Source: an uncultured Pseudomonadota bacterium
GTDB taxonomy: Bacteria > Babelota > Babeliae > Babelales > Vermiphilaceae
Length of the DNA: 64,000 nt
Assembly: GCA_964529835.1 (NCBI GenBank)
Contig: CAZGZQ010000002.1
Coordinates: forward strand, 9,341 to 73,340
Reading direction: 5' to 3'
The notes beneath the pieces are model-generated. The model made no database searches and was not told where the DNA came from. It saw nothing but the letters and a program-made list of their open reading frames with translations. Positions 1 to 64,000 of the stretch are shown here, one piece after another. A program made the position numbers and the translations under genes. Position 1 is the stretch's first letter, and each line of letters starts with the position of its first letter.

Positions 1-1
1 A

Positions 2-517
2 TCAGGCATCATGATTGCTGCTCAATGGTATGCTGAACAAAAATTATATGCCGGTCTTTCAACGCTTTATGGCTCACTCAAAGACACCGCAGTTGCCTGG
101 GTTTGCAACAATCCATCTCTTTCGTTCAATCATTATTTAAAAACCCCTGACGGCATACTCTTAAAAGCTGCTTCAGGCAACCTACTTCCTTCACAAGAGC
201 GAATCACTCAAACCCTCAATCGAACTGAAGATTTTTTTACCATAACTGAGTTTGGAAAAAAACATGCAAAAGATTTTGTACGAACAATATATGGACACCG
301 ACCCAATCGTGCCTTTCAAGCAATAATCACTATCAATGACCAAATCAAAAAAGGGTACTATATTGTATTAGATGGGTTACATAAAAACCACTTAGAGGTA
401 TATGGTTCAAATAAAAAATGGCTTAAAGTTATTAATTTTGATGGTACATTAAATGAACATTTAACTGTAAAAGCATTACAAAGCGATCCAAGAAAACCTC
501 TTTCAATTATAAAGTGA
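2..517 (+). CDS. 3' end of a larger ORF entering from upstream of the window; the C-terminal ~170 aa module has unknown fold and may be a polymorphic-toxin-type C-terminal domain
   Basis: The frame is open from nt 2, with no stop before the ATG at 11. The stop TGA overlaps the GTG of the next ORF (GTGA at 514-517). No housekeeping motif is present. The tail GYYIVLDGLHKNHLEVYGSNKKWLKVINFDG has conserved-looking H/E/K residues. Function is a guess from context. Confidence 0.4.
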   Translation, partial: SGIMIAAQWYAEQKLYAGLSTLYGSLKDTAVAWVCNNPSLSFNHYLKTPDGILLKAASGNLLPSQERITQTLNRTEDFFTITEFGKKHAKDFVRTIYGHRPNRAFQAIITINDQIKKGYYIVLDGLHKNHLEVYGSNKKWLKVINFDGTLNEHLTVKALQSDPRKPLSIIK

Positions 518-1230
518 TATCAATAATGGCAACACTACGAGAAATATACAAACGTTTTTTTAAAAAAATAGAAGAAAAAAGACCAACTTTTACTCTTTTT
601 CATTGCTGTAAAAAAATAGACAAATCAATGCATACCCCAAAATCAATCTATGTCTATTTTGCATATAAACGTGAGTATGGGTTTTTAGTAAATAAATTTA
701 CCGGTAGTATACTTATAGATTACTGTATTCATTGCGGGACAAAAATGCCTGATTCGCTATCAGATAAATGGTTTTTTATATTGCGAGCAAAGTACAAAAT
801 ATCAAATCAAGACATTGATAACGAAAAAATACCATCAGAATTTTTAACAGATGAATGGTGGAAAAAAAGAAATATTCCTAACAAACTTTCATATCTAAGC
901 AAATACGAACGAGATAACAAACGTAGACGCAAACGTCGTGATGGTTGTTTTTGCTTCAATGGAAAAGAACTCAATAAATATCGTCAAACAGATCTCATTT
1001 ACAATACTCGTTTTCGTGAATACGGAGTTAAAGCTGTGCGAAAAAGAGGACCATATACTCCTATGAACTTTTGCCTTTCATGCGGCCGACAACTTGAGCC
1101 ATCGCTTCGCGATTTGTGGGCAAAATTGCTACAAAAAGAGCATGGCATTGCAAATCCTTTTATCACTCCAATTGCCCAACTACCCAAAAGCTTTCGCACT
1201 GATGAATGGTGGAAACGACGCGGATTATAA
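514..1230 (+). CDS. Hypothetical protein made of two tandem copies of a Cys-rich module ending in TDEWWK(K/R)R; candidate immunity protein
   Basis: There is an internal duplication. Copy 1 reads HCC..YKREYGF..CIHCGTKMPDSLSDKWF..IPSEFLTDEWWKKR. Copy 2 reads CFC..RFREYGV..CLSCGRQLEPSLRDLWA..LPKSFRTDEWWKRR. The start overlaps the upstream stop; an alternative ATG lies at 526. Confidence 0.6.
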   Translation: MISIMATLREIYKRFFKKIEEKRPTFTLFHCCKKIDKSMHTPKSIYVYFAYKREYGFLVNKFTGSILIDYCIHCGTKMPDSLSDKWFFILRAKYKISNQDIDNEKIPSEFLTDEWWKKRNIPNKLSYLSKYERDNKRRRKRRDGCFCFNGKELNKYRQTDLIYNTRFREYGVKAVRKRGPYTPMNFCLSCGRQLEPSLRDLWAKLLQKEHGIANPFITPIAQLPKSFRTDEWWKRRGL

Positions 1231-1374
1231 GGTTTTTAAAAACAATCGCGATTAAAAATTATTTTTTATAATAAAAATTTGTATTCTATCTTTTTAGTGT
1301 ATTATCTATCTAAATAAAACAATCACTCTTGCAAAAAAGTATAATTTTTATAAAAAGATAAAAACAAATCAGTT

Positions 1375-2187
1375 ATGTACAACAATAAATTAATAATAAC
1401 ATTGATCACCGTATTTTGTATGATTACTTCAATTGTAATCTTATATTATCACTCAATAAAATATGATCGCATAACAACAATAAAGTCATTTTCTGAATTT
1501 GATTTTTCAAATCTTACACCTCATGATCTTGTTGTTTTTGATATTGACGAGACTCTTATTCAACCAACTGATTCTTATTTAATTCATCGACATAGTGCAA
1601 AGGCGCGATTTATTCTTTCTTTGTTTGGTTTGTATAATAATGAATTTAACCTTCAAGAATATCATGAAATTCGATTGAAACAAGCAAATCGTATACTTAT
1701 TGAACCAAACATTATTCCAACAATACAAACACTTCAAAAAAATAAAATTCCTGTAATTGGATGCACAGCAATAAAAAGCGGCAGGCTTAAAACATTACAA
1801 ATAGATGAATGGAGATATCAAGATCTTAAGTCCCTTGGCTTTGAAGGTTCATGGCAAAACAAAATTATTATGTTTGATGAATTACCTGGAAGGCAACTTT
1901 TTTACAAAGGCTGTATCTTTACAGATCTTTATGAAAAAGGCCCTGCGCTTGCAACATTTCTTAAAGCTATTTCTTTTAAGCCAAAGAAAATTATTTTTTT
2001 TGATGACTGTATTAGTTATTTAGAATCAATACGAATAATGTGTGACTCTCTCTCAATTATATTTGAAGGGTACTTATATAAAGGCTTACAGGATAAAAAC
2101 TTTGACATAAAACGTGCATGGAGCCAATTAAAACATGTTGCTCAATACAAAGCATGGATCTCTGATGAAGCATTAACACGATATTAA
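1375..2187 (+). CDS. HAD-superfamily-like hydrolase with N-terminal membrane anchor (paralogue of 41818-42741)
   Basis: It has the HAD motif I-like FDIDETL and the late motif IIFFDD. The N-terminal hydrophobic helix is LIITLITVFCMITSIVILYY. Confidence 0.55.
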   Translation: MYNNKLIITLITVFCMITSIVILYYHSIKYDRITTIKSFSEFDFSNLTPHDLVVFDIDETLIQPTDSYLIHRHSAKARFILSLFGLYNNEFNLQEYHEIRLKQANRILIEPNIIPTIQTLQKNKIPVIGCTAIKSGRLKTLQIDEWRYQDLKSLGFEGSWQNKIIMFDELPGRQLFYKGCIFTDLYEKGPALATFLKAISFKPKKIIFFDDCISYLESIRIMCDSLSIIFEGYLYKGLQDKNFDIKRAWSQLKHVAQYKAWISDEALTRY

Positions 2188-2445
2188 TATATTCAAGATA
2201 AAGCTATAATGTATAAACAGTACACCAACCCTTAACAAAAGAGTTTTATATCGAATCATTTTCAAAAACTGAAAACTCATACACATATTTTCTATGTCTA
2301 TTAGATCAAAAAAAGCTCAAAAAGTTTTGTGGATATATGTATAGATTGAAAATATACTGCTGTTAAAAAAATCTTGTATTATTTCAAATTTCTATTTTTT
2401 TTGAAACCATTTATTATAAAATATGATAAAAAGTGAAAAAGAAAA

Positions 2446-3918
2446 ATGAATAAATATATTTTATATGTATCACTATTGATCATATCATGTTTTTTTATTA
2501 AAACAACACCAAACATTGTGCGATTACCTTCTTTTGCAGGACTATTTTACCCACAGGATCAAAAAAATCTTATTCAGACTATTAAAAATTTGGAGCAAAC
2601 AATAACGCTCACAAAATTTCAAAATTTCTCTGAACCAAAGATTTTAATTGTGCCACATGCAGGATACCCATATTCAGGACCAATCGCAATGCAAGGATAT
2701 GCAACAATAAAAGATCAACCGATTGAAACCTTTATTATTATCGGTCCTTATCACAAAGAAAATTTTTCAGGAGTTTCAATCTGGACTGAAGGAACATGGC
2801 AAACTCCATTGGGCAATATTGCTATTGATGAACAATTGGCAAAAGCAATTCAAAAACATAATACTCAGTTTAATTATAAAATAGACATTCACAATCAAGA
2901 ACATTCTCTTGAAGTTCAAATCCCATTAATTCAATATTTTTTTCCAAACGCACGTATTGTTCCTGTTTTAATCAGCGATTTGCATTATGCACAAGAACTT
3001 GCAAATGCTTTATACAAAACAATAACAACAACCAAAAAGTCAATCGCGTTAATTTTTTCAACCGATATGAGTCATTATCACAATCAAGAAACTGCATATG
3101 CAATTGATTCAGAAACAATTGAAATTTTAAAAAAAATTGATGCATCACTTTTTTTTGATTCAATGGTAAATCATAAAAGTGAACTTTGTGGAGCTGCAGC
3201 AGTTCAAACAGCCCTTTTGTTAGCTAAAAAACTTAAGAATCGAAACTTTGTATTGTACAACTATCAAACAAGTGGTGATATTACAAAATCCTATAATTCA
3301 GTTGTTGGATACGTAACTGCAGGACTTACTGAACGCGAAACATCTGGGAAAAATGACACGGTATTGCGCAATCCATCGTACTCAAAAGAAGAACAAAAAC
3401 AGATGCTTTCAATAGCTCGAACAACTTTAATTCATCATGTAACCAAAAAAGAGATTGCGCAATTTAAGCTCCAAGATCAATTTTTAAAAAAAGAAAAAGG
3501 AGTATTTATAACACTTTGGAAAAACAAAACAGAATTACGCGGTTGCATTGGCACCATCAATGCACAAGAATCATTACTTGAAGCAATAATCCACATGACA
3601 ATTAATGCAGCAAGTACTGATTCACGCTTTGAACCTGTAACTGCCAAAGAACTTGATTCCATAACAATCGAAATTTCTGTTTTAAGCACACCCAAACCAA
3701 TTGAATCAATAGATCAAATTATTTTTAAAAAACATGGAGTTATTATTTCAAATAACAACCATCAAGGAGTTTTTTTACCAGAGGTAGCTGAAAATTTTTC
3801 AACAAAAGAAGATTTTTTAAATACGCTATGTACTCAAAAAGCAGGACTTGCTCCTTTGTGCTGGAAAGATAAAAATACTGCCATAAAGACATTTACCACA
3901 GAATCATTTAAAGAATAA
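2446..3918 (+). CDS. Fusion protein: MEMO1-family (AmmeMemoRadiSam protein B-like) N-domain + AMMECR1 (protein A-like) C-domain, with N-terminal signal/anchor
   Basis: The MEMO motif IVPHAGYPYSGPIA and HSLEVQIP occur in the N half. The AMMECR1 hallmark LRGCIGTI and GVFLPEVA occur in the C half. The N-terminus MNKYILYVSLLIISCFFI is hydrophobic. Confidence 0.8.
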   Translation: MNKYILYVSLLIISCFFIKTTPNIVRLPSFAGLFYPQDQKNLIQTIKNLEQTITLTKFQNFSEPKILIVPHAGYPYSGPIAMQGYATIKDQPIETFIIIGPYHKENFSGVSIWTEGTWQTPLGNIAIDEQLAKAIQKHNTQFNYKIDIHNQEHSLEVQIPLIQYFFPNARIVPVLISDLHYAQELANALYKTITTTKKSIALIFSTDMSHYHNQETAYAIDSETIEILKKIDASLFFDSMVNHKSELCGAAAVQTALLLAKKLKNRNFVLYNYQTSGDITKSYNSVVGYVTAGLTERETSGKNDTVLRNPSYSKEEQKQMLSIARTTLIHHVTKKEIAQFKLQDQFLKKEKGVFITLWKNKTELRGCIGTINAQESLLEAIIHMTINAASTDSRFEPVTAKELDSITIEISVLSTPKPIESIDQIIFKKHGVIISNNNHQGVFLPEVAENFSTKEDFLNTLCTQKAGLAPLCWKDKNTAIKTFTTESFKE

Positions 3919-3927
3919 ATAATCTAT

Positions 3928-4386
3928 TTAATTTAAATAATAAAACGCACTATTTAATAAAAGCGCAAACAAAACCCATATAACATAAGGAATCCATAAA
4001 TAAAAAAGCATGCGATCTTTTATAACAAGCCAAAGAAACATCACCAAAAGTCCCCACAAAATAACAATATCAATCAAAGCAATTAAAAGAGCATGATAAT
4101 AAAAAAACAGTGGAGACCATATAAAATTTAAACTTAATTGCACAATAAAAAGCATCATTAATGTTGGATTTTTTTGTCTTTGCTTCCATACAATTCCTCC
4201 AACAATGCCAATCATAATATATAACACTGTCCATACAGGTCCAAAAACCCATGAAGGTGGACTAAAGAATGGTCTTTGTAAAGTTTGATACCACATTAAA
4301 TCAGGATCAACACTGAGGCCAAAAAACATTCCTAAAAAAAGACAAAGAAAAATTCCAATAATTTCTGGATAATATTTTTGAATCAT
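3928..4386 (-). CDS. tspO: TspO/MBR family tryptophan-rich sensory protein
   Basis: Motifs WYQTLQRPFFSPPSWVFGPVWTVLY, LNFIWSPLFF and the C-terminal PYVIWVLFALLLN are present. It has five TM helices and is about 150 aa. Confidence 0.85.
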   Translation of the reverse strand: MIQKYYPEIIGIFLCLFLGMFFGLSVDPDLMWYQTLQRPFFSPPSWVFGPVWTVLYIMIGIVGGIVWKQRQKNPTLMMLFIVQLSLNFIWSPLFFYYHALLIALIDIVILWGLLVMFLWLVIKDRMLFYLWIPYVIWVLFALLLNSAFYYLN

Positions 4387-4460
4387 TATAATCTCCTTTG
4401 TTTAAAAAATATCATTTTGATGCCATGCTTATTAAGAAAAAATATTAAAAAGGTTTTGAT

Positions 4461-4835
4461 ATGTTTGATCATGTCCAAATAAAAGTTAACAATTTAAAAA
4501 CAAGTCGTTTATTTTATGACTCTATCATGAAAGTATTAGAGCATACAATTGTGTTAGAAATAGAAAATACCGTTATTGGATATGGCAAACATACTCACAA
4601 CATGTTTGAGATACGCCAATCCAATGAAATATTTCATATTTCACAAAATGTACACATTGCATTTTCCGTACAAAATAAAGCAATGGTTGATACATTTTAT
4701 ACAACTGCATTAAAAAATGGTGGCTTTTGTAACGGAAAACCAGGATATAGAAATGAATATGAAAAAGGATATTATGCTGCTTTTATTATCGATCCAGATG
4801 GTCACAATATTGAAGCCATTTACAAAGAAATGTAA
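4461..4835 (+). CDS. VOC (glyoxalase/bleomycin-resistance/dioxygenase) family protein
   Basis: It has MFDHVQIKVNNL..SRLFYD at the N-terminus and AAFIIDPDGHNIEA at the C-terminus. This is typical of small glyoxalase-fold proteins. Confidence 0.75.
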   Translation: MFDHVQIKVNNLKTSRLFYDSIMKVLEHTIVLEIENTVIGYGKHTHNMFEIRQSNEIFHISQNVHIAFSVQNKAMVDTFYTTALKNGGFCNGKPGYRNEYEKGYYAAFIIDPDGHNIEAIYKEM

Positions 4836-4964
4836 AAATTAACAGCACCTTTCAAATTTTGTAATATGCCCAATATGCGCTTTCAACTGTTCTTTTTGGT
4901 AAAAAATTAGATTGCAAATAAAATAATAATAATGCACCACTTTTGTTATCTGCGAATGAAAAAA

Positions 4965-5007
4965 TTTTATCGTATTATTCAACAACATCTTGAATAATAC
5001 GATAAAA
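4965..5007. terminator. Perfect 18-bp inverted repeat between convergent genes; likely bidirectional terminator hairpin
   Basis: ttttatcgtattattcaa (4965-4982) pairs with ttgaataatacgataaaa (4990-5007) around a 7-nt loop. A/T runs flank it on both sides. Confidence 0.5.
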
Positions 5008-5116
5008 TCGATAATATGCTAAAAATATATAGCTAATATTTATAGAACCATATCCTTGATAAAATAACATCATTTCATCTAAAAGTATTTCCATAAAATA
5101 TCTTTATTATTTTTAA

Positions 5117-5713
5117 TTACATCCATATATATTCATACTCACAAAAAACTTTATTTAGCAATTTTGATGCACGAATCCAAGCATCTTTATCAAGTAACTG
5201 AGGAATCTTTGCAGAAGGAAAAACATGAAACCATTTCAAATCAAAACCCCATTCAATACCGCCAAAACAATAAATCATTTTATTATCACGATCAATCCTT
5301 ACCGCAAAAGCATTACCTTTCCAAACACTTAATGGTTTTTGAAAAAAAGAATATGCCCACAAGGGTGCATCATAAAAATCTTTTTCATGGGTATAAAAAG
5401 GGTAAATAGAATTTTTTTGATTTGGATCTACACTATCAATAAAGACCTTATATTGTTCTAAAAAAGAATCAGTATAAACAACATGAATCCATCCATCATG
5501 CAAAAAATTTGTTTTAATATGTATAGTAGGGAAAAATGGGTTTAAAGAATTTTTTACATTATTTTCAATCAATTCAATAAAATATCCAAATCCATTTGAC
5601 GATATATATGAAAAATATTTTTTATTTGTTATTGAAGAATACATAGTAAAACAAAATGAAATTATGCATAATCCTATGAAGAAAAAAATCATCCACGCAT
5701 AGTTATTTTTCAT
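5117..5713 (-). CDS. Hypothetical membrane-anchored protein, translationally coupled to the upstream APH gene
   Basis: The ATG at 5713 (MKNNYAWMIFFFIGLCII) is preceded by AAGGAGG lying inside the last codons of the APH gene. The track ORF extends to 5755, but that start lacks an SD. Confidence 0.6.
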   Translation of the reverse strand: MKNNYAWMIFFFIGLCIISFCFTMYSSITNKKYFSYISSNGFGYFIELIENNVKNSLNPFFPTIHIKTNFLHDGWIHVVYTDSFLEQYKVFIDSVDPNQKNSIYPFYTHEKDFYDAPLWAYSFFQKPLSVWKGNAFAVRIDRDNKMIYCFGGIEWGFDLKWFHVFPSAKIPQLLDKDAWIRASKLLNKVFCEYEYIWM

Positions 5714-6590
5714 GCAAAACCTCCTTGATAATCTTTTTTTGCACGCATGCATCAAATCCAGTTTGATCTTTTATCTGACAGAGTTCAAATGTAGCCTTCC
5801 ACAAAGCCCAAGCACGTGCGCGAAGCCATGTATCAGAATCAAAATTCATTACATCGATAAAGATTTGACGAGATTTTCCAGATAAATAGGTCCATGCAAT
5901 TACAAGATCACAGGCAGGATCTCCAACGGCAACACCACCAAAGTCAATGACAGCAGATAATTTACGCCTATTCATCAGTATATTTCCAATCGCAAAATCG
6001 CCATGAATCCATATTGGGGCCTTATTCCATCTTGTCGCACAAGCCCTATTCCATAAAGCTAATGCTCGAGTTATATCTGTAATGTCAGCCAGCTGTCCAA
6101 TTTGTTCTCGCGCTTCTTTATCGTAAATACTGACATGATCACCGCGCCACCAGTTGTGTTGACCTGGCTCAGGTCCTTCAACATCAGTAATCGCCTGCAA
6201 CTGTTTTAAAAAATTTGCCAAATCAAAGGCAAGTTGTTCTTTATCTTGATCGGTTAACGTTAATAGGTTGATACTTTTTCCAGGCAACCATTTATATATA
6301 GAAAATGGATAAGGATAATCTGCAGATGGCTTTCCCATTTTAATCGGAACTGGAATGCTAACGCTTAAACGTTTTGCTAATTGCGGCAGCAGCTTTTGCT
6401 CTTTTGGAACTTTTAAAGCATAATCTACGGCTGTTGGCATGCGAATTAACATATCATTGCCAAGCCTATATGTTCGATTATCATGTCCTTGTTTTTCAAC
6501 ATCAACGACAGTTAAGCTGGCGTATTCTGGAAACTGATTAAGGATAAGTCTATGTGCAAGATCACGCGTAGGAAAAAATGGAAAATCCAT
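5703..6590 (-). CDS. Aminoglycoside/phosphotransferase (APH) family kinase
   Basis: It has DNRTYRLG near the N-terminus, the catalytic loop IHGDFAIGNIL, and VIDFGGVAVGDPACDL. It looks visibly more G+C-rich than its neighbours. Confidence 0.85.
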   Translation of the reverse strand: MDFPFFPTRDLAHRLILNQFPEYASLTVVDVEKQGHDNRTYRLGNDMLIRMPTAVDYALKVPKEQKLLPQLAKRLSVSIPVPIKMGKPSADYPYPFSIYKWLPGKSINLLTLTDQDKEQLAFDLANFLKQLQAITDVEGPEPGQHNWWRGDHVSIYDKEAREQIGQLADITDITRALALWNRACATRWNKAPIWIHGDFAIGNILMNRRKLSAVIDFGGVAVGDPACDLVIAWTYLSGKSRQIFIDVMNFDSDTWLRARAWALWKATFELCQIKDQTGFDACVQKKIIKEVLHEK

Positions 6591-6625
6591 AAATTTTTTT
6601 TAGTATCATATACTCTTATTAAGAA

Positions 6626-7192
6626 TTATATAGAACACATCAAAGAGTGCAATATACCAGCTACTTCTTTTGGTGAATAATGAGTTGTATCAATAAACTT
6701 AACTTTTGCATAATCAGAGTAATTTTTTAGATTTTTTATAATACTAAAATCCAACAAAGATGATGAAAAATCTTGAATAACATGGATTTCCCACGAAGGA
6801 TCCTGATGATGCATGCGAAGCCAGGAAGCCCAATTGAGCATAGTTTGATTTATACCATATGTATTACGCTTCTTAAGTCTTGAAATTCGCTCAAAATCAG
6901 CACAATCTAAAAAAATAAAATTAATAATTCCTAATTGACTTGATGATGGACAAGCCAAAATTTCACCTAAAACAATCTGCCCAAGCAAACACGCATCTTT
7001 GCCATCGATTAATAATTTTTGTAACCATTTTTCAGTAGACTCCTGTCTCCATTTTTTATCAGCATCTTCTGGTACGCCAATATCATCAAAATCATAAAAA
7101 GCTATATGATTACCTAAAACATTTTTTAAATAAGGCATCACTGCTGTTTTGCCACTTCCACTGGCTCCGGCTATAAAATATAATTTGCTCAT
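6626..7192 (-). CDS. P-loop NTPase / nucleoside-kinase-like protein
   Basis: Walker A GASGSGKT sits at residues 9-16. It is about 190 aa with a LDC acidic strand. It runs in the same direction as the APH gene, with a 35-nt gap. Confidence 0.6.
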   Translation of the reverse strand: MSKLYFIAGASGSGKTAVMPYLKNVLGNHIAFYDFDDIGVPEDADKKWRQESTEKWLQKLLIDGKDACLLGQIVLGEILACPSSSQLGIINFIFLDCADFERISRLKKRNTYGINQTMLNWASWLRMHHQDPSWEIHVIQDFSSSLLDFSIIKNLKNYSDYAKVKFIDTTHYSPKEVAGILHSLMCSI

Positions 7193-7460
7193 TCTTAACC
7201 TTTAAATTTGCTATTTTTATACAATAAAAGATTACAAAAAATCTTTAAAAGGACAATAAAGGAACCAATGTAACAAAAACTCGATATTAATCGATTTAAA
7301 ATAATGAGTTTTTACTATTCAAAATCACTTCTTAGTCAATAAAACTCATACCCTTAACTATCGAAAAATCCAATAAGCAAAGACTTTTAATTGACAAAAT
7401 AGTTTTCAGATTGTCATAATAAAAGATATAAAAACGATATTATTTAAGAAAGATTTTACA

Positions 7461-9470
7461 ATGAATCATTTAAAAAAATTGTTATTAATAACCTTTGTAA
7501 TATTTGCACGGGTTGAAAGCAGTGATGCTGGGACACAAAAGAGATTAAAGCCAAAAATTCAAAGAACGAACAAAAAAATAGTAAAAGAAGTTGGACAAAT
7601 TTTTACAACAGATGATCAAAGCCAAATAGCAAAAGAAGTAAACGATGTGCAACTTCTTGCACAAACCCATGAACAAAAGAAAGAAGTTGCACAAGCCTTA
7701 CAAAAAGAAATAATAAAACAAACCAAAGAAATCAAAAATGATTTGGAAAAAGATAACAAGAGTATACCTAAATATATAGAATATATGGATGCTCTTGATA
7801 TCATCAAATCAAAAAAAGAGCTTTCAGAAATAAAAAACTCAAGCTGGACAAACAGTTATATTATCAAACCATTAACCAAAACATATCGACTCTTTTTGCG
7901 CGTCTGGGATCAAAAAAAATATACAGCACTTCTTGAACAAGAACGCAAATCGCTTGAACATGCACTTAACGTTCAAGCACACAACAACATTATGCTGTTG
8001 TATGTTGCACTTGACCTTGCAATAAAAGATGCTGCATTAAACACTGAACATATGTTTAAAAAAGAGAATTTTTATAAAACAATGATACACGCCTTTGAAG
8101 GCGGTGCACTTTTTGCCTCAGATATTCAATTGTCAAACAAAGTTAAAGATTTAATCACAGAATTGAATATGTTGATAACTCAAAACTTTGAAAAAATCAG
8201 CACTAATAAAGCTATTGTTCAATCAATATGGCAGATGAACGAGATTTTTGAACAATTAGATTCACAAAAAAAACCTATTCAGACAAAACTTCGTATTGAA
8301 AAAGATTTTAAATATGAATCTCTGTTAATCAAAGAATTGTGTGTTAATGCAGCAAACAAAAACGGACAAATATTGGTTGATAGCAAAGAATCATACGCAC
8401 AATATCTTCAAAAATGGATCTCAGAACCAAAAAATGTTGCCAAAGTTGGTTTTGTAATGGCTGCAATCGGCGGGCTTTATATCTATGGACCTGCAGTGCC
8501 TGCATGGCTCAAAGAGTATTCAACCAGCTCAATTGGATCAATAAAAAGTGCGCTTTCAAAAGGATATAACGCAACAATATCTTCAGTCAAAAATTTGTGG
8601 AATAAACTTGCCAATAAAAAAGCCCAAGAAATGCCTGATTTCAAAGAAAACAAAGAAAAATCAAAGCGAATTACAAACTTAGAAAATGAAATTGATCAGG
8701 GTTTTGCATTCAAAGATGAGCGATCAGCCCAAAACATTGAAAATTCAGGATACGAATCATCATGGCAATATTATGCTGATAATTTAGAGGCAGAACGAGA
8801 AACAAAAGCCAGAGAAGAGCAATTTAAAAAAGATAACGAAGAAAGAAGAGAAAAAATATTAGAAAATGATGCTATAGCAACCCTTTTTGATATACAAAAG
8901 ATTCAAACTGAAGATGCTTTTCAAGAAAATGAGAAAGCACGTGGCTTGCAACAACAAGGACAAATGCTTAATGATTTTGATGATGAAATAAAAAGTGATG
9001 AGCTGGCACAAGCCCTTGCGCAAAGAAACTGGGATGCAGACAGAAAAAAAGCATTACAGGCAGAAGCAATAGAAAAAGCACAGCAAACTCTTACTGATCC
9101 AATAGAAAGAGAAACATTTGATGAAGTTGAAGCTATGGCACAATTTAAAATTGATAACACATTAAATCAATCAGCTGAAAATAAACGAATGGAAAGATTT
9201 AAAGCTGAACAAGCAAGAGCCTTGGAAGATATAAATTATATAAAGGAAAGAATAGCAAAAAGCTCTCAAGATAACTCAAAAATCTCTCAAGAAAACAAAC
9301 AATATTGGACAGAGCTTCTTGAGCAATCAAAAAAAGAGTGGACCGAAGAATTAAGCAATCTTGAAAAACAATTAGAGGGTGCTCGTGAACGTGAACGAAT
9401 TTTAAATAAAGAATCTTTTAAAGACCTGCAACAACAAGGACAAATGCTTAATAATTCTGATTTGGAATAA
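7461..9470 (+). CDS. Large secreted coiled-coil protein (K/E/Q-rich), unknown function
   Basis: The signal peptide is MNHLKKLLLITFVIFARVESSDA. A long heptad-like charged sequence follows. There is one central hydrophobic segment, VGFVMAAIGGLYIYGPAVPAWL. The motif LQQQGQMLN occurs twice. Confidence 0.6.
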   Translation: MNHLKKLLLITFVIFARVESSDAGTQKRLKPKIQRTNKKIVKEVGQIFTTDDQSQIAKEVNDVQLLAQTHEQKKEVAQALQKEIIKQTKEIKNDLEKDNKSIPKYIEYMDALDIIKSKKELSEIKNSSWTNSYIIKPLTKTYRLFLRVWDQKKYTALLEQERKSLEHALNVQAHNNIMLLYVALDLAIKDAALNTEHMFKKENFYKTMIHAFEGGALFASDIQLSNKVKDLITELNMLITQNFEKISTNKAIVQSIWQMNEIFEQLDSQKKPIQTKLRIEKDFKYESLLIKELCVNAANKNGQILVDSKESYAQYLQKWISEPKNVAKVGFVMAAIGGLYIYGPAVPAWLKEYSTSSIGSIKSALSKGYNATISSVKNLWNKLANKKAQEMPDFKENKEKSKRITNLENEIDQGFAFKDERSAQNIENSGYESSWQYYADNLEAERETKAREEQFKKDNEERREKILENDAIATLFDIQKIQTEDAFQENEKARGLQQQGQMLNDFDDEIKSDELAQALAQRNWDADRKKALQAEAIEKAQQTLTDPIERETFDEVEAMAQFKIDNTLNQSAENKRMERFKAEQARALEDINYIKERIAKSSQDNSKISQENKQYWTELLEQSKKEWTEELSNLEKQLEGARERERILNKESFKDLQQQGQMLNNSDLE

Positions 9471-18632: not shown

Positions 18633-19121
18633 ATGAAAATTCCAAATAACAATAATCAAATGAAAACAAACCTCCAAAAAGCTTGCTATATCGATTGGTT
18701 TAAGGGATATTTACTTGCAATTATTCCAACAACAATTATTGGTTTTTTTCCTTTACTAACGATTCTGATTCCTTCTGCAATAACAATAGAAAACAAATTA
18801 ACAGCTCATAAAACAGAATTTGGTATTCCAATTCTTATCTTAATATCGGTAATAATATTAATAATTATATGCGCAAGTGTAGCATTCACATCACTTTTCA
18901 TTTTCAAATATATATCCAAAACAATCAGTTCTTTTCTTACCATTCAAAGTAGTTTATTAGGAGTCTTTATCTTATGGATTTTAAAAAGATCTTATTTTAA
19001 TAGCTTTACCTCTTTTGTGGCATTTAACATTATTATTCTTTATGTGCTTGTTGTCTTTTATATCTACCTTGCCATAAAACTTGTTACTTACAAGATGACA
19101 ACAAAGCTCAAAAGTTTTTAG
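18633..19121 (+). CDS. Small multi-pass membrane protein, member 3 of the tandem family
   Basis: It starts MKIPNNNNQMK..YIDWFKGYL, followed by 4 TM helices and FIFKYISKTIS. The track start at 18588 is TTG; the ATG at 18633 has an upstream aaagg. Confidence 0.55.
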   Translation: MKIPNNNNQMKTNLQKACYIDWFKGYLLAIIPTTIIGFFPLLTILIPSAITIENKLTAHKTEFGIPILILISVIILIIICASVAFTSLFIFKYISKTISSFLTIQSSLLGVFILWILKRSYFNSFTSFVAFNIIILYVLVVFYIYLAIKLVTYKMTTKLKSF

Positions 19122-19195
19122 TTCACGTTGTTTGCACATCAAACTTGATTTTTATTCAATTTATTATACAATAAATCTGCTATTATTTCATTTTT

Positions 19196-19281
19196 GCCGG
19201 AGTGGCGAAATGGTAGACGCACGGGACTCAAAATCCCGCGGTGGCAACACCGTGCCGGTTCAAGTCCGGCCTCCGGCACCA
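19196..19281 (+). tRNA. tRNA-Leu (anticodon CAA)
   Basis: The sequence is GCCGGAGTGGCGAAATGGTAGACGCACGGGACTCAAAATCCCG..GCCGGTTCAAGTCCGGCCTCCGGCACCA. The anticodon loop is CT-CAA-AA and the variable arm is long. Confidence 0.9.
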
Positions 19282-19389
19282 AAATCCATTTACATTATTC
19301 TACTTTTGTTAAACAACTCTTTCTTGTTTTCTGTAAAATAATTGATATAATTCGTCCACAATATCCTTGTATAATTCAATGGAGAAAAA

Positions 19390-19728
19390 TTGGTGGATAA
19401 TTGTATCTTTTGCAAAATTATTGCAAATCAAGTTCCTGCAAAAAAAATTTTTGAATCTGAAACAATTATCTGTATTCAAGATATTAATCCAAAAGCTCCT
19501 ATTCATTATTTAATAATTCCCAAAAAACATTGCGTAAATGTTTCATCACTCTCTCATGTTGAAAAAACAATTCCTTTTGATATGTTTTGCGCAGCAAAAG
19601 AGCTTTCAAAAATAAACCACAATCATACAGACTATCGACTAATCATTAATAATGGAACAAAAGTAGGGCAATCGGTACTTCATCTTCATATGCATTTTTT
19701 AAGCGGAACAATTCTATCAGATTTTTAA
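19390..19728 (+). CDS. HIT (histidine triad) family nucleotide hydrolase
   Basis: It has CIFCKII, APIHYLIIPKKH and the histidine triad HLHMHF. GGAG lies 6-8 nt upstream of the TTG/GTG start. Confidence 0.85.
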   Translation: MVDNCIFCKIIANQVPAKKIFESETIICIQDINPKAPIHYLIIPKKHCVNVSSLSHVEKTIPFDMFCAAKELSKINHNHTDYRLIINNGTKVGQSVLHLHMHFLSGTILSDF

Positions 19729-19747
19729 TAAAAAGGATTAAATAATA

Positions 19748-20716
19748 ATGAAAAATATTTTTTTATCTTTTATTACAGGTATTGTAACACAAGCATGTAT
19801 GTGTGCAGAGACAGAACTCGATTTAAAAAAATACATTGTCCGTGACTATACTCAACTCAGTTACGAGCAAAGAAAAGAGTATGCAGGAAATGAAATTGGC
19901 AAAAAATTATTTGAAATTATGCATACAAAAGAAACAAACATTGCAGTTGCTCTTGATATTGAGTCCCTTGAGCAAATTATAAACATTGCCACACTTATTG
20001 GGCCATATATTTGCTTACTTAAAATTCATGCTGACACTTTGAAAGATTTTTTTTCAGAAAATCAATCTAGTCTTACATCTTTTGATTCAGAAAAATTTGT
20101 ACTTAAAAAAATACCTTTAATTCATCAATTAAAAACGATTGCAAATCAACTGAATTTTTTAATTATGGAAGATCGAAAATTTGCTGATATTGCAAGCGTT
20201 GTTGAACAACAATACATTGGTGGAACATTTCAAATAGCAGATTGGGCAGATCTTGTTACCGCTCATTCGCTTGCAGGACCTGGAATGATTGAAGGGATGC
20301 AAGAAGCTTTAAAAAAAGCAAATATCAAAGACCCACGTGGTGTTATTATCCTTCCTCAAATGAGCACAAAAGATAATTTACTTACACAAGAATATACTCT
20401 TAATACACTGATGCAAATTATCAAATTAATAGAAGGTAAAAATTCACTTCCAACAGGGCTTATCACTCGAAGCAAAATTCATTTTAACAATAAACAACTT
20501 GACTACGGTATGCTGCGTATGACACCAGGAATTGGATTATCTGAACATACAAATAAAGATCAGCAATATATCACACCACAAAAAGCATTTGAAAATCTAG
20601 GTACAGACATTGCAATTGTGGGAAGAGCTATCTACAATTCAAACAATCCAATTGAAACAACAAAACATTTTAAGGAAATATGTTGGACTGCATACAGTAA
20701 TAGAACTAAGACATAA
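19748..20716 (+). CDS. pyrF: Orotidine-5'-phosphate decarboxylase, eukaryote-type, with N-terminal signal-like peptide
   Basis: Motifs present are KETNIAVALD, GPYICLLKIHAD, MEDRKFADIASVVEQQYIGGTFQIADWADLVTAH, LPQMST, LRMTPGIGL and IAIVGRAIY. They track human UMPS/yeast URA3 blocks such as FEDRKFADIG and WADLVNAH. The N-terminus is MKNIFLSFITGIVTQACMCA. Confidence 0.85.
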   Translation: MKNIFLSFITGIVTQACMCAETELDLKKYIVRDYTQLSYEQRKEYAGNEIGKKLFEIMHTKETNIAVALDIESLEQIINIATLIGPYICLLKIHADTLKDFFSENQSSLTSFDSEKFVLKKIPLIHQLKTIANQLNFLIMEDRKFADIASVVEQQYIGGTFQIADWADLVTAHSLAGPGMIEGMQEALKKANIKDPRGVIILPQMSTKDNLLTQEYTLNTLMQIIKLIEGKNSLPTGLITRSKIHFNNKQLDYGMLRMTPGIGLSEHTNKDQQYITPQKAFENLGTDIAIVGRAIYNSNNPIETTKHFKEICWTAYSNRTKT

Positions 20717-20808
20717 TACATAAATATAATTTTTTAATCTTATACGTGAAAACAAAGCTGCTCTCTTTTGCTTTCTTTGTATATTTATGAAATAATAACT
20801 TCATTGAG

Positions 20809-21618
20809 ATGTATTTCAAAATAATGTATAAAAACTTTATCATGACTTATTTAAGATTTTTAATTTATTTATTATTCCTATCCCAATCAATAATGAACAT
20901 GGAAAGATCTGAAGGTCTTGCAGACAAAGCATTAGCTCAGATTATTGCATATAAAAAAACCTTAACTGGTCTTTCTGTTCCACTTGATTTGCTAGAAAAT
21001 ATTTTACCCGACATTCCTTCTATTGCACCGTATATATGCTGTATAGAAATTATCATGAAAGAATTAGATTATAATAAAAAATGGAATACAATAAATACAA
21101 TAAAAGCATTATCTATAAAACATAACTTTATGCTCATTGCAGAAGATAATTTTTTTAAAGAAAGTAGCTATAGACAAAACTGTACATGGGCTGATTTTGC
21201 AACGGTTATGAATTTTGAAGATATTATTGCATTAAAAGAAATTTTATTAGAAAAGCAAATAAAAGCTCCACGTGGAGCCTTTGTTAAAGTACAACAACTT
21301 AACAAAATATTTCCGCATACTACAAATATGATGCTAGAAAAAATAAAAAACAGCCAAGACCCATTTATTATAGGGGTAATGCACATTACTGATATTAACC
21401 ATAAATATAGCCATCTATTAAAAATAAGCGAAGAAAAAATTCCTTTAAATCTTGATATTGAAAAAATTTACTCTCTTTTCCAATATCTTATTGCATTCAG
21501 AAGGACAGATATTTGTTTGCTTAGTCTTTCTAATCCTTCGGATTTAAATAAAATTTCTAATTTATCAAATTTTTACTTTAACATTTATAAATTAACAAAT
21601 TTTTCTAATACTTTATAA
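20809..21618 (+). CDS. Degenerate OMP-decarboxylase-like paralogue (catalytic residues lost)
   Basis: It is collinear with 19748-20716. APYICCIEIIMKEL aligns to GPYICLLKIHADTL, IAEDNFFKES to MEDRKFADIA, and CTWADFATVM to IADWADLVTAH. Both catalytic Lys residues and the DxKxxD motif are missing. Confidence 0.6.
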   Translation: MYFKIMYKNFIMTYLRFLIYLLFLSQSIMNMERSEGLADKALAQIIAYKKTLTGLSVPLDLLENILPDIPSIAPYICCIEIIMKELDYNKKWNTINTIKALSIKHNFMLIAEDNFFKESSYRQNCTWADFATVMNFEDIIALKEILLEKQIKAPRGAFVKVQQLNKIFPHTTNMMLEKIKNSQDPFIIGVMHITDINHKYSHLLKISEEKIPLNLDIEKIYSLFQYLIAFRRTDICLLSLSNPSDLNKISNLSNFYFNIYKLTNFSNTL

Positions 21619-21660
21619 CAAAAAATATACTTAATTTTTAGTTTTTCTTAAATTATATAC

Positions 21661-23025
21661 CTATTTTTTACGTGATAACTTTGTTTTTAATTTTTTTTGT
21701 GGTTCTTTTTTTGGATCCCATGCAATAATGACTATTGATTGATCACCTTGTATCTTGCCAATCTCTTTTACAATAATTTCTTTTGTAGTTTTTTGTTTTA
21801 AAAACCACCCCTTAATTTTTTGAAAAAATGATTTTTTCTGAACAATTTCAGGATTAATAAATGAACTCAAGTTAAATTTTTCTTTTTGAACGGTTGCAAC
21901 ATGAAGCAACTCGGTTGCAAGTTGAATCGATTTATCAGTAAGTCCATATTGGGTAAAGACTGATTCAACAATATGTGTTGCAATTTCTGCTGATCCCAAA
22001 CGATTACAATGATGGTCAACAAGCACTTTATCATTGGCATGATTTTCATCTTCATCTACAGCAGCACTGCATGCAGCAAAATCCCATGAAAAATAATCTT
22101 GAATACGAGTAGGCAACGATTTCCATACATCATTATTTGCTATAATAATAAACCGATACCCACTCAATGCTTTAGTATTATGCTCATTTCCTTTTCTTGT
22201 TAGTGCTTTATTTTTTGCATAAAGCTGGAAATCCATTTTTTTTAACGATTGCGCAACCGGAAAAAATTCTATATCAAAATCATGCGAGGTGGTTGCAAGT
22301 AGTTTGAAATTATAATCAAAAATAGAAACATCTGGTTCTGCAGTAATTCCGGCAAGTTTTGTGTTGCCAAACATTCGACTTATCCACCAACGCGCAAACT
22401 GATTATTATCTTTTTGAAAAAGTGTATTATTTTGAACAATTCCACCAGCTTTTTCAATTCGCTTTTTTTCATGGGGTAAAAAAGGCTTGTGATCATGCGT
22501 CATAATTGAATTCAAATCAGAACTTACTGCGCGACTATCACCAACATGCGCAACAACAATTTTATCCGGTAAGAAAAGAGTCACAACTCCAGAAGAATAA
22601 CTTTGTGTATCTGCAAAATTAGTTTCATTAAAAGTAAGAAAAATTTCTTTTACTTTTTTTATCAATACATCATTTGATGTTTTATGATTTACAATTATTG
22701 GATCTTCAAGCAAATCAAAAACCAATGCATTGTATGACAAACGAGCTAATGGCAAAACTTGCTCTAATTTTTGCTCCGTATCAACAATACCAAAAATTTC
22801 ATTTACATTAAAATGAGCAATACCATATGCAGACTGACCTGAAGATAAATTTTTTTTATAAAGCTTTATTTGCTTATTATCTCTATCTGAAGTATTGCTC
22901 ACATCGCTTATACTTAAAAAACCATCCTGTTTTGAAAGCTTAACTTTTGCACTAAATGAGCCCCAAACAACATCTTTGCCACTTATATGTAAAAAAAAAA
23001 GAAGTAATAATAAAATTATATTCAT
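21661..23025 (-). CDS. PP2C (PPM) family Ser/Thr phosphatase with signal peptide
   Basis: Motifs present are FGIVD, VVAHVGDSRAV, HDHKPFLPHEKKRIEKAGGIV, RMFGNTKLAG..EPDV, IIANNDVW and GDQSIVIIAW. The signal peptide is MNIILLLLLFFLHISG. Confidence 0.8.
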   Translation of the reverse strand: MNIILLLLLFFLHISGKDVVWGSFSAKVKLSKQDGFLSISDVSNTSDRDNKQIKLYKKNLSSGQSAYGIAHFNVNEIFGIVDTEQKLEQVLPLARLSYNALVFDLLEDPIIVNHKTSNDVLIKKVKEIFLTFNETNFADTQSYSSGVVTLFLPDKIVVAHVGDSRAVSSDLNSIMTHDHKPFLPHEKKRIEKAGGIVQNNTLFQKDNNQFARWWISRMFGNTKLAGITAEPDVSIFDYNFKLLATTSHDFDIEFFPVAQSLKKMDFQLYAKNKALTRKGNEHNTKALSGYRFIIIANNDVWKSLPTRIQDYFSWDFAACSAAVDEDENHANDKVLVDHHCNRLGSAEIATHIVESVFTQYGLTDKSIQLATELLHVATVQKEKFNLSSFINPEIVQKKSFFQKIKGWFLKQKTTKEIIVKEIGKIQGDQSIVIIAWDPKKEPQKKLKTKLSRKK

Positions 23026-23084
23026 GATAAAACCTCAAAACCCATTTTTATTGAATCTAGAAAACAATTGAAAAATTAGTCAAT

Positions 23085-23122
23085 AAAAAAAAGTGCTGCT
23101 CTTTTTTCAAAGAACAGCACTT
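23085..23122 (-). terminator. Rho-independent terminator after the DEAD-box helicase gene
   Basis: On the minus strand, agtgctgttcttt-gaa-aaagagcagcact forms a 13-bp stem with one G-U pair. A T8 run follows. Confidence 0.75.
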
Positions 23123-23147
23123 ACAAAATAGTATTTAATCAAAGCTT

Positions 23148-24827
23148 TTAAAAACGATCATTATCCCGATGAGATGAATTTCGCTTTTTAAAAGAATCTT
23201 GTTGATCAAAAAAACTTATTCGTGAACGATTTTTATCATTTGATGATGATCGACGACGATCAGTACCAAAAGCAGATGATTGATCACGAGAAGAACCATT
23301 TTCAGATGAACGATTCCACTTATCCTGATACGATTTTTTATGTTCAGTACCACGATTCATAAATCCATCAGTTTTTTTAAATCCTTCAGACTTTCTTTCA
23401 GCTCTAAACATTGATCTTTGTTCATCACTTGCAGGCTTTACAAAACCATCGCGAGGAACAAAAGAACTATCTCTTGATGCATCATTTGAGCGAGATCGTG
23501 AAAATCTACCCCCAAAAGATCCACGTCTTTCATCTTCAAAAGATTTAGAGCTACCACCACCGCCGCCATTACGACCAGCACCACCATATCTTTTAAATCT
23601 ATCTTGACCACCACCGCGTGCGCCACCACGACTGCCGCCAAAACCACGCGATGAAAAACGTCCACCACCACGATAGTTATTGCCATATGAAGAGCCTTCA
23701 GACTCACTCCCTGCTTTTCCAGGATTTAACATCCGATCAATTGCAACCCATAAACGCTTTTCATGAGGAGCGATCAAACAAACTGCAGCACCTTGAGCAC
23801 CAGCACGAGCCGTTCTTCCAATGCGATGAATATAATCTTCAGCACATTGTGGCAAATCATAATTAATTACAAGTTTAATATTTTGAATATCAAGACCACG
23901 GGCTGCAATATCAGTTGCAACCAAAATACGAAATCTCCCCTTGCGAAATCCAAGCACAACAGACTCACGTTTACTTTGGCGCAAATCGCCGTGCATTGCT
24001 ACTGCCAAGTGATGATCCTCACTTAACCTCTCTGCAAGCCGAGCAGCTCCCATTTTTGTTTTCACAAAAACAATAATTGCACCTTCGTTTTGATTAAGCT
24101 GAGTAACAAGAGCTTCGTACTTTCCATGCTCTTGAACATGAATAATTTCTTGAGTTATATTTGCAGCAGGAGTACTCACTGGACCAACAGAAATCCGAAC
24201 CGGAGTTTTAAGATATTTTTGGGCACGTACCTCAATTTCTTTTGGTAATGTCGCTGAAAACATCATTGTTTGACGATTTTCGCTTAAATGGCTAATAATC
24301 TCTGCAACCTGTAAATCAAAGCCCATGTCAAACATGCGATCCATTTCATCCAAAACGAGAAAAGTAACCTGCTTTGGATTATATGTACCCTGCTCTAAAT
24401 GATCAATGATACGACCAGGAGTCCCTACGACAATTCGAGGATTTGCACGAAGCTGACGATACTGCCTAAAAATTGGTTCACCACCAATTAAAAGAGCTGT
24501 CATAATTCGTAAATCTCGACCAATCAATGTCTGCAAAGCTTGCTGAACTTGTGTTGCAAGTTCACGAGTTGGCACAACAATCAATGCACAATCATGCTGA
24601 TTTTCAAGAAGGCGTGCAAGTAATGGAATAGAAAACGCAAGCGTTTTACCAGTTCCAGTTTGCGCAGAGCCCAAAACGTCCAAACCTTTTAACGCCACAG
24701 GAAGCACTTCTTGTTGTATTGGCGTCGGATGTATAAATTTATTTAATGTCAGCGCATTTAGAATTGAACTCGGCACTTCAAAGTGCTCAAACAATGCTAC
24801 TGACTCTTTGATTTGATCTTTATTCAC
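23148..24827 (-). CDS. DEAD-box ATP-dependent RNA helicase with ~190-aa RGG/Ser-Arg-rich C-terminal tail
   Basis: Motifs present are AQTGTGKT, PTRELA, VLDEMDRM (DEMD variant of motif II), SAT and HRIGRTARAG. The tail reads YRGGGRFSSRGFGGSRGGARGGG...RSRSNDASRD. The GTG start lies 3 nt after the csp stop. Confidence 0.9.
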   Translation of the reverse strand: MNKDQIKESVALFEHFEVPSSILNALTLNKFIHPTPIQQEVLPVALKGLDVLGSAQTGTGKTLAFSIPLLARLLENQHDCALIVVPTRELATQVQQALQTLIGRDLRIMTALLIGGEPIFRQYRQLRANPRIVVGTPGRIIDHLEQGTYNPKQVTFLVLDEMDRMFDMGFDLQVAEIISHLSENRQTMMFSATLPKEIEVRAQKYLKTPVRISVGPVSTPAANITQEIIHVQEHGKYEALVTQLNQNEGAIIVFVKTKMGAARLAERLSEDHHLAVAMHGDLRQSKRESVVLGFRKGRFRILVATDIAARGLDIQNIKLVINYDLPQCAEDYIHRIGRTARAGAQGAAVCLIAPHEKRLWVAIDRMLNPGKAGSESEGSSYGNNYRGGGRFSSRGFGGSRGGARGGGQDRFKRYGGAGRNGGGGGSSKSFEDERRGSFGGRFSRSRSNDASRDSSFVPRDGFVKPASDEQRSMFRAERKSEGFKKTDGFMNRGTEHKKSYQDKWNRSSENGSSRDQSSAFGTDRRRSSSNDKNRSRISFFDQQDSFKKRNSSHRDNDRF

Positions 24828-24830
24828 AAA

Positions 24831-25043
24831 TTACTCGCCATTCAAAATTTGAAGGGATCCTGCAGATATTTTCCCTTTATTTGTTACCAAATCGTAATTT
24901 AAACGTTGCCCTTCTTGCAAGTTTGAAATTCCGGCTTTTTGCAACGCACTGATATGCACAAACACATCATTACCACCTTCATCAGGTTGAATAAAGCCAT
25001 ATCCTTTAGTAACATTAAACCATTTAACAACACCTGTTTTCAT
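24831..25043 (-). CDS. cspA: Cold-shock protein (CspA family)
   Basis: It has [15 protein letters not shown] (RNP1) and VFVHIS (RNP2) and is 70 aa. AAGGAG lies 8 nt upstream of the ATG. Confidence 0.95.
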
Positions 25044-25206
25044 AAACAGACTCCTTAAAAACTATCGCTCATCATAACACTACACACCTTTATACATCGA
25101 AAAACTAACATGAAAATGAATCCATAGAAACAGCTTGAACGAAGAAAAGATATGATGCTCATAACAGATAATAGTAGAAATAAACATATACACTTATAGT
25201 ATTTTC

Positions 25207-25235
25207 ATTGTATACTATAATTTTAAGAAAAGCAA
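25207..25235 (-). promoter_or_regulatory. Sigma70-like promoter candidate for csp-helicase operon, implying a ~155-nt 5' leader
   Basis: On the minus strand the sequence is TTGCTT-17 nt-TACAAT. The -35 box is at 25230-25235 and the -10 box at 25207-25212. No experimental TSS is available. Confidence 0.4.
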
Positions 25236-25322
25236 AGTACAAAAAAAAATCCCTCAAATAAAGCTAGTTACATAGTTTTAAAGCAGTTTTATAGATTCTT
25301 TATATTAACCTAAAAACAGACC

Positions 25323-25925
25323 ATGACCTCACAAAGCAGCCCCATAATTAAAAATTCATCTTTTTTGTTAATTTTGTGCCTTATTCTTTTAATTTCAGCT
25401 AAATTTACTTATACAATGGAAAATAATCTGTCAAAAACAGTTCATTGTCAAAACTTTTTCAAGCAGTCTCTTACCATGGTGACTAATATTATAAAAACAT
25501 ATGTAAAGGACTCTTCAAGCTACTTAAAAGAAAAAATTCCTACAAAAATGCAAAAGTCATTTTACTGGAAGAATTCATTCATCAATGGCTTTAAAACAAA
25601 CACCGCTTTTGCTCTTTTTGCAACATTTGCATACCCTCTTAATATTGTAAGCGGTAAAAAAGCCATTCTGTTACAAACCCTTTTTATTATAAAAAACATT
25701 ATTTGTTTAAGAATGTTTTCAAATAACTCAGATAGCACATATTGCAGCTGTAAATCTTATGATAAAAAATCAGTGAATTTTGATCATGCAATATTTCTTA
25801 ATGACTTTATCGCACCATATAGTGTAACTTTACTTGGCACTGGTTTATTATATGGAGGAATGAAACAAATAATACAATTAACTCATAAAACAAGTGTTCA
25901 TCAACTTTTTTCAACTATCACTTAA
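25323..25925 (+). CDS. Hypothetical membrane protein
   Basis: The N-terminus is the hydrophobic segment FLLILCLILLISA, and further hydrophobic helices follow. No motif was recognised. Confidence 0.5.
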   Translation: MTSQSSPIIKNSSFLLILCLILLISAKFTYTMENNLSKTVHCQNFFKQSLTMVTNIIKTYVKDSSSYLKEKIPTKMQKSFYWKNSFINGFKTNTAFALFATFAYPLNIVSGKKAILLQTLFIIKNIICLRMFSNNSDSTYCSCKSYDKKSVNFDHAIFLNDFIAPYSVTLLGTGLLYGGMKQIIQLTHKTSVHQLFSTIT

Positions 25926-26956
25926 TTTAAAAAAGCATTTCGTAGAAAAATTAACAATTTTTCAGCTTCTTTTAATGCGCAAATACCCGCACGATAGCAC
26001 CACTCAGGATTTTTATCTTCAAAAACATCATTCAAAAATTCAGTCAATGGCTTTACATAAAAAACATTTTGTTGAGCTTGTATAGAATTTTTATCAGCTA
26101 TTTCAAGCATCCAAAAAGCAAACTTTGCACAAACAAACGCTTTAAATATAGCAAACTGAAACAAATCGTGCTGGCTTATCTGTCTATTCCAATATTGCTC
26201 TAATAAGTATTTTTCTTCTTGTTTATCACAACCAAAAAAAACTGCTAAATGAGCTAAGTCAACATACGGATGATCATAACGAACAGTTTCAAAATCAATA
26301 AGTTTGATTTTTTCATCATAAAAAAAAATATTAAGTCGATGCAAATCTCCATGAACTAGAACAGGTGCTACATTTGTATCAATGCAAGACTCAAAAAACG
26401 CCAATAGCTCTTTTAATGGAATGAGATTCATTCCACAAAGTTTATTCTGTTTTAAAACATATGAAAAACGCTTATTTATAATCGAAGTAAATACATCTTG
26501 TTGTCGACGCACAACAAATTCATCAGTTGATATTTCATGAATTTTTTTTACGCAAGAAAGCAATAGATCAATTTGCTTATAACGGTCTAATGAAACCTTA
26601 TCGTATTGCGATGGAGTCAAGTATTCCATAATAATAATACCTGCCTGTGCATCTGAATATATTACTTCTGGACCAAAACCTTCCTTTTCTGCATATTGAT
26701 GAAAAGCAATCTCATTCATACGACCAGGAGTAAAAAATTTTTCATTAAATCGAACTATGCATGATTTGTTGGCATAGTCAACTTTATAAATCAATGGCTC
26801 TTTATCCTGTGACTTTAAAACATTAAAAGTATAAGGACCTTCATAACCAGTAATGCCGAATAAAATATCAACAATCTGACTTCGTTTATCGATTAATTTA
26901 ATTGGTTTTGCAAAACAATAATTAAAAAAAGAAATTAAAAAAAATAAAACAAACAT
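25922..26956 (-). CDS. Protein-kinase-like fold phosphotransferase (APH/choline-kinase family) with signal peptide
   Basis: It has the catalytic loop LVHGDLHRLNIFF and LIDFETVRYDHPYVDLAHL. The N-terminus is MFVLFFLISFFNYCFA. Confidence 0.7.
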   Translation of the reverse strand: MFVLFFLISFFNYCFAKPIKLIDKRSQIVDILFGITGYEGPYTFNVLKSQDKEPLIYKVDYANKSCIVRFNEKFFTPGRMNEIAFHQYAEKEGFGPEVIYSDAQAGIIIMEYLTPSQYDKVSLDRYKQIDLLLSCVKKIHEISTDEFVVRRQQDVFTSIINKRFSYVLKQNKLCGMNLIPLKELLAFFESCIDTNVAPVLVHGDLHRLNIFFYDEKIKLIDFETVRYDHPYVDLAHLAVFFGCDKQEEKYLLEQYWNRQISQHDLFQFAIFKAFVCAKFAFWMLEIADKNSIQAQQNVFYVKPLTEFLNDVFEDKNPEWCYRAGICALKEAEKLLIFLRNAFLN

Positions 26957-27119
26957 AAAGAACCCAAAAAACTAATAAAAATATTTACTATCAGTATATA
27001 TTTTTAAAATAATAAGTCAAATTTAATTTTTATTGTTTTTAAAAAATAAAAATTAAATTTTATAATAAAACAACCATTTTTTAAAAAATAAAAAATGAGC
27101 AACATACTCAATAGATTCT

Positions 27120-28892
27120 TCAATGTCTATTTTCTGCAAAAGGCAAAATTCCACCTATTTGTGCTTTCCAAAGCTTTGCATACAACCCATCACTTGCAAG
27201 TAGCTGAGCATGTGTTCCGTCTTCAACTATCTTACCTTGATCAAAAACCAAAATACGATCCATTTGTTCAAGAGTTGAAAGCCGATGCGCAATCACAATA
27301 GTCGTTGATTGGTCCATTAACTCATGAAGTCCTTTTTGAAGATCAGATTCAGTCATCGAATCAAGAGCACTGGTGGCCTCATCAAGAATTAAAATTTTTG
27401 GCTTTTTTAAAAATGCCCGCGCAATTGCAATTCTTTGACGTTGTCCACCAGAAAGCTTGCCACCACGTTCACCAACAACCGTATCATAGCCTCCTGGTTG
27501 TTGCATAATAAAATCATGGGCGCAGGCATTTTGAGCAGCAGCAATAACTTCTTGATCCGTTGCCGTACGCCTTGAATAACGAATATTTTCCATAATGGTA
27601 CGATGAAATAAAACCGTCTCTTGCGGAATCATTGCAATTGCATCACGTAACGATTCTTGGGTAACAAGAGCAATATCTTGCTCATCTATCAAAATTCGGC
27701 CAGAATTAACCTCAAAAAGACGCAATAACAAATTAACAAAAGTTGACTTTCCAGATCCAGATGGCCCCACCAATCCAACTTTTTGCCCAGAAGGAATTAC
27801 GACTGATTTATCATTAAAAAATGGCAAAGCACCTTTATAATGAAAATGAACTTTTTCAAACACAATTTCTCCACCCAAAACAATGAGTGATTGCGCATTT
27901 GGGGCATCCTTTAACTCGATGTCCGCTTCAATTGAACGAAGCCCTTGTACAACAGCACCATATGATTCAGAAAAATCTTTTATATCTTTTGACAAATACC
28001 ACAAATTACCCACAATAGAAAGATTAATTGTTGTAATCAAAGAAAAATCACCTGGCGTAATCGTTCCTTTTGAAAAGCCATCAATTAACCACCAAAAACA
28101 GACTCCTTGAAAAATAACAAACGAAAGGCCTTGTAAAAAATAAATGATTAAATAAAACCATTTCATCCGCTGATCAACAGAGACATACGTAGAAAATTTA
28201 TTATTCAAGTGATCATATTCATCAGCACGCCCATTAAATAATCTCACATTCATAATATTTACCAAAACATCAACAATCGATCCTATGACAGTTGTTTTTT
28301 GTTCTGCTGCATCATCTGCAAGTTGCGCACCATAACGAGACAAAAAACAAGATATAAAAACAAACGATAAAACCCAAAAAATCATTCCGATTGCAAATGT
28401 TCCACCAACAGATAAAACAGCAAAAATAGCAAAAATAACACTGATACCATGACTAAAAAAATTATCTAAAAAAATTTTAACAAGAGTTGGAACATGAGAG
28501 ATAGCATCATTAACACGATTTGAAAGCGATCCTGCAAAATTGTTTTGATAAAAATAATGAGACTGATTAAGCATTCGATCCATTGCATATAAACCAATAT
28601 ATTTGCGAAGTGGAGCACTTGTTTTAAGCCAACACCAATCATGAAGCCTCAAGATAAAAAGTAACACAAATCCAATCATCCAATATGCAAGAATAAAAGG
28701 GCCAAGTTCAGAAAATGCTTGCTCTGGTGCAATGGAACTTGCCTTGTTTAAAATATATTTTATTAATAATGGACGCATTGCAAGATCTATTGCCCAAATA
28801 ATTGAAATAACAATTTGAACAAATAAATAAATTCGAAATGGCTTAATAACCTTAAGAACAAATGGGATGATTAAATTTTTTTTAGTATGCAT
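27120..28892 (-). CDS. ABC exporter, fused permease + ATPase (MsbA-like half transporter)
   Basis: It has six N-terminal TM helices. Motifs present are GPSGSGKST, LSGGQRQRIAIAR and ILILDEATSALD. The track start at 28922 is possible; the ATG at 28892 (MHTKKNL) is preferred. Confidence 0.9.
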   Translation of the reverse strand: MHTKKNLIIPFVLKVIKPFRIYLFVQIVISIIWAIDLAMRPLLIKYILNKASSIAPEQAFSELGPFILAYWMIGFVLLFILRLHDWCWLKTSAPLRKYIGLYAMDRMLNQSHYFYQNNFAGSLSNRVNDAISHVPTLVKIFLDNFFSHGISVIFAIFAVLSVGGTFAIGMIFWVLSFVFISCFLSRYGAQLADDAAEQKTTVIGSIVDVLVNIMNVRLFNGRADEYDHLNNKFSTYVSVDQRMKWFYLIIYFLQGLSFVIFQGVCFWWLIDGFSKGTITPGDFSLITTINLSIVGNLWYLSKDIKDFSESYGAVVQGLRSIEADIELKDAPNAQSLIVLGGEIVFEKVHFHYKGALPFFNDKSVVIPSGQKVGLVGPSGSGKSTFVNLLLRLFEVNSGRILIDEQDIALVTQESLRDAIAMIPQETVLFHRTIMENIRYSRRTATDQEVIAAAQNACAHDFIMQQPGGYDTVVGERGGKLSGGQRQRIAIARAFLKKPKILILDEATSALDSMTESDLQKGLHELMDQSTTIVIAHRLSTLEQMDRILVFDQGKIVEDGTHAQLLASDGLYAKLWKAQIGGILPFAENRH

Positions 28893-28938
28893 AGAGCACA
28901 TCCTTACATAAATCAAATACATGATGCAGCATCTACTT

Positions 28939-30054
28939 TTAAGATACTATATTTGTTAATTTTAGTAAAATGGAAGAAATAAGTTGTTTTATATATGCAT
29001 ACATTGGAAAAAATAAACGTTTAATAGACAACCATAGCGTCAGCTTTTTAGTCTCTCCAATGCGTTTTGATAAAAAATTTGCATCATCATATGAAAGTCT
29101 TAGAAATGATTTTTTCTCATTTTCTGTACATTTTAAAAAATCATCAATTTGATGAGGAAAGACCAAACAAACAATCCTCCAATCAGGAGAAATAAACAAG
29201 AGCGAAAATCTGCTATATAAAAGATCAAAACGTCTTTTTTCAACTAAATAGCCATCTTCATTTTGAAAACAAGGCACATGTGTATCTGTATCATAAAATG
29301 CATAAAAAGGTTTATTTTCATGCGAATAATCAAAAATTTGTGGTAAAAATTGCCATGATGCATTTCTTTTAAATCTAATTTCTTCGTGATACCTTGGCTT
29401 TACTACATCAAATTTTTCAGCCTCAAAACTTACTGCGGCGGGCCATACTTCATAATCATATTGACCAGCAAATGCAATTCTTGGTTTACAATTATCTATA
29501 ATCTTTTTCTTTTCAAACACTTTTTTCTTTTCAATTAATGTGCCGTTTAAAAATTCATCCAAGCGCACATTGTTTGATTTTTCAAGCCAAAAATAAGTAC
29601 CTTGAACAGGAGCATTATACATCTTTTGTTTGACATTAACCCATTCACATAAAATTGGCTTAATAGCCAAATCCACACAATCAATAATCCTTTCGATAAT
29701 TTCATGTGGTAAAGTAATTTTTTGCACATGACTGTTCTGTCCGCATACAAAAAAAGGCTTTGAAAGAAAAAAACCTGCAAGAAATAAAGCAGCTGTGTGT
29801 GTATCTTCTTCAATACGACTTGGCCAAAAATCACGACCAGAAAGTGGAATTTTAATTTTAAAAAATGCCTGTCTTATATACTTTTTATTCAAATAATGTG
29901 TTGTTTTATGATACTCAAACAATTCCTTTTCACTCGATCTTAAAAAACCAAGCTGATTGGTTATCAATCGATCACCAGAAACCAATTTGCAGCAATTAAA
30001 ACTAAAAATTAAGATCAGAAATTGCGCTAGCTGCTTTTTTGATAACCATTTCAA
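28939..30054 (-). CDS. Hypothetical secreted protein; 5' end overlaps the 3' end of pth
   Basis: The ORF is open to 30159, but that would overlap pth by 158 nt. A TTG at 30054 gives MKWLSKKQLAQFLILIFSFNCC, a signal peptide. The start is uncertain. Confidence 0.5.
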   Translation of the reverse strand: MKWLSKKQLAQFLILIFSFNCCKLVSGDRLITNQLGFLRSSEKELFEYHKTTHYLNKKYIRQAFFKIKIPLSGRDFWPSRIEEDTHTAALFLAGFFLSKPFFVCGQNSHVQKITLPHEIIERIIDCVDLAIKPILCEWVNVKQKMYNAPVQGTYFWLEKSNNVRLDEFLNGTLIEKKKVFEKKKIIDNCKPRIAFAGQYDYEVWPAAVSFEAEKFDVVKPRYHEEIRFKRNASWQFLPQIFDYSHENKPFYAFYDTDTHVPCFQNEDGYLVEKRRFDLLYSRFSLLFISPDWRIVCLVFPHQIDDFLKCTENEKKSFLRLSYDDANFLSKRIGETKKLTLWLSIKRLFFPMYAYIKQLISSILLKLTNIVS

Positions 30055-30526
30055 GAGCTTCTGCACTTTCTGAAAAAGGTTGCAAAACATACTCAGGTAC
30101 CAACTCCTTGTGCAATGGCCTGCCAATTCCAATTTTAAGACGCCAGAAATCAGGTCCAATAATGCCCATAATTGATTTTAAACCATTGTGACCTTTATGG
30201 CTTGTACCAAAAGAAAATCCAATAAATCCAAATGGTTTTTCAAGTTCATCATGCACAACCAAAATCTCTGATGGCTTTATTCCTTTTTTTTGCAAATAAG
30301 GAATAACCTCTCCCGAATTATTCATAAATGTTTGAGGCTTGATTAAAAGTAAACCAGAAGAAAAAACTTCACTATATAAAAAATTGTTTTTCAATTTCCA
30401 GTCAACTTTTTCTTGAAATGCAAGCTCATCAAGAACGCGAAAACCTATTGAATGCCGTTGCTTATAATAGCTTGAGCCAGGATTGCCAAGACCAATACAG
30501 GCTTTAATTCCAACAGGAGGCTGCAT
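30002..30526 (-). CDS. pth: Peptidyl-tRNA hydrolase
   Basis: It has GLGNPGSSYYKQRHSIGF, VHDELE and SHKGHNGLKSI. Its ATG shares one nt with the upstream stop (TAATG). Confidence 0.95.
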   Translation of the reverse strand: MQPPVGIKACIGLGNPGSSYYKQRHSIGFRVLDELAFQEKVDWKLKNNFLYSEVFSSGLLLIKPQTFMNNSGEVIPYLQKKGIKPSEILVVHDELEKPFGFIGFSFGTSHKGHNGLKSIMGIIGPDFWRLKIGIGRPLHKELVPEYVLQPFSESAEALEMVIKKAASAISDLNF

Positions 30527-31149
30527 TATACTTTTTTAACTGAACTATCTTTTGATTTTTCAGCACTTACAGAAGCCAACTTTTTATCACTGCTTTTTTT
30601 ATTCATGCATGCAATGATTTCATCAGTATGCTTCAGTTTATTATCAACATACAATGGCTTTCCTGAAACCTCATCCCATACTTTTTCAAATTCCTGCTCA
30701 CGAGCCCAATCAGAAACAACCTGCTGAAATTCCTGAGCCCATGCCTGTTCTTTCTTTGCAGCCATTATTTGAAAATCTTCTTCTTTTTCTTTAATTTGAA
30801 TAGATAAATCTCTTTCAAGTTGAGCTATTCTCTTTTCTTCTTGACGAACAGCTTCAGGAGACATTGCTGCCGCTTTATTAGATAACTCTTTTTTTGAGCG
30901 CTCAATATCTTTACCTTGCTCTTCTAATGCTTTTTGAAATTTTCGCGCTTGCTCAACCATTTCTTGATGCAATTCTTTTCCCATAAGCGATTGATCAAAA
31001 ATCATCGGAACATTAACAAAGGCTTCCTTTCCTTGTAATGCTTGCCGTGTAACAGTTGATTTGTTTGTTTGCTTTGCTGGCATAACAGAATCTGAGCGTA
31101 CTATAGCAACAAAAAAGAAAAGTATAAGAGAAACGTTAATTTTTTGCAT
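30526..31149 (-). CDS. OmpH/Skp-like periplasmic chaperone (tentative)
   Basis: It has a signal peptide (MQKINVSLILFFFVAIVRS) and about 170 aa of coiled-coil K/E/Q-rich sequence. The size and layout resemble Skp. No diagnostic motif is present. Confidence 0.45.
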   Translation of the reverse strand: MQKINVSLILFFFVAIVRSDSVMPAKQTNKSTVTRQALQGKEAFVNVPMIFDQSLMGKELHQEMVEQARKFQKALEEQGKDIERSKKELSNKAAAMSPEAVRQEEKRIAQLERDLSIQIKEKEEDFQIMAAKKEQAWAQEFQQVVSDWAREQEFEKVWDEVSGKPLYVDNKLKHTDEIIACMNKKSSDKKLASVSAEKSKDSSVKKV

Positions 31150-31203
31150 TTTAATCCCTAATATTGTATTAAAAAGTTACAAATTTTCTAAACATCAAAC
31201 TTT

Positions 31204-32277
31204 TTATTTTTGGTTAATCTTAAGGAGCTTAAAAATTTCGTCAAGATTTAAACGCAAATCTAGTTGTGTCTTTTCAAAACTCTTAACACATTTAAACCCA
31301 TGTTGATTGATTGGTTTAAACGTCATAAAATAATAATTAAGTAAGGCAGCTTGAAAAACAAAAGCCTTCATTTTTTCATCAACAACCTCAACGCCATTTT
31401 TTAAAGCAGCTGAATAAATTGAAAAAAGCTTTGCATTAACTCGCTCAATCAGTAATGCTAAATTGTCACTACGAACATAATTTTTTTTATTAAACTGACT
31501 TACTTGAAAAATCTGAGGAATCAATAAAGAAGACGGCATCATAACATTTTTATCTTTAAAACGAGGCAAAACGTGCACATCATAGAGACTTTTCAATATA
31601 TAATACGTAGAATCTTTTTTGACAGAATTTGTAGACTCAATTACAAAAAGATGCTGCGCAACAACACTAGCGGCAAAACACCAAGCCCGCGAAGTTACAG
31701 GTTGAGATTTTTGAAAAAACCCAGCAAAAACTTCAACCGACTGAGCCAGCTTCTGATCAAACGACTGACCAGACATCTTTGAATCTTTACCAAAAAGTAC
31801 CCATCGATGAATTTGAGCTATATTTAAGGCTGATTGTTCGATTAAATCTTCATTATTACGTTCAACTTTGTTATCAGGTTCAACTCCGTTATCAAGTTTG
31901 CCATATCTAACCAACCTACGTAATGTTTTAAGGGATGGATATATTTTTTGAAATATATCTTCACGAGCCTGCAACAAATTTTGAGTTTCTGGCCTCAATA
32001 ATAATAACCAATCCTTATACAAAGGAACATGTCGTTTGGTTCCAAGCAGCTTAACAAGCGTATAAAGATTTTCAACAGTAACCGGATTAAGAGATTTGTT
32101 ATCACCATCTTTTGTATATTTTTGCAACAACGAATAAAGAGCATCTGCAGATTCATGCATTCTATCAATGTGCTTGGTCTGGCAATGATACTTAAATTGC
32201 TCCACTTTAAGCTTAAATTCATCTTGTGAAGAAAAAAGAGTAAAAATGAAAAAAGAAAACAAATATATATACAACAT
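31204..32277 (-). CDS. Hypothetical secreted protein
   Basis: The start MLYIYLFSFFIFTLFSS at 32277 is preferred. The first 18 codons of the track ORF (to 32331) are the translated 3' end of the tmRNA gene. Confidence 0.55.
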   Translation of the reverse strand: MLYIYLFSFFIFTLFSSQDEFKLKVEQFKYHCQTKHIDRMHESADALYSLLQKYTKDGDNKSLNPVTVENLYTLVKLLGTKRHVPLYKDWLLLLRPETQNLLQAREDIFQKIYPSLKTLRRLVRYGKLDNGVEPDNKVERNNEDLIEQSALNIAQIHRWVLFGKDSKMSGQSFDQKLAQSVEVFAGFFQKSQPVTSRAWCFAASVVAQHLFVIESTNSVKKDSTYYILKSLYDVHVLPRFKDKNVMMPSSLLIPQIFQVSQFNKKNYVRSDNLALLIERVNAKLFSIYSAALKNGVEVVDEKMKAFVFQAALLNYYFMTFKPINQHGFKCVKSFEKTQLDLRLNLDEIFKLLKINQK

Positions 32278-32286
32278 AATTTTTTT

Positions 32287-32644
32287 TGGTGGAGGCGATG
32301 GGAGTCGAACCCATGTCCGCATTATTAACACAATTTAATACTACATGCTTATTTTGCAATTATACTATCAGAACTCCTTGCAAACACAGATTGTCCTGCC
32401 AGATTTTTTTGTTTTTTCCATAGGCCTACAAAAAAACGTAACCTCAACCCTGAAGTTCTATCTGGGTAATACGAGCTTGTTATACTGATAGACACGCATA
32501 ACAGCAAGATTTTATTTCACTCGGAAATAAAATAGGGCTTTAAGCCGCTGCTTTTCTTGTTTATTCAATTGTTTTACGAGCACTTGAACAACGCTCGGCA
32601 TGCATTAAAAGGCATTCGTAACACGTCGAAACCAGTACGCCCCC
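32287..32644 (-). ncRNA. ssrA: tmRNA (ssrA)
   Basis: The 5' end is GGGGGCGTACTGGTTTCGAC. The 3' end is ATGGGTTCGACTCCCATCGCCTCCACCA. The acceptor stem GGGGGCG/CGCCTCC includes the G3-U pair, and a T-arm is present. It lies directly downstream of smpB. A canonical-looking tag end GCAGCGGCTTAA (..AAA*) is at 32540-32551, but I could not fix the resume codon. Confidence 0.9.
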
Positions 32645-32724
32645 TTATAATTTGTATGTTAATAAACAACTGAAAATTTGTCAATATTTAGCCTGATTTA
32701 GAGGTAAAAATATAACATCACTAC

Positions 32725-33180
32725 TTATTTATTTTTAAGCTCTCTTTTTGCCTCGCGAGAAAGATCCCTTTCTTTAATTATCTGCTTTTTATCAACAAAT
32801 TTTTTGTGTCTGCCAAGCCCAACGGCAACTTTTAACTTATTTTTGTCAGAAAAATACATTTTCACGGGAAGCATTGCAACACCTTTTTGTGCAACAAAAC
32901 CAATCAAATGTGCAAGTTGACGCTTATGAACCAAAAGTTTTCTACGACGACTTGTTTGACTTTCATCCTTTGTGTACGCTTGTGCATACTGCTTAATGTG
33001 ACAATTAATCAAATAGAGCTCTCCGCCATGGATTGTAACAAATGCACCCGTTAAAGTTACACCATAGACACGTAATGCTTTGACCTCATCACCCGTCAAT
33101 ACAATTCCTGCTTCAATTGTCTCAAAAAATTCATAATCAAAAAATGCTTTTTTATTCTGAGCAATAACCTTCATACCCAA
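32725..33180 (-). CDS. smpB: SsrA-binding protein SmpB
   Basis: It has NKKAFFDYEFFETIEAGIVLTGDEVK and the basic C-terminal tail RRRKLLVHKRQ... Confidence 0.95.
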   Translation of the reverse strand: MGMKVIAQNKKAFFDYEFFETIEAGIVLTGDEVKALRVYGVTLTGAFVTIHGGELYLINCHIKQYAQAYTKDESQTSRRRKLLVHKRQLAHLIGFVAQKGVAMLPVKMYFSDKNKLKVAVGLGRHKKFVDKKQIIKERDLSREAKRELKNK

Positions 33181-33181
33181 A

Positions 33182-33673
33182 CTAACTCCGATGTGATACC
33201 CTTTGATAATAATGTCTTAATAATAGAAATGCAAAGCAATACGTTATTATTCCAGCAACAAGGCCAACAAGGTTCCCTCCTATTAAAAATGCCCATCCTG
33301 AAATAGAAATTTCTTTAAAATAGGCCTGAAGTAAATTGTTGATCCATATCATAAAAGCAGGCTCCTGCATATTCTCTAGTCCAAAAAAAATTATAAGTTT
33401 AGTTCCAACCCAATAATCAAAAAAATACACCGGTATCATTGTCCAAGGATTATTAATCAAATATGAAAAACAAATCATCAAGGGACCATTAAGAGACCAT
33501 GCCCACGAAAAAAACAACATCATTACAGTATGAAATCCTATAAATGGGCAAAAGGCTACATAAGTCCCAAGAGCAAGCGATATTGCTTGTTGCTGAGTCG
33601 TATAAACCCCTGTTAAAAAAAGGTTTTTAAATCGATTAATTAACCGAAAAAGCATGTTGAAAAAGATTTTCAT
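33182..33673 (-). CDS. DUF2062-like membrane protein
   Basis: The sequence LALGTYVAFCPFIGFHTVMMLFFSWAWSLNGPLMICFSYLINNPWTMIPVYF resembles the DUF2062 pattern. It has 3-4 TM helices. Confidence 0.5.
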   Translation of the reverse strand: MKIFFNMLFRLINRFKNLFLTGVYTTQQQAISLALGTYVAFCPFIGFHTVMMLFFSWAWSLNGPLMICFSYLINNPWTMIPVYFFDYWVGTKLIIFFGLENMQEPAFMIWINNLLQAYFKEISISGWAFLIGGNLVGLVAGIITYCFAFLLLRHYYQRVSHRS

Positions 33674-34376
33674 TTCGAGTATTCTAATAATAATTACTCT
33701 TTATAAAGTATCATATATGTATAAAAATTTACAGCATATTTCACTTTTTATCTTTATATCTGGATTTATTCACTCAAACTTCAACTCATTTTATTTTGGT
33801 CAAATTAAAAGTACAAAAGAATCAATTTCAAGTTCCATTACTTACTACTATTGTGGGAATTCAGGGGTTTTAATGCCACAGAACGACTTAATAACCTTTG
33901 AAATTCCTGCTAACACAAAAGAAAAGCGATTATATCTTTTAATCACAGACCTTGAATTACAACCAGTTCCAGAACAAACCAATGACGGATCAATCATTTT
34001 TAATACATTTCAACGTCTTGAACTTGCAAGCAATGCTTCATATCGTTTTTTTGTTCTTGATCAATCTGAGACTGGACAATGGACTGTTTCAGAAGAAAAA
34101 CTTCCAAACAACCGAACTATTCCAAATCAAACAATTGTTCTGCTTTATTTTCCAGAATTAATCTCCCATATTGCAGGTGGCTCTTTAAGCGAACTACCAA
34201 CAATCTTTATTGACCCACTACCTGAAGAAAAAGAGCCTCATTCTTTACAAGCAAAAACAACCGAACGTCTTTTGAAAATGCACTTAAGCGCAATAAATCT
34301 CAATACTATCCATACACCAGTAAAACAGTTGTTCCACCATAAAAACAATAAAATTTTGATAGCACATTATGTATAA
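33654..34376 (+). CDS. Hypothetical secreted/anchored protein
   Basis: The N-terminus is hydrophobic. The start is uncertain (33654 or the ATG at 33717). It is divergent from, and overlaps, the start of 33182-33673. Confidence 0.45.
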   Translation: MLKKIFISSILIIITLYKVSYMYKNLQHISLFIFISGFIHSNFNSFYFGQIKSTKESISSSITYYYCGNSGVLMPQNDLITFEIPANTKEKRLYLLITDLELQPVPEQTNDGSIIFNTFQRLELASNASYRFFVLDQSETGQWTVSEEKLPNNRTIPNQTIVLLYFPELISHIAGGSLSELPTIFIDPLPEEKEPHSLQAKTTERLLKMHLSAINLNTIHTPVKQLFHHKNNKILIAHYV

Positions 34377-35409
34377 TACAACAAGTGATTCGATAGTAAC
34401 GCTTGGCATTGAAACATCATGCGACGAAACAGGTGTAGCTCTTTATTGTTCAAAAAAAGGTCTTATTGGACAAACACTTTTTTCACAAATTCCACTGCAT
34501 ACGCTCTATGGTGGAGTAATTCCTGAAATTGCTTCTCGGACACAACTTGAAAAAATTGTTCCTGTCTTTCAAGAGACTCTTAATAAAACCGGTTTGACAA
34601 TTAAAAACATTGATGTTATTGCAGTAACCAATAGACCTGGTCTTGCTGGCTCTCTCTTAATTGGAACCTGTTTTGCAAAAACAATTGCATGGGCGCATCA
34701 AAAAACTTTAATTGGAATAAATCATCTTGAAGGTCACATTTTTTCATCATTTCTTGAATATAATGTACCGTTTCCCCACCTCTGCCTAACGGCTTCAGGT
34801 GGACATACAGCTCTTTATTACGTAACTAATTTTGGAGAGTATACTTTAATTGGAAAAACACGTGATGATGCTGCAGGTGAAGCATTTGATAAAATCGCAA
34901 AAATGATGGACCTTGGATATCCAGGTGGCCCTTTAATCGAAAAATATAGCCAAACAGTTAATTTTGAAGATTTCTTCGAATATCCTCGACCAATGCAAGA
35001 CATGCTTGATTTTAGTTTCTCTGGATTAAAAACCGCTATTTTATACGATTTAATGCAAAAAAATGCTTTTGATCCAAAAACAAAAGAGTTTTTAAAAAAA
35101 AATGACCAATTCTTTATTGCATCTGTTGCAAGCTCATTTTCTGTTGCCATTGGCGATATTTTTGTCAATAAAATCAAGACCGCATTAAAAGAATATCCCC
35201 TTACCAAAGCTATCACCTTTGTTGGAGGATGCGCTTGCAATAAATATTTGAAAAAAAGACTCAAAGAAACAGCTGATCAAAATAATAAAGATTTTTTTAG
35301 TCCATCACCAGCATATTGCACTGATAATGGAGCAATGATTGCTTTTGTTGGTTCATATAAAGCCTTGCAAGGCTATAAAGATTCATATGTTTTAGACATA
35401 CTACCCTAA
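34369..35409 (+). CDS. tsaD: tRNA N6-adenosine threonylcarbamoyltransferase TsaD
   Basis: It has GIETSCDETGVAL, NHLEGHI, ASGGHT and YCTDNGAMIA. Confidence 0.95.
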   Translation: MYNTTSDSIVTLGIETSCDETGVALYCSKKGLIGQTLFSQIPLHTLYGGVIPEIASRTQLEKIVPVFQETLNKTGLTIKNIDVIAVTNRPGLAGSLLIGTCFAKTIAWAHQKTLIGINHLEGHIFSSFLEYNVPFPHLCLTASGGHTALYYVTNFGEYTLIGKTRDDAAGEAFDKIAKMMDLGYPGGPLIEKYSQTVNFEDFFEYPRPMQDMLDFSFSGLKTAILYDLMQKNAFDPKTKEFLKKNDQFFIASVASSFSVAIGDIFVNKIKTALKEYPLTKAITFVGGCACNKYLKKRLKETADQNNKDFFSPSPAYCTDNGAMIAFVGSYKALQGYKDSYVLDILP

Positions 35410-35456
35410 ATAAGTACAATTTGTGTCAAACCAAGTACATATCCAAAAATTATATC

Positions 35457-35894
35457 TTATTTTACAATACAAGAACCATTTCTTACAATTTCTTTATCAA
35501 ATAAAACATATTTAGAAATTGATTCTATGTTTACAGTGGAATAATTAGTTGCATATATATCTTCAATATAAACATTAATATTTTGAAAAAATGGCTGTAA
35601 AAAACAAATTTTAGAACTATCAGAACATATAATACGATCAATATAATATTTTCCAGGCCTTGAAAATTCTACCATTAAAGCAGAACTCAAAAGACAAGAA
35701 ATATTATACTTTTTATCTGGCGCCAAAACAAGTTTATGAGTAACAGAATCAGAAATACTCACATAAGATATTTCTTTTTCAGCTGAATAAAATTCAAATA
35801 AAAAGCAAAAACAAAAAAAGCAATTATCATTGTAAACCTCAAGAGTTTGAAATAAAATCATCACCATTATGCTCACGATGTGCTGCTTTTTCAC
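35457..35894 (-). CDS. Hypothetical small protein; 5' end overlaps the rho stop
   Basis: It is an ORF with the hydrophobic N-region [12 protein letters not shown]. The start is uncertain (35894, 35867 or 35861). Confidence 0.4.
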
Positions 35895-37479
35895 GCTTAT
35901 TCATTGAATCAAGAAATTCACGATTAACCTTGTGTTTGCCCATTTTTTCAATAAGAAACTCAACTGCTTCAATAGTATTCATTGTTGATAAAAATTTTTG
36001 CAAAACCCACACTTTGTTCAAATCATCATCATGATGCAATAAATCATCGCGGCGTGTACCTGAAACAAGAAGATCAAACGCAGGAAAAACTCGGCGATTT
36101 GATAATTTACGGGTCATATGCATTTCCATGTTACCAGTACCTTTGAATTCTTCGTAAATAACTTCATCCATTCGAGAACCAGTATCAATCATTGCGCTTG
36201 CCAAAATCGTTAAGGACCCACCCTCTTCTGTTGCACGAGCAGCCCCAAAAAAGCGTTTTGGTCGCTGTAAAGCATTTGCGTCAACACCGCCGGTCAAAAT
36301 CTTTCCTGATGCAGGCGCAACGGTATTATAGGCTCGCGCAAGACGCGTCAATGAATCAAGTAAAATAACAACATCTTTTCCCGACTCAACTAATCGCTTT
36401 GCCATTTCCAAAACAGCCTCTGCAACCTGAACGTGTCGCTCTGCAGCTTCATCAAAAGTTGAACTAATAACCTTTGCTGAAGAGTTTCGAAGAGTCCTTT
36501 TCATATCAGCAACCTCTTCAGGACGCTCGTCAACAAGTAAAACAATCAACACAACTTCAGGGTGATTTACAACAAGAGCTTGTGCTATTTCTTTTAAAAG
36601 AAGTGTTTTACCAACCTTTGGAGGCGCAACAATTAAACCCCGTTGCCCTTTACCAACAGGAGTAAAAAGATCCATTATCCGAGTTGCCAATTTACCTGGC
36701 TCATATTCCAAGCTAAATTTTTTAGAAGGATGCAACGGACTCAATCGATCAAAATGAGGACGATCTGCCAATTCAACAGGATCCTTTCCGTCAATTGTAT
36801 TAACTTTTAATAATGCAAAATATTTTTCATTTTCCTTAGGTTTGCGAATAACACCAGAAACAATATCCCCTGTTCTCAATCCAAACCTTCTAATTTGAGA
36901 AGGAGAAACATAGACATCATCAGGACCAGAGACATAATCATAATGTTCAGATCTTAAAAAACCAAACCCATCAGGCAATTTCTCCAATACCCCAGAAACT
37001 TCTATTTCAAATTCAGGATTTGCCTGGATAAATTTTATTCGCTCAACAAGCTTATCTTTTGACATAAGCAAGCCGCCAACTATTCCTAATTTGCGTGCTA
37101 AAATATTTAAATCACCCAAAGATCGCTCTTCAAGGGGCCGTACCTCTTGAACAACAGGAACTTGCACATGAGCTGAAACCTTATTTTCACTAGGCAACGT
37201 TTGTTGATAAGTACCAACCTCTTTCAATCCACTTGGTTGATTATGGTTAGTTTGGTTTTGATTATTATGATATCCCCTTGAACGACGGTACCCACCGCCA
37301 CTACGATGCCGTTTATTGTATTCTTGTTGATCCGGGCGCTCAGCGCTTACCACTGCTGCCTCATTATTGCTTTGATCAGCAACCTGAGAAACACCATTTT
37401 GATTTAACAAAGGAGTATTTTGTTCAACAACACCATCAGCTTGCACGATTTCTTCTTTTTTCAAATCGATTTCACTCAT
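35839..37479 (-). CDS. rho: Transcription termination factor Rho with ~120-aa N/Q- and RGG-rich N-terminal extension
   Basis: It has the Rho_N block [21 protein letters not shown], Walker [16 protein letters not shown] and [16 protein letters not shown]. The extension includes [24 protein letters not shown]. Confidence 0.95.
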
Positions 37480-37620
37480 ACTTTTTTCCTATTGATATTT
37501 TACGACTCAATAATGTCAAGCATTATTATCTAAATCAGTTTCTATATAATGCATGCCGCGTATAACACCTCAAGATAAAATCGATCTCGAATCATCAAAA
37601 AGAGGGAAAGGCTAGCAAGA

Positions 37621-38493
37621 CTAATGATCTTCTTTATAAAGCAACATCATAATGGGACTTGCAATATAAACAGAAGAAAACGTACCAAAAATTACCCCAA
37701 CAAATAATGTAAATGCTAATGGAAACAACGCATCACCACCCAATAAAAGCATTACAGTAACCGGAATTAAGGTTGAAAGACTTGTCAAAATTGTTCTTCT
37801 TAAGGTAAAATTCAAACTTTCATTCACAATATCTTCTAAACGCCTACCTGCCGAGCGAGATATTGTGTCACGAATTTGAGAAAAAATAACTATCGTATCA
37901 TTAATCGAATACCCTATTACTAATAAAATCGCACCAATAACGTTTGAAGATATTTCTTGATTAAAAAACAAAAGCATTGCAAGCATAGCAAAAGCATCAT
38001 GAACAAGAGCAACAAAAGCCCCAACCGCATACGCATAAGACCAAAAACGAAATCCAATATAAGTCAACATAGCAAAAAGAGCAATAATTGTTGCTTTGAC
38101 TAAATTAGAGCGAAGCTCCTCCCCAACAGCAGGACCAACACTATCATTTTGTAAAACAAAAACATCTCCGAAGTTTTCTTTCAAAACAAGTGCCATTTGA
38201 TTGGCAACCCCGTCTACATTGTGAGCAAACTCTTTAACGCGAACCATAACTTCTTCTGGTCCAAAAGCACGCGCGTCAACATCTTGCCAACCAGCTTTGT
38301 TCAAAGCCATTTTAACCGCCTCTGCATTTGCCCCACACTTGAATAAGACGGCTGTCCCACCAGTGAAATCAACACTATAAGAAAAAACTCGTCCACTCTT
38401 ATTATAAAGAAACAGAGACCTTGCAATAAAAGCACCAAAAAAGATAAGCGTAAAAAGGCCGGTCAAAAATCGATACCTAAGAAATTGTATCAT
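37621..38493 (-). CDS. secF: Protein translocase subunit SecF
   Basis: It has VDFTGGT, a six-TM layout and YSINDTIVIFSQIRD. Confidence 0.9.
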   Translation of the reverse strand: MIQFLRYRFLTGLFTLIFFGAFIARSLFLYNKSGRVFSYSVDFTGGTAVLFKCGANAEAVKMALNKAGWQDVDARAFGPEEVMVRVKEFAHNVDGVANQMALVLKENFGDVFVLQNDSVGPAVGEELRSNLVKATIIALFAMLTYIGFRFWSYAYAVGAFVALVHDAFAMLAMLLFFNQEISSNVIGAILLVIGYSINDTIVIFSQIRDTISRSAGRRLEDIVNESLNFTLRRTILTSLSTLIPVTVMLLLGGDALFPLAFTLFVGVIFGTFSSVYIASPIMMLLYKEDH

Positions 38494-38548
38494 TTACTCT
38501 CCCATCTAGCTAATTAAAATAGACACGATACAAGGACACCAAAAAATG

Positions 38549-38806
38549 TTACTCGCCAGACACTATTGAAATATACCTTCGTCCTTTTGCACCATAGTGA
38601 AATGATAAACGACCTTCCTGCATCGCAAATAAAGTGTCATCTCCCCCTCGACCAACCCCTTGACCAGGATGAAAACGAGTACCTCTTTGACGAACAATAA
38701 TCTCACCACCGGTAACCATCTGCCCATCAAACAACTTAACGCCCAATCGTTTACTTATACTATCACGACCATTTTGTGTAGAACCACCAGATTTACTTGT
38801 TGCCAC
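38549..38806 (-). CDS. rpmA: 50S ribosomal protein L27
   Basis: It has [21 protein letters not shown] and RGTRFHPG. The start is GTG. Confidence 0.95.
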
Positions 38807-38940
38807 CTGAATTCCTTTTGAAAAATTTAAATTATCTGCAAAAATGTGAGAAAAGTTAAGAAAAGTCTATTTTTTAACTTCCCCAATCAGTATCAAGAGT
38901 TATAAAAAAAAGTCAAGAGCCCTTGATAAACTTTATTTTT

Positions 38941-41661
38941 CTATTGCGATACCTCCCACCAACTCATTCCTTCTTGAATATCAACTGTTAATGGAACAGT
39001 CCAATTTACAACATACTCAAGTGCATTTTTAATGCTTTTCTTGAATGAAAAATCACTGTTCATAGGTACTTGAACAATTACTTCATCATGTATTTGTAAA
39101 ATAAGTTGTCCTCCCAAACCACTAACTGCTTTATCAACGGCTTGCATTCCCAATTTTACGATATCAGCAGCACTCCCTTGCAAAACAGTATTAATAGCAA
39201 TTCGACAGGCCTCTTGAAACAAATACTGATTCTTTGCATTAATATGCTCAATAAAACGCCTTCTTCCCCATAAAGTCTCAACAAAACCCTTTTTTTGCGC
39301 ATATTCAATGACATCACTCATCCAAACACGAACCGATGGATAATGGTCAAAATACTTATCAATATACGTTTTTGCGTCGTGAACAGATATTCCTAACTCT
39401 TGAGATAACCCAAACGGTGTTTTCCCATACAAAATACTAAAATTAATCTTTTTACCAAATTGGCGTTGCTCATGAGTAATTTGATCAATAGAACAACCAA
39501 AAAGCCCCGATGCTGTTTGCGCATGAATATCATAGTTATTTAAAAATGCATAAAGAAGATTTTTGTCTTGGGAAACATGAGCAAGAACCCGTAACTCAAT
39601 TTGCGAATAATCACCAGAAATAAAGATATACCCCTTTTCAGGAATAAATGCTTTTCGAATCTCAAAACCAATTCCTACGGCAGGAATATTTTGCATATTA
39701 GGCTCTGACGAAGACAATCTTCCTGTCGCAACGGTTGTTTGATTAAAAGATGTATGAATTTTCTGAGTAATTGGATCAATAAATTTTAAAAGGCCTTCAA
39801 TATATGTTTGCTGCAACTTTATAAGCTCTCGATATTGCAGTAATAGTTTTGGCACAGGATGCACTGATGCCAATTTGGTAAGAACCTGTACATCAGTAGA
39901 AAAACCTGTTTTTTTTGCACTCTTTTTTTGAGGAGGCAACCCAAGTTTTACAAATAATAACTGCTCAATTTGGCGTGGAGAATTAAGATTAATATCTCCA
40001 ACCAAAAAACCACCTTGACTTGCAATTAAAGACTCTAACTCAGTAATTTTTTTGTTAACAACAATTCCCAATTCTTCTAATACCTTCGGTTGGACAATAA
40101 TTCCAACTTGCTCCATTTTTTTTAAAATAAGCATTATTGGTTGCTCGACTTCTTGGTAAAGATGCAATAAATTTTCTTTATTTAACTTTTCACACAACAA
40201 AAAATATAACCGATATGTTTGAAAAGCATCTGCCCCTGCATATGCAACTGCAAGATCGAGAGGAACTGCAGCAAATGAATCAACGCGTGCCTTTTGAATA
40301 ACATCATCAAACGTAAGCATTGATTCATTAAAAAAATAAATTGATAAAGCTTTTAATCCAACTTTTTCCCACTCAGGAAGTAATAAACGCGCCATAATCA
40401 TCGTATCATACAAAACTCCAGCAAGAGACAACCCATACCGCTCAAAAACAAGAATGTCATATTTTGCATTATGCATTATTTTTTTTATAGTCGGATCTTC
40501 AAGCATTTCTTTCAAGCAATCAAGAATTATTGATCGCTCAAGACAACTGTGATGATAGTCTGACGCACAAGGTATATAAAAAGATTGCGTATCAGTAAAT
40601 GCACATGAAATGCCAACAAGTTCAACATGGGTTGGATGACCCCTACCAGTTGTTTCTGTATCAATAGCACAGATCTTTCGTTCTTTAATGCTTTTAATAA
40701 GAACATCCAACTGTTCTTTTTTCGTAACCAAAGAAAAGTTCTTACTGTGCCAGTACTCAAACTTTTTATCGATTTCTTGATCCATAAAAACAGCATTGTT
40801 ATGTTGATCTGATTTGTCTAAAAGTGATTTAAATCCAAATCTTTTAAAAAATGATTGAGCGTTGTGATACTGATCATAATTAAATACATATATATTTGAA
40901 TCATACTCAATTGAAACATCTGATAATAAAAATAACTGATAACTTAAATAAACATTGTCCTTACTTTCGGTTAATAATTTTTGTATTTTTGTGCTGAGTA
41001 AAGAAATATTTTTATAAAGAATATCTAAAGATTCAAACTGGCAAACAAGGGTTGTTGCTGTTTTTTTACCAATTCCATGCGCACCAGGAATATTATCTGA
41101 CGCATCACCCAAAAGAGCATAAAACATAGGCAATCTTGATGGTTCAAAACCATATCGCTCCTTAAAAGCATTTTGATCAATATACTCATGCTTCACTGGA
41201 TCATATTGAATAATTTTATCAGAAATTATCTGTCCTATATCTTTGTCAGAACTAATGATAACAACATCAAAACCATCAGATTTTGCTTTTTTTGCAAGCG
41301 AGAACATAACATCATCAGCTTCAAAACCATTGATTCCAATCTGTGCAATACCCACTAAATTTGCAAATTCAATAATAAACTCTTTTTGCATAAATAAATC
41401 AGAAGGAGGAGCTTGACGTGTTGCTTTATATTGGGGAAAAATTTCATGACGCTTTGTTGTTCCAGGCATATCCCATACAAGAACAAGAAATTTCATCTGA
41501 TGATCGTCAATTAATTTTTTTATCATTCGACAAAAACCATACACAGCCTGAACAGGCAAACCATCCGATGTATGAAGTGGTTTGAGGGCATAATAGGCCC
41601 GATATAAAAAAGCAGACCCATCAATAATAAAAAATTTTTTTCTCAAATTTTGATCATTCAT
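38941..41661 (-). CDS. polA: DNA polymerase I (5' nuclease + 3'-5' exonuclease + polymerase domains)
   Basis: It has IIDGSAFLYRAYYA (5' nuclease), AIDTETTG (Exo I), DYSQIELRVLAH (motif A), RQFGKKINFSILYG (motif B) and QIHDEVIV (motif C). Confidence 0.95.
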   Translation of the reverse strand: MNDQNLRKKFFIIDGSAFLYRAYYALKPLHTSDGLPVQAVYGFCRMIKKLIDDHQMKFLVLVWDMPGTTKRHEIFPQYKATRQAPPSDLFMQKEFIIEFANLVGIAQIGINGFEADDVMFSLAKKAKSDGFDVVIISSDKDIGQIISDKIIQYDPVKHEYIDQNAFKERYGFEPSRLPMFYALLGDASDNIPGAHGIGKKTATTLVCQFESLDILYKNISLLSTKIQKLLTESKDNVYLSYQLFLLSDVSIEYDSNIYVFNYDQYHNAQSFFKRFGFKSLLDKSDQHNNAVFMDQEIDKKFEYWHSKNFSLVTKKEQLDVLIKSIKERKICAIDTETTGRGHPTHVELVGISCAFTDTQSFYIPCASDYHHSCLERSIILDCLKEMLEDPTIKKIMHNAKYDILVFERYGLSLAGVLYDTMIMARLLLPEWEKVGLKALSIYFFNESMLTFDDVIQKARVDSFAAVPLDLAVAYAGADAFQTYRLYFLLCEKLNKENLLHLYQEVEQPIMLILKKMEQVGIIVQPKVLEELGIVVNKKITELESLIASQGGFLVGDINLNSPRQIEQLLFVKLGLPPQKKSAKKTGFSTDVQVLTKLASVHPVPKLLLQYRELIKLQQTYIEGLLKFIDPITQKIHTSFNQTTVATGRLSSSEPNMQNIPAVGIGFEIRKAFIPEKGYIFISGDYSQIELRVLAHVSQDKNLLYAFLNNYDIHAQTASGLFGCSIDQITHEQRQFGKKINFSILYGKTPFGLSQELGISVHDAKTYIDKYFDHYPSVRVWMSDVIEYAQKKGFVETLWGRRRFIEHINAKNQYLFQEACRIAINTVLQGSAADIVKLGMQAVDKAVSGLGGQLILQIHDEVIVQVPMNSDFSFKKSIKNALEYVVNWTVPLTVDIQEGMSWWEVSQ

Positions 41662-41817
41662 ATAGCAACATTACGGTAAAAAAACAAACTTAATTAAATG
41701 TATACCATAAAATCTTTTTTATAAAAACCAAAAAAATCTATAGACAATTTCGATTATTGACTCGTAAGAATGAAAATTGATATCGTTTTTTTAAATCAGA
41801 CACAAAGGATTTGTAAT

Positions 41818-42741
41818 ATGAAAAAATTATTCTTACATTTTATATTTATATGTACAATTTATACAACAACAAAAGCAAAAGAACAGCTCACGCCTAAAAA
41901 CTGTATTATTGCATTTGACCTTGATGATACATTAATAAAATATGCTCCACTATATAAAATAAAAATTCTGGGATATGGACTTTCATTAAACCCATTTAAA
42001 TCACAAGCATCATGGAACTATATTAAAGCCCTTAATGCAATGCGCACATTAAAAAATAAAAAACCATCTGCAGGTAATCAAGATACCACATATCCAAAAC
42101 TTATTGGAGGTGCATTTTTACAATTAACATATGCAGGAATTCAAGAAAAAAATCTAAGGCCATATGTCAAAGGACTTATAGATCTTGTTTGGAAAAATGC
42201 AACATTTAAAGAAAGCATTCCTCAACTTCTTACATATCTTTATGAACAGGGATATGAGTTGTGGATAGCAACCAACAAAGACCATGTTTCATATACTGGA
42301 TTTCTTGACAACAATCAATGCTTTAAATTAGCCCCCCTTATTAAACATAGTTTTGTTGTTTGGCCAAAAAAAGAAACTTTAGAAAAATTATACACTTTTG
42401 AATCTCAAGAAAATTCTGAATTTCAACAACTTATTAATATGATTCCAACAATAAAAGAAACAACTTTTATACATCATTCACATGAACCAAAACCAAGTGA
42501 TCTTTATTATGAAAAAATGAAACAAATAGCCGAAGGAAAGAAAATTATTTTTTTTGATGATATAAATGAAAATATTGTAAAAGCAAAAAAAAATGGAATT
42601 TTGGGTTATCGCACTACCAACCCTAAAGACATAATCCAGCGACTAGAATCATTAAACATTTTAAGCCCAGAACGCGATCATCAATTTTATGAAGAATTAA
42701 AAAAAAGTACATTTTTTAAAAAAATTCTTTTTTGGGTCTAA
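41818..42741 (+). CDS. HAD-superfamily-like hydrolase with signal peptide (paralogue of 1375-2187)
   Basis: It has IIAFDLDDTLI (motif I), WIATNKD and IIFFDDINENI. The signal peptide is MKKLFLHFIFICTIYTTTKA. The track ORF starts at 41770. Confidence 0.55.
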   Translation: MKKLFLHFIFICTIYTTTKAKEQLTPKNCIIAFDLDDTLIKYAPLYKIKILGYGLSLNPFKSQASWNYIKALNAMRTLKNKKPSAGNQDTTYPKLIGGAFLQLTYAGIQEKNLRPYVKGLIDLVWKNATFKESIPQLLTYLYEQGYELWIATNKDHVSYTGFLDNNQCFKLAPLIKHSFVVWPKKETLEKLYTFESQENSEFQQLINMIPTIKETTFIHHSHEPKPSDLYYEKMKQIAEGKKIIFFDDINENIVKAKKNGILGYRTTNPKDIIQRLESLNILSPERDHQFYEELKKSTFFKKILFWV

Positions 42742-42818
42742 CTCATTAATTATTTCAAATCACACGATTATTGATGCGATTGTTTTTTTGTTTTAAACTA
42801 GAATAAAAAGACAATCGC

Positions 42819-43697
42819 ATGCTCTACGAAATTGTTTTCCTTCAATTACTCTTTGCGCTTGGCATTCCTCTTAACAAAGCACTATTGAGCTACTGTTCTT
42901 TTTTAACCCTTACTGTAATTCGACTCTTTGTTGCAAGCCTTGCATTATTGTCATGTCACTTTTTATTTTTTAAAGACAAGCCGCTTTATAATGGGCATCC
43001 ACTATTATTAGGAAAAAAAATAATCTTTGGTTCTTTTTTAAAATATATTTTAAAATACTGGGGATTTCAATTTATTAGTACTGTACATATGGCCTTTTTA
43101 TTACACACAACACCTTTATGGACAGGTCTTCTTGATTACCTCTGCTACAACACACGATTAAATCGTTATAATATTGCAGGAATACTCATTGGTTTTGTTG
43201 GATCGGTTCCGCTCGTTTTGAACAATACTTACGATTATTTTTCTGCTTCACTATTTTCCTTTCCGGCATGTGCAATAATGATTGCAGTTGCATCCCATAG
43301 CTATGGAATTTTGTGCACCAAAGAACTTGTCGCTATTCACAATTATTCTCCATTTGCCGTTGCAGGTATTGGATCATTTGGAGCGGCATTACTAGCATTG
43401 GTCTTTGCTCTTATAACAAACCACACATTTTATATTGCTGAACCAAAAAACTTCAGTCTTTTATTTTTTGGTCTCATTCTTATCAACAATATCATTGGAA
43501 AAAGTTGGCATACAAAATTATTACGCCATTATAATGCAACCTTTTTGGCATGCTCTGATTATCTTTATCCAATCATTGTAAGCATTGCAAGTTATATTGC
43601 AACAGGAGAAACACCAAACAAGCAACACCTGATCGCTTTCATAGCAACTATTATTGGATTATGGCTTTTTAGACTTACTCCTGTAAAAAAACAATAG
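42819..43697 (+). CDS. EamA/DMT-family transporter
   Basis: It is about 290 aa with ten hydrophobic helices arranged as two 5-TM halves. No other motif is present. Confidence 0.55.
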   Translation: MLYEIVFLQLLFALGIPLNKALLSYCSFLTLTVIRLFVASLALLSCHFLFFKDKPLYNGHPLLLGKKIIFGSFLKYILKYWGFQFISTVHMAFLLHTTPLWTGLLDYLCYNTRLNRYNIAGILIGFVGSVPLVLNNTYDYFSASLFSFPACAIMIAVASHSYGILCTKELVAIHNYSPFAVAGIGSFGAALLALVFALITNHTFYIAEPKNFSLLFFGLILINNIIGKSWHTKLLRHYNATFLACSDYLYPIIVSIASYIATGETPNKQHLIAFIATIIGLWLFRLTPVKKQ

Positions 43698-45365
43698 TTA
43701 CAAATAAAACGGAGATCCAACAATATATACTTTTCCATCAATTTCACAACGCTCAACCAACGCAACTGCCTCTTGGTTATTAAGAGTATAAGCTATCTTT
43801 GAAGGTCCTTGAGCTGTAGATTCAATCATATATTGCACAAACGGATTACCCTTTTGGTCTTTTAAAGATGAAAGATCTTTCCAAATTAAACGATAATTAT
43901 CACCCCAAACGTAACAAATACCATTCAAGTCTATGACAAAAATTTTTAAATCACCTCTAATAAAAGGTCCACCTACTTCTGAAAATGAACGAATCACGGA
44001 TCTAAAATCACCTGATTTTAAACTCGAAATTGCACTGTTTAAAAGAAGCAAAGCAGCATCTTGTTTTGAAATTGGAAAAAACGAGCAAGAAACAACATAT
44101 TTTTCAAGACCTAATGTTACCATTTCAACATACGTTGATTGAAAAGCATTATGCAATTTAGCATTTACCCAACCACCACCTTTTTGACCTAGTTCAATTA
44201 ATTCCTTGATATAAAACGTTCCATCTTGGTCTTTTTTATCCAAAACATTTGAACCAATCAATGACTCATTCCAACCATGAGCAACAATAGTTCCCTTTAA
44301 ATCATACACCACAATGTACAAATCACCGTATCGAAATGTATCAGAACTAAATGCTCTTACTGACGCATCTTTGCCATGTCCCTCCATATACTGAATTGCT
44401 TTTCCAACAAGAATTTCAGCCTGCTCTTGATTTGCTTCAGGATAATAACCACATGCGATAAAATATTTTTTACCTTCTTTGTCCATTACCCATTCGATAT
44501 ATGTTTCTTTAACAGCATTTTTTGAAATATATTTAGTCCAGATTGCTTTATCTTTCTCAAGAGCCTGAATTGCTTCCTTATTAATATAACGACCTGTTGC
44601 ATCTTGATAATCTAACATATTTGTTTCAGCTGCTAGTTCAGGTCGATCTGCATGAGCATAAACATTTCCCTCAAAATCAAGAGCATAGATATATAAATCT
44701 CCTAATGAGGCTTTTGACTTTCGAGGATAATTCATTGTACTAAATGGTTCAACAACAGGATAATTTTCTTCTAACACTAACTTGTTAAATAATGTTACTG
44801 CACCTTTTACCATTGAAACAGCAAAATCTTTTTTTGCATGAGGATAATACCCTGCACCAACAATAAAAGATTCGGAACCTTTTGAAACAAGCTGTACATA
44901 AGTGATTTTTATCGCATCGCGCCATGAATAAGTAACCCAACCGCCGCCATTTTGAGCAACACGAATTATTTCTTTAACATATGAAAAGCCAAATGCATCT
45001 TTTTCTTCTAATCGATCTGCAAATAAAAAATCTACTTGTTCACCATGAGCCAATAATCGTCCCTTCAAGTCAAACACAAAAAGGTACGTATCACCCAAAA
45101 CAAACTCTTTTTTGCGCGTAAACTTTAAGCAAGCATCAGAAAGCTCATGTTGACTTAAATATAATGAAGCTTTCTCAACCAATTCTTTAATCTCAGCTTC
45201 TTTTTTTTTCCTATTAAAACCATATTTAAATAACTTTTCACCTCGTTCAGCAGATTTTTGAGTTGCAAGCTCTGATCTTTTTGGTTGACGTAACCCTACT
45301 TGCGCAGCATAGCTTTGAGAACAAACAGTTATTAAAAAAAATAATAGTACGGTTAGATGCTTCAT
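43698..45365 (-). CDS. Secreted protein composed of four tandem single-Cache (sCache_2-like) domains, no output domain
   Basis: It has a signal peptide plus four ~130-aa repeats. Each carries GD(L/T)Y(I/L)xVxDLxGxxxAHG ... GGGWV(T/N) ... (A/C)GYYP. An example is GDTYLFVFDLKGRLLAHG..NGGGWVTYSW..VGAGYYP. Confidence 0.75.
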   Translation of the reverse strand: MKHLTVLLFFLITVCSQSYAAQVGLRQPKRSELATQKSAERGEKLFKYGFNRKKKEAEIKELVEKASLYLSQHELSDACLKFTRKKEFVLGDTYLFVFDLKGRLLAHGEQVDFLFADRLEEKDAFGFSYVKEIIRVAQNGGGWVTYSWRDAIKITYVQLVSKGSESFIVGAGYYPHAKKDFAVSMVKGAVTLFNKLVLEENYPVVEPFSTMNYPRKSKASLGDLYIYALDFEGNVYAHADRPELAAETNMLDYQDATGRYINKEAIQALEKDKAIWTKYISKNAVKETYIEWVMDKEGKKYFIACGYYPEANQEQAEILVGKAIQYMEGHGKDASVRAFSSDTFRYGDLYIVVYDLKGTIVAHGWNESLIGSNVLDKKDQDGTFYIKELIELGQKGGGWVNAKLHNAFQSTYVEMVTLGLEKYVVSCSFFPISKQDAALLLLNSAISSLKSGDFRSVIRSFSEVGGPFIRGDLKIFVIDLNGICYVWGDNYRLIWKDLSSLKDQKGNPFVQYMIESTAQGPSKIAYTLNNQEAVALVERCEIDGKVYIVGSPFYL

Positions 45366-45386
45366 TTCTAATCCTTATATGTCAAC

Positions 45387-46091
45387 TTATTCTCTTTTTT
45401 TTCCTAAAAATTGGAGCATGTATATGAATATATTTATAAAGTTAAGATACAATGTAAGTGCTCCAAGCAAAGCAACCTTACTATATGCTTGATGATCTGA
45501 TACTTGTGACAAAATATGCTTAATTCTTTGAACATCATACGCCGTTAACAAAGCAAAAATAAAAATTCCAATTGCAGCTACTGTTAACTCAAAAACAGGA
45601 TTGCTTGTAAAAATAGTAATAATATTTGCAACCACAAGACCTATCAATCCCATCAATAAAAAGGAACCCCAACTACTTAAATCAGAATTAGTTACATATC
45701 CATATAAGGCCATAATCCCAAACATTAAAGCTGCGGCACCAAAAGTTGTTGCAAGCGATGCTCCGGTATAAATAACAGCTAATGTTGAAAGACTTAACCC
45801 CGTTAAAGCAGAATACCCTATAAAACAACTTGCTGCTGCCGCAAACGACAATTGCTGAATCATTGAAGAGAGAGCTACTACAAGTCCAATTTGAATAAGA
45901 AAGACACCAAAAAAAATTGTTGGATTTTTGAATAAAAATGAAAGAATTGAGGGATTACTTACAACAAATAAAGCAACTGTTGCAGTGATTAATAAACCAA
46001 AAGCCATCCATCCATAAACACCAGCCAACGATGGTTCTTGAGCGTACATCATATGATCATTACCCATATAATACTTATTGTTGTAATTCAT
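45387..46091 (-). CDS. Bax inhibitor-1/YccA family membrane protein
   Basis: It has seven TM helices, GVYGWMAFGLLITA and the C-terminal LYLNFINIFIYMLQFLG. Confidence 0.8.
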   Translation of the reverse strand: MNYNNKYYMGNDHMMYAQEPSLAGVYGWMAFGLLITATVALFVVSNPSILSFLFKNPTIFFGVFLIQIGLVVALSSMIQQLSFAAAASCFIGYSALTGLSLSTLAVIYTGASLATTFGAAALMFGIMALYGYVTNSDLSSWGSFLLMGLIGLVVANIITIFTSNPVFELTVAAIGIFIFALLTAYDVQRIKHILSQVSDHQAYSKVALLGALTLYLNFINIFIYMLQFLGKKRE

Positions 46092-46266
46092 AAAAACCTC
46101 GACTTTCTCGGTATATTTTTAATTAATAACTACTTTATTTGATTATACTCTGAAAAATCAAGACAATCTACTCCCGTTATACATAAAGAATATTTAAACA
46201 AAGAATGGACTTATACTCATTTTTTGCTAAACTTAATTTAAATATGAAACTGAAAATGTAATAAAA

Positions 46267-46653
46267 ATGAAAAAATTTCTTTTTTTTGTACTGATTGTTT
46301 TAAGTTCTTTACAAGCACGGGATCAAAAAAACACACATTGTAAACACGACAAGCCTTTGTTACAAAAAATTATAAAACTTACGGCATTTAGCTTTTCAGT
46401 TGCTCATATAGCTCCTGTTATTGAAAAAATATATCCACACATTTATGGCACAATTGAACCATTCTTTAGTGGTAAAAATAATAATTTTACTCCTCAAGAG
46501 CTTGTAAAGTTGGTTAATGCCCAATCTATAAAAAAAACGTTCCTAGAAATGAAAAGTGGATTTATCAGGAATTCAATGAAAACACCAAAATATGCACTTC
46601 TTTTATTCTGTGGTAAACTTTTAACAAATTTTGGATTGAGATTTATTTTTTAA
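46267..46653 (+). CDS. Hypothetical secreted protein
   Basis: The signal peptide is MKKFLFFVLIVLSSLQA. No motif was recognised. Confidence 0.45.
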   Translation: MKKFLFFVLIVLSSLQARDQKNTHCKHDKPLLQKIIKLTAFSFSVAHIAPVIEKIYPHIYGTIEPFFSGKNNNFTPQELVKLVNAQSIKKTFLEMKSGFIRNSMKTPKYALLLFCGKLLTNFGLRFIF

Positions 46654-46795
46654 TAAAGATTGTTTTACAAATTAGTTTTTGTCGATATTTCCGTTTCTTT
46701 TGAAAGATACTTTTTCAGGTGTTGCAAATAATCAAATTTCATAGGCACACTAGTCATGATATCAATTATTTCAATCGCACAAAAGGGAGCTTTTC

Positions 46796-47389
46796 ATGGT
46801 TATTTTTTATATATTTATTGTACTGAACATTCCTCTCATACTTTTTTCGTATGGCACCGGAGAAAAAAATATTGGGCCTTCAAAAAAACATTCTGTTAAT
46901 TTTTATGGAACACTTGAAGTTCATCAAGGCAAAAAATTTGACGTAGAAAATATTTCAATTCAAGATTTATATCGTCAAATACCAACGTATGACTGCCCAA
47001 GTGAAGAGTATCTTGAAAAACCAATTGCCAATAAAGAAAGTGGCAAAATGGAAGTGCATCTCAAAGAAAATCCAGTTCATGATATGGCTGTTACAAAAAT
47101 TGATCTTGATGAAGTAGAAGAAATTTGTGTCGATCATGAACCATTATACGTTTTTGAGCAAGCGCAACATCGGCCAGCGTATTTTTATCGTGCAACAATT
47201 ATTTCCAAATCAAGCAAAACAAAGCACCATGCCTTAATTCCAGAACATGTAAAACTTGAATGTGATGAAATTGATGCAGCTGGACCTATCGAAAAATCTG
47301 TTCCTTTAAGCGCTGTTAAAAGCCTTAAAATAAAGGGGTTTTCTCAGCGAATAGATCAAGAAAAAACACAAGCACCCATAAAAAAATAA
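46796..47389 (+). CDS. Hypothetical membrane-anchored protein
   Basis: The N-terminal helix is VIFYIFIVLNIPLILF. An SD aaaggga lies upstream. No motif was recognised. Confidence 0.5.
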   Translation: MVIFYIFIVLNIPLILFSYGTGEKNIGPSKKHSVNFYGTLEVHQGKKFDVENISIQDLYRQIPTYDCPSEEYLEKPIANKESGKMEVHLKENPVHDMAVTKIDLDEVEEICVDHEPLYVFEQAQHRPAYFYRATIISKSSKTKHHALIPEHVKLECDEIDAAGPIEKSVPLSAVKSLKIKGFSQRIDQEKTQAPIKK

Positions 47390-47476
47390 CCGTGCCCAAA
47401 TATACCTCTCGTTTTTTTTATAATTTGCTATAAACTGCATTATACTTATACATTATATTTTTTAAAAGGAACTTTC

Positions 47477-47800
47477 ATGGCACATGCCATTACAAGAAAA
47501 AATTATGAACTAGAAATTCTTAATGCCGTGCATCCAGTAATCATTGATGTGTATGCTCCTTGGTGCGGACCTTGTCAATTTATGAAACCAATTTTTGAAC
47601 AATTAGAGAAAGAGTTCCAAACTCAAATAATTTTTGCAACACTCAATGTTGAAGAGGATAGAGAACTTTCTATTGAACTTGGTATAAGCTCAATTCCTGC
47701 TTTTCTTTTTTTTAATAACGGCATTCTTGTTGCAAAGGAAGTTGGATCAATGTCATATGAAGATTTTATTTTGAAAATAAAAAAGCATTTTCATATTTAA
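47477..47800 (+). CDS. trxA: Thioredoxin
   Basis: It has the WCGPC active site, is 107 aa and shows a thioredoxin-fold pattern. Confidence 0.9.
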   Translation: MAHAITRKNYELEILNAVHPVIIDVYAPWCGPCQFMKPIFEQLEKEFQTQIIFATLNVEEDRELSIELGISSIPAFLFFNNGILVAKEVGSMSYEDFILKIKKHFHI

Positions 47801-47831
47801 AAAGAGCGGAAAAAATTTTTTCCGCTCTTTT
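47800..47831. terminator. Bidirectional Rho-independent terminator between convergent genes
   Basis: The palindrome aaaagagcggaaaaaa/ttttttccgctctttt gives a GC-containing stem (gagcgg/ccgctc). T-runs flank it on both strands. Confidence 0.8.
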
Positions 47832-47841
47832 GATTGCTCTA

Positions 47842-48318
47842 TTAATAACTGCCTGTATTAATACACAAATCTGTTACAAAAAAATTATGATATCCGATTG
47901 TCGGCACACTAAATTTGTAAAAAACAAATGGCATGTTAATCAGCCAAGCATTAGTAACCATCACAGGTCTTAAATTCACATCCATTAAAAGACAATTTTT
48001 TTCAATGTCACACGCCCTAATCCATTGCCCACTTTTATACAATCTAAAAAGTTGGTTTGGATCACAAACTAATCGCGTTGATCCAAAAGCAAGACATACC
48101 CCAATTGGTGATTCGTACGAATATAAAAAACCTATTTTGAATGAGCTTTTTTGATAATAAATATCAAAGCAAGCAATATGATCAAGAGAAGAGATATATT
48201 TAATTTTATAAAATATATCATTATCCATAAGCACCAGGGTTTCAGGTGTAAACCCAGCATTGATAAAAATTTGACAGAGTAAAAAAAATAAAAAAAAATT
48301 TTTCATATACTTCCTCAC
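47842..48318 (-). CDS. Secreted stand-alone Hint (Hedgehog/intein)-like domain protein lacking the N-terminal nucleophile (tentative)
   Basis: A signal peptide is followed by GFTPETLVLM (Hint block A without Cys/Ser). It also has QWIRACDIEKNCLL and the C-terminal YHNFFVTDLCINTGS, which resembles the HNF(F/V)..V.N block. Confidence 0.4.
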   Translation of the reverse strand: MRKYMKNFFLFFLLCQIFINAGFTPETLVLMDNDIFYKIKYISSLDHIACFDIYYQKSSFKIGFLYSYESPIGVCLAFGSTRLVCDPNQLFRLYKSGQWIRACDIEKNCLLMDVNLRPVMVTNAWLINMPFVFYKFSVPTIGYHNFFVTDLCINTGSY

Positions 48319-48390
48319 CTAAATTTTAAAAGAAATAATCAATCTTTTAAAAAAGAGTAGTACGAAATAATAAAAAATAAAACAAATAAA

Positions 48391-49719
48391 TTAGTCTATC
48401 TTAGTATCAACCACAATATAATTATACTCAGTTAATAATTTATTACGTAATCGATCAGCCTCTTGCCAATTACGATCTTTTCTTGCTCGTTCACGTTGAT
48501 CCACAAGTTGTTTTATCACATCATTAATATGCTGCTTGACAACCGTTTTTTCATGAACAAATGAAAGCCCTAAAACAGAAACGCAATAAGAAAAAATAGC
48601 ATTTTTTAAATCAGCATCATGTGCAATAAGATTAATATTGGTAAAAATAAGGGCAAAAAGGGCTGGTGTATTTAAATCATCTTGCAAAGCTTCATCCATT
48701 TTTACAACAAGAGAAAATTTTTTAATATCATTATATTGATATATATTTTCCGCACCATCAAATAATTGAACAAGTCTTTGATAAGATTTAAAAGAAGATT
48801 GAACTAACTCATCGGTCCATTCAAGCGGAGAATGATAATGGTGCTGAACAAAAAAATAACGAATCAAATCAGGTTTGTACTGCGCAAGTACTTCGTGTAA
48901 AAGTATAAAATTACCAAGAGATTTTGACATCTTCTCATGATGAACAGTTACAAGACCATTATGCATCCAGCACCGAACAAATGAATTTCCAAAAAAAGCT
49001 TCTGCTAAGGCCTTTTCATTTTCATGATGCGGAAAAATAAGATCTCGACCACCACCGTGAATATCAATATGAGAGCCCAAATACTGCGTCGCCATAACTG
49101 AGCATTCAACATGCCAACCAGGCCTTCCATTTCCCCACGGACTCTTCCAAAAAGGCTGTTGTTCACTTTTCCATAAAACAAAATCTCGTGGATCTTGCTT
49201 ATTTTCTATAGAAACGCGATGCTCTTTTTTTAAACTGTCTATTTTTTGGCCAGATAAATCACCATATGCATCTGATTTTAAAACTGAAAAATAAACATCA
49301 TTGCCCGAGCGATACGCATACCCTTTTTGTATTAACCCCTCAACAAATTGTATAATCTGCACAACATGATCAGTCACACGTGGTTCATAACAAGGTGCTA
49401 CGCAATTAAGCAACTCAAGGCTTTTTAAAAATTCTGGCATGTATCTGTTAACAAGTTTTTGGTACTCTTGTGCAGAACCGTATTCTTGTTCTGCTTTTTC
49501 AAGCAACTTATCTTCAATATCGGTGACATTTCGACAATAAGAAACATCAACTCCCCGATATCTAAAAAATCTTACCAAAAGATCAAATGAGACATAACAT
49601 CGACCATGCCCTATATGGGCAGATGAATAGGGAGTAATCCCACAAACATACAAAGAGATTTTATTGTTTTGAATAAAAAAAGGTTCTTTTTTACCTGATA
49701 ATGAGTTACTAAGTATCAT
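48391..49719 (-). CDS. cysS: Cysteine--tRNA ligase
   Basis: It has HIGH (SAHIGHGR), GWHVECS and KMSKS (EKMSKSLGN). Confidence 0.95.
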   Translation of the reverse strand: MILSNSLSGKKEPFFIQNNKISLYVCGITPYSSAHIGHGRCYVSFDLLVRFFRYRGVDVSYCRNVTDIEDKLLEKAEQEYGSAQEYQKLVNRYMPEFLKSLELLNCVAPCYEPRVTDHVVQIIQFVEGLIQKGYAYRSGNDVYFSVLKSDAYGDLSGQKIDSLKKEHRVSIENKQDPRDFVLWKSEQQPFWKSPWGNGRPGWHVECSVMATQYLGSHIDIHGGGRDLIFPHHENEKALAEAFFGNSFVRCWMHNGLVTVHHEKMSKSLGNFILLHEVLAQYKPDLIRYFFVQHHYHSPLEWTDELVQSSFKSYQRLVQLFDGAENIYQYNDIKKFSLVVKMDEALQDDLNTPALFALIFTNINLIAHDADLKNAIFSYCVSVLGLSFVHEKTVVKQHINDVIKQLVDQRERARKDRNWQEADRLRNKLLTEYNYIVVDTKID

Positions 49720-49855
49720 AGATTTAAATAGATTTTATTTAAAATGAGCATATCAAAAATAGATAAATTAGCTAGTCAATTTTTTAAAATCAGTTAGGCT
49801 ATTTCTCATCTAAAGAAACTCAATAATAGTCAAAAACAGTATATAAGGCACATTA

Positions 49856-52306
49856 ATGAAGCAAACAATACTGATTATCACAGTTTTCATAGCAGCAACA
49901 ATTTTTCAAAAAACAGTTACTGCTTCGTCTGTATCACCGCAACAATCAACACAAAGAACTATTAGTAAAGTTACCATTATCGGTAATAAACTAATTTCAA
50001 CAGAAGCTCTTTTAATTCATGTTCCGTACAAATCAGGTGAAGTTTTTGAACAAAAAGAATGTATCAAAGAAATTCACAATTCATTTAAACAAATTGCAAA
50101 AGTTATAATAAAGGGCTCACTTGAAGGAATAAATAAAATTGGTATTACAATTGAAATAACTGAAAAAAATCCTATTAAAGAAATTATAATTAAAGGCAAT
50201 CGACACATACCTTTAAAGGAAATTTTGAAAGCAATCAAAGCAGAAGAGATAACCGCTCTTGATGAACAAGAACTTGCAATGCTTGGCAAAACAATTAAAA
50301 AATTGTATACGGATAAAGGGTATGCAAAAACAGAAATTGCAACCGCTATTGAAACTGTCAATAACCAAAATAATGCTGTTTTTACTATCAGTGAAGGTAA
50401 ACGATCCACAATTCGAAAAATAAATTTTTCTGGAAACAAATCAATTTCAGATAAAAATCTTCGCCAAGCAATCATTTCTAAGGAAGACTGGGTTCTTGGA
50501 TTCATGGATAAATCAAGTACATATCATCCTGAAAGAATTATGTATGGTGATACTCAAATGATCGAGGATCTTTACATAAATCAAGGTTTTTTATATGCAA
50601 AAGTTACGGATGTTACAACATTTATTGATCCAAAAACCTTTGCTATCGACCTTACATTCCACATACAAGAAGGACTGCAATATTCAATTGGCAGTATAAC
50701 CATGCAAGATTCACCTGAAATTTCAAGTGAAAAATTACTCTCAATAATACCTTTAAAAACAGGTATGCGATACAGTCGAAATGCAATATCTCAGTCAATA
50801 AAAACAATCGAAAGAGCATGGGCACAACAAGGGTATCTTTTCAGTTCAGCTCAACCATCAATTATCCCAAACGAAAATAATCAAACAGTTACTGTTGGGT
50901 TTAGTTACAGCAAAGGAGAAAAAGTTTTTGTTAATCGAATTGACATTGTAGGGAACAAAAAAACACGCGATAAAATTATTCGTCGAAAAATAATAGTTGA
51001 AGAGGGAGATGCAATAACACAAACCGCCCTTGATTTTTCAAAAAATTCAGTTGCAACGCTTGGTTTTTTTGATCAAAAAGATGGTGTAAACTGGAAGATC
51101 AAACGAATAAATGAAAAATCAGCAAACCTTGAACTACAATTAAAAGAGCGCAAAACAGGAAACTTAAGCTGTTCTCTTGGCTACGGAGGATCAGGAACAG
51201 ACATACGCTCATCAGGAACCGGTCTGAATGCAAAAATTGATTACTCAGATATCAATTTTTTGGGAAATGGAATTCAATCAAATCTTTCAGCTTCATGGGC
51301 TCGCGATGAACAAACATTAGTATTTCGCGCTGCACAACCATGGATGTTTGACAAACCAATTTTAGGAGCGATTGATCTCTATCATAAACGCCCAACGTAT
51401 GATGAATTGAGAAACTTAAGCACAAATGTTGTCAAAGAAAAACTCACTGGGGGAGCGCTTACATCGGGATTTATAATACAATCAAACAAATATAGAACTT
51501 TTCAAGATACAAATGTTCTTTTTTCTCTTGGTATGGATCATCTTGCATATCAAGAACATCCACGAGCGGCAATCTCTTTTGATGATAAAAATCAAGTAGC
51601 GCTTTTAAACCAACAATTCCAATCAATTCTTGATCAAGCATTTCACCCAGGAGAATTTTTGTGGTTTTCTCATAATCTTGAACAAGATCAGCGCAACCAT
51701 CCAATGCATCCAAGTCAAGGTCATCGATGGAAGTTTACCACAAAAGTTGCTCTTCCTGTATTGGGAAGCGATATTGGATTTTTTAAATTTTCTCTCGATA
51801 CTCACTGGTACACAACGCTTATTGATGAGTTAGGACTTGTATTTCATGTTCATGCATTATGCGGAATTACAAAACCATTTGCCAAGCGGATTATTCCATT
51901 TGGAGAGCTCTTTCACATCGGCGGACCAGCAACAGTCCGTGGATTTCAATTTGGACAAATAGGACCACGCTTTTTAAAAACCAGCACAATAGGGGCAGAA
52001 AAGACAGTAGTATTTAATCTTGAACTTATCTTTCCTATTACCAATGATTACTCTATCAAGGGAGTTCTTTTTTATGATGGTGGGGCAGGTTGGGGTAATC
52101 CCTATATTGATGACGTTAATAAAGATTTTGTTAATGGGCTTCATTTTGATTATCGTCACTCTGTTGGTATTGGAATCAGACTTCTTTCCCCTATTCCACT
52201 TAAAATTGATTGGGGCTTTAAAATCGACCCTAAAAAAGACAGACTTGATAGTCGAAAAAATGAACTTTCAAGCGAAGTTCATTTTGGAATGTCTTATGAC
52301 TTATAA
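49856..52306 (+). CDS. bamA: Outer membrane protein assembly factor BamA (Omp85 family)
   Basis: It has a signal peptide, repeated POTRA-like units (I.I.GN...S...L) and NRIDIVGNKKTRDKIIRR. The C-terminal ~350 aa form a beta-barrel region. Confidence 0.9.
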   Translation: MKQTILIITVFIAATIFQKTVTASSVSPQQSTQRTISKVTIIGNKLISTEALLIHVPYKSGEVFEQKECIKEIHNSFKQIAKVIIKGSLEGINKIGITIEITEKNPIKEIIIKGNRHIPLKEILKAIKAEEITALDEQELAMLGKTIKKLYTDKGYAKTEIATAIETVNNQNNAVFTISEGKRSTIRKINFSGNKSISDKNLRQAIISKEDWVLGFMDKSSTYHPERIMYGDTQMIEDLYINQGFLYAKVTDVTTFIDPKTFAIDLTFHIQEGLQYSIGSITMQDSPEISSEKLLSIIPLKTGMRYSRNAISQSIKTIERAWAQQGYLFSSAQPSIIPNENNQTVTVGFSYSKGEKVFVNRIDIVGNKKTRDKIIRRKIIVEEGDAITQTALDFSKNSVATLGFFDQKDGVNWKIKRINEKSANLELQLKERKTGNLSCSLGYGGSGTDIRSSGTGLNAKIDYSDINFLGNGIQSNLSASWARDEQTLVFRAAQPWMFDKPILGAIDLYHKRPTYDELRNLSTNVVKEKLTGGALTSGFIIQSNKYRTFQDTNVLFSLGMDHLAYQEHPRAAISFDDKNQVALLNQQFQSILDQAFHPGEFLWFSHNLEQDQRNHPMHPSQGHRWKFTTKVALPVLGSDIGFFKFSLDTHWYTTLIDELGLVFHVHALCGITKPFAKRIIPFGELFHIGGPATVRGFQFGQIGPRFLKTSTIGAEKTVVFNLELIFPITNDYSIKGVLFYDGGAGWGNPYIDDVNKDFVNGLHFDYRHSVGIGIRLLSPIPLKIDWGFKIDPKKDRLDSRKNELSSEVHFGMSYDL

Positions 52307-52386
52307 TCTATAAAAAATCTTGAAAAAAAATTTTCAGGCCCATATCCTGCTAATAAATACGCAGTATTTTTGAAAGATGTTCATAT

Positions 52387-52659
52387 ATGGGCTATGGAAA
52401 TAAATTTTTATACGGTATGATAGGCGTTCATTTATCTATTATTATGATGCAAATTTATATGTATAGCACATATCTTCACTATATATATGCAATTCAAAAA
52501 GAAGAACGAATTCAAGAACAACTTAAAAGAACAATATCTGAATGTGAACAAAAGATACAAATAATCCAAAACCTAAAATTAATCAAAGAAAAAGCCACAA
52601 CTGAATTGTGCATGGAAACTCTTTCACTCTCAAAAATTAATACCATTACATTAACATGA
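52387..52659 (+). CDS. FtsL-like cell-division protein (tentative)
   Basis: It is 90 aa with one TM helix followed by coiled coil. The C-terminus is IKEKATTELCME. It overlaps the start of the ftsI-like gene by 4 nt, as in dcw clusters. Confidence 0.45.
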   Translation: MGYGNKFLYGMIGVHLSIIMMQIYMYSTYLHYIYAIQKEERIQEQLKRTISECEQKIQIIQNLKLIKEKATTELCMETLSLSKINTITLT

Positions 52660-54257
52660 TTATTGGGCAACAAAAAATTCGTTCATTTATCTTGTGTACT
52701 CTTTTGTGCGCAATACATATCTTGCTCGTTTTTCGATTATATTATATACAAATAATACACCATAACTTTTATCTTGATATTTCTCAAAAACAAACGTCTC
52801 TTTTTGTATCACAATATGCACCACGCGGAGAAATATTTGATCGAAATGGCATTTTACTTGCAACAAATACTGACTGTATTTCTGCCTTTATCATTCCAAA
52901 ACAACTTACACAAAAAGATTTAACTGAATTACAAAACAATGGATTTTTAGAAAAAGAGGTCTCTCATAAAAAAAGTAATTTTTTATATATTGCACGACAC
53001 ATCAGTCAAGAACAAAAACAGATATTTGAACAACATTCAACAATTCATTTTTTATATGAAAAAGGGAGACATTATCCACATAAATCATGCCTTTCATGTA
53101 TCGGAGTTACCAACATAGACAATCAAGGAATTGCAGGAATTGAATATTTTTTCAATCAACAATTGCAAGGCAATCCAACAGATTATATTATGCAAAAAGA
53201 TGCACGCAAAGACTCTTTTTATACCAAAAAAGAAATTGTCCAACAAGGACATTTGCCAGAACCAATAACAGTCACGCTTGATAGCACATTACAATTCCTT
53301 GTCGAAGAAATATTACAAAAAAAAATGTCTGAATGGGATTGTCAACAAGGAGCTGCAATTATTGCAGATCCAAAAACAGGAGAAATATTAGCGCTTGTTT
53401 CGCACAATACAAATATACACGAAAAAAATAATATTCATAACTACGGAGTTACTCATGCATATGAATTTGGTTCTGTAAATAAAGTTTTTCTTGCACTTGC
53501 AGCGCTTGATGAAAAAATTGTAGATCGCAATACTCTTATTGATTGCAGAAATACAAAAACAACAATCCTTGATGGCAGGCCAGTTAACACGTGGAAAGCA
53601 GACGGCGCAATTCCCTTTTCTTCTGTGATAGCTCAATCAAATAATATTGGAGTTGCAATCGTTGCAAAAGAATTAAATGAAAAATTATATCATCATTATA
53701 TAAAATTAGGATTTGGCAAAAAACCTTCAATCGAACTTCCTGCCGCAGCAAAAGGATTTGTAAATCATCCAAGCAATTGGTCAAAGCAATCGATTATTTC
53801 ATTGTCATATGGATATGAAATTGCAGCATCACTTTTGCAATTAACACAAGCATTTTGCATTATTGCACACGATGGGATAGCAGTACCTCTTTCTCTTATC
53901 AAAAATACTCATGAAAAAAAGAAAAAACAAAAATATAAAGGCGATACAATTGAAAATATCAAAGCAATTTTAGAAGAAACAACTCAGCAAGGAACTGCCC
54001 ATCGAGCACGTATGAAAGGATATCGCGTAATGACAAAAACAGGAAGCGCTCATCTGCTTGTCAATGGTCAGTATAGCCCCGACTCAAACATTTACTCATG
54101 TGCAGGAATTATTGAAAAAGATTCATATCAAAGGGTCATTACGTTATATGTAACAAAAGAAGGCGCTGGTCAAAAAAAATTATGGGCATCTATTATTGCA
54201 GTCCCAATTTTTCAAGCTATTGCTGAAAAAATGTTAGTACACGAACGAATTATTTAA
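52656..54257 (+). CDS. ftsI: Class B penicillin-binding protein / peptidoglycan D,D-transpeptidase (FtsI/PBP2-like)
   Basis: It has an N-terminal TM anchor plus SVNK (SxxK), SNN (SxN) and KTGSA (KTG). Confidence 0.85.
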   Translation: MIIGQQKIRSFILCTLLCAIHILLVFRLYYIQIIHHNFYLDISQKQTSLFVSQYAPRGEIFDRNGILLATNTDCISAFIIPKQLTQKDLTELQNNGFLEKEVSHKKSNFLYIARHISQEQKQIFEQHSTIHFLYEKGRHYPHKSCLSCIGVTNIDNQGIAGIEYFFNQQLQGNPTDYIMQKDARKDSFYTKKEIVQQGHLPEPITVTLDSTLQFLVEEILQKKMSEWDCQQGAAIIADPKTGEILALVSHNTNIHEKNNIHNYGVTHAYEFGSVNKVFLALAALDEKIVDRNTLIDCRNTKTTILDGRPVNTWKADGAIPFSSVIAQSNNIGVAIVAKELNEKLYHHYIKLGFGKKPSIELPAAAKGFVNHPSNWSKQSIISLSYGYEIAASLLQLTQAFCIIAHDGIAVPLSLIKNTHEKKKKQKYKGDTIENIKAILEETTQQGTAHRARMKGYRVMTKTGSAHLLVNGQYSPDSNIYSCAGIIEKDSYQRVITLYVTKEGAGQKKLWASIIAVPIFQAIAEKMLVHERII

Positions 54258-55570
54258 TTTCTATTATTAAAAGTATCTTTATAGGGTTTACAGCCAAAGT
54301 ATAGCGTGCACAACCTATCCAAAAAAGCATATTTTGTAAATAATCCAAATTGATTTTCCATCAACCATTCCATTCGTTCTTTAGAATGAAGGTATTCACA
54401 AAAAAAATTAAAAAATACAGTACCTATAATAATAATTCCAGACAAAAGACGGAATGGAAATATACAATTTTCTTTTAATACTAAAGGAATAAGATCATAT
54501 GCTATTCTTGTTGCACATGCAAAATGCAAAAAAGAAGAATCACGAGCTTGTAAAAATAGCAAACCGTTTATAACCAAACAAACAACTAAATGAAACGTTC
54601 TCAGCCCAAAATCAGATGATCTGATTGTACAACAAATATCAAAAATTGACCAAAAAAGACCAATCAAAAACATTGATTGACTTAAGCAATTGATCATACT
54701 AATGTTATGGCTTATATCCTGACACCTTTGAAATGATGATTCATCAAGCTTACAATTTATAAAATAATTATTTCTTGATTGATCTTCATTAAAATATTTT
54801 TTAAAAATAATTTTTCTTATAACTTTATTTTTTTGCTCATCAGTTTTCCCCAAAGAAAGATTGAAACAATTTTTCAAAGTAATAGTTTTAAAAGTTTTTT
54901 GTAACTTAAAAAGTGTTTCATTAATTGAAGAATTTAAAATAGTAACTCTCTTCAAATTTAAATTTTGATTTTGATTCAAATTTTTGAATTGATTAAAAAA
55001 TTGAGTCAAACTATCTGAAGCAAGACCATTTAACTCTAAATAATGCGCATTTGCGTGCATCAAACAAGTAAAAAATGTTTGACTATCATGCGCTATTAAT
55101 TCATTCCATTCAGGTTTTGATTTAATAATTTGTTCTTTGCAAATACTCTCAAAATAGTCAGGCAAACGTTCAGGCATATTTGTTTTTAAATATTCAAAAC
55201 AGTCACCTGAAACATTAAAATAATTATCGCTGTTTTTTATATATTCTTCAACTTTGCGTTTTTTGTCATAATCAGGCAACACACAAGTCATAATTGAAAA
55301 ATTTAATAGTCCTTTTTTAATGGCTGCTTTCAAAAGAGGATCAAGAAAAATCTCTTGATCAAATCCTAATGCTTTTCTATCGACCGCAAGATTTACAAGA
55401 AGCTGTGTTGTTGCACCTGAATAATTAAAATGAGGATTAAATAATTTCTTAAGATATTGTCTGTTTTTGCTTTTTTTTTGAAGGAAAAGGAAATTTTTTA
55501 AAAATTTCTTTTTGAAAACCGTGTGCATCATATGTAAAGTCTTTAATCGCATTGCATAGAGAAAGATCAA
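54254..55570 (-). CDS. Hypothetical protein with C-terminal multi-TM region; true N-terminus probably supplied by ORF 55449-55655 across an A9 tract
   Basis: It is a long ORF with C-terminal helices MFLIGLFWSIFDICC, FHLVVCLVINGLLFL and LLSGIIIIGTVFFNFF. The first ~30 codons look non-native. Confidence 0.55.
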   Translation of the reverse strand: MIFLYAMRLKTLHMMHTVFKKKFLKNFLFLQKKSKNRQYLKKLFNPHFNYSGATTQLLVNLAVDRKALGFDQEIFLDPLLKAAIKKGLLNFSIMTCVLPDYDKKRKVEEYIKNSDNYFNVSGDCFEYLKTNMPERLPDYFESICKEQIIKSKPEWNELIAHDSQTFFTCLMHANAHYLELNGLASDSLTQFFNQFKNLNQNQNLNLKRVTILNSSINETLFKLQKTFKTITLKNCFNLSLGKTDEQKNKVIRKIIFKKYFNEDQSRNNYFINCKLDESSFQRCQDISHNISMINCLSQSMFLIGLFWSIFDICCTIRSSDFGLRTFHLVVCLVINGLLFLQARDSSFLHFACATRIAYDLIPLVLKENCIFPFRLLSGIIIIGTVFFNFFCEYLHSKERMEWLMENQFGLFTKYAFLDRLCTLYFGCKPYKDTFNNRN

Positions 55571-55655
55571 TATCTAAACCTTTCCATTTGACATAAAACT
55601 CATCAGAAGAAAATAAAAAAGAAAAAGCAAACAAAAAAAGATATATAAAAATCAT
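55449..55655 (-). CDS. 68-aa ORF encoding a signal peptide; likely the 5' part of the 54254-55570 gene, displaced by a 1-nt frame change
   Basis: It starts MIFIYLFLFAFSFLFSS. Both frames read through the A9 run (plus-strand T9 at 55471-55479). Confidence 0.45.
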   Translation of the reverse strand: MIFIYLFLFAFSFLFSSDEFYVKWKGLDIDLSLCNAIKDFTYDAHGFQKEIFKKFPFPSKKKQKQTIS

Positions 55656-55800
55656 AAAGCAAACTTTTAAAAAAACAGTTTAATTATAATCATTTAAATA
55701 CATTTTTGATATACATATGATGTGTAATAAAGATAACTGTGATTATCTTGTCTTTTTCAAAAAAAATTTAATAGAGTTATTTAAAAAAGGACCTAGTCAA

Positions 55801-57174
55801 ATGATGGGCATAAATCAGCGCTTTACCCTTTTGTTCATTTTGTTAACACAAACCATCATTACATACGAAATCAAACGATCACATACATTTATGAAATCTC
55901 ATCAAGCAGATCGCCATATTTTTTTGCATCAAATCAATAAAGGCATTGCGCAAGGATCATCTCTTTCTGTAACAGGTTTTTATTTTGAAGGACTTAAGCA
56001 TGAAAAAACAGCAAAGCCTTTTTTAATTAATCATAAAGAAAAATTATTAATTCAAGGCGATGCCGTTCCCAATAATTTTAATCGTGATGTGCGGGCTGAA
56101 TGGCTCGATTTGCCATCAGATTTTAATTCAGAATTTGGCATGCGACCAACCGCACAACAAAGAGGCTTTATCGTTGAAGCAGAACAAAGCTTATTCAAAC
56201 TTACTGGATTTAATATTTTTAAAAAAAGTCGAGTCTGCCTAAGAGTTCCGGTTATGCATGTCAGACATTCTCTCAACATGCAAGGCAATCAAGAACTTAT
56301 AAAAGCGCTTAATAATCCCGAATGGAAAAATCTTTTGTTTGCTCCCACACAAAAAAAATGGGGTATTGGAGATATCACACTCTACACAAAAACCTGCTTT
56401 TCACGAGATTATGTAACACTCAATTATTATAGTGGATTTATAATTCCAACAGGAGCAAAGTATAACAACGAGAATTTTTTTCCGATTCAATTTGGCAACA
56501 ACAGAAGACTTGGGTTGAATGGCGGCATTGATCTTCAAATACATTTGAATAAACAACCCTCTACCTTCAAATCAATTTTTTTTCTCAATCTTGATGCATG
56601 TTATCTTTTAAGAACATTTAGAACACGAACATTTAATCTCAAAGAAAAACCGTGGAGCTGTTTTATGTGCTTTAATTCTGCACAAGATCCACAAAAAATA
56701 AATATCCCCGGTGTTAATGTATTAAGTTATGAGGCTCATATCAAACCAAATAGCATGGCAGATTTTGCAATAGGATATAGCGTTGGAAATGAGCAAATTT
56801 CCTGCTCATTTGGATATAACGTGTGGGGATATGAAGGTGAACATATTGAAGACATAAAAAATTGCTCGTCAGAAAATTTTGGGATTGCATCAGGTATTTC
56901 AAGCAATACTCCAACAAGCGCAAGCCAAAGTACAATATCAAAGCAAAGTCAACCAGACGAAACATTTAATCCCATCAAAAAACTTGATATAGACTTAAAA
57001 TCAGGAGCGCATCCTTCTGTTCTAAATCATGCAATTTTCTTCACAGCAACAGGCAATATTAAAACAAATTCATTTGAAACAATGATAAAAATTGGCATTG
57101 TAGGAGAATTTCCTCAAAAAAATGGAATTTGTCCATTATGGGGAATGTGGACAAGCATTATTATATCGGTCTGA
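55801..57174 (+). CDS. Hypothetical secreted protein, possibly an outer-membrane beta-barrel
   Basis: MMGINQRFTLLFILLTQTII resembles a signal peptide (the track start is 55717). It has no later TM helix and shows alternating aromatic/Gly-rich stretches. No terminal Phe is present. The call is weak. Confidence 0.35.
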   Translation: MMGINQRFTLLFILLTQTIITYEIKRSHTFMKSHQADRHIFLHQINKGIAQGSSLSVTGFYFEGLKHEKTAKPFLINHKEKLLIQGDAVPNNFNRDVRAEWLDLPSDFNSEFGMRPTAQQRGFIVEAEQSLFKLTGFNIFKKSRVCLRVPVMHVRHSLNMQGNQELIKALNNPEWKNLLFAPTQKKWGIGDITLYTKTCFSRDYVTLNYYSGFIIPTGAKYNNENFFPIQFGNNRRLGLNGGIDLQIHLNKQPSTFKSIFFLNLDACYLLRTFRTRTFNLKEKPWSCFMCFNSAQDPQKINIPGVNVLSYEAHIKPNSMADFAIGYSVGNEQISCSFGYNVWGYEGEHIEDIKNCSSENFGIASGISSNTPTSASQSTISKQSQPDETFNPIKKLDIDLKSGAHPSVLNHAIFFTATGNIKTNSFETMIKIGIVGEFPQKNGICPLWGMWTSIIISV

Positions 57175-57256
57175 TAATAACACTCAAAAAAATATTTATT
57201 GACATACAAAAAAAGGCTTTAATAGATTTTCAAAAAGAGTAGCAAGGATAGAAAAT

Positions 57257-58300
57257 ATGATATCGAGTTTTTCTACAAACAAAAATCAAAAAAATCCACT
57301 CGTTTCTCCCTTGTTTCAAATCATTCTCATCACTCTTTCATCACTTATTTTCAGTATTAACTTATACAATCAAATCAATACATGGAAACAAAAAGATCCT
57401 ATTCCTGTCATTGAAACGGTAAATCCAATTACATATAAAAATTTTGGCGGATTTGCATACCAAGTCAAAGTAGGTCTTTATATCGAAGACTTTAATATTT
57501 TTGACACAGTTAAAAACGATTTTCTTCTTTCAGGTATTGTCTGGTTTATGTTTCCAATTGGGGCATTTGCCCTTGATACATTAGGCCAATTTTCTTTTGC
57601 AAGAGCAGATATTCTTGAACGGTCACGTCCCATAACATTATTGTTTGAAAATTATATGGTTGCACAATACAAAATTAAAATACGATTTAAATCCCCTTTA
57701 TTGCTTCACGACTTTCCTTTAGATAATCACAGAATTGTTATTGAATTAAATCACACAGTTATATCACCTACAGAAGTTTTATTTGAATCGGGACTTCAAT
57801 TTTTTCAAATAAAACCATCAAATATTTCAGGATGGGAGATTGTTGATAGACAAATTACACAGGGATACACAAAAGTTATCTTATCAGAAGAAAATCCAAC
57901 CAAGGAATTTTATTATCCCACTGTACTTTTTCTTGTTGATACAATGCGATCAGGAACTCAATATCCACTCACACTTTTTCTTCCCCTTCTTATGATTTTT
58001 TTCATTATCTTATTTGCTTTTAGTATCGAAAGAGAAGAAACACGAATAACTCTTACTGCAAGTGGTGTTACAGGTATTTTGGCATATCGATTTGTAATTG
58101 CAAATTTATCTCCACAAGTTGGATATTTCATGATTTCTGATTATTGCTTTTTCCTTTTTTTAGGCCTCTCAATTATGATTTTTTTAGTAAATATTGTTGA
58201 TATATTTTATGCAAATTTTTCTCGTTTTATAAAAAACAGTTTTGTAATACTCTTTCATTTTATTACAAATGCAACGATAATGTATTTATTCTATAGGTAA
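57257..58300 (+). CDS. Prokaryotic pentameric ligand-gated ion channel (GLIC/ELIC-type, Cys-loop superfamily) homologue
   Basis: It is collinear with GLIC blocks. VKVGLYIEDFNIFDTVKNDF..WFMF matches beta1-2. DFPLDNHRIVIEL matches the FPFD loop. ISGWEIVD is also shared. The pre-M1/M1 is YPLTLFLPLLMIFFIILFAFSI and the M2 is EETRITLTASGVTGILAYRF. M3, a short loop and M4 follow. Confidence 0.7.
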   Translation: MISSFSTNKNQKNPLVSPLFQIILITLSSLIFSINLYNQINTWKQKDPIPVIETVNPITYKNFGGFAYQVKVGLYIEDFNIFDTVKNDFLLSGIVWFMFPIGAFALDTLGQFSFARADILERSRPITLLFENYMVAQYKIKIRFKSPLLLHDFPLDNHRIVIELNHTVISPTEVLFESGLQFFQIKPSNISGWEIVDRQITQGYTKVILSEENPTKEFYYPTVLFLVDTMRSGTQYPLTLFLPLLMIFFIILFAFSIEREETRITLTASGVTGILAYRFVIANLSPQVGYFMISDYCFFLFLGLSIMIFLVNIVDIFYANFSRFIKNSFVILFHFITNATIMYLFYR

Positions 58301-58303
58301 AAA

Positions 58304-60526
58304 ATGTATATTTTGATATTTTCTTTTATTTTTTTTCAAAACACAAAAGGAATGACATTTGATCAATGGAATGCATATAGTAAAACTATTCCTGAATTTC
58401 CACAACTAAGCGACCCAGAAAAACCAAATTGGCTTGATCCTGATTATGATAATTTTTTGGAAACAATACGACCATCATTTATTTCCAGGTTATTGCAAAA
58501 AAGGGGAATACAATTTCAAAAAACATGGACTCCTCTTTTTTTTAAAAACATTTTAAACAAGGTAACTGAAAATCGTCTTATTAAAAAATATGATTACAAT
58601 ACCGTTGCATTGTTAAGCATAAAAGAACCGGTCAACATATTTATTTGGGGAGACACTCATGCAGCATTTCATGCACTACTAAGGGGACTTTCGTGGCTAA
58701 AAGAAAGAAATATTATTGACGAAAAAGGCAAAATATTAGATAAAAATACTTACTTTGTATTTCACGGAGACCAAATCAGCCGTGGTCCATATTCAATGGA
58801 AACATTAAGCTTAATAATGCAAATGCTTGATGAAAACCCAGAACATGCCCTTTATATTAAAGGAAATCATGAATCTAACGGATATTGGCATAATTTTGGA
58901 CTTAAACGAGAATTGCGTATTCGAGGGTTACATCTTGATAGCAATTTTATACCATTAAGCCCAACAATAAAAAAATTTTTCAAAACATTACCAAACATAT
59001 TTTGCATTAATACACAAAAAGAACCAAATCGTTATATTGTTTTCAATTTCAATGGACTTGAAGAACCTTACATTAAAAAATTTAGCCTGTCTGATCAAAC
59101 AGAAATAAGATTTGAACATCATGATTCAATCGATACAAAAACTCTAGAAGAAGGATCATTTGTAGAAGCTGTTATCAAAACAGAAGAATGGACTAAGCAA
59201 CATCGTGCTAAAAATGGACTAGGGCTCCTTGATCAAACCTTTGGCGCAACAACCTGGGCCGTCCTTTCTTCGCCTATTGAAATCCATAAAAAATATTATG
59301 GCTTAAATAATGATGCATTTTGCAAAATTAAAATTGATCCAAACGAGATTCAAAAAAGTACCATCGAGCTTTACACACACCCATTAACAGATTCATCGTT
59401 ACAATTTAACATCACCGAAAGTTATAATTTAATTACAGCACGACCTCTTTCACATCCTCAACCAGAACCCCAAGGGCCAGACATTGTTATTGGTTCAAGT
59501 CTTTCTTTGCTTCAGGGAGTTACGATTATGGGAACACACGTCAAATCAGGTATTAGTATTGCGATTAATGAACAAAATCAGGCTGGAGGAATTAATGGAA
59601 GACATATTCGTTTTTTTCCTTTAAACGATGATTATACTCCTTATAAAACAAGAAAAAATATCGATTTTTATTTAAAAAATAATATTACTGATATTTTAAT
59701 TTGTTCAACAGGAAGTCCAACTCTTGAAGGATCTATCGATTATATTAAGGACAAAAAAATTGCTCTTATTGGACCGGTAACAGGCGATCCACTTTTTGCA
59801 AATCCTTATTTAAAGGGATTAATTAATCTAACAGGGTCATATGATATTGAAGTGCAAGCACATCTGGAAATACTTATTAAAGAACATGCAGCAAAAAATT
59901 TTGCTTTTTTTTATCAAATAGAAGGATTAAGTGCTGTGATGAAAAATGTACGGGCTATATTACAAAAGAATGGAATTACACAATGGCTTGAAATTCCCTA
60001 TTCTCGTGGAAGTGTTAATTTTCAAAAAGAGTCTCAAAAACTTAAATCAACTCAAATTGATGCCATCGGAATTTTGGCTGTTTCGCAAGCAGGACAGGCA
60101 TTTATTAGAGAGGTTACATTAGAATATTTAAGTACTAAAAAAATATTTGGTCACTCGTTTGTTGGTGACGAATCATTTCATGAATTTATTAAACATAAGG
60201 GACTTTCCATTCAACTTTCAACTCGCGTGCCAAACGCGTATACAAGCGATCTTGCAATCGTTCAGCAATACAGAGAAGTAATGGAAAAAAATGGTGCATC
60301 ATGCAGTGCAGATTCCCTTGAAGGATATATAACCACACGATTTTTAATAGATATCATGAAAGAGTGCCTTCCCAATATAAATAAAGATACAATTTTGAAC
60401 AAAATAGAATCCCTTAAAAATTTTAAATGGAATGGGTTAACATTCAATTTTGATGAAAAAACAAGAAGACTTTCAAATATTATTTGGATTGAAAAAACTG
60501 ATGGGAAACTGATACAAATCAACTAA
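58304..60526 (+). CDS. Secreted fusion: degenerate PPP-type metallophosphoesterase domain + type-I periplasmic binding protein (LivJ/Peripla_BP_6-like) domain
   Basis: It has the signal MYILIFSFIFFQ. The PPP-like blocks are IWGDTHAAFH (GDxHG-like), FHGDQISRGP (GDxxDRG with Ser for Asp) and KGNHE. The C half has IVIGSSLSL..G..SGISIAINEQNQAGGINGRHIRFFPLNDDYTP, a LivJ-like signature. Confidence 0.7.
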   Translation: MYILIFSFIFFQNTKGMTFDQWNAYSKTIPEFPQLSDPEKPNWLDPDYDNFLETIRPSFISRLLQKRGIQFQKTWTPLFFKNILNKVTENRLIKKYDYNTVALLSIKEPVNIFIWGDTHAAFHALLRGLSWLKERNIIDEKGKILDKNTYFVFHGDQISRGPYSMETLSLIMQMLDENPEHALYIKGNHESNGYWHNFGLKRELRIRGLHLDSNFIPLSPTIKKFFKTLPNIFCINTQKEPNRYIVFNFNGLEEPYIKKFSLSDQTEIRFEHHDSIDTKTLEEGSFVEAVIKTEEWTKQHRAKNGLGLLDQTFGATTWAVLSSPIEIHKKYYGLNNDAFCKIKIDPNEIQKSTIELYTHPLTDSSLQFNITESYNLITARPLSHPQPEPQGPDIVIGSSLSLLQGVTIMGTHVKSGISIAINEQNQAGGINGRHIRFFPLNDDYTPYKTRKNIDFYLKNNITDILICSTGSPTLEGSIDYIKDKKIALIGPVTGDPLFANPYLKGLINLTGSYDIEVQAHLEILIKEHAAKNFAFFYQIEGLSAVMKNVRAILQKNGITQWLEIPYSRGSVNFQKESQKLKSTQIDAIGILAVSQAGQAFIREVTLEYLSTKKIFGHSFVGDESFHEFIKHKGLSIQLSTRVPNAYTSDLAIVQQYREVMEKNGASCSADSLEGYITTRFLIDIMKECLPNINKDTILNKIESLKNFKWNGLTFNFDEKTRRLSNIIWIEKTDGKLIQIN

Positions 60527-60537
60527 AAAATATTATC

Positions 60538-60984
60538 TTATTCGTTCTTTTTTCTATTCTGATAAAAAAAATAAGGAACCTCAATAAAAAAGGATGGACT
60601 AAAAAATGCAGTCTTATAACACGTTGGCTTTAAATGACCTTGAAAAGAGTATTTCATTAGATATGGATACAAAAGTGTAAAGACAGATATTGTAACACAT
60701 CGTAAAAAAGATGGTGCCTGAGTCGGAAGTATTTCTCTGCCCATTCCTTGCTGATCTCGTCTGCAATATGTTGCAATTACATAAATCGCAACAACAAAAG
60801 ACGTCATCAAATTACACGATTGATCTAATGCTTTTCTACACCAAAAAAGATTATTTCCACAACACTCACGATATCCAAAGATATCGTGTTGCTCTTTTTT
60901 TTGATTAATTTTACTCTTACCCAAAGCAATATCATCAGCATTTAATGATACAAAATAAAAAAAAAGTAAAAAAAATTTTATCAT
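60538..60984 (-). CDS. Hypothetical Cys-rich secreted/membrane protein
   Basis: The signal peptide is MIKFFLLFFYFVSLNA. No motif was recognised. Confidence 0.45.
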   Translation of the reverse strand: MIKFFLLFFYFVSLNADDIALGKSKINQKKEQHDIFGYRECCGNNLFWCRKALDQSCNLMTSFVVAIYVIATYCRRDQQGMGREILPTQAPSFLRCVTISVFTLLYPYLMKYSFQGHLKPTCYKTAFFSPSFFIEVPYFFYQNRKKNE

Positions 60985-61025
60985 AATGTATTATTAATTT
61001 ATATTTTCTAATTAATATAGATAAA

Positions 61026-61079
61026 TTAACAATAATTGAAAGAACTTTAATAAATTAAAGTTCTTTCAATTATTGTTAA
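61026..61079 (-). terminator. 25-bp perfect inverted repeat immediately downstream of groEL; probable terminator hairpin
   Basis: ttaacaataattgaaagaactttaa (61026-61050) is the exact reverse complement of 61055-61079. It begins 19 nt after the groEL stop. Confidence 0.55.
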
Positions 61080-61097
61080 AAATTACAATACTAAATA

Positions 61098-62747
<1,650 letters not shown>

Positions 62748-62798
62748 TTATCCTTTTCTTATATATGTTTTAGTACATAAACCAAACAGTACAAACTT

Positions 62799-63086
62799 TT
62801 ATTTTTGTACAACACCCAAAATCTCATCTTCTTTTATAATCAAAAATTCATCACCAGCATCAGTACCTGCATATTTTCCAAAGAAGATAATATCATTAAC
62901 TTGAACATCAAGCGGAAACACTCTACCATCTTTGTCCTTACGACCAGCACCGACAGCCATCACAGCTCCCATTTGAGCCTTTTCTTTTGCAGCTTCAGGA
63001 ATAAAAAGGCCTGATGCCGTTCTTTCTTCTGTTGGAACTCGCTTTACAAGTACTCGATCACCGAGCGGACGTATTTTATCGAACAT
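62799..63086 (-). CDS. groS: Co-chaperonin GroES
   Basis: It starts MFDKIRPLGDRVLVKR. The ATG at 63086 is preceded by AAGGAG. The track start at 63101 is a TTG inside the SD. Confidence 0.95.
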   Translation of the reverse strand: MFDKIRPLGDRVLVKRVPTEERTASGLFIPEAAKEKAQMGAVMAVGAGRKDKDGRVFPLDVQVNDIIFFGKYAGTDAGDEFLIIKEDEILGVVQK

Positions 63087-63167
63087 AAAAACTCCTTTCA
63101 AAAGATAGTTAATGTGATATAGTTTTTTATGTTACATTTTTAAGTTAATGCAACATATTCTATAAAA

Positions 63168-63195
63168 ATTATAGAGATTATTTTATAAAGATCAA
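63168..63195 (-). promoter_or_regulatory. Sigma70-like promoter candidate for groES-groEL
   Basis: On the minus strand the sequence is TTGATC-16 nt-TATAAT. The -10 box lies inside a 7-bp palindrome, tctataa/ttataga. No CIRCE-like TTAGCACTC..GAGTGCTAA is seen. Confidence 0.35.
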
Positions 63196-63292
63196 CTTAT
63201 TTTTTTTGATAGAGAAAGACTCATATTTTTTTAAAATAGTTATCGTGCAAAATAAAAACAAACCTTAAAAGTAATAAAAAAAAGGGTAATCA

Positions 63293-63964
63293 ATGAGGCT
63301 TTTTTTGTCGCTTATGGGAATTGCAAAAATCGATTATAAGGTTATTTTTGCTCGATTTGATTCTTTAGTTGATGGATATCATCTTGATATTATGGACGGC
63401 GTATTTGTAACATCAAAAACCTATTCCGTCTATGAAAGTTATAACCTTATTAAAACGCTCACTGTAAAGCCAATATGGATACACTTAATGACCGATAACC
63501 CATATACTGATATTGAAACACTCTCAGAATTAGATGAAACAATGGTCTCATTTCATATAGAAACATGTAAAGAAATAACGGAAACAATTTTTGCCATACA
63601 GGCAAAGAAGGGCAGAGCCTCGCTTGCAATTAGCCCAAAAACACCAATTTTTGCCCTAGAACCATTTCTTAGTCAGGTTGACCATATAACAATAATGACT
63701 GTCAATCCCGGCGCATCAGGGCAAAAATTTATTGCTGAATCAATTATTAAAATACAAGAGCTTGCTAAACTTTGCAAAACCCACAATACATCAATTACTA
63801 TTGCATGTGATGGAGGAATTAATGAAAAAAATAGCTTGAATCTTAAACAAAATGGCGTTTCAGATATAGCTCTTTCAAGCGCTGTATTCAGACATAAGAC
63901 GGTCGAGGCACAAATAAAAGCACTTGCAACTCTTCGTAGACACATTGAGCAATTAAAAACCTAG
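63293..63964 (+). CDS. rpe: Ribulose-phosphate 3-epimerase (divergent N-terminus)
   Basis: It has HLDIMDGVFV, IHLM, MTVNPGASGQKF and CDGGIN. Confidence 0.85.
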   Translation: MRLFLSLMGIAKIDYKVIFARFDSLVDGYHLDIMDGVFVTSKTYSVYESYNLIKTLTVKPIWIHLMTDNPYTDIETLSELDETMVSFHIETCKEITETIFAIQAKKGRASLAISPKTPIFALEPFLSQVDHITIMTVNPGASGQKFIAESIIKIQELAKLCKTHNTSITIACDGGINEKNSLNLKQNGVSDIALSSAVFRHKTVEAQIKALATLRRHIEQLKT

Positions 63965-63969
63965 AATAA

Positions 63970-63999
63970 AAAAGGCCCCTTTTAAAAGGGGCCTTTTTT
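63970..63999 (+). terminator. Rho-independent terminator after rpe
   Basis: The ggcccc-ttttaaaa-ggggcc hairpin is followed by T6. Confidence 0.8.
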
Positions 64000-64000
64000 A

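Follow-up and report, generated by a model that had tools for sequence, protein, structure and literature searches.

A UMPS-type OMP decarboxylase with a putative export leader and a degenerate tandem paralogue in a Babelales bacterium

OMP decarboxylase (OMPdecase) is a textbook cytosolic housekeeping enzyme. The locus studied here, in a 64,000-nucleotide stretch of DNA (the window) from an uncultured bacterium of the Babelales, encodes one that begins with a hydrophobic leader, which raises the question of where such an enzyme would act and on whose substrate. An initial annotation had proposed that the gene was acquired from a eukaryotic host and that its product might be exported. It had also remarked on the lack of neighbouring pyrimidine genes, and among window open reading frames (ORFs) of at least 100 amino acids (aa) we found no match to OPRT, ATCase, DHOase, DHODH or CPSase. 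The window is bacterial, and its GroEL has its best named relatives in Dependentiae/Babeliales, to which the bacterium most likely belongs; two of these GroEL relatives bear evidently mis-binned names (Bathyarchaeia and Patescibacteria group). The parasitic bacterium probably cannot make its own pyrimidines. For TM6 genomes, an absence of nucleotide synthesis and the presence of type II secretion system components have been reported (PMC4776705), the phylum has likewise been described as lacking nucleotide biosynthesis (PMC6561590) and is credited with a very large secretome, and in C. destructans signal peptides were found on 44% of coding sequences, many of them candidate effectors (PMC6561590).

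An OMP decarboxylase of the UMPS/URA3 type

The enzyme and its parts are as follows.

19748..20716, plus strand: UMPS-type OMP decarboxylase gene, 322 aa, from the ORF, profiles, PDB matches and AlphaFold/Foldseek.
19853..20707, plus strand: (beta/alpha)8 OMPdecase domain, aa 36–320, from PDB chain alignments spanning residues 36–319 and the secondary structure of the model.
20048..20119, plus strand: lineage-specific insertion of about 19–24 aa (aa 101–124, FFSENQSSLTSFDSEKFVLKKIPL), modelled as a beta-hairpin.
20171..20188, plus strand: catalytic motif D142-x-K144-x-x-D147 (yeast D91, K93 and D96), from the residue table and a numbering check.

The 322-aa protein is an OMP decarboxylase of the UMPS/URA3 type. 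The sequence blocks from which this had been read were all found in the translation (KETNIAVALD, GPYICLLKIHAD, EDRKFADI, QQYIGGTFQIADWADLVTAH, PQMST, LRMTPGIGL and IVGRAIY, as well as the leader MKNIFLSFITGIVTQACMCA). Pfam PF00215 matched with an E value of 2.6e-44 (152 bits, cut-off 27) and was the sole Pfam match, a fused OPRT domain (PF00156) being absent from the protein; NCBIfam TIGR01740 (pyrF) scored 141 bits (cut-off 92.3). Profiles of classical PyrF remained below their cut-offs (PRK00230, 55 bits versus 193; PRK13813, 51 versus 208). In a PDB sequence search the top matches were the coffee, yeast and human enzymes (E 1e-42 to 1e-49), and the PyrF proteins of B. subtilis and Coxiella reached only E 1e-6 to 1e-8. 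AlphaFold predicted a (beta/alpha)8 barrel (pLDDT 90, pTM 0.86) that Foldseek matched to 8u0z (E 7e-27, TM 0.92, rmsd 2.2 Å), and the predicted model superposed on plant, human and yeast OMPdecases with TM 0.90–0.92, versus 0.70–0.80 for archaeal and B. subtilis enzymes. PDB matches, PRK00230 score and superposition thus agree in separating the protein from the classical bacterial PyrF (PRK00230; 1dbt from B. subtilis and 3tr2 from Coxiella), with which it has superfamily, fold and presumably reaction in common but to which it is structurally remote (TM 0.70 and 0.68, respectively).

The closest known systems by structure are the OMPdecase domain of eukaryotic UMPS and yeast Ura3 (8u0z, 2qcd and 1dqw; TM 0.90–0.92, rmsd about 2.1 Å, 32–36% identity), in which the Asp-Lys-Asp-Lys-Asp set and the Gln/Tyr/Gly-Arg phosphate gripper are identical to those of the window protein. 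Unlike them, the window OMPdecase lacks OPRT, carries about 35 aa of leader and linker and the insertion of about 19–24 aa, has valine in place of T100 and is encoded in a bacterial genome. Of the aligned sequences, only P0001 and P0002 have the insertion in common with the window protein (there FFSENQSSLTSFDSEKFVLKKIPL); in the model it forms strands at residues 110–113 and 118–121 (pLDDT 74–83).

All five catalytic positions are occupied as in yeast (D37, K59, D91, K93 and D96', here D70, K92, D142, K144 and D147), as are the binders of ribose and phosphodianion (S154, Q215, Y217 and G234-R235, here S206, Q272, Y274 and G292-R293). The sole changed binding position is T100 (yeast numbering), which is valine. 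The window protein and its two close orthologues (80–81% identical) retain all ten of these key residues, for which selection for catalysis is the simplest explanation, and the window enzyme is most likely still catalytically competent, judging from its sequence. More distant orthologues carry R235S (P0004 and L180) or K93Q (P0005), suggesting that not every family member has kept canonical catalysis. The dN/dS of the OMPdecase gene was 0.36 and that of the neighbouring helicase 0.08.

A degenerate, probably dead paralogue in a conserved cluster

The OMPdecase gene lies in the following neighbourhood.

14304..15497, plus strand: platform protein of type II secretion systems or type IV pili (GspF/PilC family; PF00482, E 2.3e-30).
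19196..19281, plus strand: tRNA-Leu(CAA), directly 5' of the HIT–OMPdecase block (ARAGORN, Rfam).
19390..19728, plus strand: HIT-family gene (PF01230/PF11969), without a leader, 19 nt 5' of the OMPdecase ATG.
20809..21618, plus strand: diverged tandem OMPdecase paralogue (ORF2), 269 aa, with a hydrophobic leader, from BLASTP, hhalign and AlphaFold/Foldseek.
21661..23025, minus strand: PP2C phosphatase (PF00481, E 3.8e-18) with a strongly hydrophobic leader (MNIILLLLLFFLHISG), syntenic and convergent with the cluster.

ORF2, for which gene callers place the start at 20824 (264 aa), was related to the window OMPdecase by BLASTP (E 8e-7) and to bona fide OMPdecases by hhalign (probability 96.7%, E 3e-10). 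Its AlphaFold model (pLDDT 89) had yeast, human and coffee OMPdecases as its top 32 Foldseek PDB matches (E about 1e-12), a fold result that was partly guided because true OMPdecases were in the alignment given to AlphaFold. Seven substitutions (K59E, D91E, K93N, D96K, S154L, Q215Y and R235N, yeast numbering) destroy the active site, and ORF2 is therefore a likely pseudoenzyme; with a dN/dS of 0.37 against its orthologue at locus L089, this OMPdecase derivative is kept by purifying selection. Elsewhere in the family, P0263 and P0271 have, like ORF2, lost all key residues, and P0264–P0269 keep DxKxxD without the ribose and phosphate binders.

This degeneration bears on whether the window protein itself need be an enzyme. 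It might instead be an exported, non-catalytic effector that sequesters OMP/UMP-like nucleotides or pairs with the OMPdecase domain of host UMPS, whose active sites span the two subunits of a dimer, the catalytic residues of the window protein being retained incidentally or for ligand binding only. Such a role would fit a family that drifts from catalysis yet keeps fold and leader (ORF2, P0263, P0271, P0264–P0269, P0005, P0004 and L180), and would fit the raised evolutionary rate, which is typical of host-interaction genes. We nevertheless regard it as decidedly unlikely for the window copy, in which, as in its two close orthologues, the catalytic and binding residues are complete.

The block of HIT gene, OMPdecase, one or more paralogues and, on the reverse strand, PP2C and helicase recurs in four related lineages, and the HIT–OMPdecase adjacency is repeated in L089 and in the contig of P0005. 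The HIT gene is probably co-transcribed with the OMPdecase gene. A promoter and terminator scan of 19000..23300 was uninformative on operon structure, with no terminator between the genes and promoter-like sites below shuffled expectation. The best PDB matches of the PP2C protein were eukaryotic PPM1K/PP2C. The two most informative features of the locus, the dead copy next door and the recurrent gene cluster, were missed by the initial annotation.

A leader maintained across the clade

The N-terminal region comprises three elements.

19733..19737, plus strand: Shine-Dalgarno-like AAGGA, 10 nt 5' of the ATG at 19748, read from the sequence.
19748..19807, plus strand: N-terminal leader, aa 1–20 (MKNIFLSFITGIVTQACMCA), signal-peptide-like or signal-anchor-like by hydropathy, model and comparison.
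19808..19852, plus strand: acidic/basic linker, aa 21–35, joining leader to barrel (residues 19–30 with pLDDT below 50; homology from about residue 36).

The hydrophobic leader noted earlier is present and in frame with the OMPdecase domain, as part of some 35 additional residues that precede the conserved OMPdecase N terminus and that ordinary homologues do not have. Judged by heuristics (hydropathy, uncharged run and -3/-1 residues), it consists of MK and an 18-residue uncharged run from residue 3, with a 10-residue Kyte–Doolittle maximum of 2.52, compared with 3.17 for BamA and 1.8 or less for cytosolic controls; both run and hydrophobicity are BamA-like and differ from what GroEL, Rho, PolA and the HIT protein show. 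In the model it is an isolated, low-confidence helix (residues 2–18) followed by a disordered linker. The candidate cleavage sites that follow residues 16 (TQA↓C) and 19 (CMC↓A) are weak, and the window leader is the weakest of its clade: its h-region contains polar residues and its -3/-1 positions are unfavourable. That of the P0001 orthologue lacks a basic n-region. A lipoprotein reading was rejected: the residues at the cysteines (T-Q-A-C and A-C-M-C in the window protein, T-H-V-C in P0001) fail at positions -3 and -2, and there is no lipobox [LVI][ASTVI][GAS]C.

Leaders of unrelated sequence are nevertheless found on every full-length clade member (P0001, P0002, P0004 and P0005) and on the sister sequence P0011, and in the more distant sequences the cleavage sites stand out better (SIHA↓SD, EASA↓TK and SAWA↓ME). 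Most paralogues of the clade bear one too, including the degenerate ORF2, P0263, P0268, P0265 and P0269. The heuristic flagged a leader in only 2–4 of about 80 prokaryotic homologues from metagenomes; it also scored a hydrophobic N terminus in roughly 40% of window ORFs, implying a high prior and modest specificity.

Could the leader be an annotation artefact, with translation starting at Met18 (MCAETELD...) to give an ordinary cytosolic OMPdecase? Codon 18 is indeed an in-frame ATG, which P0001 and P0002 share, and at 94% nucleotide identity between the window and L089 the leader stretch is too similar for conservation to distinguish coding from non-coding sequence. The AAGGA motif, however, precedes the first ATG, is conserved at the orthologous L089 locus and has no counterpart ahead of Met18; the HIT stop codon lies only 19 nt 5' of the first ATG; the start in L089 has moved by one codon with frame and leader kept; and P0004, P0005 and P0011 have leaders without an equivalent internal start. 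An internal start is thus very improbable.

The earlier suggestion of possible export is plausible and is strengthened by the leaders found across the clade, although translocation itself is putative. From these sequence features we infer Sec-type export and cleavage of the OMPdecase. A Sec leader alone delivers a protein to the periplasm only. For a route beyond it, the GspF/PilC-family protein is a possible candidate, offered as context.

Eukaryotic origin is not supported

Acquisition from a eukaryotic host, as originally proposed, was not supported: the query clade does not branch within the eukaryotes sampled, and its subfamily is common on prokaryote-dense contigs. In neighbour-joining trees the clade (100% bootstrap) formed a separate deep branch, not within arthropods, plants or fungi, and its only recurrent sister was P0011, a leader-bearing bacterial sequence (61%); the trees come from a crude distance method without protist sequences, have unsupported deep nodes and take their prokaryotic diversity from a metagenome scan with the clade profile. 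Stand-alone UMPS-type OMPdecases of 250–270 aa occur on dozens of prokaryote-dense metagenome contigs, P0045 (GCA_030425295.1) sits within a carB-pyrB-pyrI-pyrC-pyrE-pyrF operon of a bacterial genome, and the Weeksellaceae carry the same type as a fused UMPS. Because the subfamily is so widespread in prokaryotes, similarity to UMPS is on its own no evidence of transfer from a eukaryote.

Outside the query clade the highest identities were to P0045 and P0011; the window OMPdecase is 43.5% identical to P0045 over the trimmed domain, versus 37–40% to named eukaryotes. A genome scan for relatives matched only UMPS of Weeksellaceae/Flavobacteriaceae (32–36% identity) and no Dependentiae genome, and the metagenome scan with the clade profile found no further close relatives (maximum 39% identity). 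Recent transfer as judged by composition was rejected (GC 0.316 for the gene, 0.32 for the window).

Direct capture of a host's UMPS gene would account for the top database matches beyond the clade being eukaryotic UMPS (35–40% identity) and for the plant, human and yeast enzymes being the best structural matches, and Dependentiae live in protists, a group absent from the sampling. We consider it unlikely all the same: identity to prokaryotic members is the same or higher, the clade falls outside every sampled eukaryotic group, there is neither an OPRT remnant nor a compositional anomaly, and the gene must be old, having had time for duplication and divergence in four lineages.

Housekeeping enzyme or exported activity

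Many prokaryotes carry UMPS-type PyrF as an ordinary housekeeping gene, and the window protein could be of this kind: a salvage or housekeeping enzyme on the cytoplasmic side, with its N terminus an uncleaved anchor or simply neutral, working in orotate salvage with a pyrE elsewhere. Its fully intact active site is in keeping with this, and on L145, L094 and L096 the OMPdecase gene has an OPRT gene as its direct neighbour, the arrangement expected of a pathway operon. The window protein also resembles stand-alone prokaryotic PyrF (TIGR01740, for example P0045) in being a single domain. Those enzymes, however, have no leader and are encoded in pyr operons or beside pyrE, whereas the window gene encodes a leader and adjoins a dead paralogue, with neither pyrE nor any other pyr gene in the 64 kb. 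A housekeeping role would also leave no rationale for dead paralogues that purifying selection maintains, and it fits poorly with leaders that persist, in unrelated sequences, on diverged orthologues and paralogues and with a dN/dS of 0.36 where the adjoining helicase has 0.08; we hold it to be improbable.

The reading that we prefer, at about even odds, is that the gene encodes a Sec-exported, active OMPdecase in a lineage-specific exported family that exploits the host's late pyrimidine pathway. The UMPS-type enzyme would be made with a Sec-type N-terminal leader and hence would not act in the cytoplasm of the bacterium: its site would be the periplasm or, if type II secretion or release in vesicles carried it further, a host compartment. 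The family would consist of tandemly duplicated, leader-bearing OMPdecase derivatives, the dead ORF2 included, in a sub-lineage of the Babeliales (Dependentiae). Its role would most likely be to exploit the host's late pyrimidine pathway, by converting OMP to UMP or by binding such nucleotides. We infer catalytic activity, translocation, cleavage, site of action and substrate source alike. OMP is of low abundance and channelled in hosts with a fused UMPS, so the catalytic benefit of an exported OMPdecase is not obvious.

A more far-reaching proposal, unlikely in our estimate, is that an exported, host-directed family of one active enzyme and dead derivatives rewires or poisons the host's last step of UMP synthesis; it might supply OMPdecase activity in a host compartment or form mixed dimers with the host UMPS domain, and leader-bearing pairs of OPRT and OMPdecase, seen on contigs resembling those of other intracellular bacteria, would be an independent, convergent form of this strategy.

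Such pairs occur on the Legionellales-like contigs L094 and L096, from presumed intracellular bacteria, where the OMPdecase is likewise of the UMPS type with a signal-peptide-like N terminus. They differ from the window in having a leader-bearing OPRT gene directly upstream and no degenerate paralogues; their OMPdecases share only about 41% identity with the window protein and fell elsewhere in the trees. Intracellular bacteria such as Legionella export metabolic and hydrolytic enzymes by Sec and type II secretion. The preferred reading shares with these scavenging enzymes the concept of Sec-dependent export onto host substrates, secretion of the window protein being putative. We know of no OMP decarboxylase among described type II secretion substrates. 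If exported, the window OMPdecase would represent a metabolic effector of a new kind, notably one with tandem pseudoenzymes in an obligate parasite that probably lacks pyrimidine synthesis, and the preferred reading, if true, would offer a concrete way into how host nucleotide metabolism is tapped by Dependentiae and perhaps also by Legionellales-like bacteria with leader-bearing OPRT and OMPdecase pairs.

Our literature search found nothing on OMP decarboxylase in Dependentiae/TM6 or on horizontal transfer of UMP synthase with Legionella. The paper on Berkiella reports an ordinary pyr pathway. The only literature precedent for an effector-like OMPdecase was a table entry for Ca. Rickettsiella viridis, in which a gene with an OMPdecase motif is listed among candidate effectors (PMC6016236).

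OMPdecase family and active site

The protein of interest belongs, by every sequence and structure criterion tested, to the OMP decarboxylase (OMPdecase) family. The window features discussed here are as follows.

14304..15497, GspF/PilC gene, type II system context
19748..20716 (+), OMPdecase, 322 aa on translation
20809..21618 (+), ORF2, 269 aa
21661-23025 (-), PP2C phosphatase, 454 aa, very hydrophobic leader (MNIILLLLLFFLHISG)

All sequence blocks quoted in the initial annotation were found in the translation of 19748..20716, and its assignment of the protein to the UMPS/URA3 type, unlike the common bacterial type, was correct. Pfam OMPdecase (PF00215) matched residues 63-306 (E 2.6e-44) and NCBIfam TIGR01740 (pyrF) scored 141 bits against a cut-off of 92.3, whereas classical bacterial PyrF models fell far under their cut-offs (PRK00230, 55 bits versus 193). 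In a sequence search of all PDB entries, coffee, yeast and human UMP synthases ranked first through their OMPdecase domains, which aligned to query residues 36-319 at E 1e-42 to 1e-49, with B. subtilis and Coxiella PyrF reaching just 1e-6 to 1e-8. The AlphaFold model (pLDDT 90, pTM 0.86) superimposed closely on its plant, human and yeast counterparts (TM 0.90-0.92, rmsd ~2.1 Å), compared with TM 0.70-0.80 for archaeal and B. subtilis enzymes. Because of these profile, PDB and model matches, the protein is placed in the UMPS/URA3 type and outside classical bacterial PyrF; the lack of an OPRT domain sets it apart from UMP synthases.

Alignment with a yeast Ura3 sequence that agreed with the PDB alignment revealed that D37, K59, H61, D63, D91, K93, D96, S154, P202, Q215, Y217, G234 and R235 are kept (D70, K92, H94, D96, D142, K144, D147, S206, P260, Q272, Y274, G292 and R293 in the window protein), the sole replacement at aligned active-site positions being T100 to Val. 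Two orthologues (P0001 and P0002, 80-81% identical) carry the same set. With a dN/dS of 0.36 against the orthologue on L089, a contig of a related lineage, these intact residues suggest that the enzyme is likely to be catalytically competent.

The N-terminal leader

Homology to other OMPdecases starts at around residue 36; residues 1-35 form an extension comprising MKNIFLSFITGIVTQACMCA and a charged linker. A mis-called start is a highly improbable explanation: AAGGA lies 10 nt 5' of the ATG at 19748 and 5 nt past the stop of the upstream HIT gene, inspection found nothing like it before internal Met18, and in L089 the start is displaced by one codon with the frame kept. By simple measures (Kyte-Doolittle mean and uncharged run), the N-terminus, with a 10-residue maximum of 2.52 and 18 uncharged residues from residue 3, resembled that of BamA and differed from those of GroEL, Rho, PolA, HIT and P0045, a stand-alone UMPS-type PyrF encoded in an operon. 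The model shows residues 2-18 as a helix standing apart, at low confidence, and residues 19-30 as a disordered linker. Taken alone, these features make the leader no more than a candidate signal peptide: its possible cleavage sites are poor (TQA|C, CMC|A), and a search of the leader for a lipobox found none.

All full-length orthologues bear a leader of unconserved sequence (MLLSLLLACLFMATSIHA|SD and MKFFHLLIVLFSTISMISEASA|TK in orthologues; MKRHGTVLCALMIMNLVSSAWA|ME in the sister protein P0011), as do most paralogues. Among ~80 homologues recovered from metagenomes, only 2-4 were flagged for a leader, and the typical stand-alone prokaryotic homologue begins straight at a conserved 'LSYxxRA' N-terminus. 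That a physicochemical feature persists while its sequence varies is the most telling argument for a functional leader, and the export proposed in the initial annotation stands as a possibility on this distribution.

A degenerate tandem paralogue in a conserved cluster

Judging from sequence and model comparisons, ORF2 is a diverged OMPdecase paralogue. A Pfam search returned no match for it; BLASTP against the window OMPdecase gave E 8e-7. Only seven relatives were found among 1.84 billion representatives, three of which score above the PF00215 threshold in their N-terminal half. When the three most degenerate members were built into a profile, it aligned with bona fide OMPdecases at an hhalign probability of 96.7% (E 3e-10). 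The ORF2 model (pLDDT 89), partly guided because its input alignment included true OMPdecases, had yeast, human and coffee OMPdecases as its top 32 PDB matches (E ~1e-12, TM 0.65-0.70). In the alignment its active site is destroyed (K59E, D91E, K93N, D96K, S154L, Q215Y, R235N); it is under purifying selection (dN/dS 0.37) and also opens with a hydrophobic helix.

Alignments show that catalytic residues erode in other parts of the family too, with K93Q and S154G in the more distant homologue P0005 and R235S in P0004 and in the copy on contig L180. With paralogues drifting away from catalysis, the window protein might instead act by binding or by poisoning dimers, a role that we regard as quite unlikely given its own intact active site. 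In P0004 and in the partial orthologue that precedes P0265 on L180 (L180:1-1993), the phosphate-gripper VGR reads VGS. Two degenerate paralogues, P0265 (501 aa, also in L180:1-1993) and P0269 (484 aa), carry an extra ~220-250 aa N-terminal to the OMPdecase-like domain, which may be another decayed repeat of the fold.

The gene order HIT, OMPdecase, paralogue(s), then PP2C, DEAD helicase and cold-shock protein on the reverse strand recurred in identical Logan contigs, in the 81%-identical lineage L089, on the P0005 contig, with two additional downstream ORFs (one matching PF00215), and in L180, where the partial orthologue is followed by P0265. The PP2C gene, which on related contigs always converges on the OMPdecase cluster, has eukaryotic PPM1K/PP2C as best PDB matches and a dN/dS of 0.38, and is likely an exported effector candidate. 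The locus is a variant within a known enzyme family: a leader-bearing, probably active OMPdecase whose catalytically dead paralogue follows it in tandem, the two lying in a conserved Babeliales cluster.

Host context and proposed role

The window comes from a diderm bacterium, with genes for PolA, BamA, Rho, GroEL/ES, MsbA, OmpH, SecF and a PBP, for tmRNA and for four tRNAs, and has ~32% GC. The named relatives of its GroEL, at 78-79% identity, belong to Candidatus Dependentiae and Babeliales; a few closer matches bear evidently mis-binned names. By heuristic, 23 of 58 window ORFs have a hydrophobic N-terminus, and all recognisable cytosolic housekeeping proteins were negative. In Chromulinavorax destructans, 44% of CDS have a predicted signal peptide, many candidate effectors among them (PMC6561590). 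TM6/Dependentiae are reported to lack nucleotide synthesis; they depend on importing nucleosides and nucleotides, and their genomes include genes for type II secretion components (PMC4776705).

No OPRT, ATCase, DHOase, DHODH or CPSase family matched window ORFs of at least 100 aa, bearing out at that size the initial claim that the 64 kb holds no other pyr gene. We think it unlikely that the enzyme serves salvage, in the cytoplasm or anchored to the membrane, together with a pyrE at another genomic site. We give about even chances to a Sec-targeted OMP decarboxylase acting outside the cytoplasm. Translated from 19748, the protein would be directed by its leader, perhaps with cleavage, to the Sec translocon and would decarboxylate OMP in the periplasm, or in a host compartment should a type II system or vesicles pass it on, as one of a family of exported OMPdecase derivatives serving a pyrimidine-auxotrophic parasite. 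A difficulty is that cells with a fused UMPS contain little free OMP, so added decarboxylase activity would bring no clear gain. The significance of the locus would grow substantially if export and a host-directed function were true.

Three other window genes are reminiscent of eukaryotes: a Memo + AMMECR1 fusion whose N-terminus is hydrophobic (2446-3918, +), a TspO/MBR protein (3928-4386, -) and a Bax-inhibitor-1 family protein (45387-46091, -). Two APH/choline-kinase-like phosphotransferases (25922-26956, -; 5703-6590, -) are also present, the former beginning with a signal-like stretch (MFVLFFLISFFNYCFA|KP) and conserved within the OMPdecase synteny block of both L089 and L180. A 740-aa protein (58304-60526, +) combines calcineurin-like phosphoesterase and periplasmic-binding-protein domains behind a hydrophobic N-terminus. 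A MutS-related protein (15548-17527, +), with weak MutS_III and MutS_V matches and two predicted N-terminal transmembrane segments, holds the same position in L089.

Evolutionary origin

The UMPS-type OMPdecase subfamily extends beyond eukaryotes. P0045 (GCA_030425295.1), 43.5% identical to the query over the trimmed domain, sits in a bacterial carB-pyrB-pyrI-pyrC-pyrE-pyrF operon. Weeksellaceae encode a fused OPRT-OMPdecase of ~452 aa, the bifunctional UMP synthase architecture usually regarded as eukaryotic. Stand-alone members occur on dozens of metagenome contigs with prokaryotic coding density (0.8-0.97, versus 0.13 for a eukaryotic contig). Weeksellaceae/Flavobacteriaceae with the fusion (L001-L080, for example L008 and L017) include Chryseobacterium, Epilithonimonas, Riemerella, Cruoricaptor and others.

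Acquisition from a eukaryotic host, as the initial annotation proposed, is not supported by anything past family-level resemblance. Identity to named eukaryotes (37-40%) does not exceed that to prokaryotic members, and the gene has the GC content of the window. Neighbour-joining trees (41 and 100 sequences) grouped the query clade (100% bootstrap) with P0011 at 61% and otherwise set it on a separate deep branch, nested neither in arthropods, plants or fungi nor in any prokaryotic group. As these distance trees are crude and contain no protists, we do not declare the clade bacterial in origin either.

Similar loci

The literature searched yielded no description of exported OMPdecases or OMPdecase pseudoenzymes in Dependentiae; the nearest precedent is a table entry for Ca. 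Rickettsiella viridis, where an OMPdecase-motif gene is listed with effector candidates that bear eukaryotic motifs (PMC6016236). Metagenome contigs with a Legionellales-like look (a neighbour matches PF05150 Legionella_OMP) carry overlapping OPRT and UMPS-type OMPdecase genes (L096:1224-2692, L097, L098, L094:4117-5777; P0075, P0086). The N-terminus of each product clearly resembles a signal peptide (for example, MKKCLICFLLISSFCFA|EVR and MKKAVIFLLTLCSFAAA|EEK), and the pair could be an exported two-enzyme UMP synthase. On a bacterial contig with gyrA and a dprA-like gene (L145:4272-8795), genes for a leader-bearing ankyrin-like protein, a DHODH-like protein, OPRT and OMPdecase occur together; OPRT (MRIYLLSILITGTCM...) and OMPdecase (MKNLFVIVGASMLITPSS...), whose genes overlap by 4 nt, begin hydrophobically, and the set is either an orotate-to-UMP branch with hydrophobic N-termini or another exported set. 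Such loci hint at exported halves of UMP synthase as a recurring trait of intracellular bacteria. Contigs L119 and L123 (also L120 and L127) encode proteins of 731-832 aa with a UMPS-type OMPdecase at the end; the N-termini of the L119 and L123 proteins look PyrK/ferredoxin-reductase-like, suggesting multi-domain pyrimidine-pathway fusions.

Follow-up and report, generated by a model that had tools for sequence, protein, structure and literature searches.

A divergent pentameric ligand-gated ion channel homologue encoded next to a predicted periplasmic protein with phosphoesterase-like and ligand-binding domains

The channel gene

Two genes on the + strand of DNA from a parasitic, Dependentiae-type bacterium, 3 nt apart, form the locus described here; the window is the whole stretch of 64,000 nucleotides that was analysed. 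The first (57257..58300) encodes a 347-residue protein, ends in a TAA codon at 58298-58300 and carries an AAGGA 9-13 nt 5′ of its ATG. The second (58304..60526) encodes a 740-residue partner protein, with an AGG 7 nt 5′ of its ATG at 58304. Both open reading frames (ORFs) and the gap are as given in an earlier, sequence-only reading of this DNA. The 82-nt gap 5′ of the channel gene contains a promoter-like site (TTGACA, an 18-nt spacer and TAGATT; 57199..57228, + strand; 10 of 12 consensus positions), a weak candidate for the promoter of the channel gene given by consensus match; 30 such sites are found across the region and 29.8 are expected by chance.

The evidence that the first gene encodes a pentameric ligand-gated ion channel (pLGIC) subunit is weak from the single sequence and strong from the family profile. 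Searched alone, the ORF has no match in Pfam, and its match to the NCBIfam model LGIC_1 (E = 6.8e-4, 19 bits) is well under the model cut-off. A single-sequence phmmer search of the PDB finds ELIC at 3e-4, and all 63 of its matches are pLGICs. A profile of 47 homologues finds GLIC at 5.1e-11 and matches 157 PDB sequences altogether. The AF2 model (pLDDT 91.6, pTM 0.82) gives more than 1100 Foldseek matches at E ≤ 1e-3; among the matches listed, 50 of 50 are pLGICs, with RDL GABA-A, ELIC, GLIC and sTeLIC at ~1e-17. The sequence-only reading had proposed collinearity with GLIC/ELIC-type channels and staked it on a significant pLGIC profile match, which the homologue profile and the fold both supply. 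Family profile and predicted fold together confirm the ORF as a genuine, very divergent pLGIC homologue.

Like GLIC, ELIC and sTeLIC, the protein combines a periplasmic β-sandwich with four following helices, M1-M4, and a very short M3-M4 loop, and it shares their Pro-loop (F/Y-P-x-D), M1 proline and M2-M3 proline. It differs in being only 14-17% identical to them, in being missed by Pfam models and in having an extra conserved N-terminal membrane helix. This helix, TM0 (residues 18-40; 57308..57376), is predicted by AF2 at pLDDT 87-97 ahead of the extracellular domain and bears a conserved V-S-P-x-F-Q motif. Position F20 is aromatic in 41 of the 47 homologues, Q21 is kept in 36 and S28 is Ser or Thr in 44. 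Some family variants have additional N-terminal membrane helices, joined via TM0. The β-sandwich (residues ~57-231; 57425..57949) has its modelled strands between 68 and 231 and can be aligned with GLIC and ELIC from residue ~140 on. The Pro-loop F153-P154-L155-D156 (nt 57713-57724) lies within this domain, and its F153 and P154 are invariant in the family. The channel domain (M1-M4, residues 235-346; 57959..58294) is defined by the AF2 helices. Within it, the M1 proline P243 is invariant, E260 and E261 precede M2 (helix residues 260-284; nt 58034-58108), and four residues separate helices 293-318 and 323-346 as the M3-M4 loop. The four features named in the sequence-only reading, an FPLD loop, an M1 Pro, a Glu before M2 and a short M3-M4 loop, are therefore all present.

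Gap-free alignments to GLIC and ELIC set the pore register, which places T265 at 2′, S269 at 6′, T272 at 9′, A276 at 13′ and F279 at 16′. Across the family the lining is small and polar (2′ S/T, 6′ G/S, 9′ T, 13′ A/G), and the 9′ residue is Thr in 44 of 47 homologues, compared with Leu/Ile in the GLIC group. In this register the Phe at 16′ is shared with ELIC. Y277, F279, V280 and, in the M2-M3 loop, P286 are identical in all 47 homologues, and D295 joins them, F153, P154 and P243 as invariant. The invariance of these residues indicates that a functional gating apparatus is under selection. The Thr at 9′ could make the pore easily opened or constitutively open, as opposed to tightly ligand-gated. 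In a further difference from the GLIC group, loops B and C have no invariant aromatic across the family, and the window protein has no aromatic there at all; S170-P171-x-E173 and D210/D213 are conserved in their place. By these alignments, the canonical small-molecule pocket is not conserved.

The partner protein

The partner is assigned from Pfam, PDB matches and an AF2 model (pLDDT 91.5, pTM 0.90) as an export signal followed by a PPP-like phosphoesterase domain and a type I periplasmic binding protein (PBP-I) domain, the two domains being rigidly attached in the model. The probable export signal (residues 1 to ~17, MYILIFSFIFFQNTKG; 58304..58354) is atypical because it lacks a basic residue at its start, and it is modelled at a low pLDDT of 56-69. 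At the same N-terminal position, homologues have either a typical signal peptide or a signal anchor, and a natural fusion of the two proteins (P0188) can be aligned to the window partner from residue 25 only. Export of the partner to the periplasm via this N-terminal signal is thus probable. In the fusions, M4, whose C terminus points outward, is joined to partner residue 25 with no membrane helix between. BamA is encoded within the window, which implies that the cell has an outer membrane and hence also a periplasmic space. The signal-like N termini, the fusion topology and BamA support a shared periplasmic side for the channel β-sandwich and the partner, as the sequence-only reading had expected of both products.

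A conserved motif, PEFP...NWxDPDY (residues 25-60), precedes the phosphoesterase domain, the two together spanning 58376..59473 and resting on Pfam and hhalign. Pfam Metallophos matches residues 112-251 (1.6e-7, 32.4 bits; cut-off 21.5), the PDB sequence matches on this side are PP5, BSU1, PP2A and PP1, and hhalign relates the domain to PP1-alpha at 97.4% probability (the PP1-alpha sequence was checked against PDB entry 1fjm). It has the motifs GDTH (116-119), GDQISRG (155-161) and GNHE (187-190), and so resembles PPP phosphatases (PP1, PP2A, PP5 and the bacterial PrpE and ApaH) and pseudo-phosphatases in GDxH, GDxxxRG and GNHE and in how the N-terminal half of the fold is ordered. It differs from them in being predicted periplasmic, in its fusion to a PBP and in metal ligands that are not conserved across the family. 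Of the five metal ligands that can be aligned, four are retained in the window copy, as is the catalytic His (D117, H119, D156, N188, H189), with F249 at the position of the PP1 histidine H173.

Residual enzyme activity is therefore possible in the window copy. One reading is that the phosphoesterase dephosphorylates a host metabolite in the periplasm and delivers the product to the attached PBP, or directly to the channel. Four of five ligands are kept in 25 of 78 homologues, and an enzyme covalently linked to a binding domain could channel its product. We nevertheless rate an active enzyme as quite improbable. The full set of five alignable ligands occurs in none of the 78 homologues; losses are scattered over all positions (equivalents of D64 are kept in 45, H66 in 36, D92 in 48, N124 in 20 and H173 in 25), and 13 proteins keep none. 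Where the equivalent of H173 is kept, N124 is mostly replaced by Lys or Arg. The strictly conserved residues of the domain, H123 and E190, are neither metal ligands nor the catalytic His, and two channel-PBP fusions (P0197, P0225) lack the phosphoesterase entirely. The family is probably non-catalytic, and the earlier label of pseudo-phosphatase holds at family level.

Residues 393-740 (59480..60523) form a LivJ-type, two-lobed PBP-I (cluster B) domain by Pfam, Foldseek and hhalign. Peripla_BP_6 matches residues 408-725 (1.7e-24, 87.6 bits; cut-off 31.7), LivJ-like binding proteins are the PDB sequence matches on this side, and hhalign gives 97% probability to LivJ. Foldseek retrieves 4kv7, 3lop and 4n0q at target-normalised TM-scores of 0.85-0.86 and the GABA-B receptor at 2.4e-14, and Pfam ANF_receptor matches partner homologues. 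The families named in the sequence-only reading thus recover both partner domains, with the channel left unmatched in Pfam. In some sources the partner is listed as a substrate-binding protein for branched-chain amino-acid transport. We take the ligand contacts of LivJ to be Y18, S79, T102, Y150, Y202 and E226. At these positions the partner keeps S79 (S471) and has M409 for Y18, G494 for T102 and L542 for Y150, which is Tyr in most of the family; a gap-free extension of the alignment adds V593 for Y202 and S618 for E226. With these contacts mostly replaced, the ligand is probably not an α-amino acid held as in LivJ. The domain shares the Peripla_BP_6 family and fold with LivJ/LivK. Unlike the LivJ/LivK-LivHMGF system, it has no LivHMGF-type ABC permease or ATPase genes nearby, in the window or in the loci of relatives.

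Linkage, fission and fusion in relatives

We compared 43 related loci, nearly all from Dependentiae/Babeliales genomes assembled from metagenomes; 39 are informative, having enough sequence downstream of the channel gene. In 38 of the 39 the channel gene is followed on the same strand by a phosphoesterase-domain gene, mostly with a gap of ≤25 nt or an overlap. The pairing suggested by the single locus is therefore conserved, and such near-obligate linkage to a partner is a further difference from GLIC, ELIC and sTeLIC. One clade has the channel gene followed by one to four tandem copies of the phosphoesterase-PBP fusion gene. A second, monophyletic clade has separate PBP, channel and phosphoesterase genes, in that order. 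In at least six lineages channel, phosphoesterase and PBP form a single polypeptide of 1070-1112 residues, with the partner modules attached after M4 (P0108, P0185, P0188, P0189, P0237 and a 1091-aa ORF in L042). In P0188, residues 6-306 correspond to window channel residues 15-311 (7e-52) and residues 384-1103 to window partner residues 25-739 (1e-100). Such natural covalent fusions stand in for the predicted interaction on which the sequence-only reading had also staked its claim.

Small, compact genomes often have closely spaced genes, and the partner is annotated in places as a branched-chain amino-acid transport protein. The two genes might accordingly be chance or merely transcriptional neighbours encoding independent proteins, for example a PBP serving a transporter elsewhere in the genome. 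We consider this extremely unlikely: the 38 loci retain the adjacency even where the proteins share just 28-39% identity, the three modules recur in various split and fused arrangements, covalently joined in those six or more lineages, and gain, loss and duplication affect the pair as a whole. Whole cassettes are duplicated jointly in L015, L020 and L026, and the pair comes and goes as a block within a conserved ftsI ... groEL-groES-rpe backbone. A small paralogue clade has a channel without an adjacent partner (L010; L005, 5462-6547; L037, 5421-6431), and the channel may therefore also function on its own.

Outer-membrane (OM)-protein-like genes adjoin the cassette in ~20 of 43 loci. One family, with a signal peptide and a C-terminal Y-x-F, lies directly 5′ of the channel gene in 12 loci; a second, different family lies directly 3′ of the phosphoesterase gene in 8, and one of its members reaches the Pfam Alginate_exp gathering score (25.2 bits). 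With such neighbours in about half of the loci, a transport role fits as well as sensing. In binding-protein-dependent uptake, an OM porin would admit a host solute such as an organic cation, the PBP would capture it and the pLGIC-like pentamer would serve as the inner-membrane conduit, the passive, channel-based equivalent of an ABC importer for a host-energy-dependent bacterium. The small, polar pore lining and the lack of ABC permease or ATPase genes nearby are in keeping with this, and Dependentiae are described as relying on imported metabolites (PMC4776705; PMC6561590). Against it, an OM-like neighbour is missing from about half of the loci, and the strict conservation of coupling elements favours allosteric gating. 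We know of no pLGIC that acts as a solute importer. The ORF upstream of the window channel also falls outside both OM-like families, to neither of which homology was found, and it occurs without the cassette. Overall, uptake is unlikely, though not negligibly so.

The sequence-only reading had tentatively placed that upstream ORF in the same locus. We rule it out as a member of the channel-partner unit, since its homologues sit in the same backbone without the pair (L047 and L045/L046, the latter two being duplicates of a single assembly). Its longest form starts at 55717, and the previously given start, 55801, is an internal ATG.

A candidate channel-adaptor unit and known systems

Taking the established module identities, their near-obligate linkage, fission and fusion, the shared periplasmic side and the degenerate phosphoesterase site together, we think it fairly probable that the two genes constitute one unit, in which a periplasmic binding-protein/adaptor gates or modulates a cation channel. 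Docking of the two proteins, gating of the channel by the partner, selectivity for cations, assembly as a pentamer and the physiological role are inferred. The inner membrane would house the pLGIC-superfamily channel, with its uncleaved TM0, compact periplasmic β-sandwich and M1-M4, and with the strictly conserved Pro-loop and M2-M3 proline as putative coupling elements. The partner would cross to the periplasm as an accessory subunit, where its PBP-I domain may close on a small-molecule ligand and its PPP-like domain, freed of catalytic constraint, could serve as the docking or adaptor module. Ligand-loaded partner would then dock on the periplasmic domain of the channel and open or modulate a cation-permeable pore. 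An obligate intracellular bacterium might in this way turn the presence of a host-derived metabolite into an ion flux or a shift in its membrane potential.

Prokaryotic pLGICs with extra binding modules are known, as the sequence-only reading recognised. Tasneem et al. (2004) described pLGICs with PBP-I, Cache or MCP-N domains fused at the N terminus, and others whose operons include free-standing PBP-II or Cache genes; for these systems, cooperation between module and channel had already been suggested (PMC549065); DeCLIC likewise has an N-terminal accessory domain (PMC9897478, PMC12664993). The present family shares with these a periplasmic small-molecule-binding module that is fused to the channel or encoded in the same operon. 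It differs in that the module is C-terminal (after M4) or a separate downstream gene, in the combination of PBP-I with a PPP-like pseudo-phosphatase, in the occurrence of split, two-gene and one-gene forms of three modules, and in its near restriction to Dependentiae-type genomes. The earlier description of the system as undescribed is therefore too broad for pLGIC/PBP fusions and operons; it stands for this clade, the phosphatase-like module with a pLGIC and the C-terminal attachment, none of which we found in the literature searched. The amino-terminal domain of iGluRs and the Venus-flytrap of class C GPCRs have the same LIVBP-like PBP-I fold, and there too a signalling protein in the membrane is coupled with an extracellular clamshell. 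Here the channel belongs to the pLGIC superfamily, not to the iGluRs, and the module is detachable; the parallel is one of logic and gives no evidence that the assemblies as a whole share an ancestor.

A divergent channel and its downstream gene

The window channel (57257-58300, + strand, 347 aa, TAA stop at 58298-58300) is a very divergent member of the pentameric ligand-gated ion channel (pLGIC) family, as judged from its family profile and its fold. The sequence-only reading had proposed this homology and named the Pfam models Neur_chan_LBD and Neur_chan_memb as its check; neither matches the channel at E ≤ 1. NCBIfam LGIC_1 reaches 19.1 bits where its cut-off is 500, and a precomputed Pfam domain is recorded for none of 65 database homologues. 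This failure of the curated models reflects divergence, not absence of homology, so that family profile and fold carry the pLGIC case. A phmmer search of the PDB with the single channel sequence returned pLGICs only, with ELIC best (3e-4) and collinear over residues 143–305. A profile of 47 channel homologues (alignment A1) matched 157 PDB sequences at E ≤ 0.01 and reached GLIC at 5.1e-11. The AF2 model built on A1 (pLDDT 91.6, pTM 0.82) places beta-sandwich strands at residues 68–231 and helices at 235–256, 260–284, 293–318 and 323–346. Foldseek with this model gave more than 1100 PDB matches at E ≤ 1e-3; all 50 matches listed are pLGICs at about 1e-17, and they include insect RDL GABA-A receptors, ELIC, GLIC, sTeLIC and GluCl. 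Profile and fold thus bear out the proposed homology.

The features by which the channel had been recognised, an FP-D loop, an M1 proline and Glu before M2, are all present: the Pro-loop reads F153-P154-L155-D156, the M1 proline is P243 and residues E258, E260 and E261 precede M2. A further proline, P286, lies in the M2–M3 loop. F153, P154, P243 and P286 are invariant in the 47 sequences, as are Y277, F279 and V280 in upper M2 and D295, and these invariant residues are hallmarks of gating.

The partner gene (58304-60526, + strand, 740 aa) starts with an ATG at 58304, 3 nt after the channel stop, and both the ORF pair and its junction are as first described. An AGG stands 7 nt 5′ of the partner ATG, within the 3′ end of the channel gene, and an AAGGA stands 9–13 nt 5′ of the channel ATG, in a window of about 31% G+C. 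The next downstream ORF (60538-60984) lies on the opposite strand, and the pair therefore ends at 60526. Scans for promoters and terminators gave counts at chance level and were, one plausible site apart, uninformative. Rfam revealed no riboswitch or other credible RNA element at 55000-61300, and tblastn found no paralogue of channel or partner elsewhere in the window. A defence system was considered and rejected, since PADLOC matched none of the three proteins.

Several features of the surroundings were also recorded. A 20-bp perfect inverted repeat, AT-rich and terminator-like, occupies 61029-61076, between ORF 60538-60984 (− strand, 148 aa) and the end of groEL. This ORF and the other flanking one, 54254-55570 (− strand, 438 aa), have no Pfam or NCBIfam match, and the C-terminal half of the 438-aa protein is hydrophobic. 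GC skew is negative in 31 of 32 2-kb windows, with a cumulative curve that drops almost steadily to −3.95 over 1-64000, and the window therefore lies in one replication arm. G+C is higher (0.34–0.38) in two stretches, at 22–26 kb and 36–40 kb.

Linkage and fusion of channel and partner

A scan of one genome per species yielded 43 related loci, almost all in metagenome-assembled Dependentiae, Babeliales or TM6 genomes; four are cut by contig ends, leaving 39 informative. A phosphoesterase-domain gene follows the channel gene on the same strand in 38 of these 39, in most cases with a gap of ≤25 nt or an overlap, so the adjacency of the pair, which had been put forward as a point to check, is conserved in relatives. 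Two architectures occur. In type A, that of the window, the channel gene is followed by one to four tandem genes for a fusion of the phosphoesterase and a LivJ-type binding domain (PBP-I). Type B consists of a PBP-I gene, the channel gene and a phosphoesterase gene with an N-terminal signal anchor, the domains being confirmed by Pfam. The two types form separate clades in a neighbour-joining tree of the channels. Whole cassettes of channel and partner genes are duplicated together in L015, L020 and L026, and ORF clustering across the loci placed no other gene family in more than 12 of them.

An exhaustive representative search with the channel returned 3066 matches at E ≤ 1e-3; the stricter limit of E ≤ 1e-30 left 395, which are clusters at 50% identity. 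These 395 clusters make up a sizeable unannotated pLGIC clade, missed by standard domain models, in a poorly known phylum of obligate protist parasites. Proteins P0108, P0185, P0188, P0189 and P0237 from this search carry channel, phosphoesterase and PBP-I, in that order, in single polypeptides of 1070–1112 aa, and a 1091-aa ORF of the same composition occurs at locus L042. Residues 6–306 of P0188 align with residues 15–311 of the window channel (32% identity, 7e-52) and residues 384–1103 with residues 25–739 of the window partner (30% identity, 1e-100), so that the fusion replaces exactly the partner's first ~24 residues. Chance adjacency, in which channel and partner would be unrelated neighbours, is essentially excluded, and the comparative record presents the two as one unit.

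Variants of the arrangement were seen as well. P0197 (767 aa) and P0225 (743 aa) are channel–PBP-I fusions with no phosphatase-like domain; the PBP domain can therefore couple to the channel without an adaptor. At L018:3359-7891, a 1510-aa ORF 5′ of a channel gene contains a degenerate phosphoesterase region as well as three successive Peripla_BP_6 domains. Channel paralogues with no adjacent partner form a small clade (L010:7980-9008, L005:5462-6547 and L037:5421-6431), and those of L005 and L037 lie about 1.5 kb 5′ of a complete channel–partner cassette.

Partner domains, topology and pore

Both domains assigned to the partner passed the HMM check, with Pfam Metallophos at residues 112–251 (32.4 bits, cut-off 21.5) and Peripla_BP_6 at residues 408–725 (87.6 bits, cut-off 31.7). 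The solved sequences closest to the first domain are the eukaryote-type phosphatases BSU1, PP5, PP2A and PP1 of the PPP family, and those nearest the second are LivJ-like binding proteins. The AF2 model of the partner (pLDDT 91.5, pTM 0.90) points to a rigid connection between the two domains.

The PPP motifs, in general form GDxH, GDxxxRG and GNHE, read GDTH, GDQISRG and GNHE in the partner. Alignment of the partner family to PP1-alpha with hhalign (97.4% probability; PP1 sequence checked against 1fjm) pairs PP1 D64, H66, D92, R96, N124 and H125 with D117, H119, D156, R160, N188 and H189, and places S159 at D95 and F249 at H173. Of the six PP1 metal ligands (D64, H66, D92, N124, H173 and H248), we counted the first five, the alignable ones, across 78 homologues. 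All five are present in 0/78, four in 25 and none in 13; D64 is retained in 45/78, H66 in 36/78, D92 in 48/78, N124 in 20/78 and H173 in 25/78. Homologues with H173 mostly carry Lys or Arg at the N124 position. Strict conservation falls instead on H123 (70/78) and E190 (75/78), neither of which is a metal ligand or the catalytic His. The pseudo-phosphatase label given to the partner fits this absence of a complete ligand set: the domain is probably not catalytic, and the conservation pattern matches a domain retained for its shape. Four of the five ligands remain in the window copy, so weak activity may persist there. An active enzyme is the less likely role for the domain.

All of the best 50 Foldseek matches to the partner model are binding proteins, with 4kv7, 3lop and 4n0q at target-normalised TM-scores of 0.85–0.86, and the two-lobed binding domain fits onto cluster-B binding proteins in their closed, ligand-bound state (TM up to 0.86). 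Alignment to LivJ (hhalign, 97% probability over LivJ's first 199 residues; sequence checked against 1z15) allowed its binding site to be compared. We take Y18, S79, T102, Y150, Y202 and E226 to be the LivJ ligand-contact residues. S79 is kept as S471, A100-A101-T102 become V492-T493-G494, Y18 becomes M409, and Y150 becomes L542, where most of the family has Tyr; if the alignment is extended without gaps, Y202 would correspond to V593 and E226 to S618. The LivJ-type contacts to the alpha-amino and alpha-carboxylate groups are thus mostly replaced, and LivJ-style amino acid binding by the partner appears unlikely. Among the invariant or near-invariant residues of the binding-domain family are Q538, Y566 and R568.

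The M4 helix of pLGICs ends on the extracellular side, here the periplasm, and in the fusions the chain passes from M4 to the phosphoesterase domain with no membrane helix in between. The partner must therefore lie on the side of the channel's ligand-binding domain. Free partners begin with signal-peptide-like sequences, in line with the expectation that both products share the periplasmic side, and the phosphoesterase proteins of the split type begin with a basic stretch followed by a membrane helix. The N-terminus of the window partner, MYILIFSFIFFQNTKG, is hydrophobic and has no basic start, and it is therefore graded only a probable export signal. A BamA gene (Omp85 plus POTRA, 49856-52306) in the window shows that the organism has an outer membrane.

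An additional helix, TM0 (residues 18–40), precedes the periplasmic domain of the channel and is modelled by AF2 at pLDDT 87–97. It carries the motif V-S-P-x-F-Q, with an aromatic residue at F20 in 41/47 sequences, Q21 in 36/47 and Ser or Thr at position 28 in 44/47. This conservation goes beyond simple hydrophobicity and points to an uncleaved fifth membrane helix, not to a signal peptide that is removed. In some family members, 3–8 extra N-terminal membrane helices stand ahead of TM0 (P0182, P0222, P0215 and P0244, ~550 aa; P0211 and P0214, ~447 aa), with no Pfam match and a repeated F-G-I-S-H ... R-x-x-A-Y motif. These additions are a second way of extending this channel, unrelated to the first.

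The pore is likewise unusual. The M2 register was set by alignments to GLIC and ELIC that need no gaps and take the M2–M3 proline as anchor. Position 9′ is then T272 in the window channel; the family has Thr there in 44/47 sequences, Ser in 2/47, Pro in 1/47. To our knowledge, 9′ is almost always Leu or Ile in pLGICs; this hydrophobic gate, typical of pLGICs and not strictly defining, is absent here. Polar substitutions at 9′ give easily opened channels. The family has Gly or Ser at 6′, Ala or Gly at 13′ and, without exception, Phe at 16′, a residue that ELIC shares. Acidic residues before M2 are seen in cation-selective pLGICs; the pre-M2 stretch is variable across the family, and cation selectivity is therefore only a guess. 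Predicted loops B (165–175) and C (207–219) contain no invariant aromatic residue. The window channel has no aromatics in loop B or in the tip of loop C (209–217), and about 40–45% of homologues have F or Y at three positions. Conserved instead are S170-P171-x-E173 and D210/D213.

A proposed sensor unit and the neighbouring genes

In the best-supported reading, PBP-I and the pseudo-phosphatase would form a periplasmic sensor/adaptor unit that docks on and controls the divergent pLGIC, where docking, gating, ligand, ion selectivity and stoichiometry are what we infer. This reading draws on the near-obligate linkage, the fission and fusion of the genes and the shared topology, together with the conserved gating elements, the decay of the enzyme site and the apparent lack of a conserved aromatic pocket in loops B and C. 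The core of the sequence-only interpretation, a ligand-sensing channel with a separate binding module, is supported as far as sequence analysis goes. We also put forward, as a tentative and rather doubtful proposal, that the channel would be a pLGIC with a protein agonist: the ligand would be read wholly by a detachable PBP-I clamshell on a dead PPP scaffold, docked on, or tethered after M4 to, a five-helix subunit with neither aromatic pocket nor 9′ hydrophobic gate. If true, this would be the first case of auxiliary-subunit gating in a pLGIC and the first of a sensor attached at the C-terminus; the arrangement would be a bacterial counterpart of the amino-terminal domains of glutamate receptors.

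The system had been called undescribed. The literature searched holds no description of this channel–partner system, and comparative genomics papers on the phylum (PMC4776705, PMC6561590) do not mention it; the concept of a channel with an accessory sensor was anticipated, and the mechanism given here is a proposal. N-terminal fusions of bacterial pLGICs to PBP-I, Cache or MCP-N domains are known, and other pLGICs lie in operons with stand-alone PBP-II or Cache genes, for which functional cooperation was proposed (Tasneem et al. 2004, PMC549065). Those systems and ours both combine the channel with a binding-protein module, either in one polypeptide or in one operon. Unlike their N-terminal fusions, the module here follows M4 or is a downstream gene, and it includes a phosphatase-like part. 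Interchangeable one-, two- and three-gene forms, TM0 with a 9′ threonine, and a clade unrecognised by standard models further set the system apart from known ones. Among such channels, DeCLIC alone has had its accessory domain solved (PMC9897478), and accessory-domain control of gating remains a live question for DeCLIC-type channels. With a sensor that may be one free protein, two proteins or a tethered module, the family is a natural system in which to study such control, and the fifth membrane helix, polar 9′ position and pseudo-phosphatase as adaptor offer structural variants. Should the ligand be a host metabolite, the system may be a means for these bacteria to sense the interior of the host cell or to draw on it.

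The upstream ORF (55717-57174, + strand, 485 aa; 457 aa from an ATG at 55801), directly 5′ of the channel gene, had been suggested to belong to the same locus. Its only Pfam match is a weak one to the outer-membrane family Phenol_MetA_deg (E = 0.12). A homologue precedes the channel and two partners in L044; in L045/L046 (two copies of assembly GCA_035444025.1) and L047, homologues sit in a window-like backbone from which channel and partner are absent. The shared backbone runs from ftsI through the upstream ORF to groEL–groES, followed by rpe in L045/L046; L047 ends before the rpe point. The same backbone thus occurs with and without the cassette, whose two genes have therefore come or gone together, independently of the upstream ORF. 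On that ground, and for want of homology to the outer-membrane-like families that flank the cassette in other loci, we rejected this ORF as a member of the system.

The polar pore and the outer-membrane-like neighbours suggest the main rival to a sensor/adaptor unit, in which the channel would serve for binding-protein-dependent uptake. Unlike LivJ-type binding proteins, the PBP-I domain has no adjacent conserved ABC permease or ATPase genes: no conserved ABC-transporter genes were found in the 43 loci or the window flanks, where ABC-ATPase motifs occur only in three unrelated large ORFs. A sensor/adaptor unit remains the reading we favour.

Two flanking families look like outer-membrane barrels, judging by their sequences. 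One, of 420–530 aa, has a signal peptide, a C-terminal Y-x-F that suggests such a barrel, and no Pfam match. It lies directly 5′ of the channel on the same strand, often in at least two tandem copies, in 12 type-A loci (L002, L005, L006, L009, L010, L011, L012, L015, L017, L020, L026 and L037; for example L002:4788-6290 and L009:6614-7933). The other, an unrelated secreted family of 690–820 aa ending in Y-[KRS]-F, lies directly 3′ of the phosphoesterase gene in eight type-B loci (L013:10511-12631, L021, L028, L029:11024-13321, L032, L033, L034 and L043). The upstream ORF, positioned as the 420–530 aa family is, has no homology to either family by hmmsearch or hhalign. In the split clade the larger family completes a four-gene arrangement of PBP, channel, phosphoesterase and outer-membrane protein, and its L029 member reaches the gathering score of Pfam Alginate_exp (25.2 bits).
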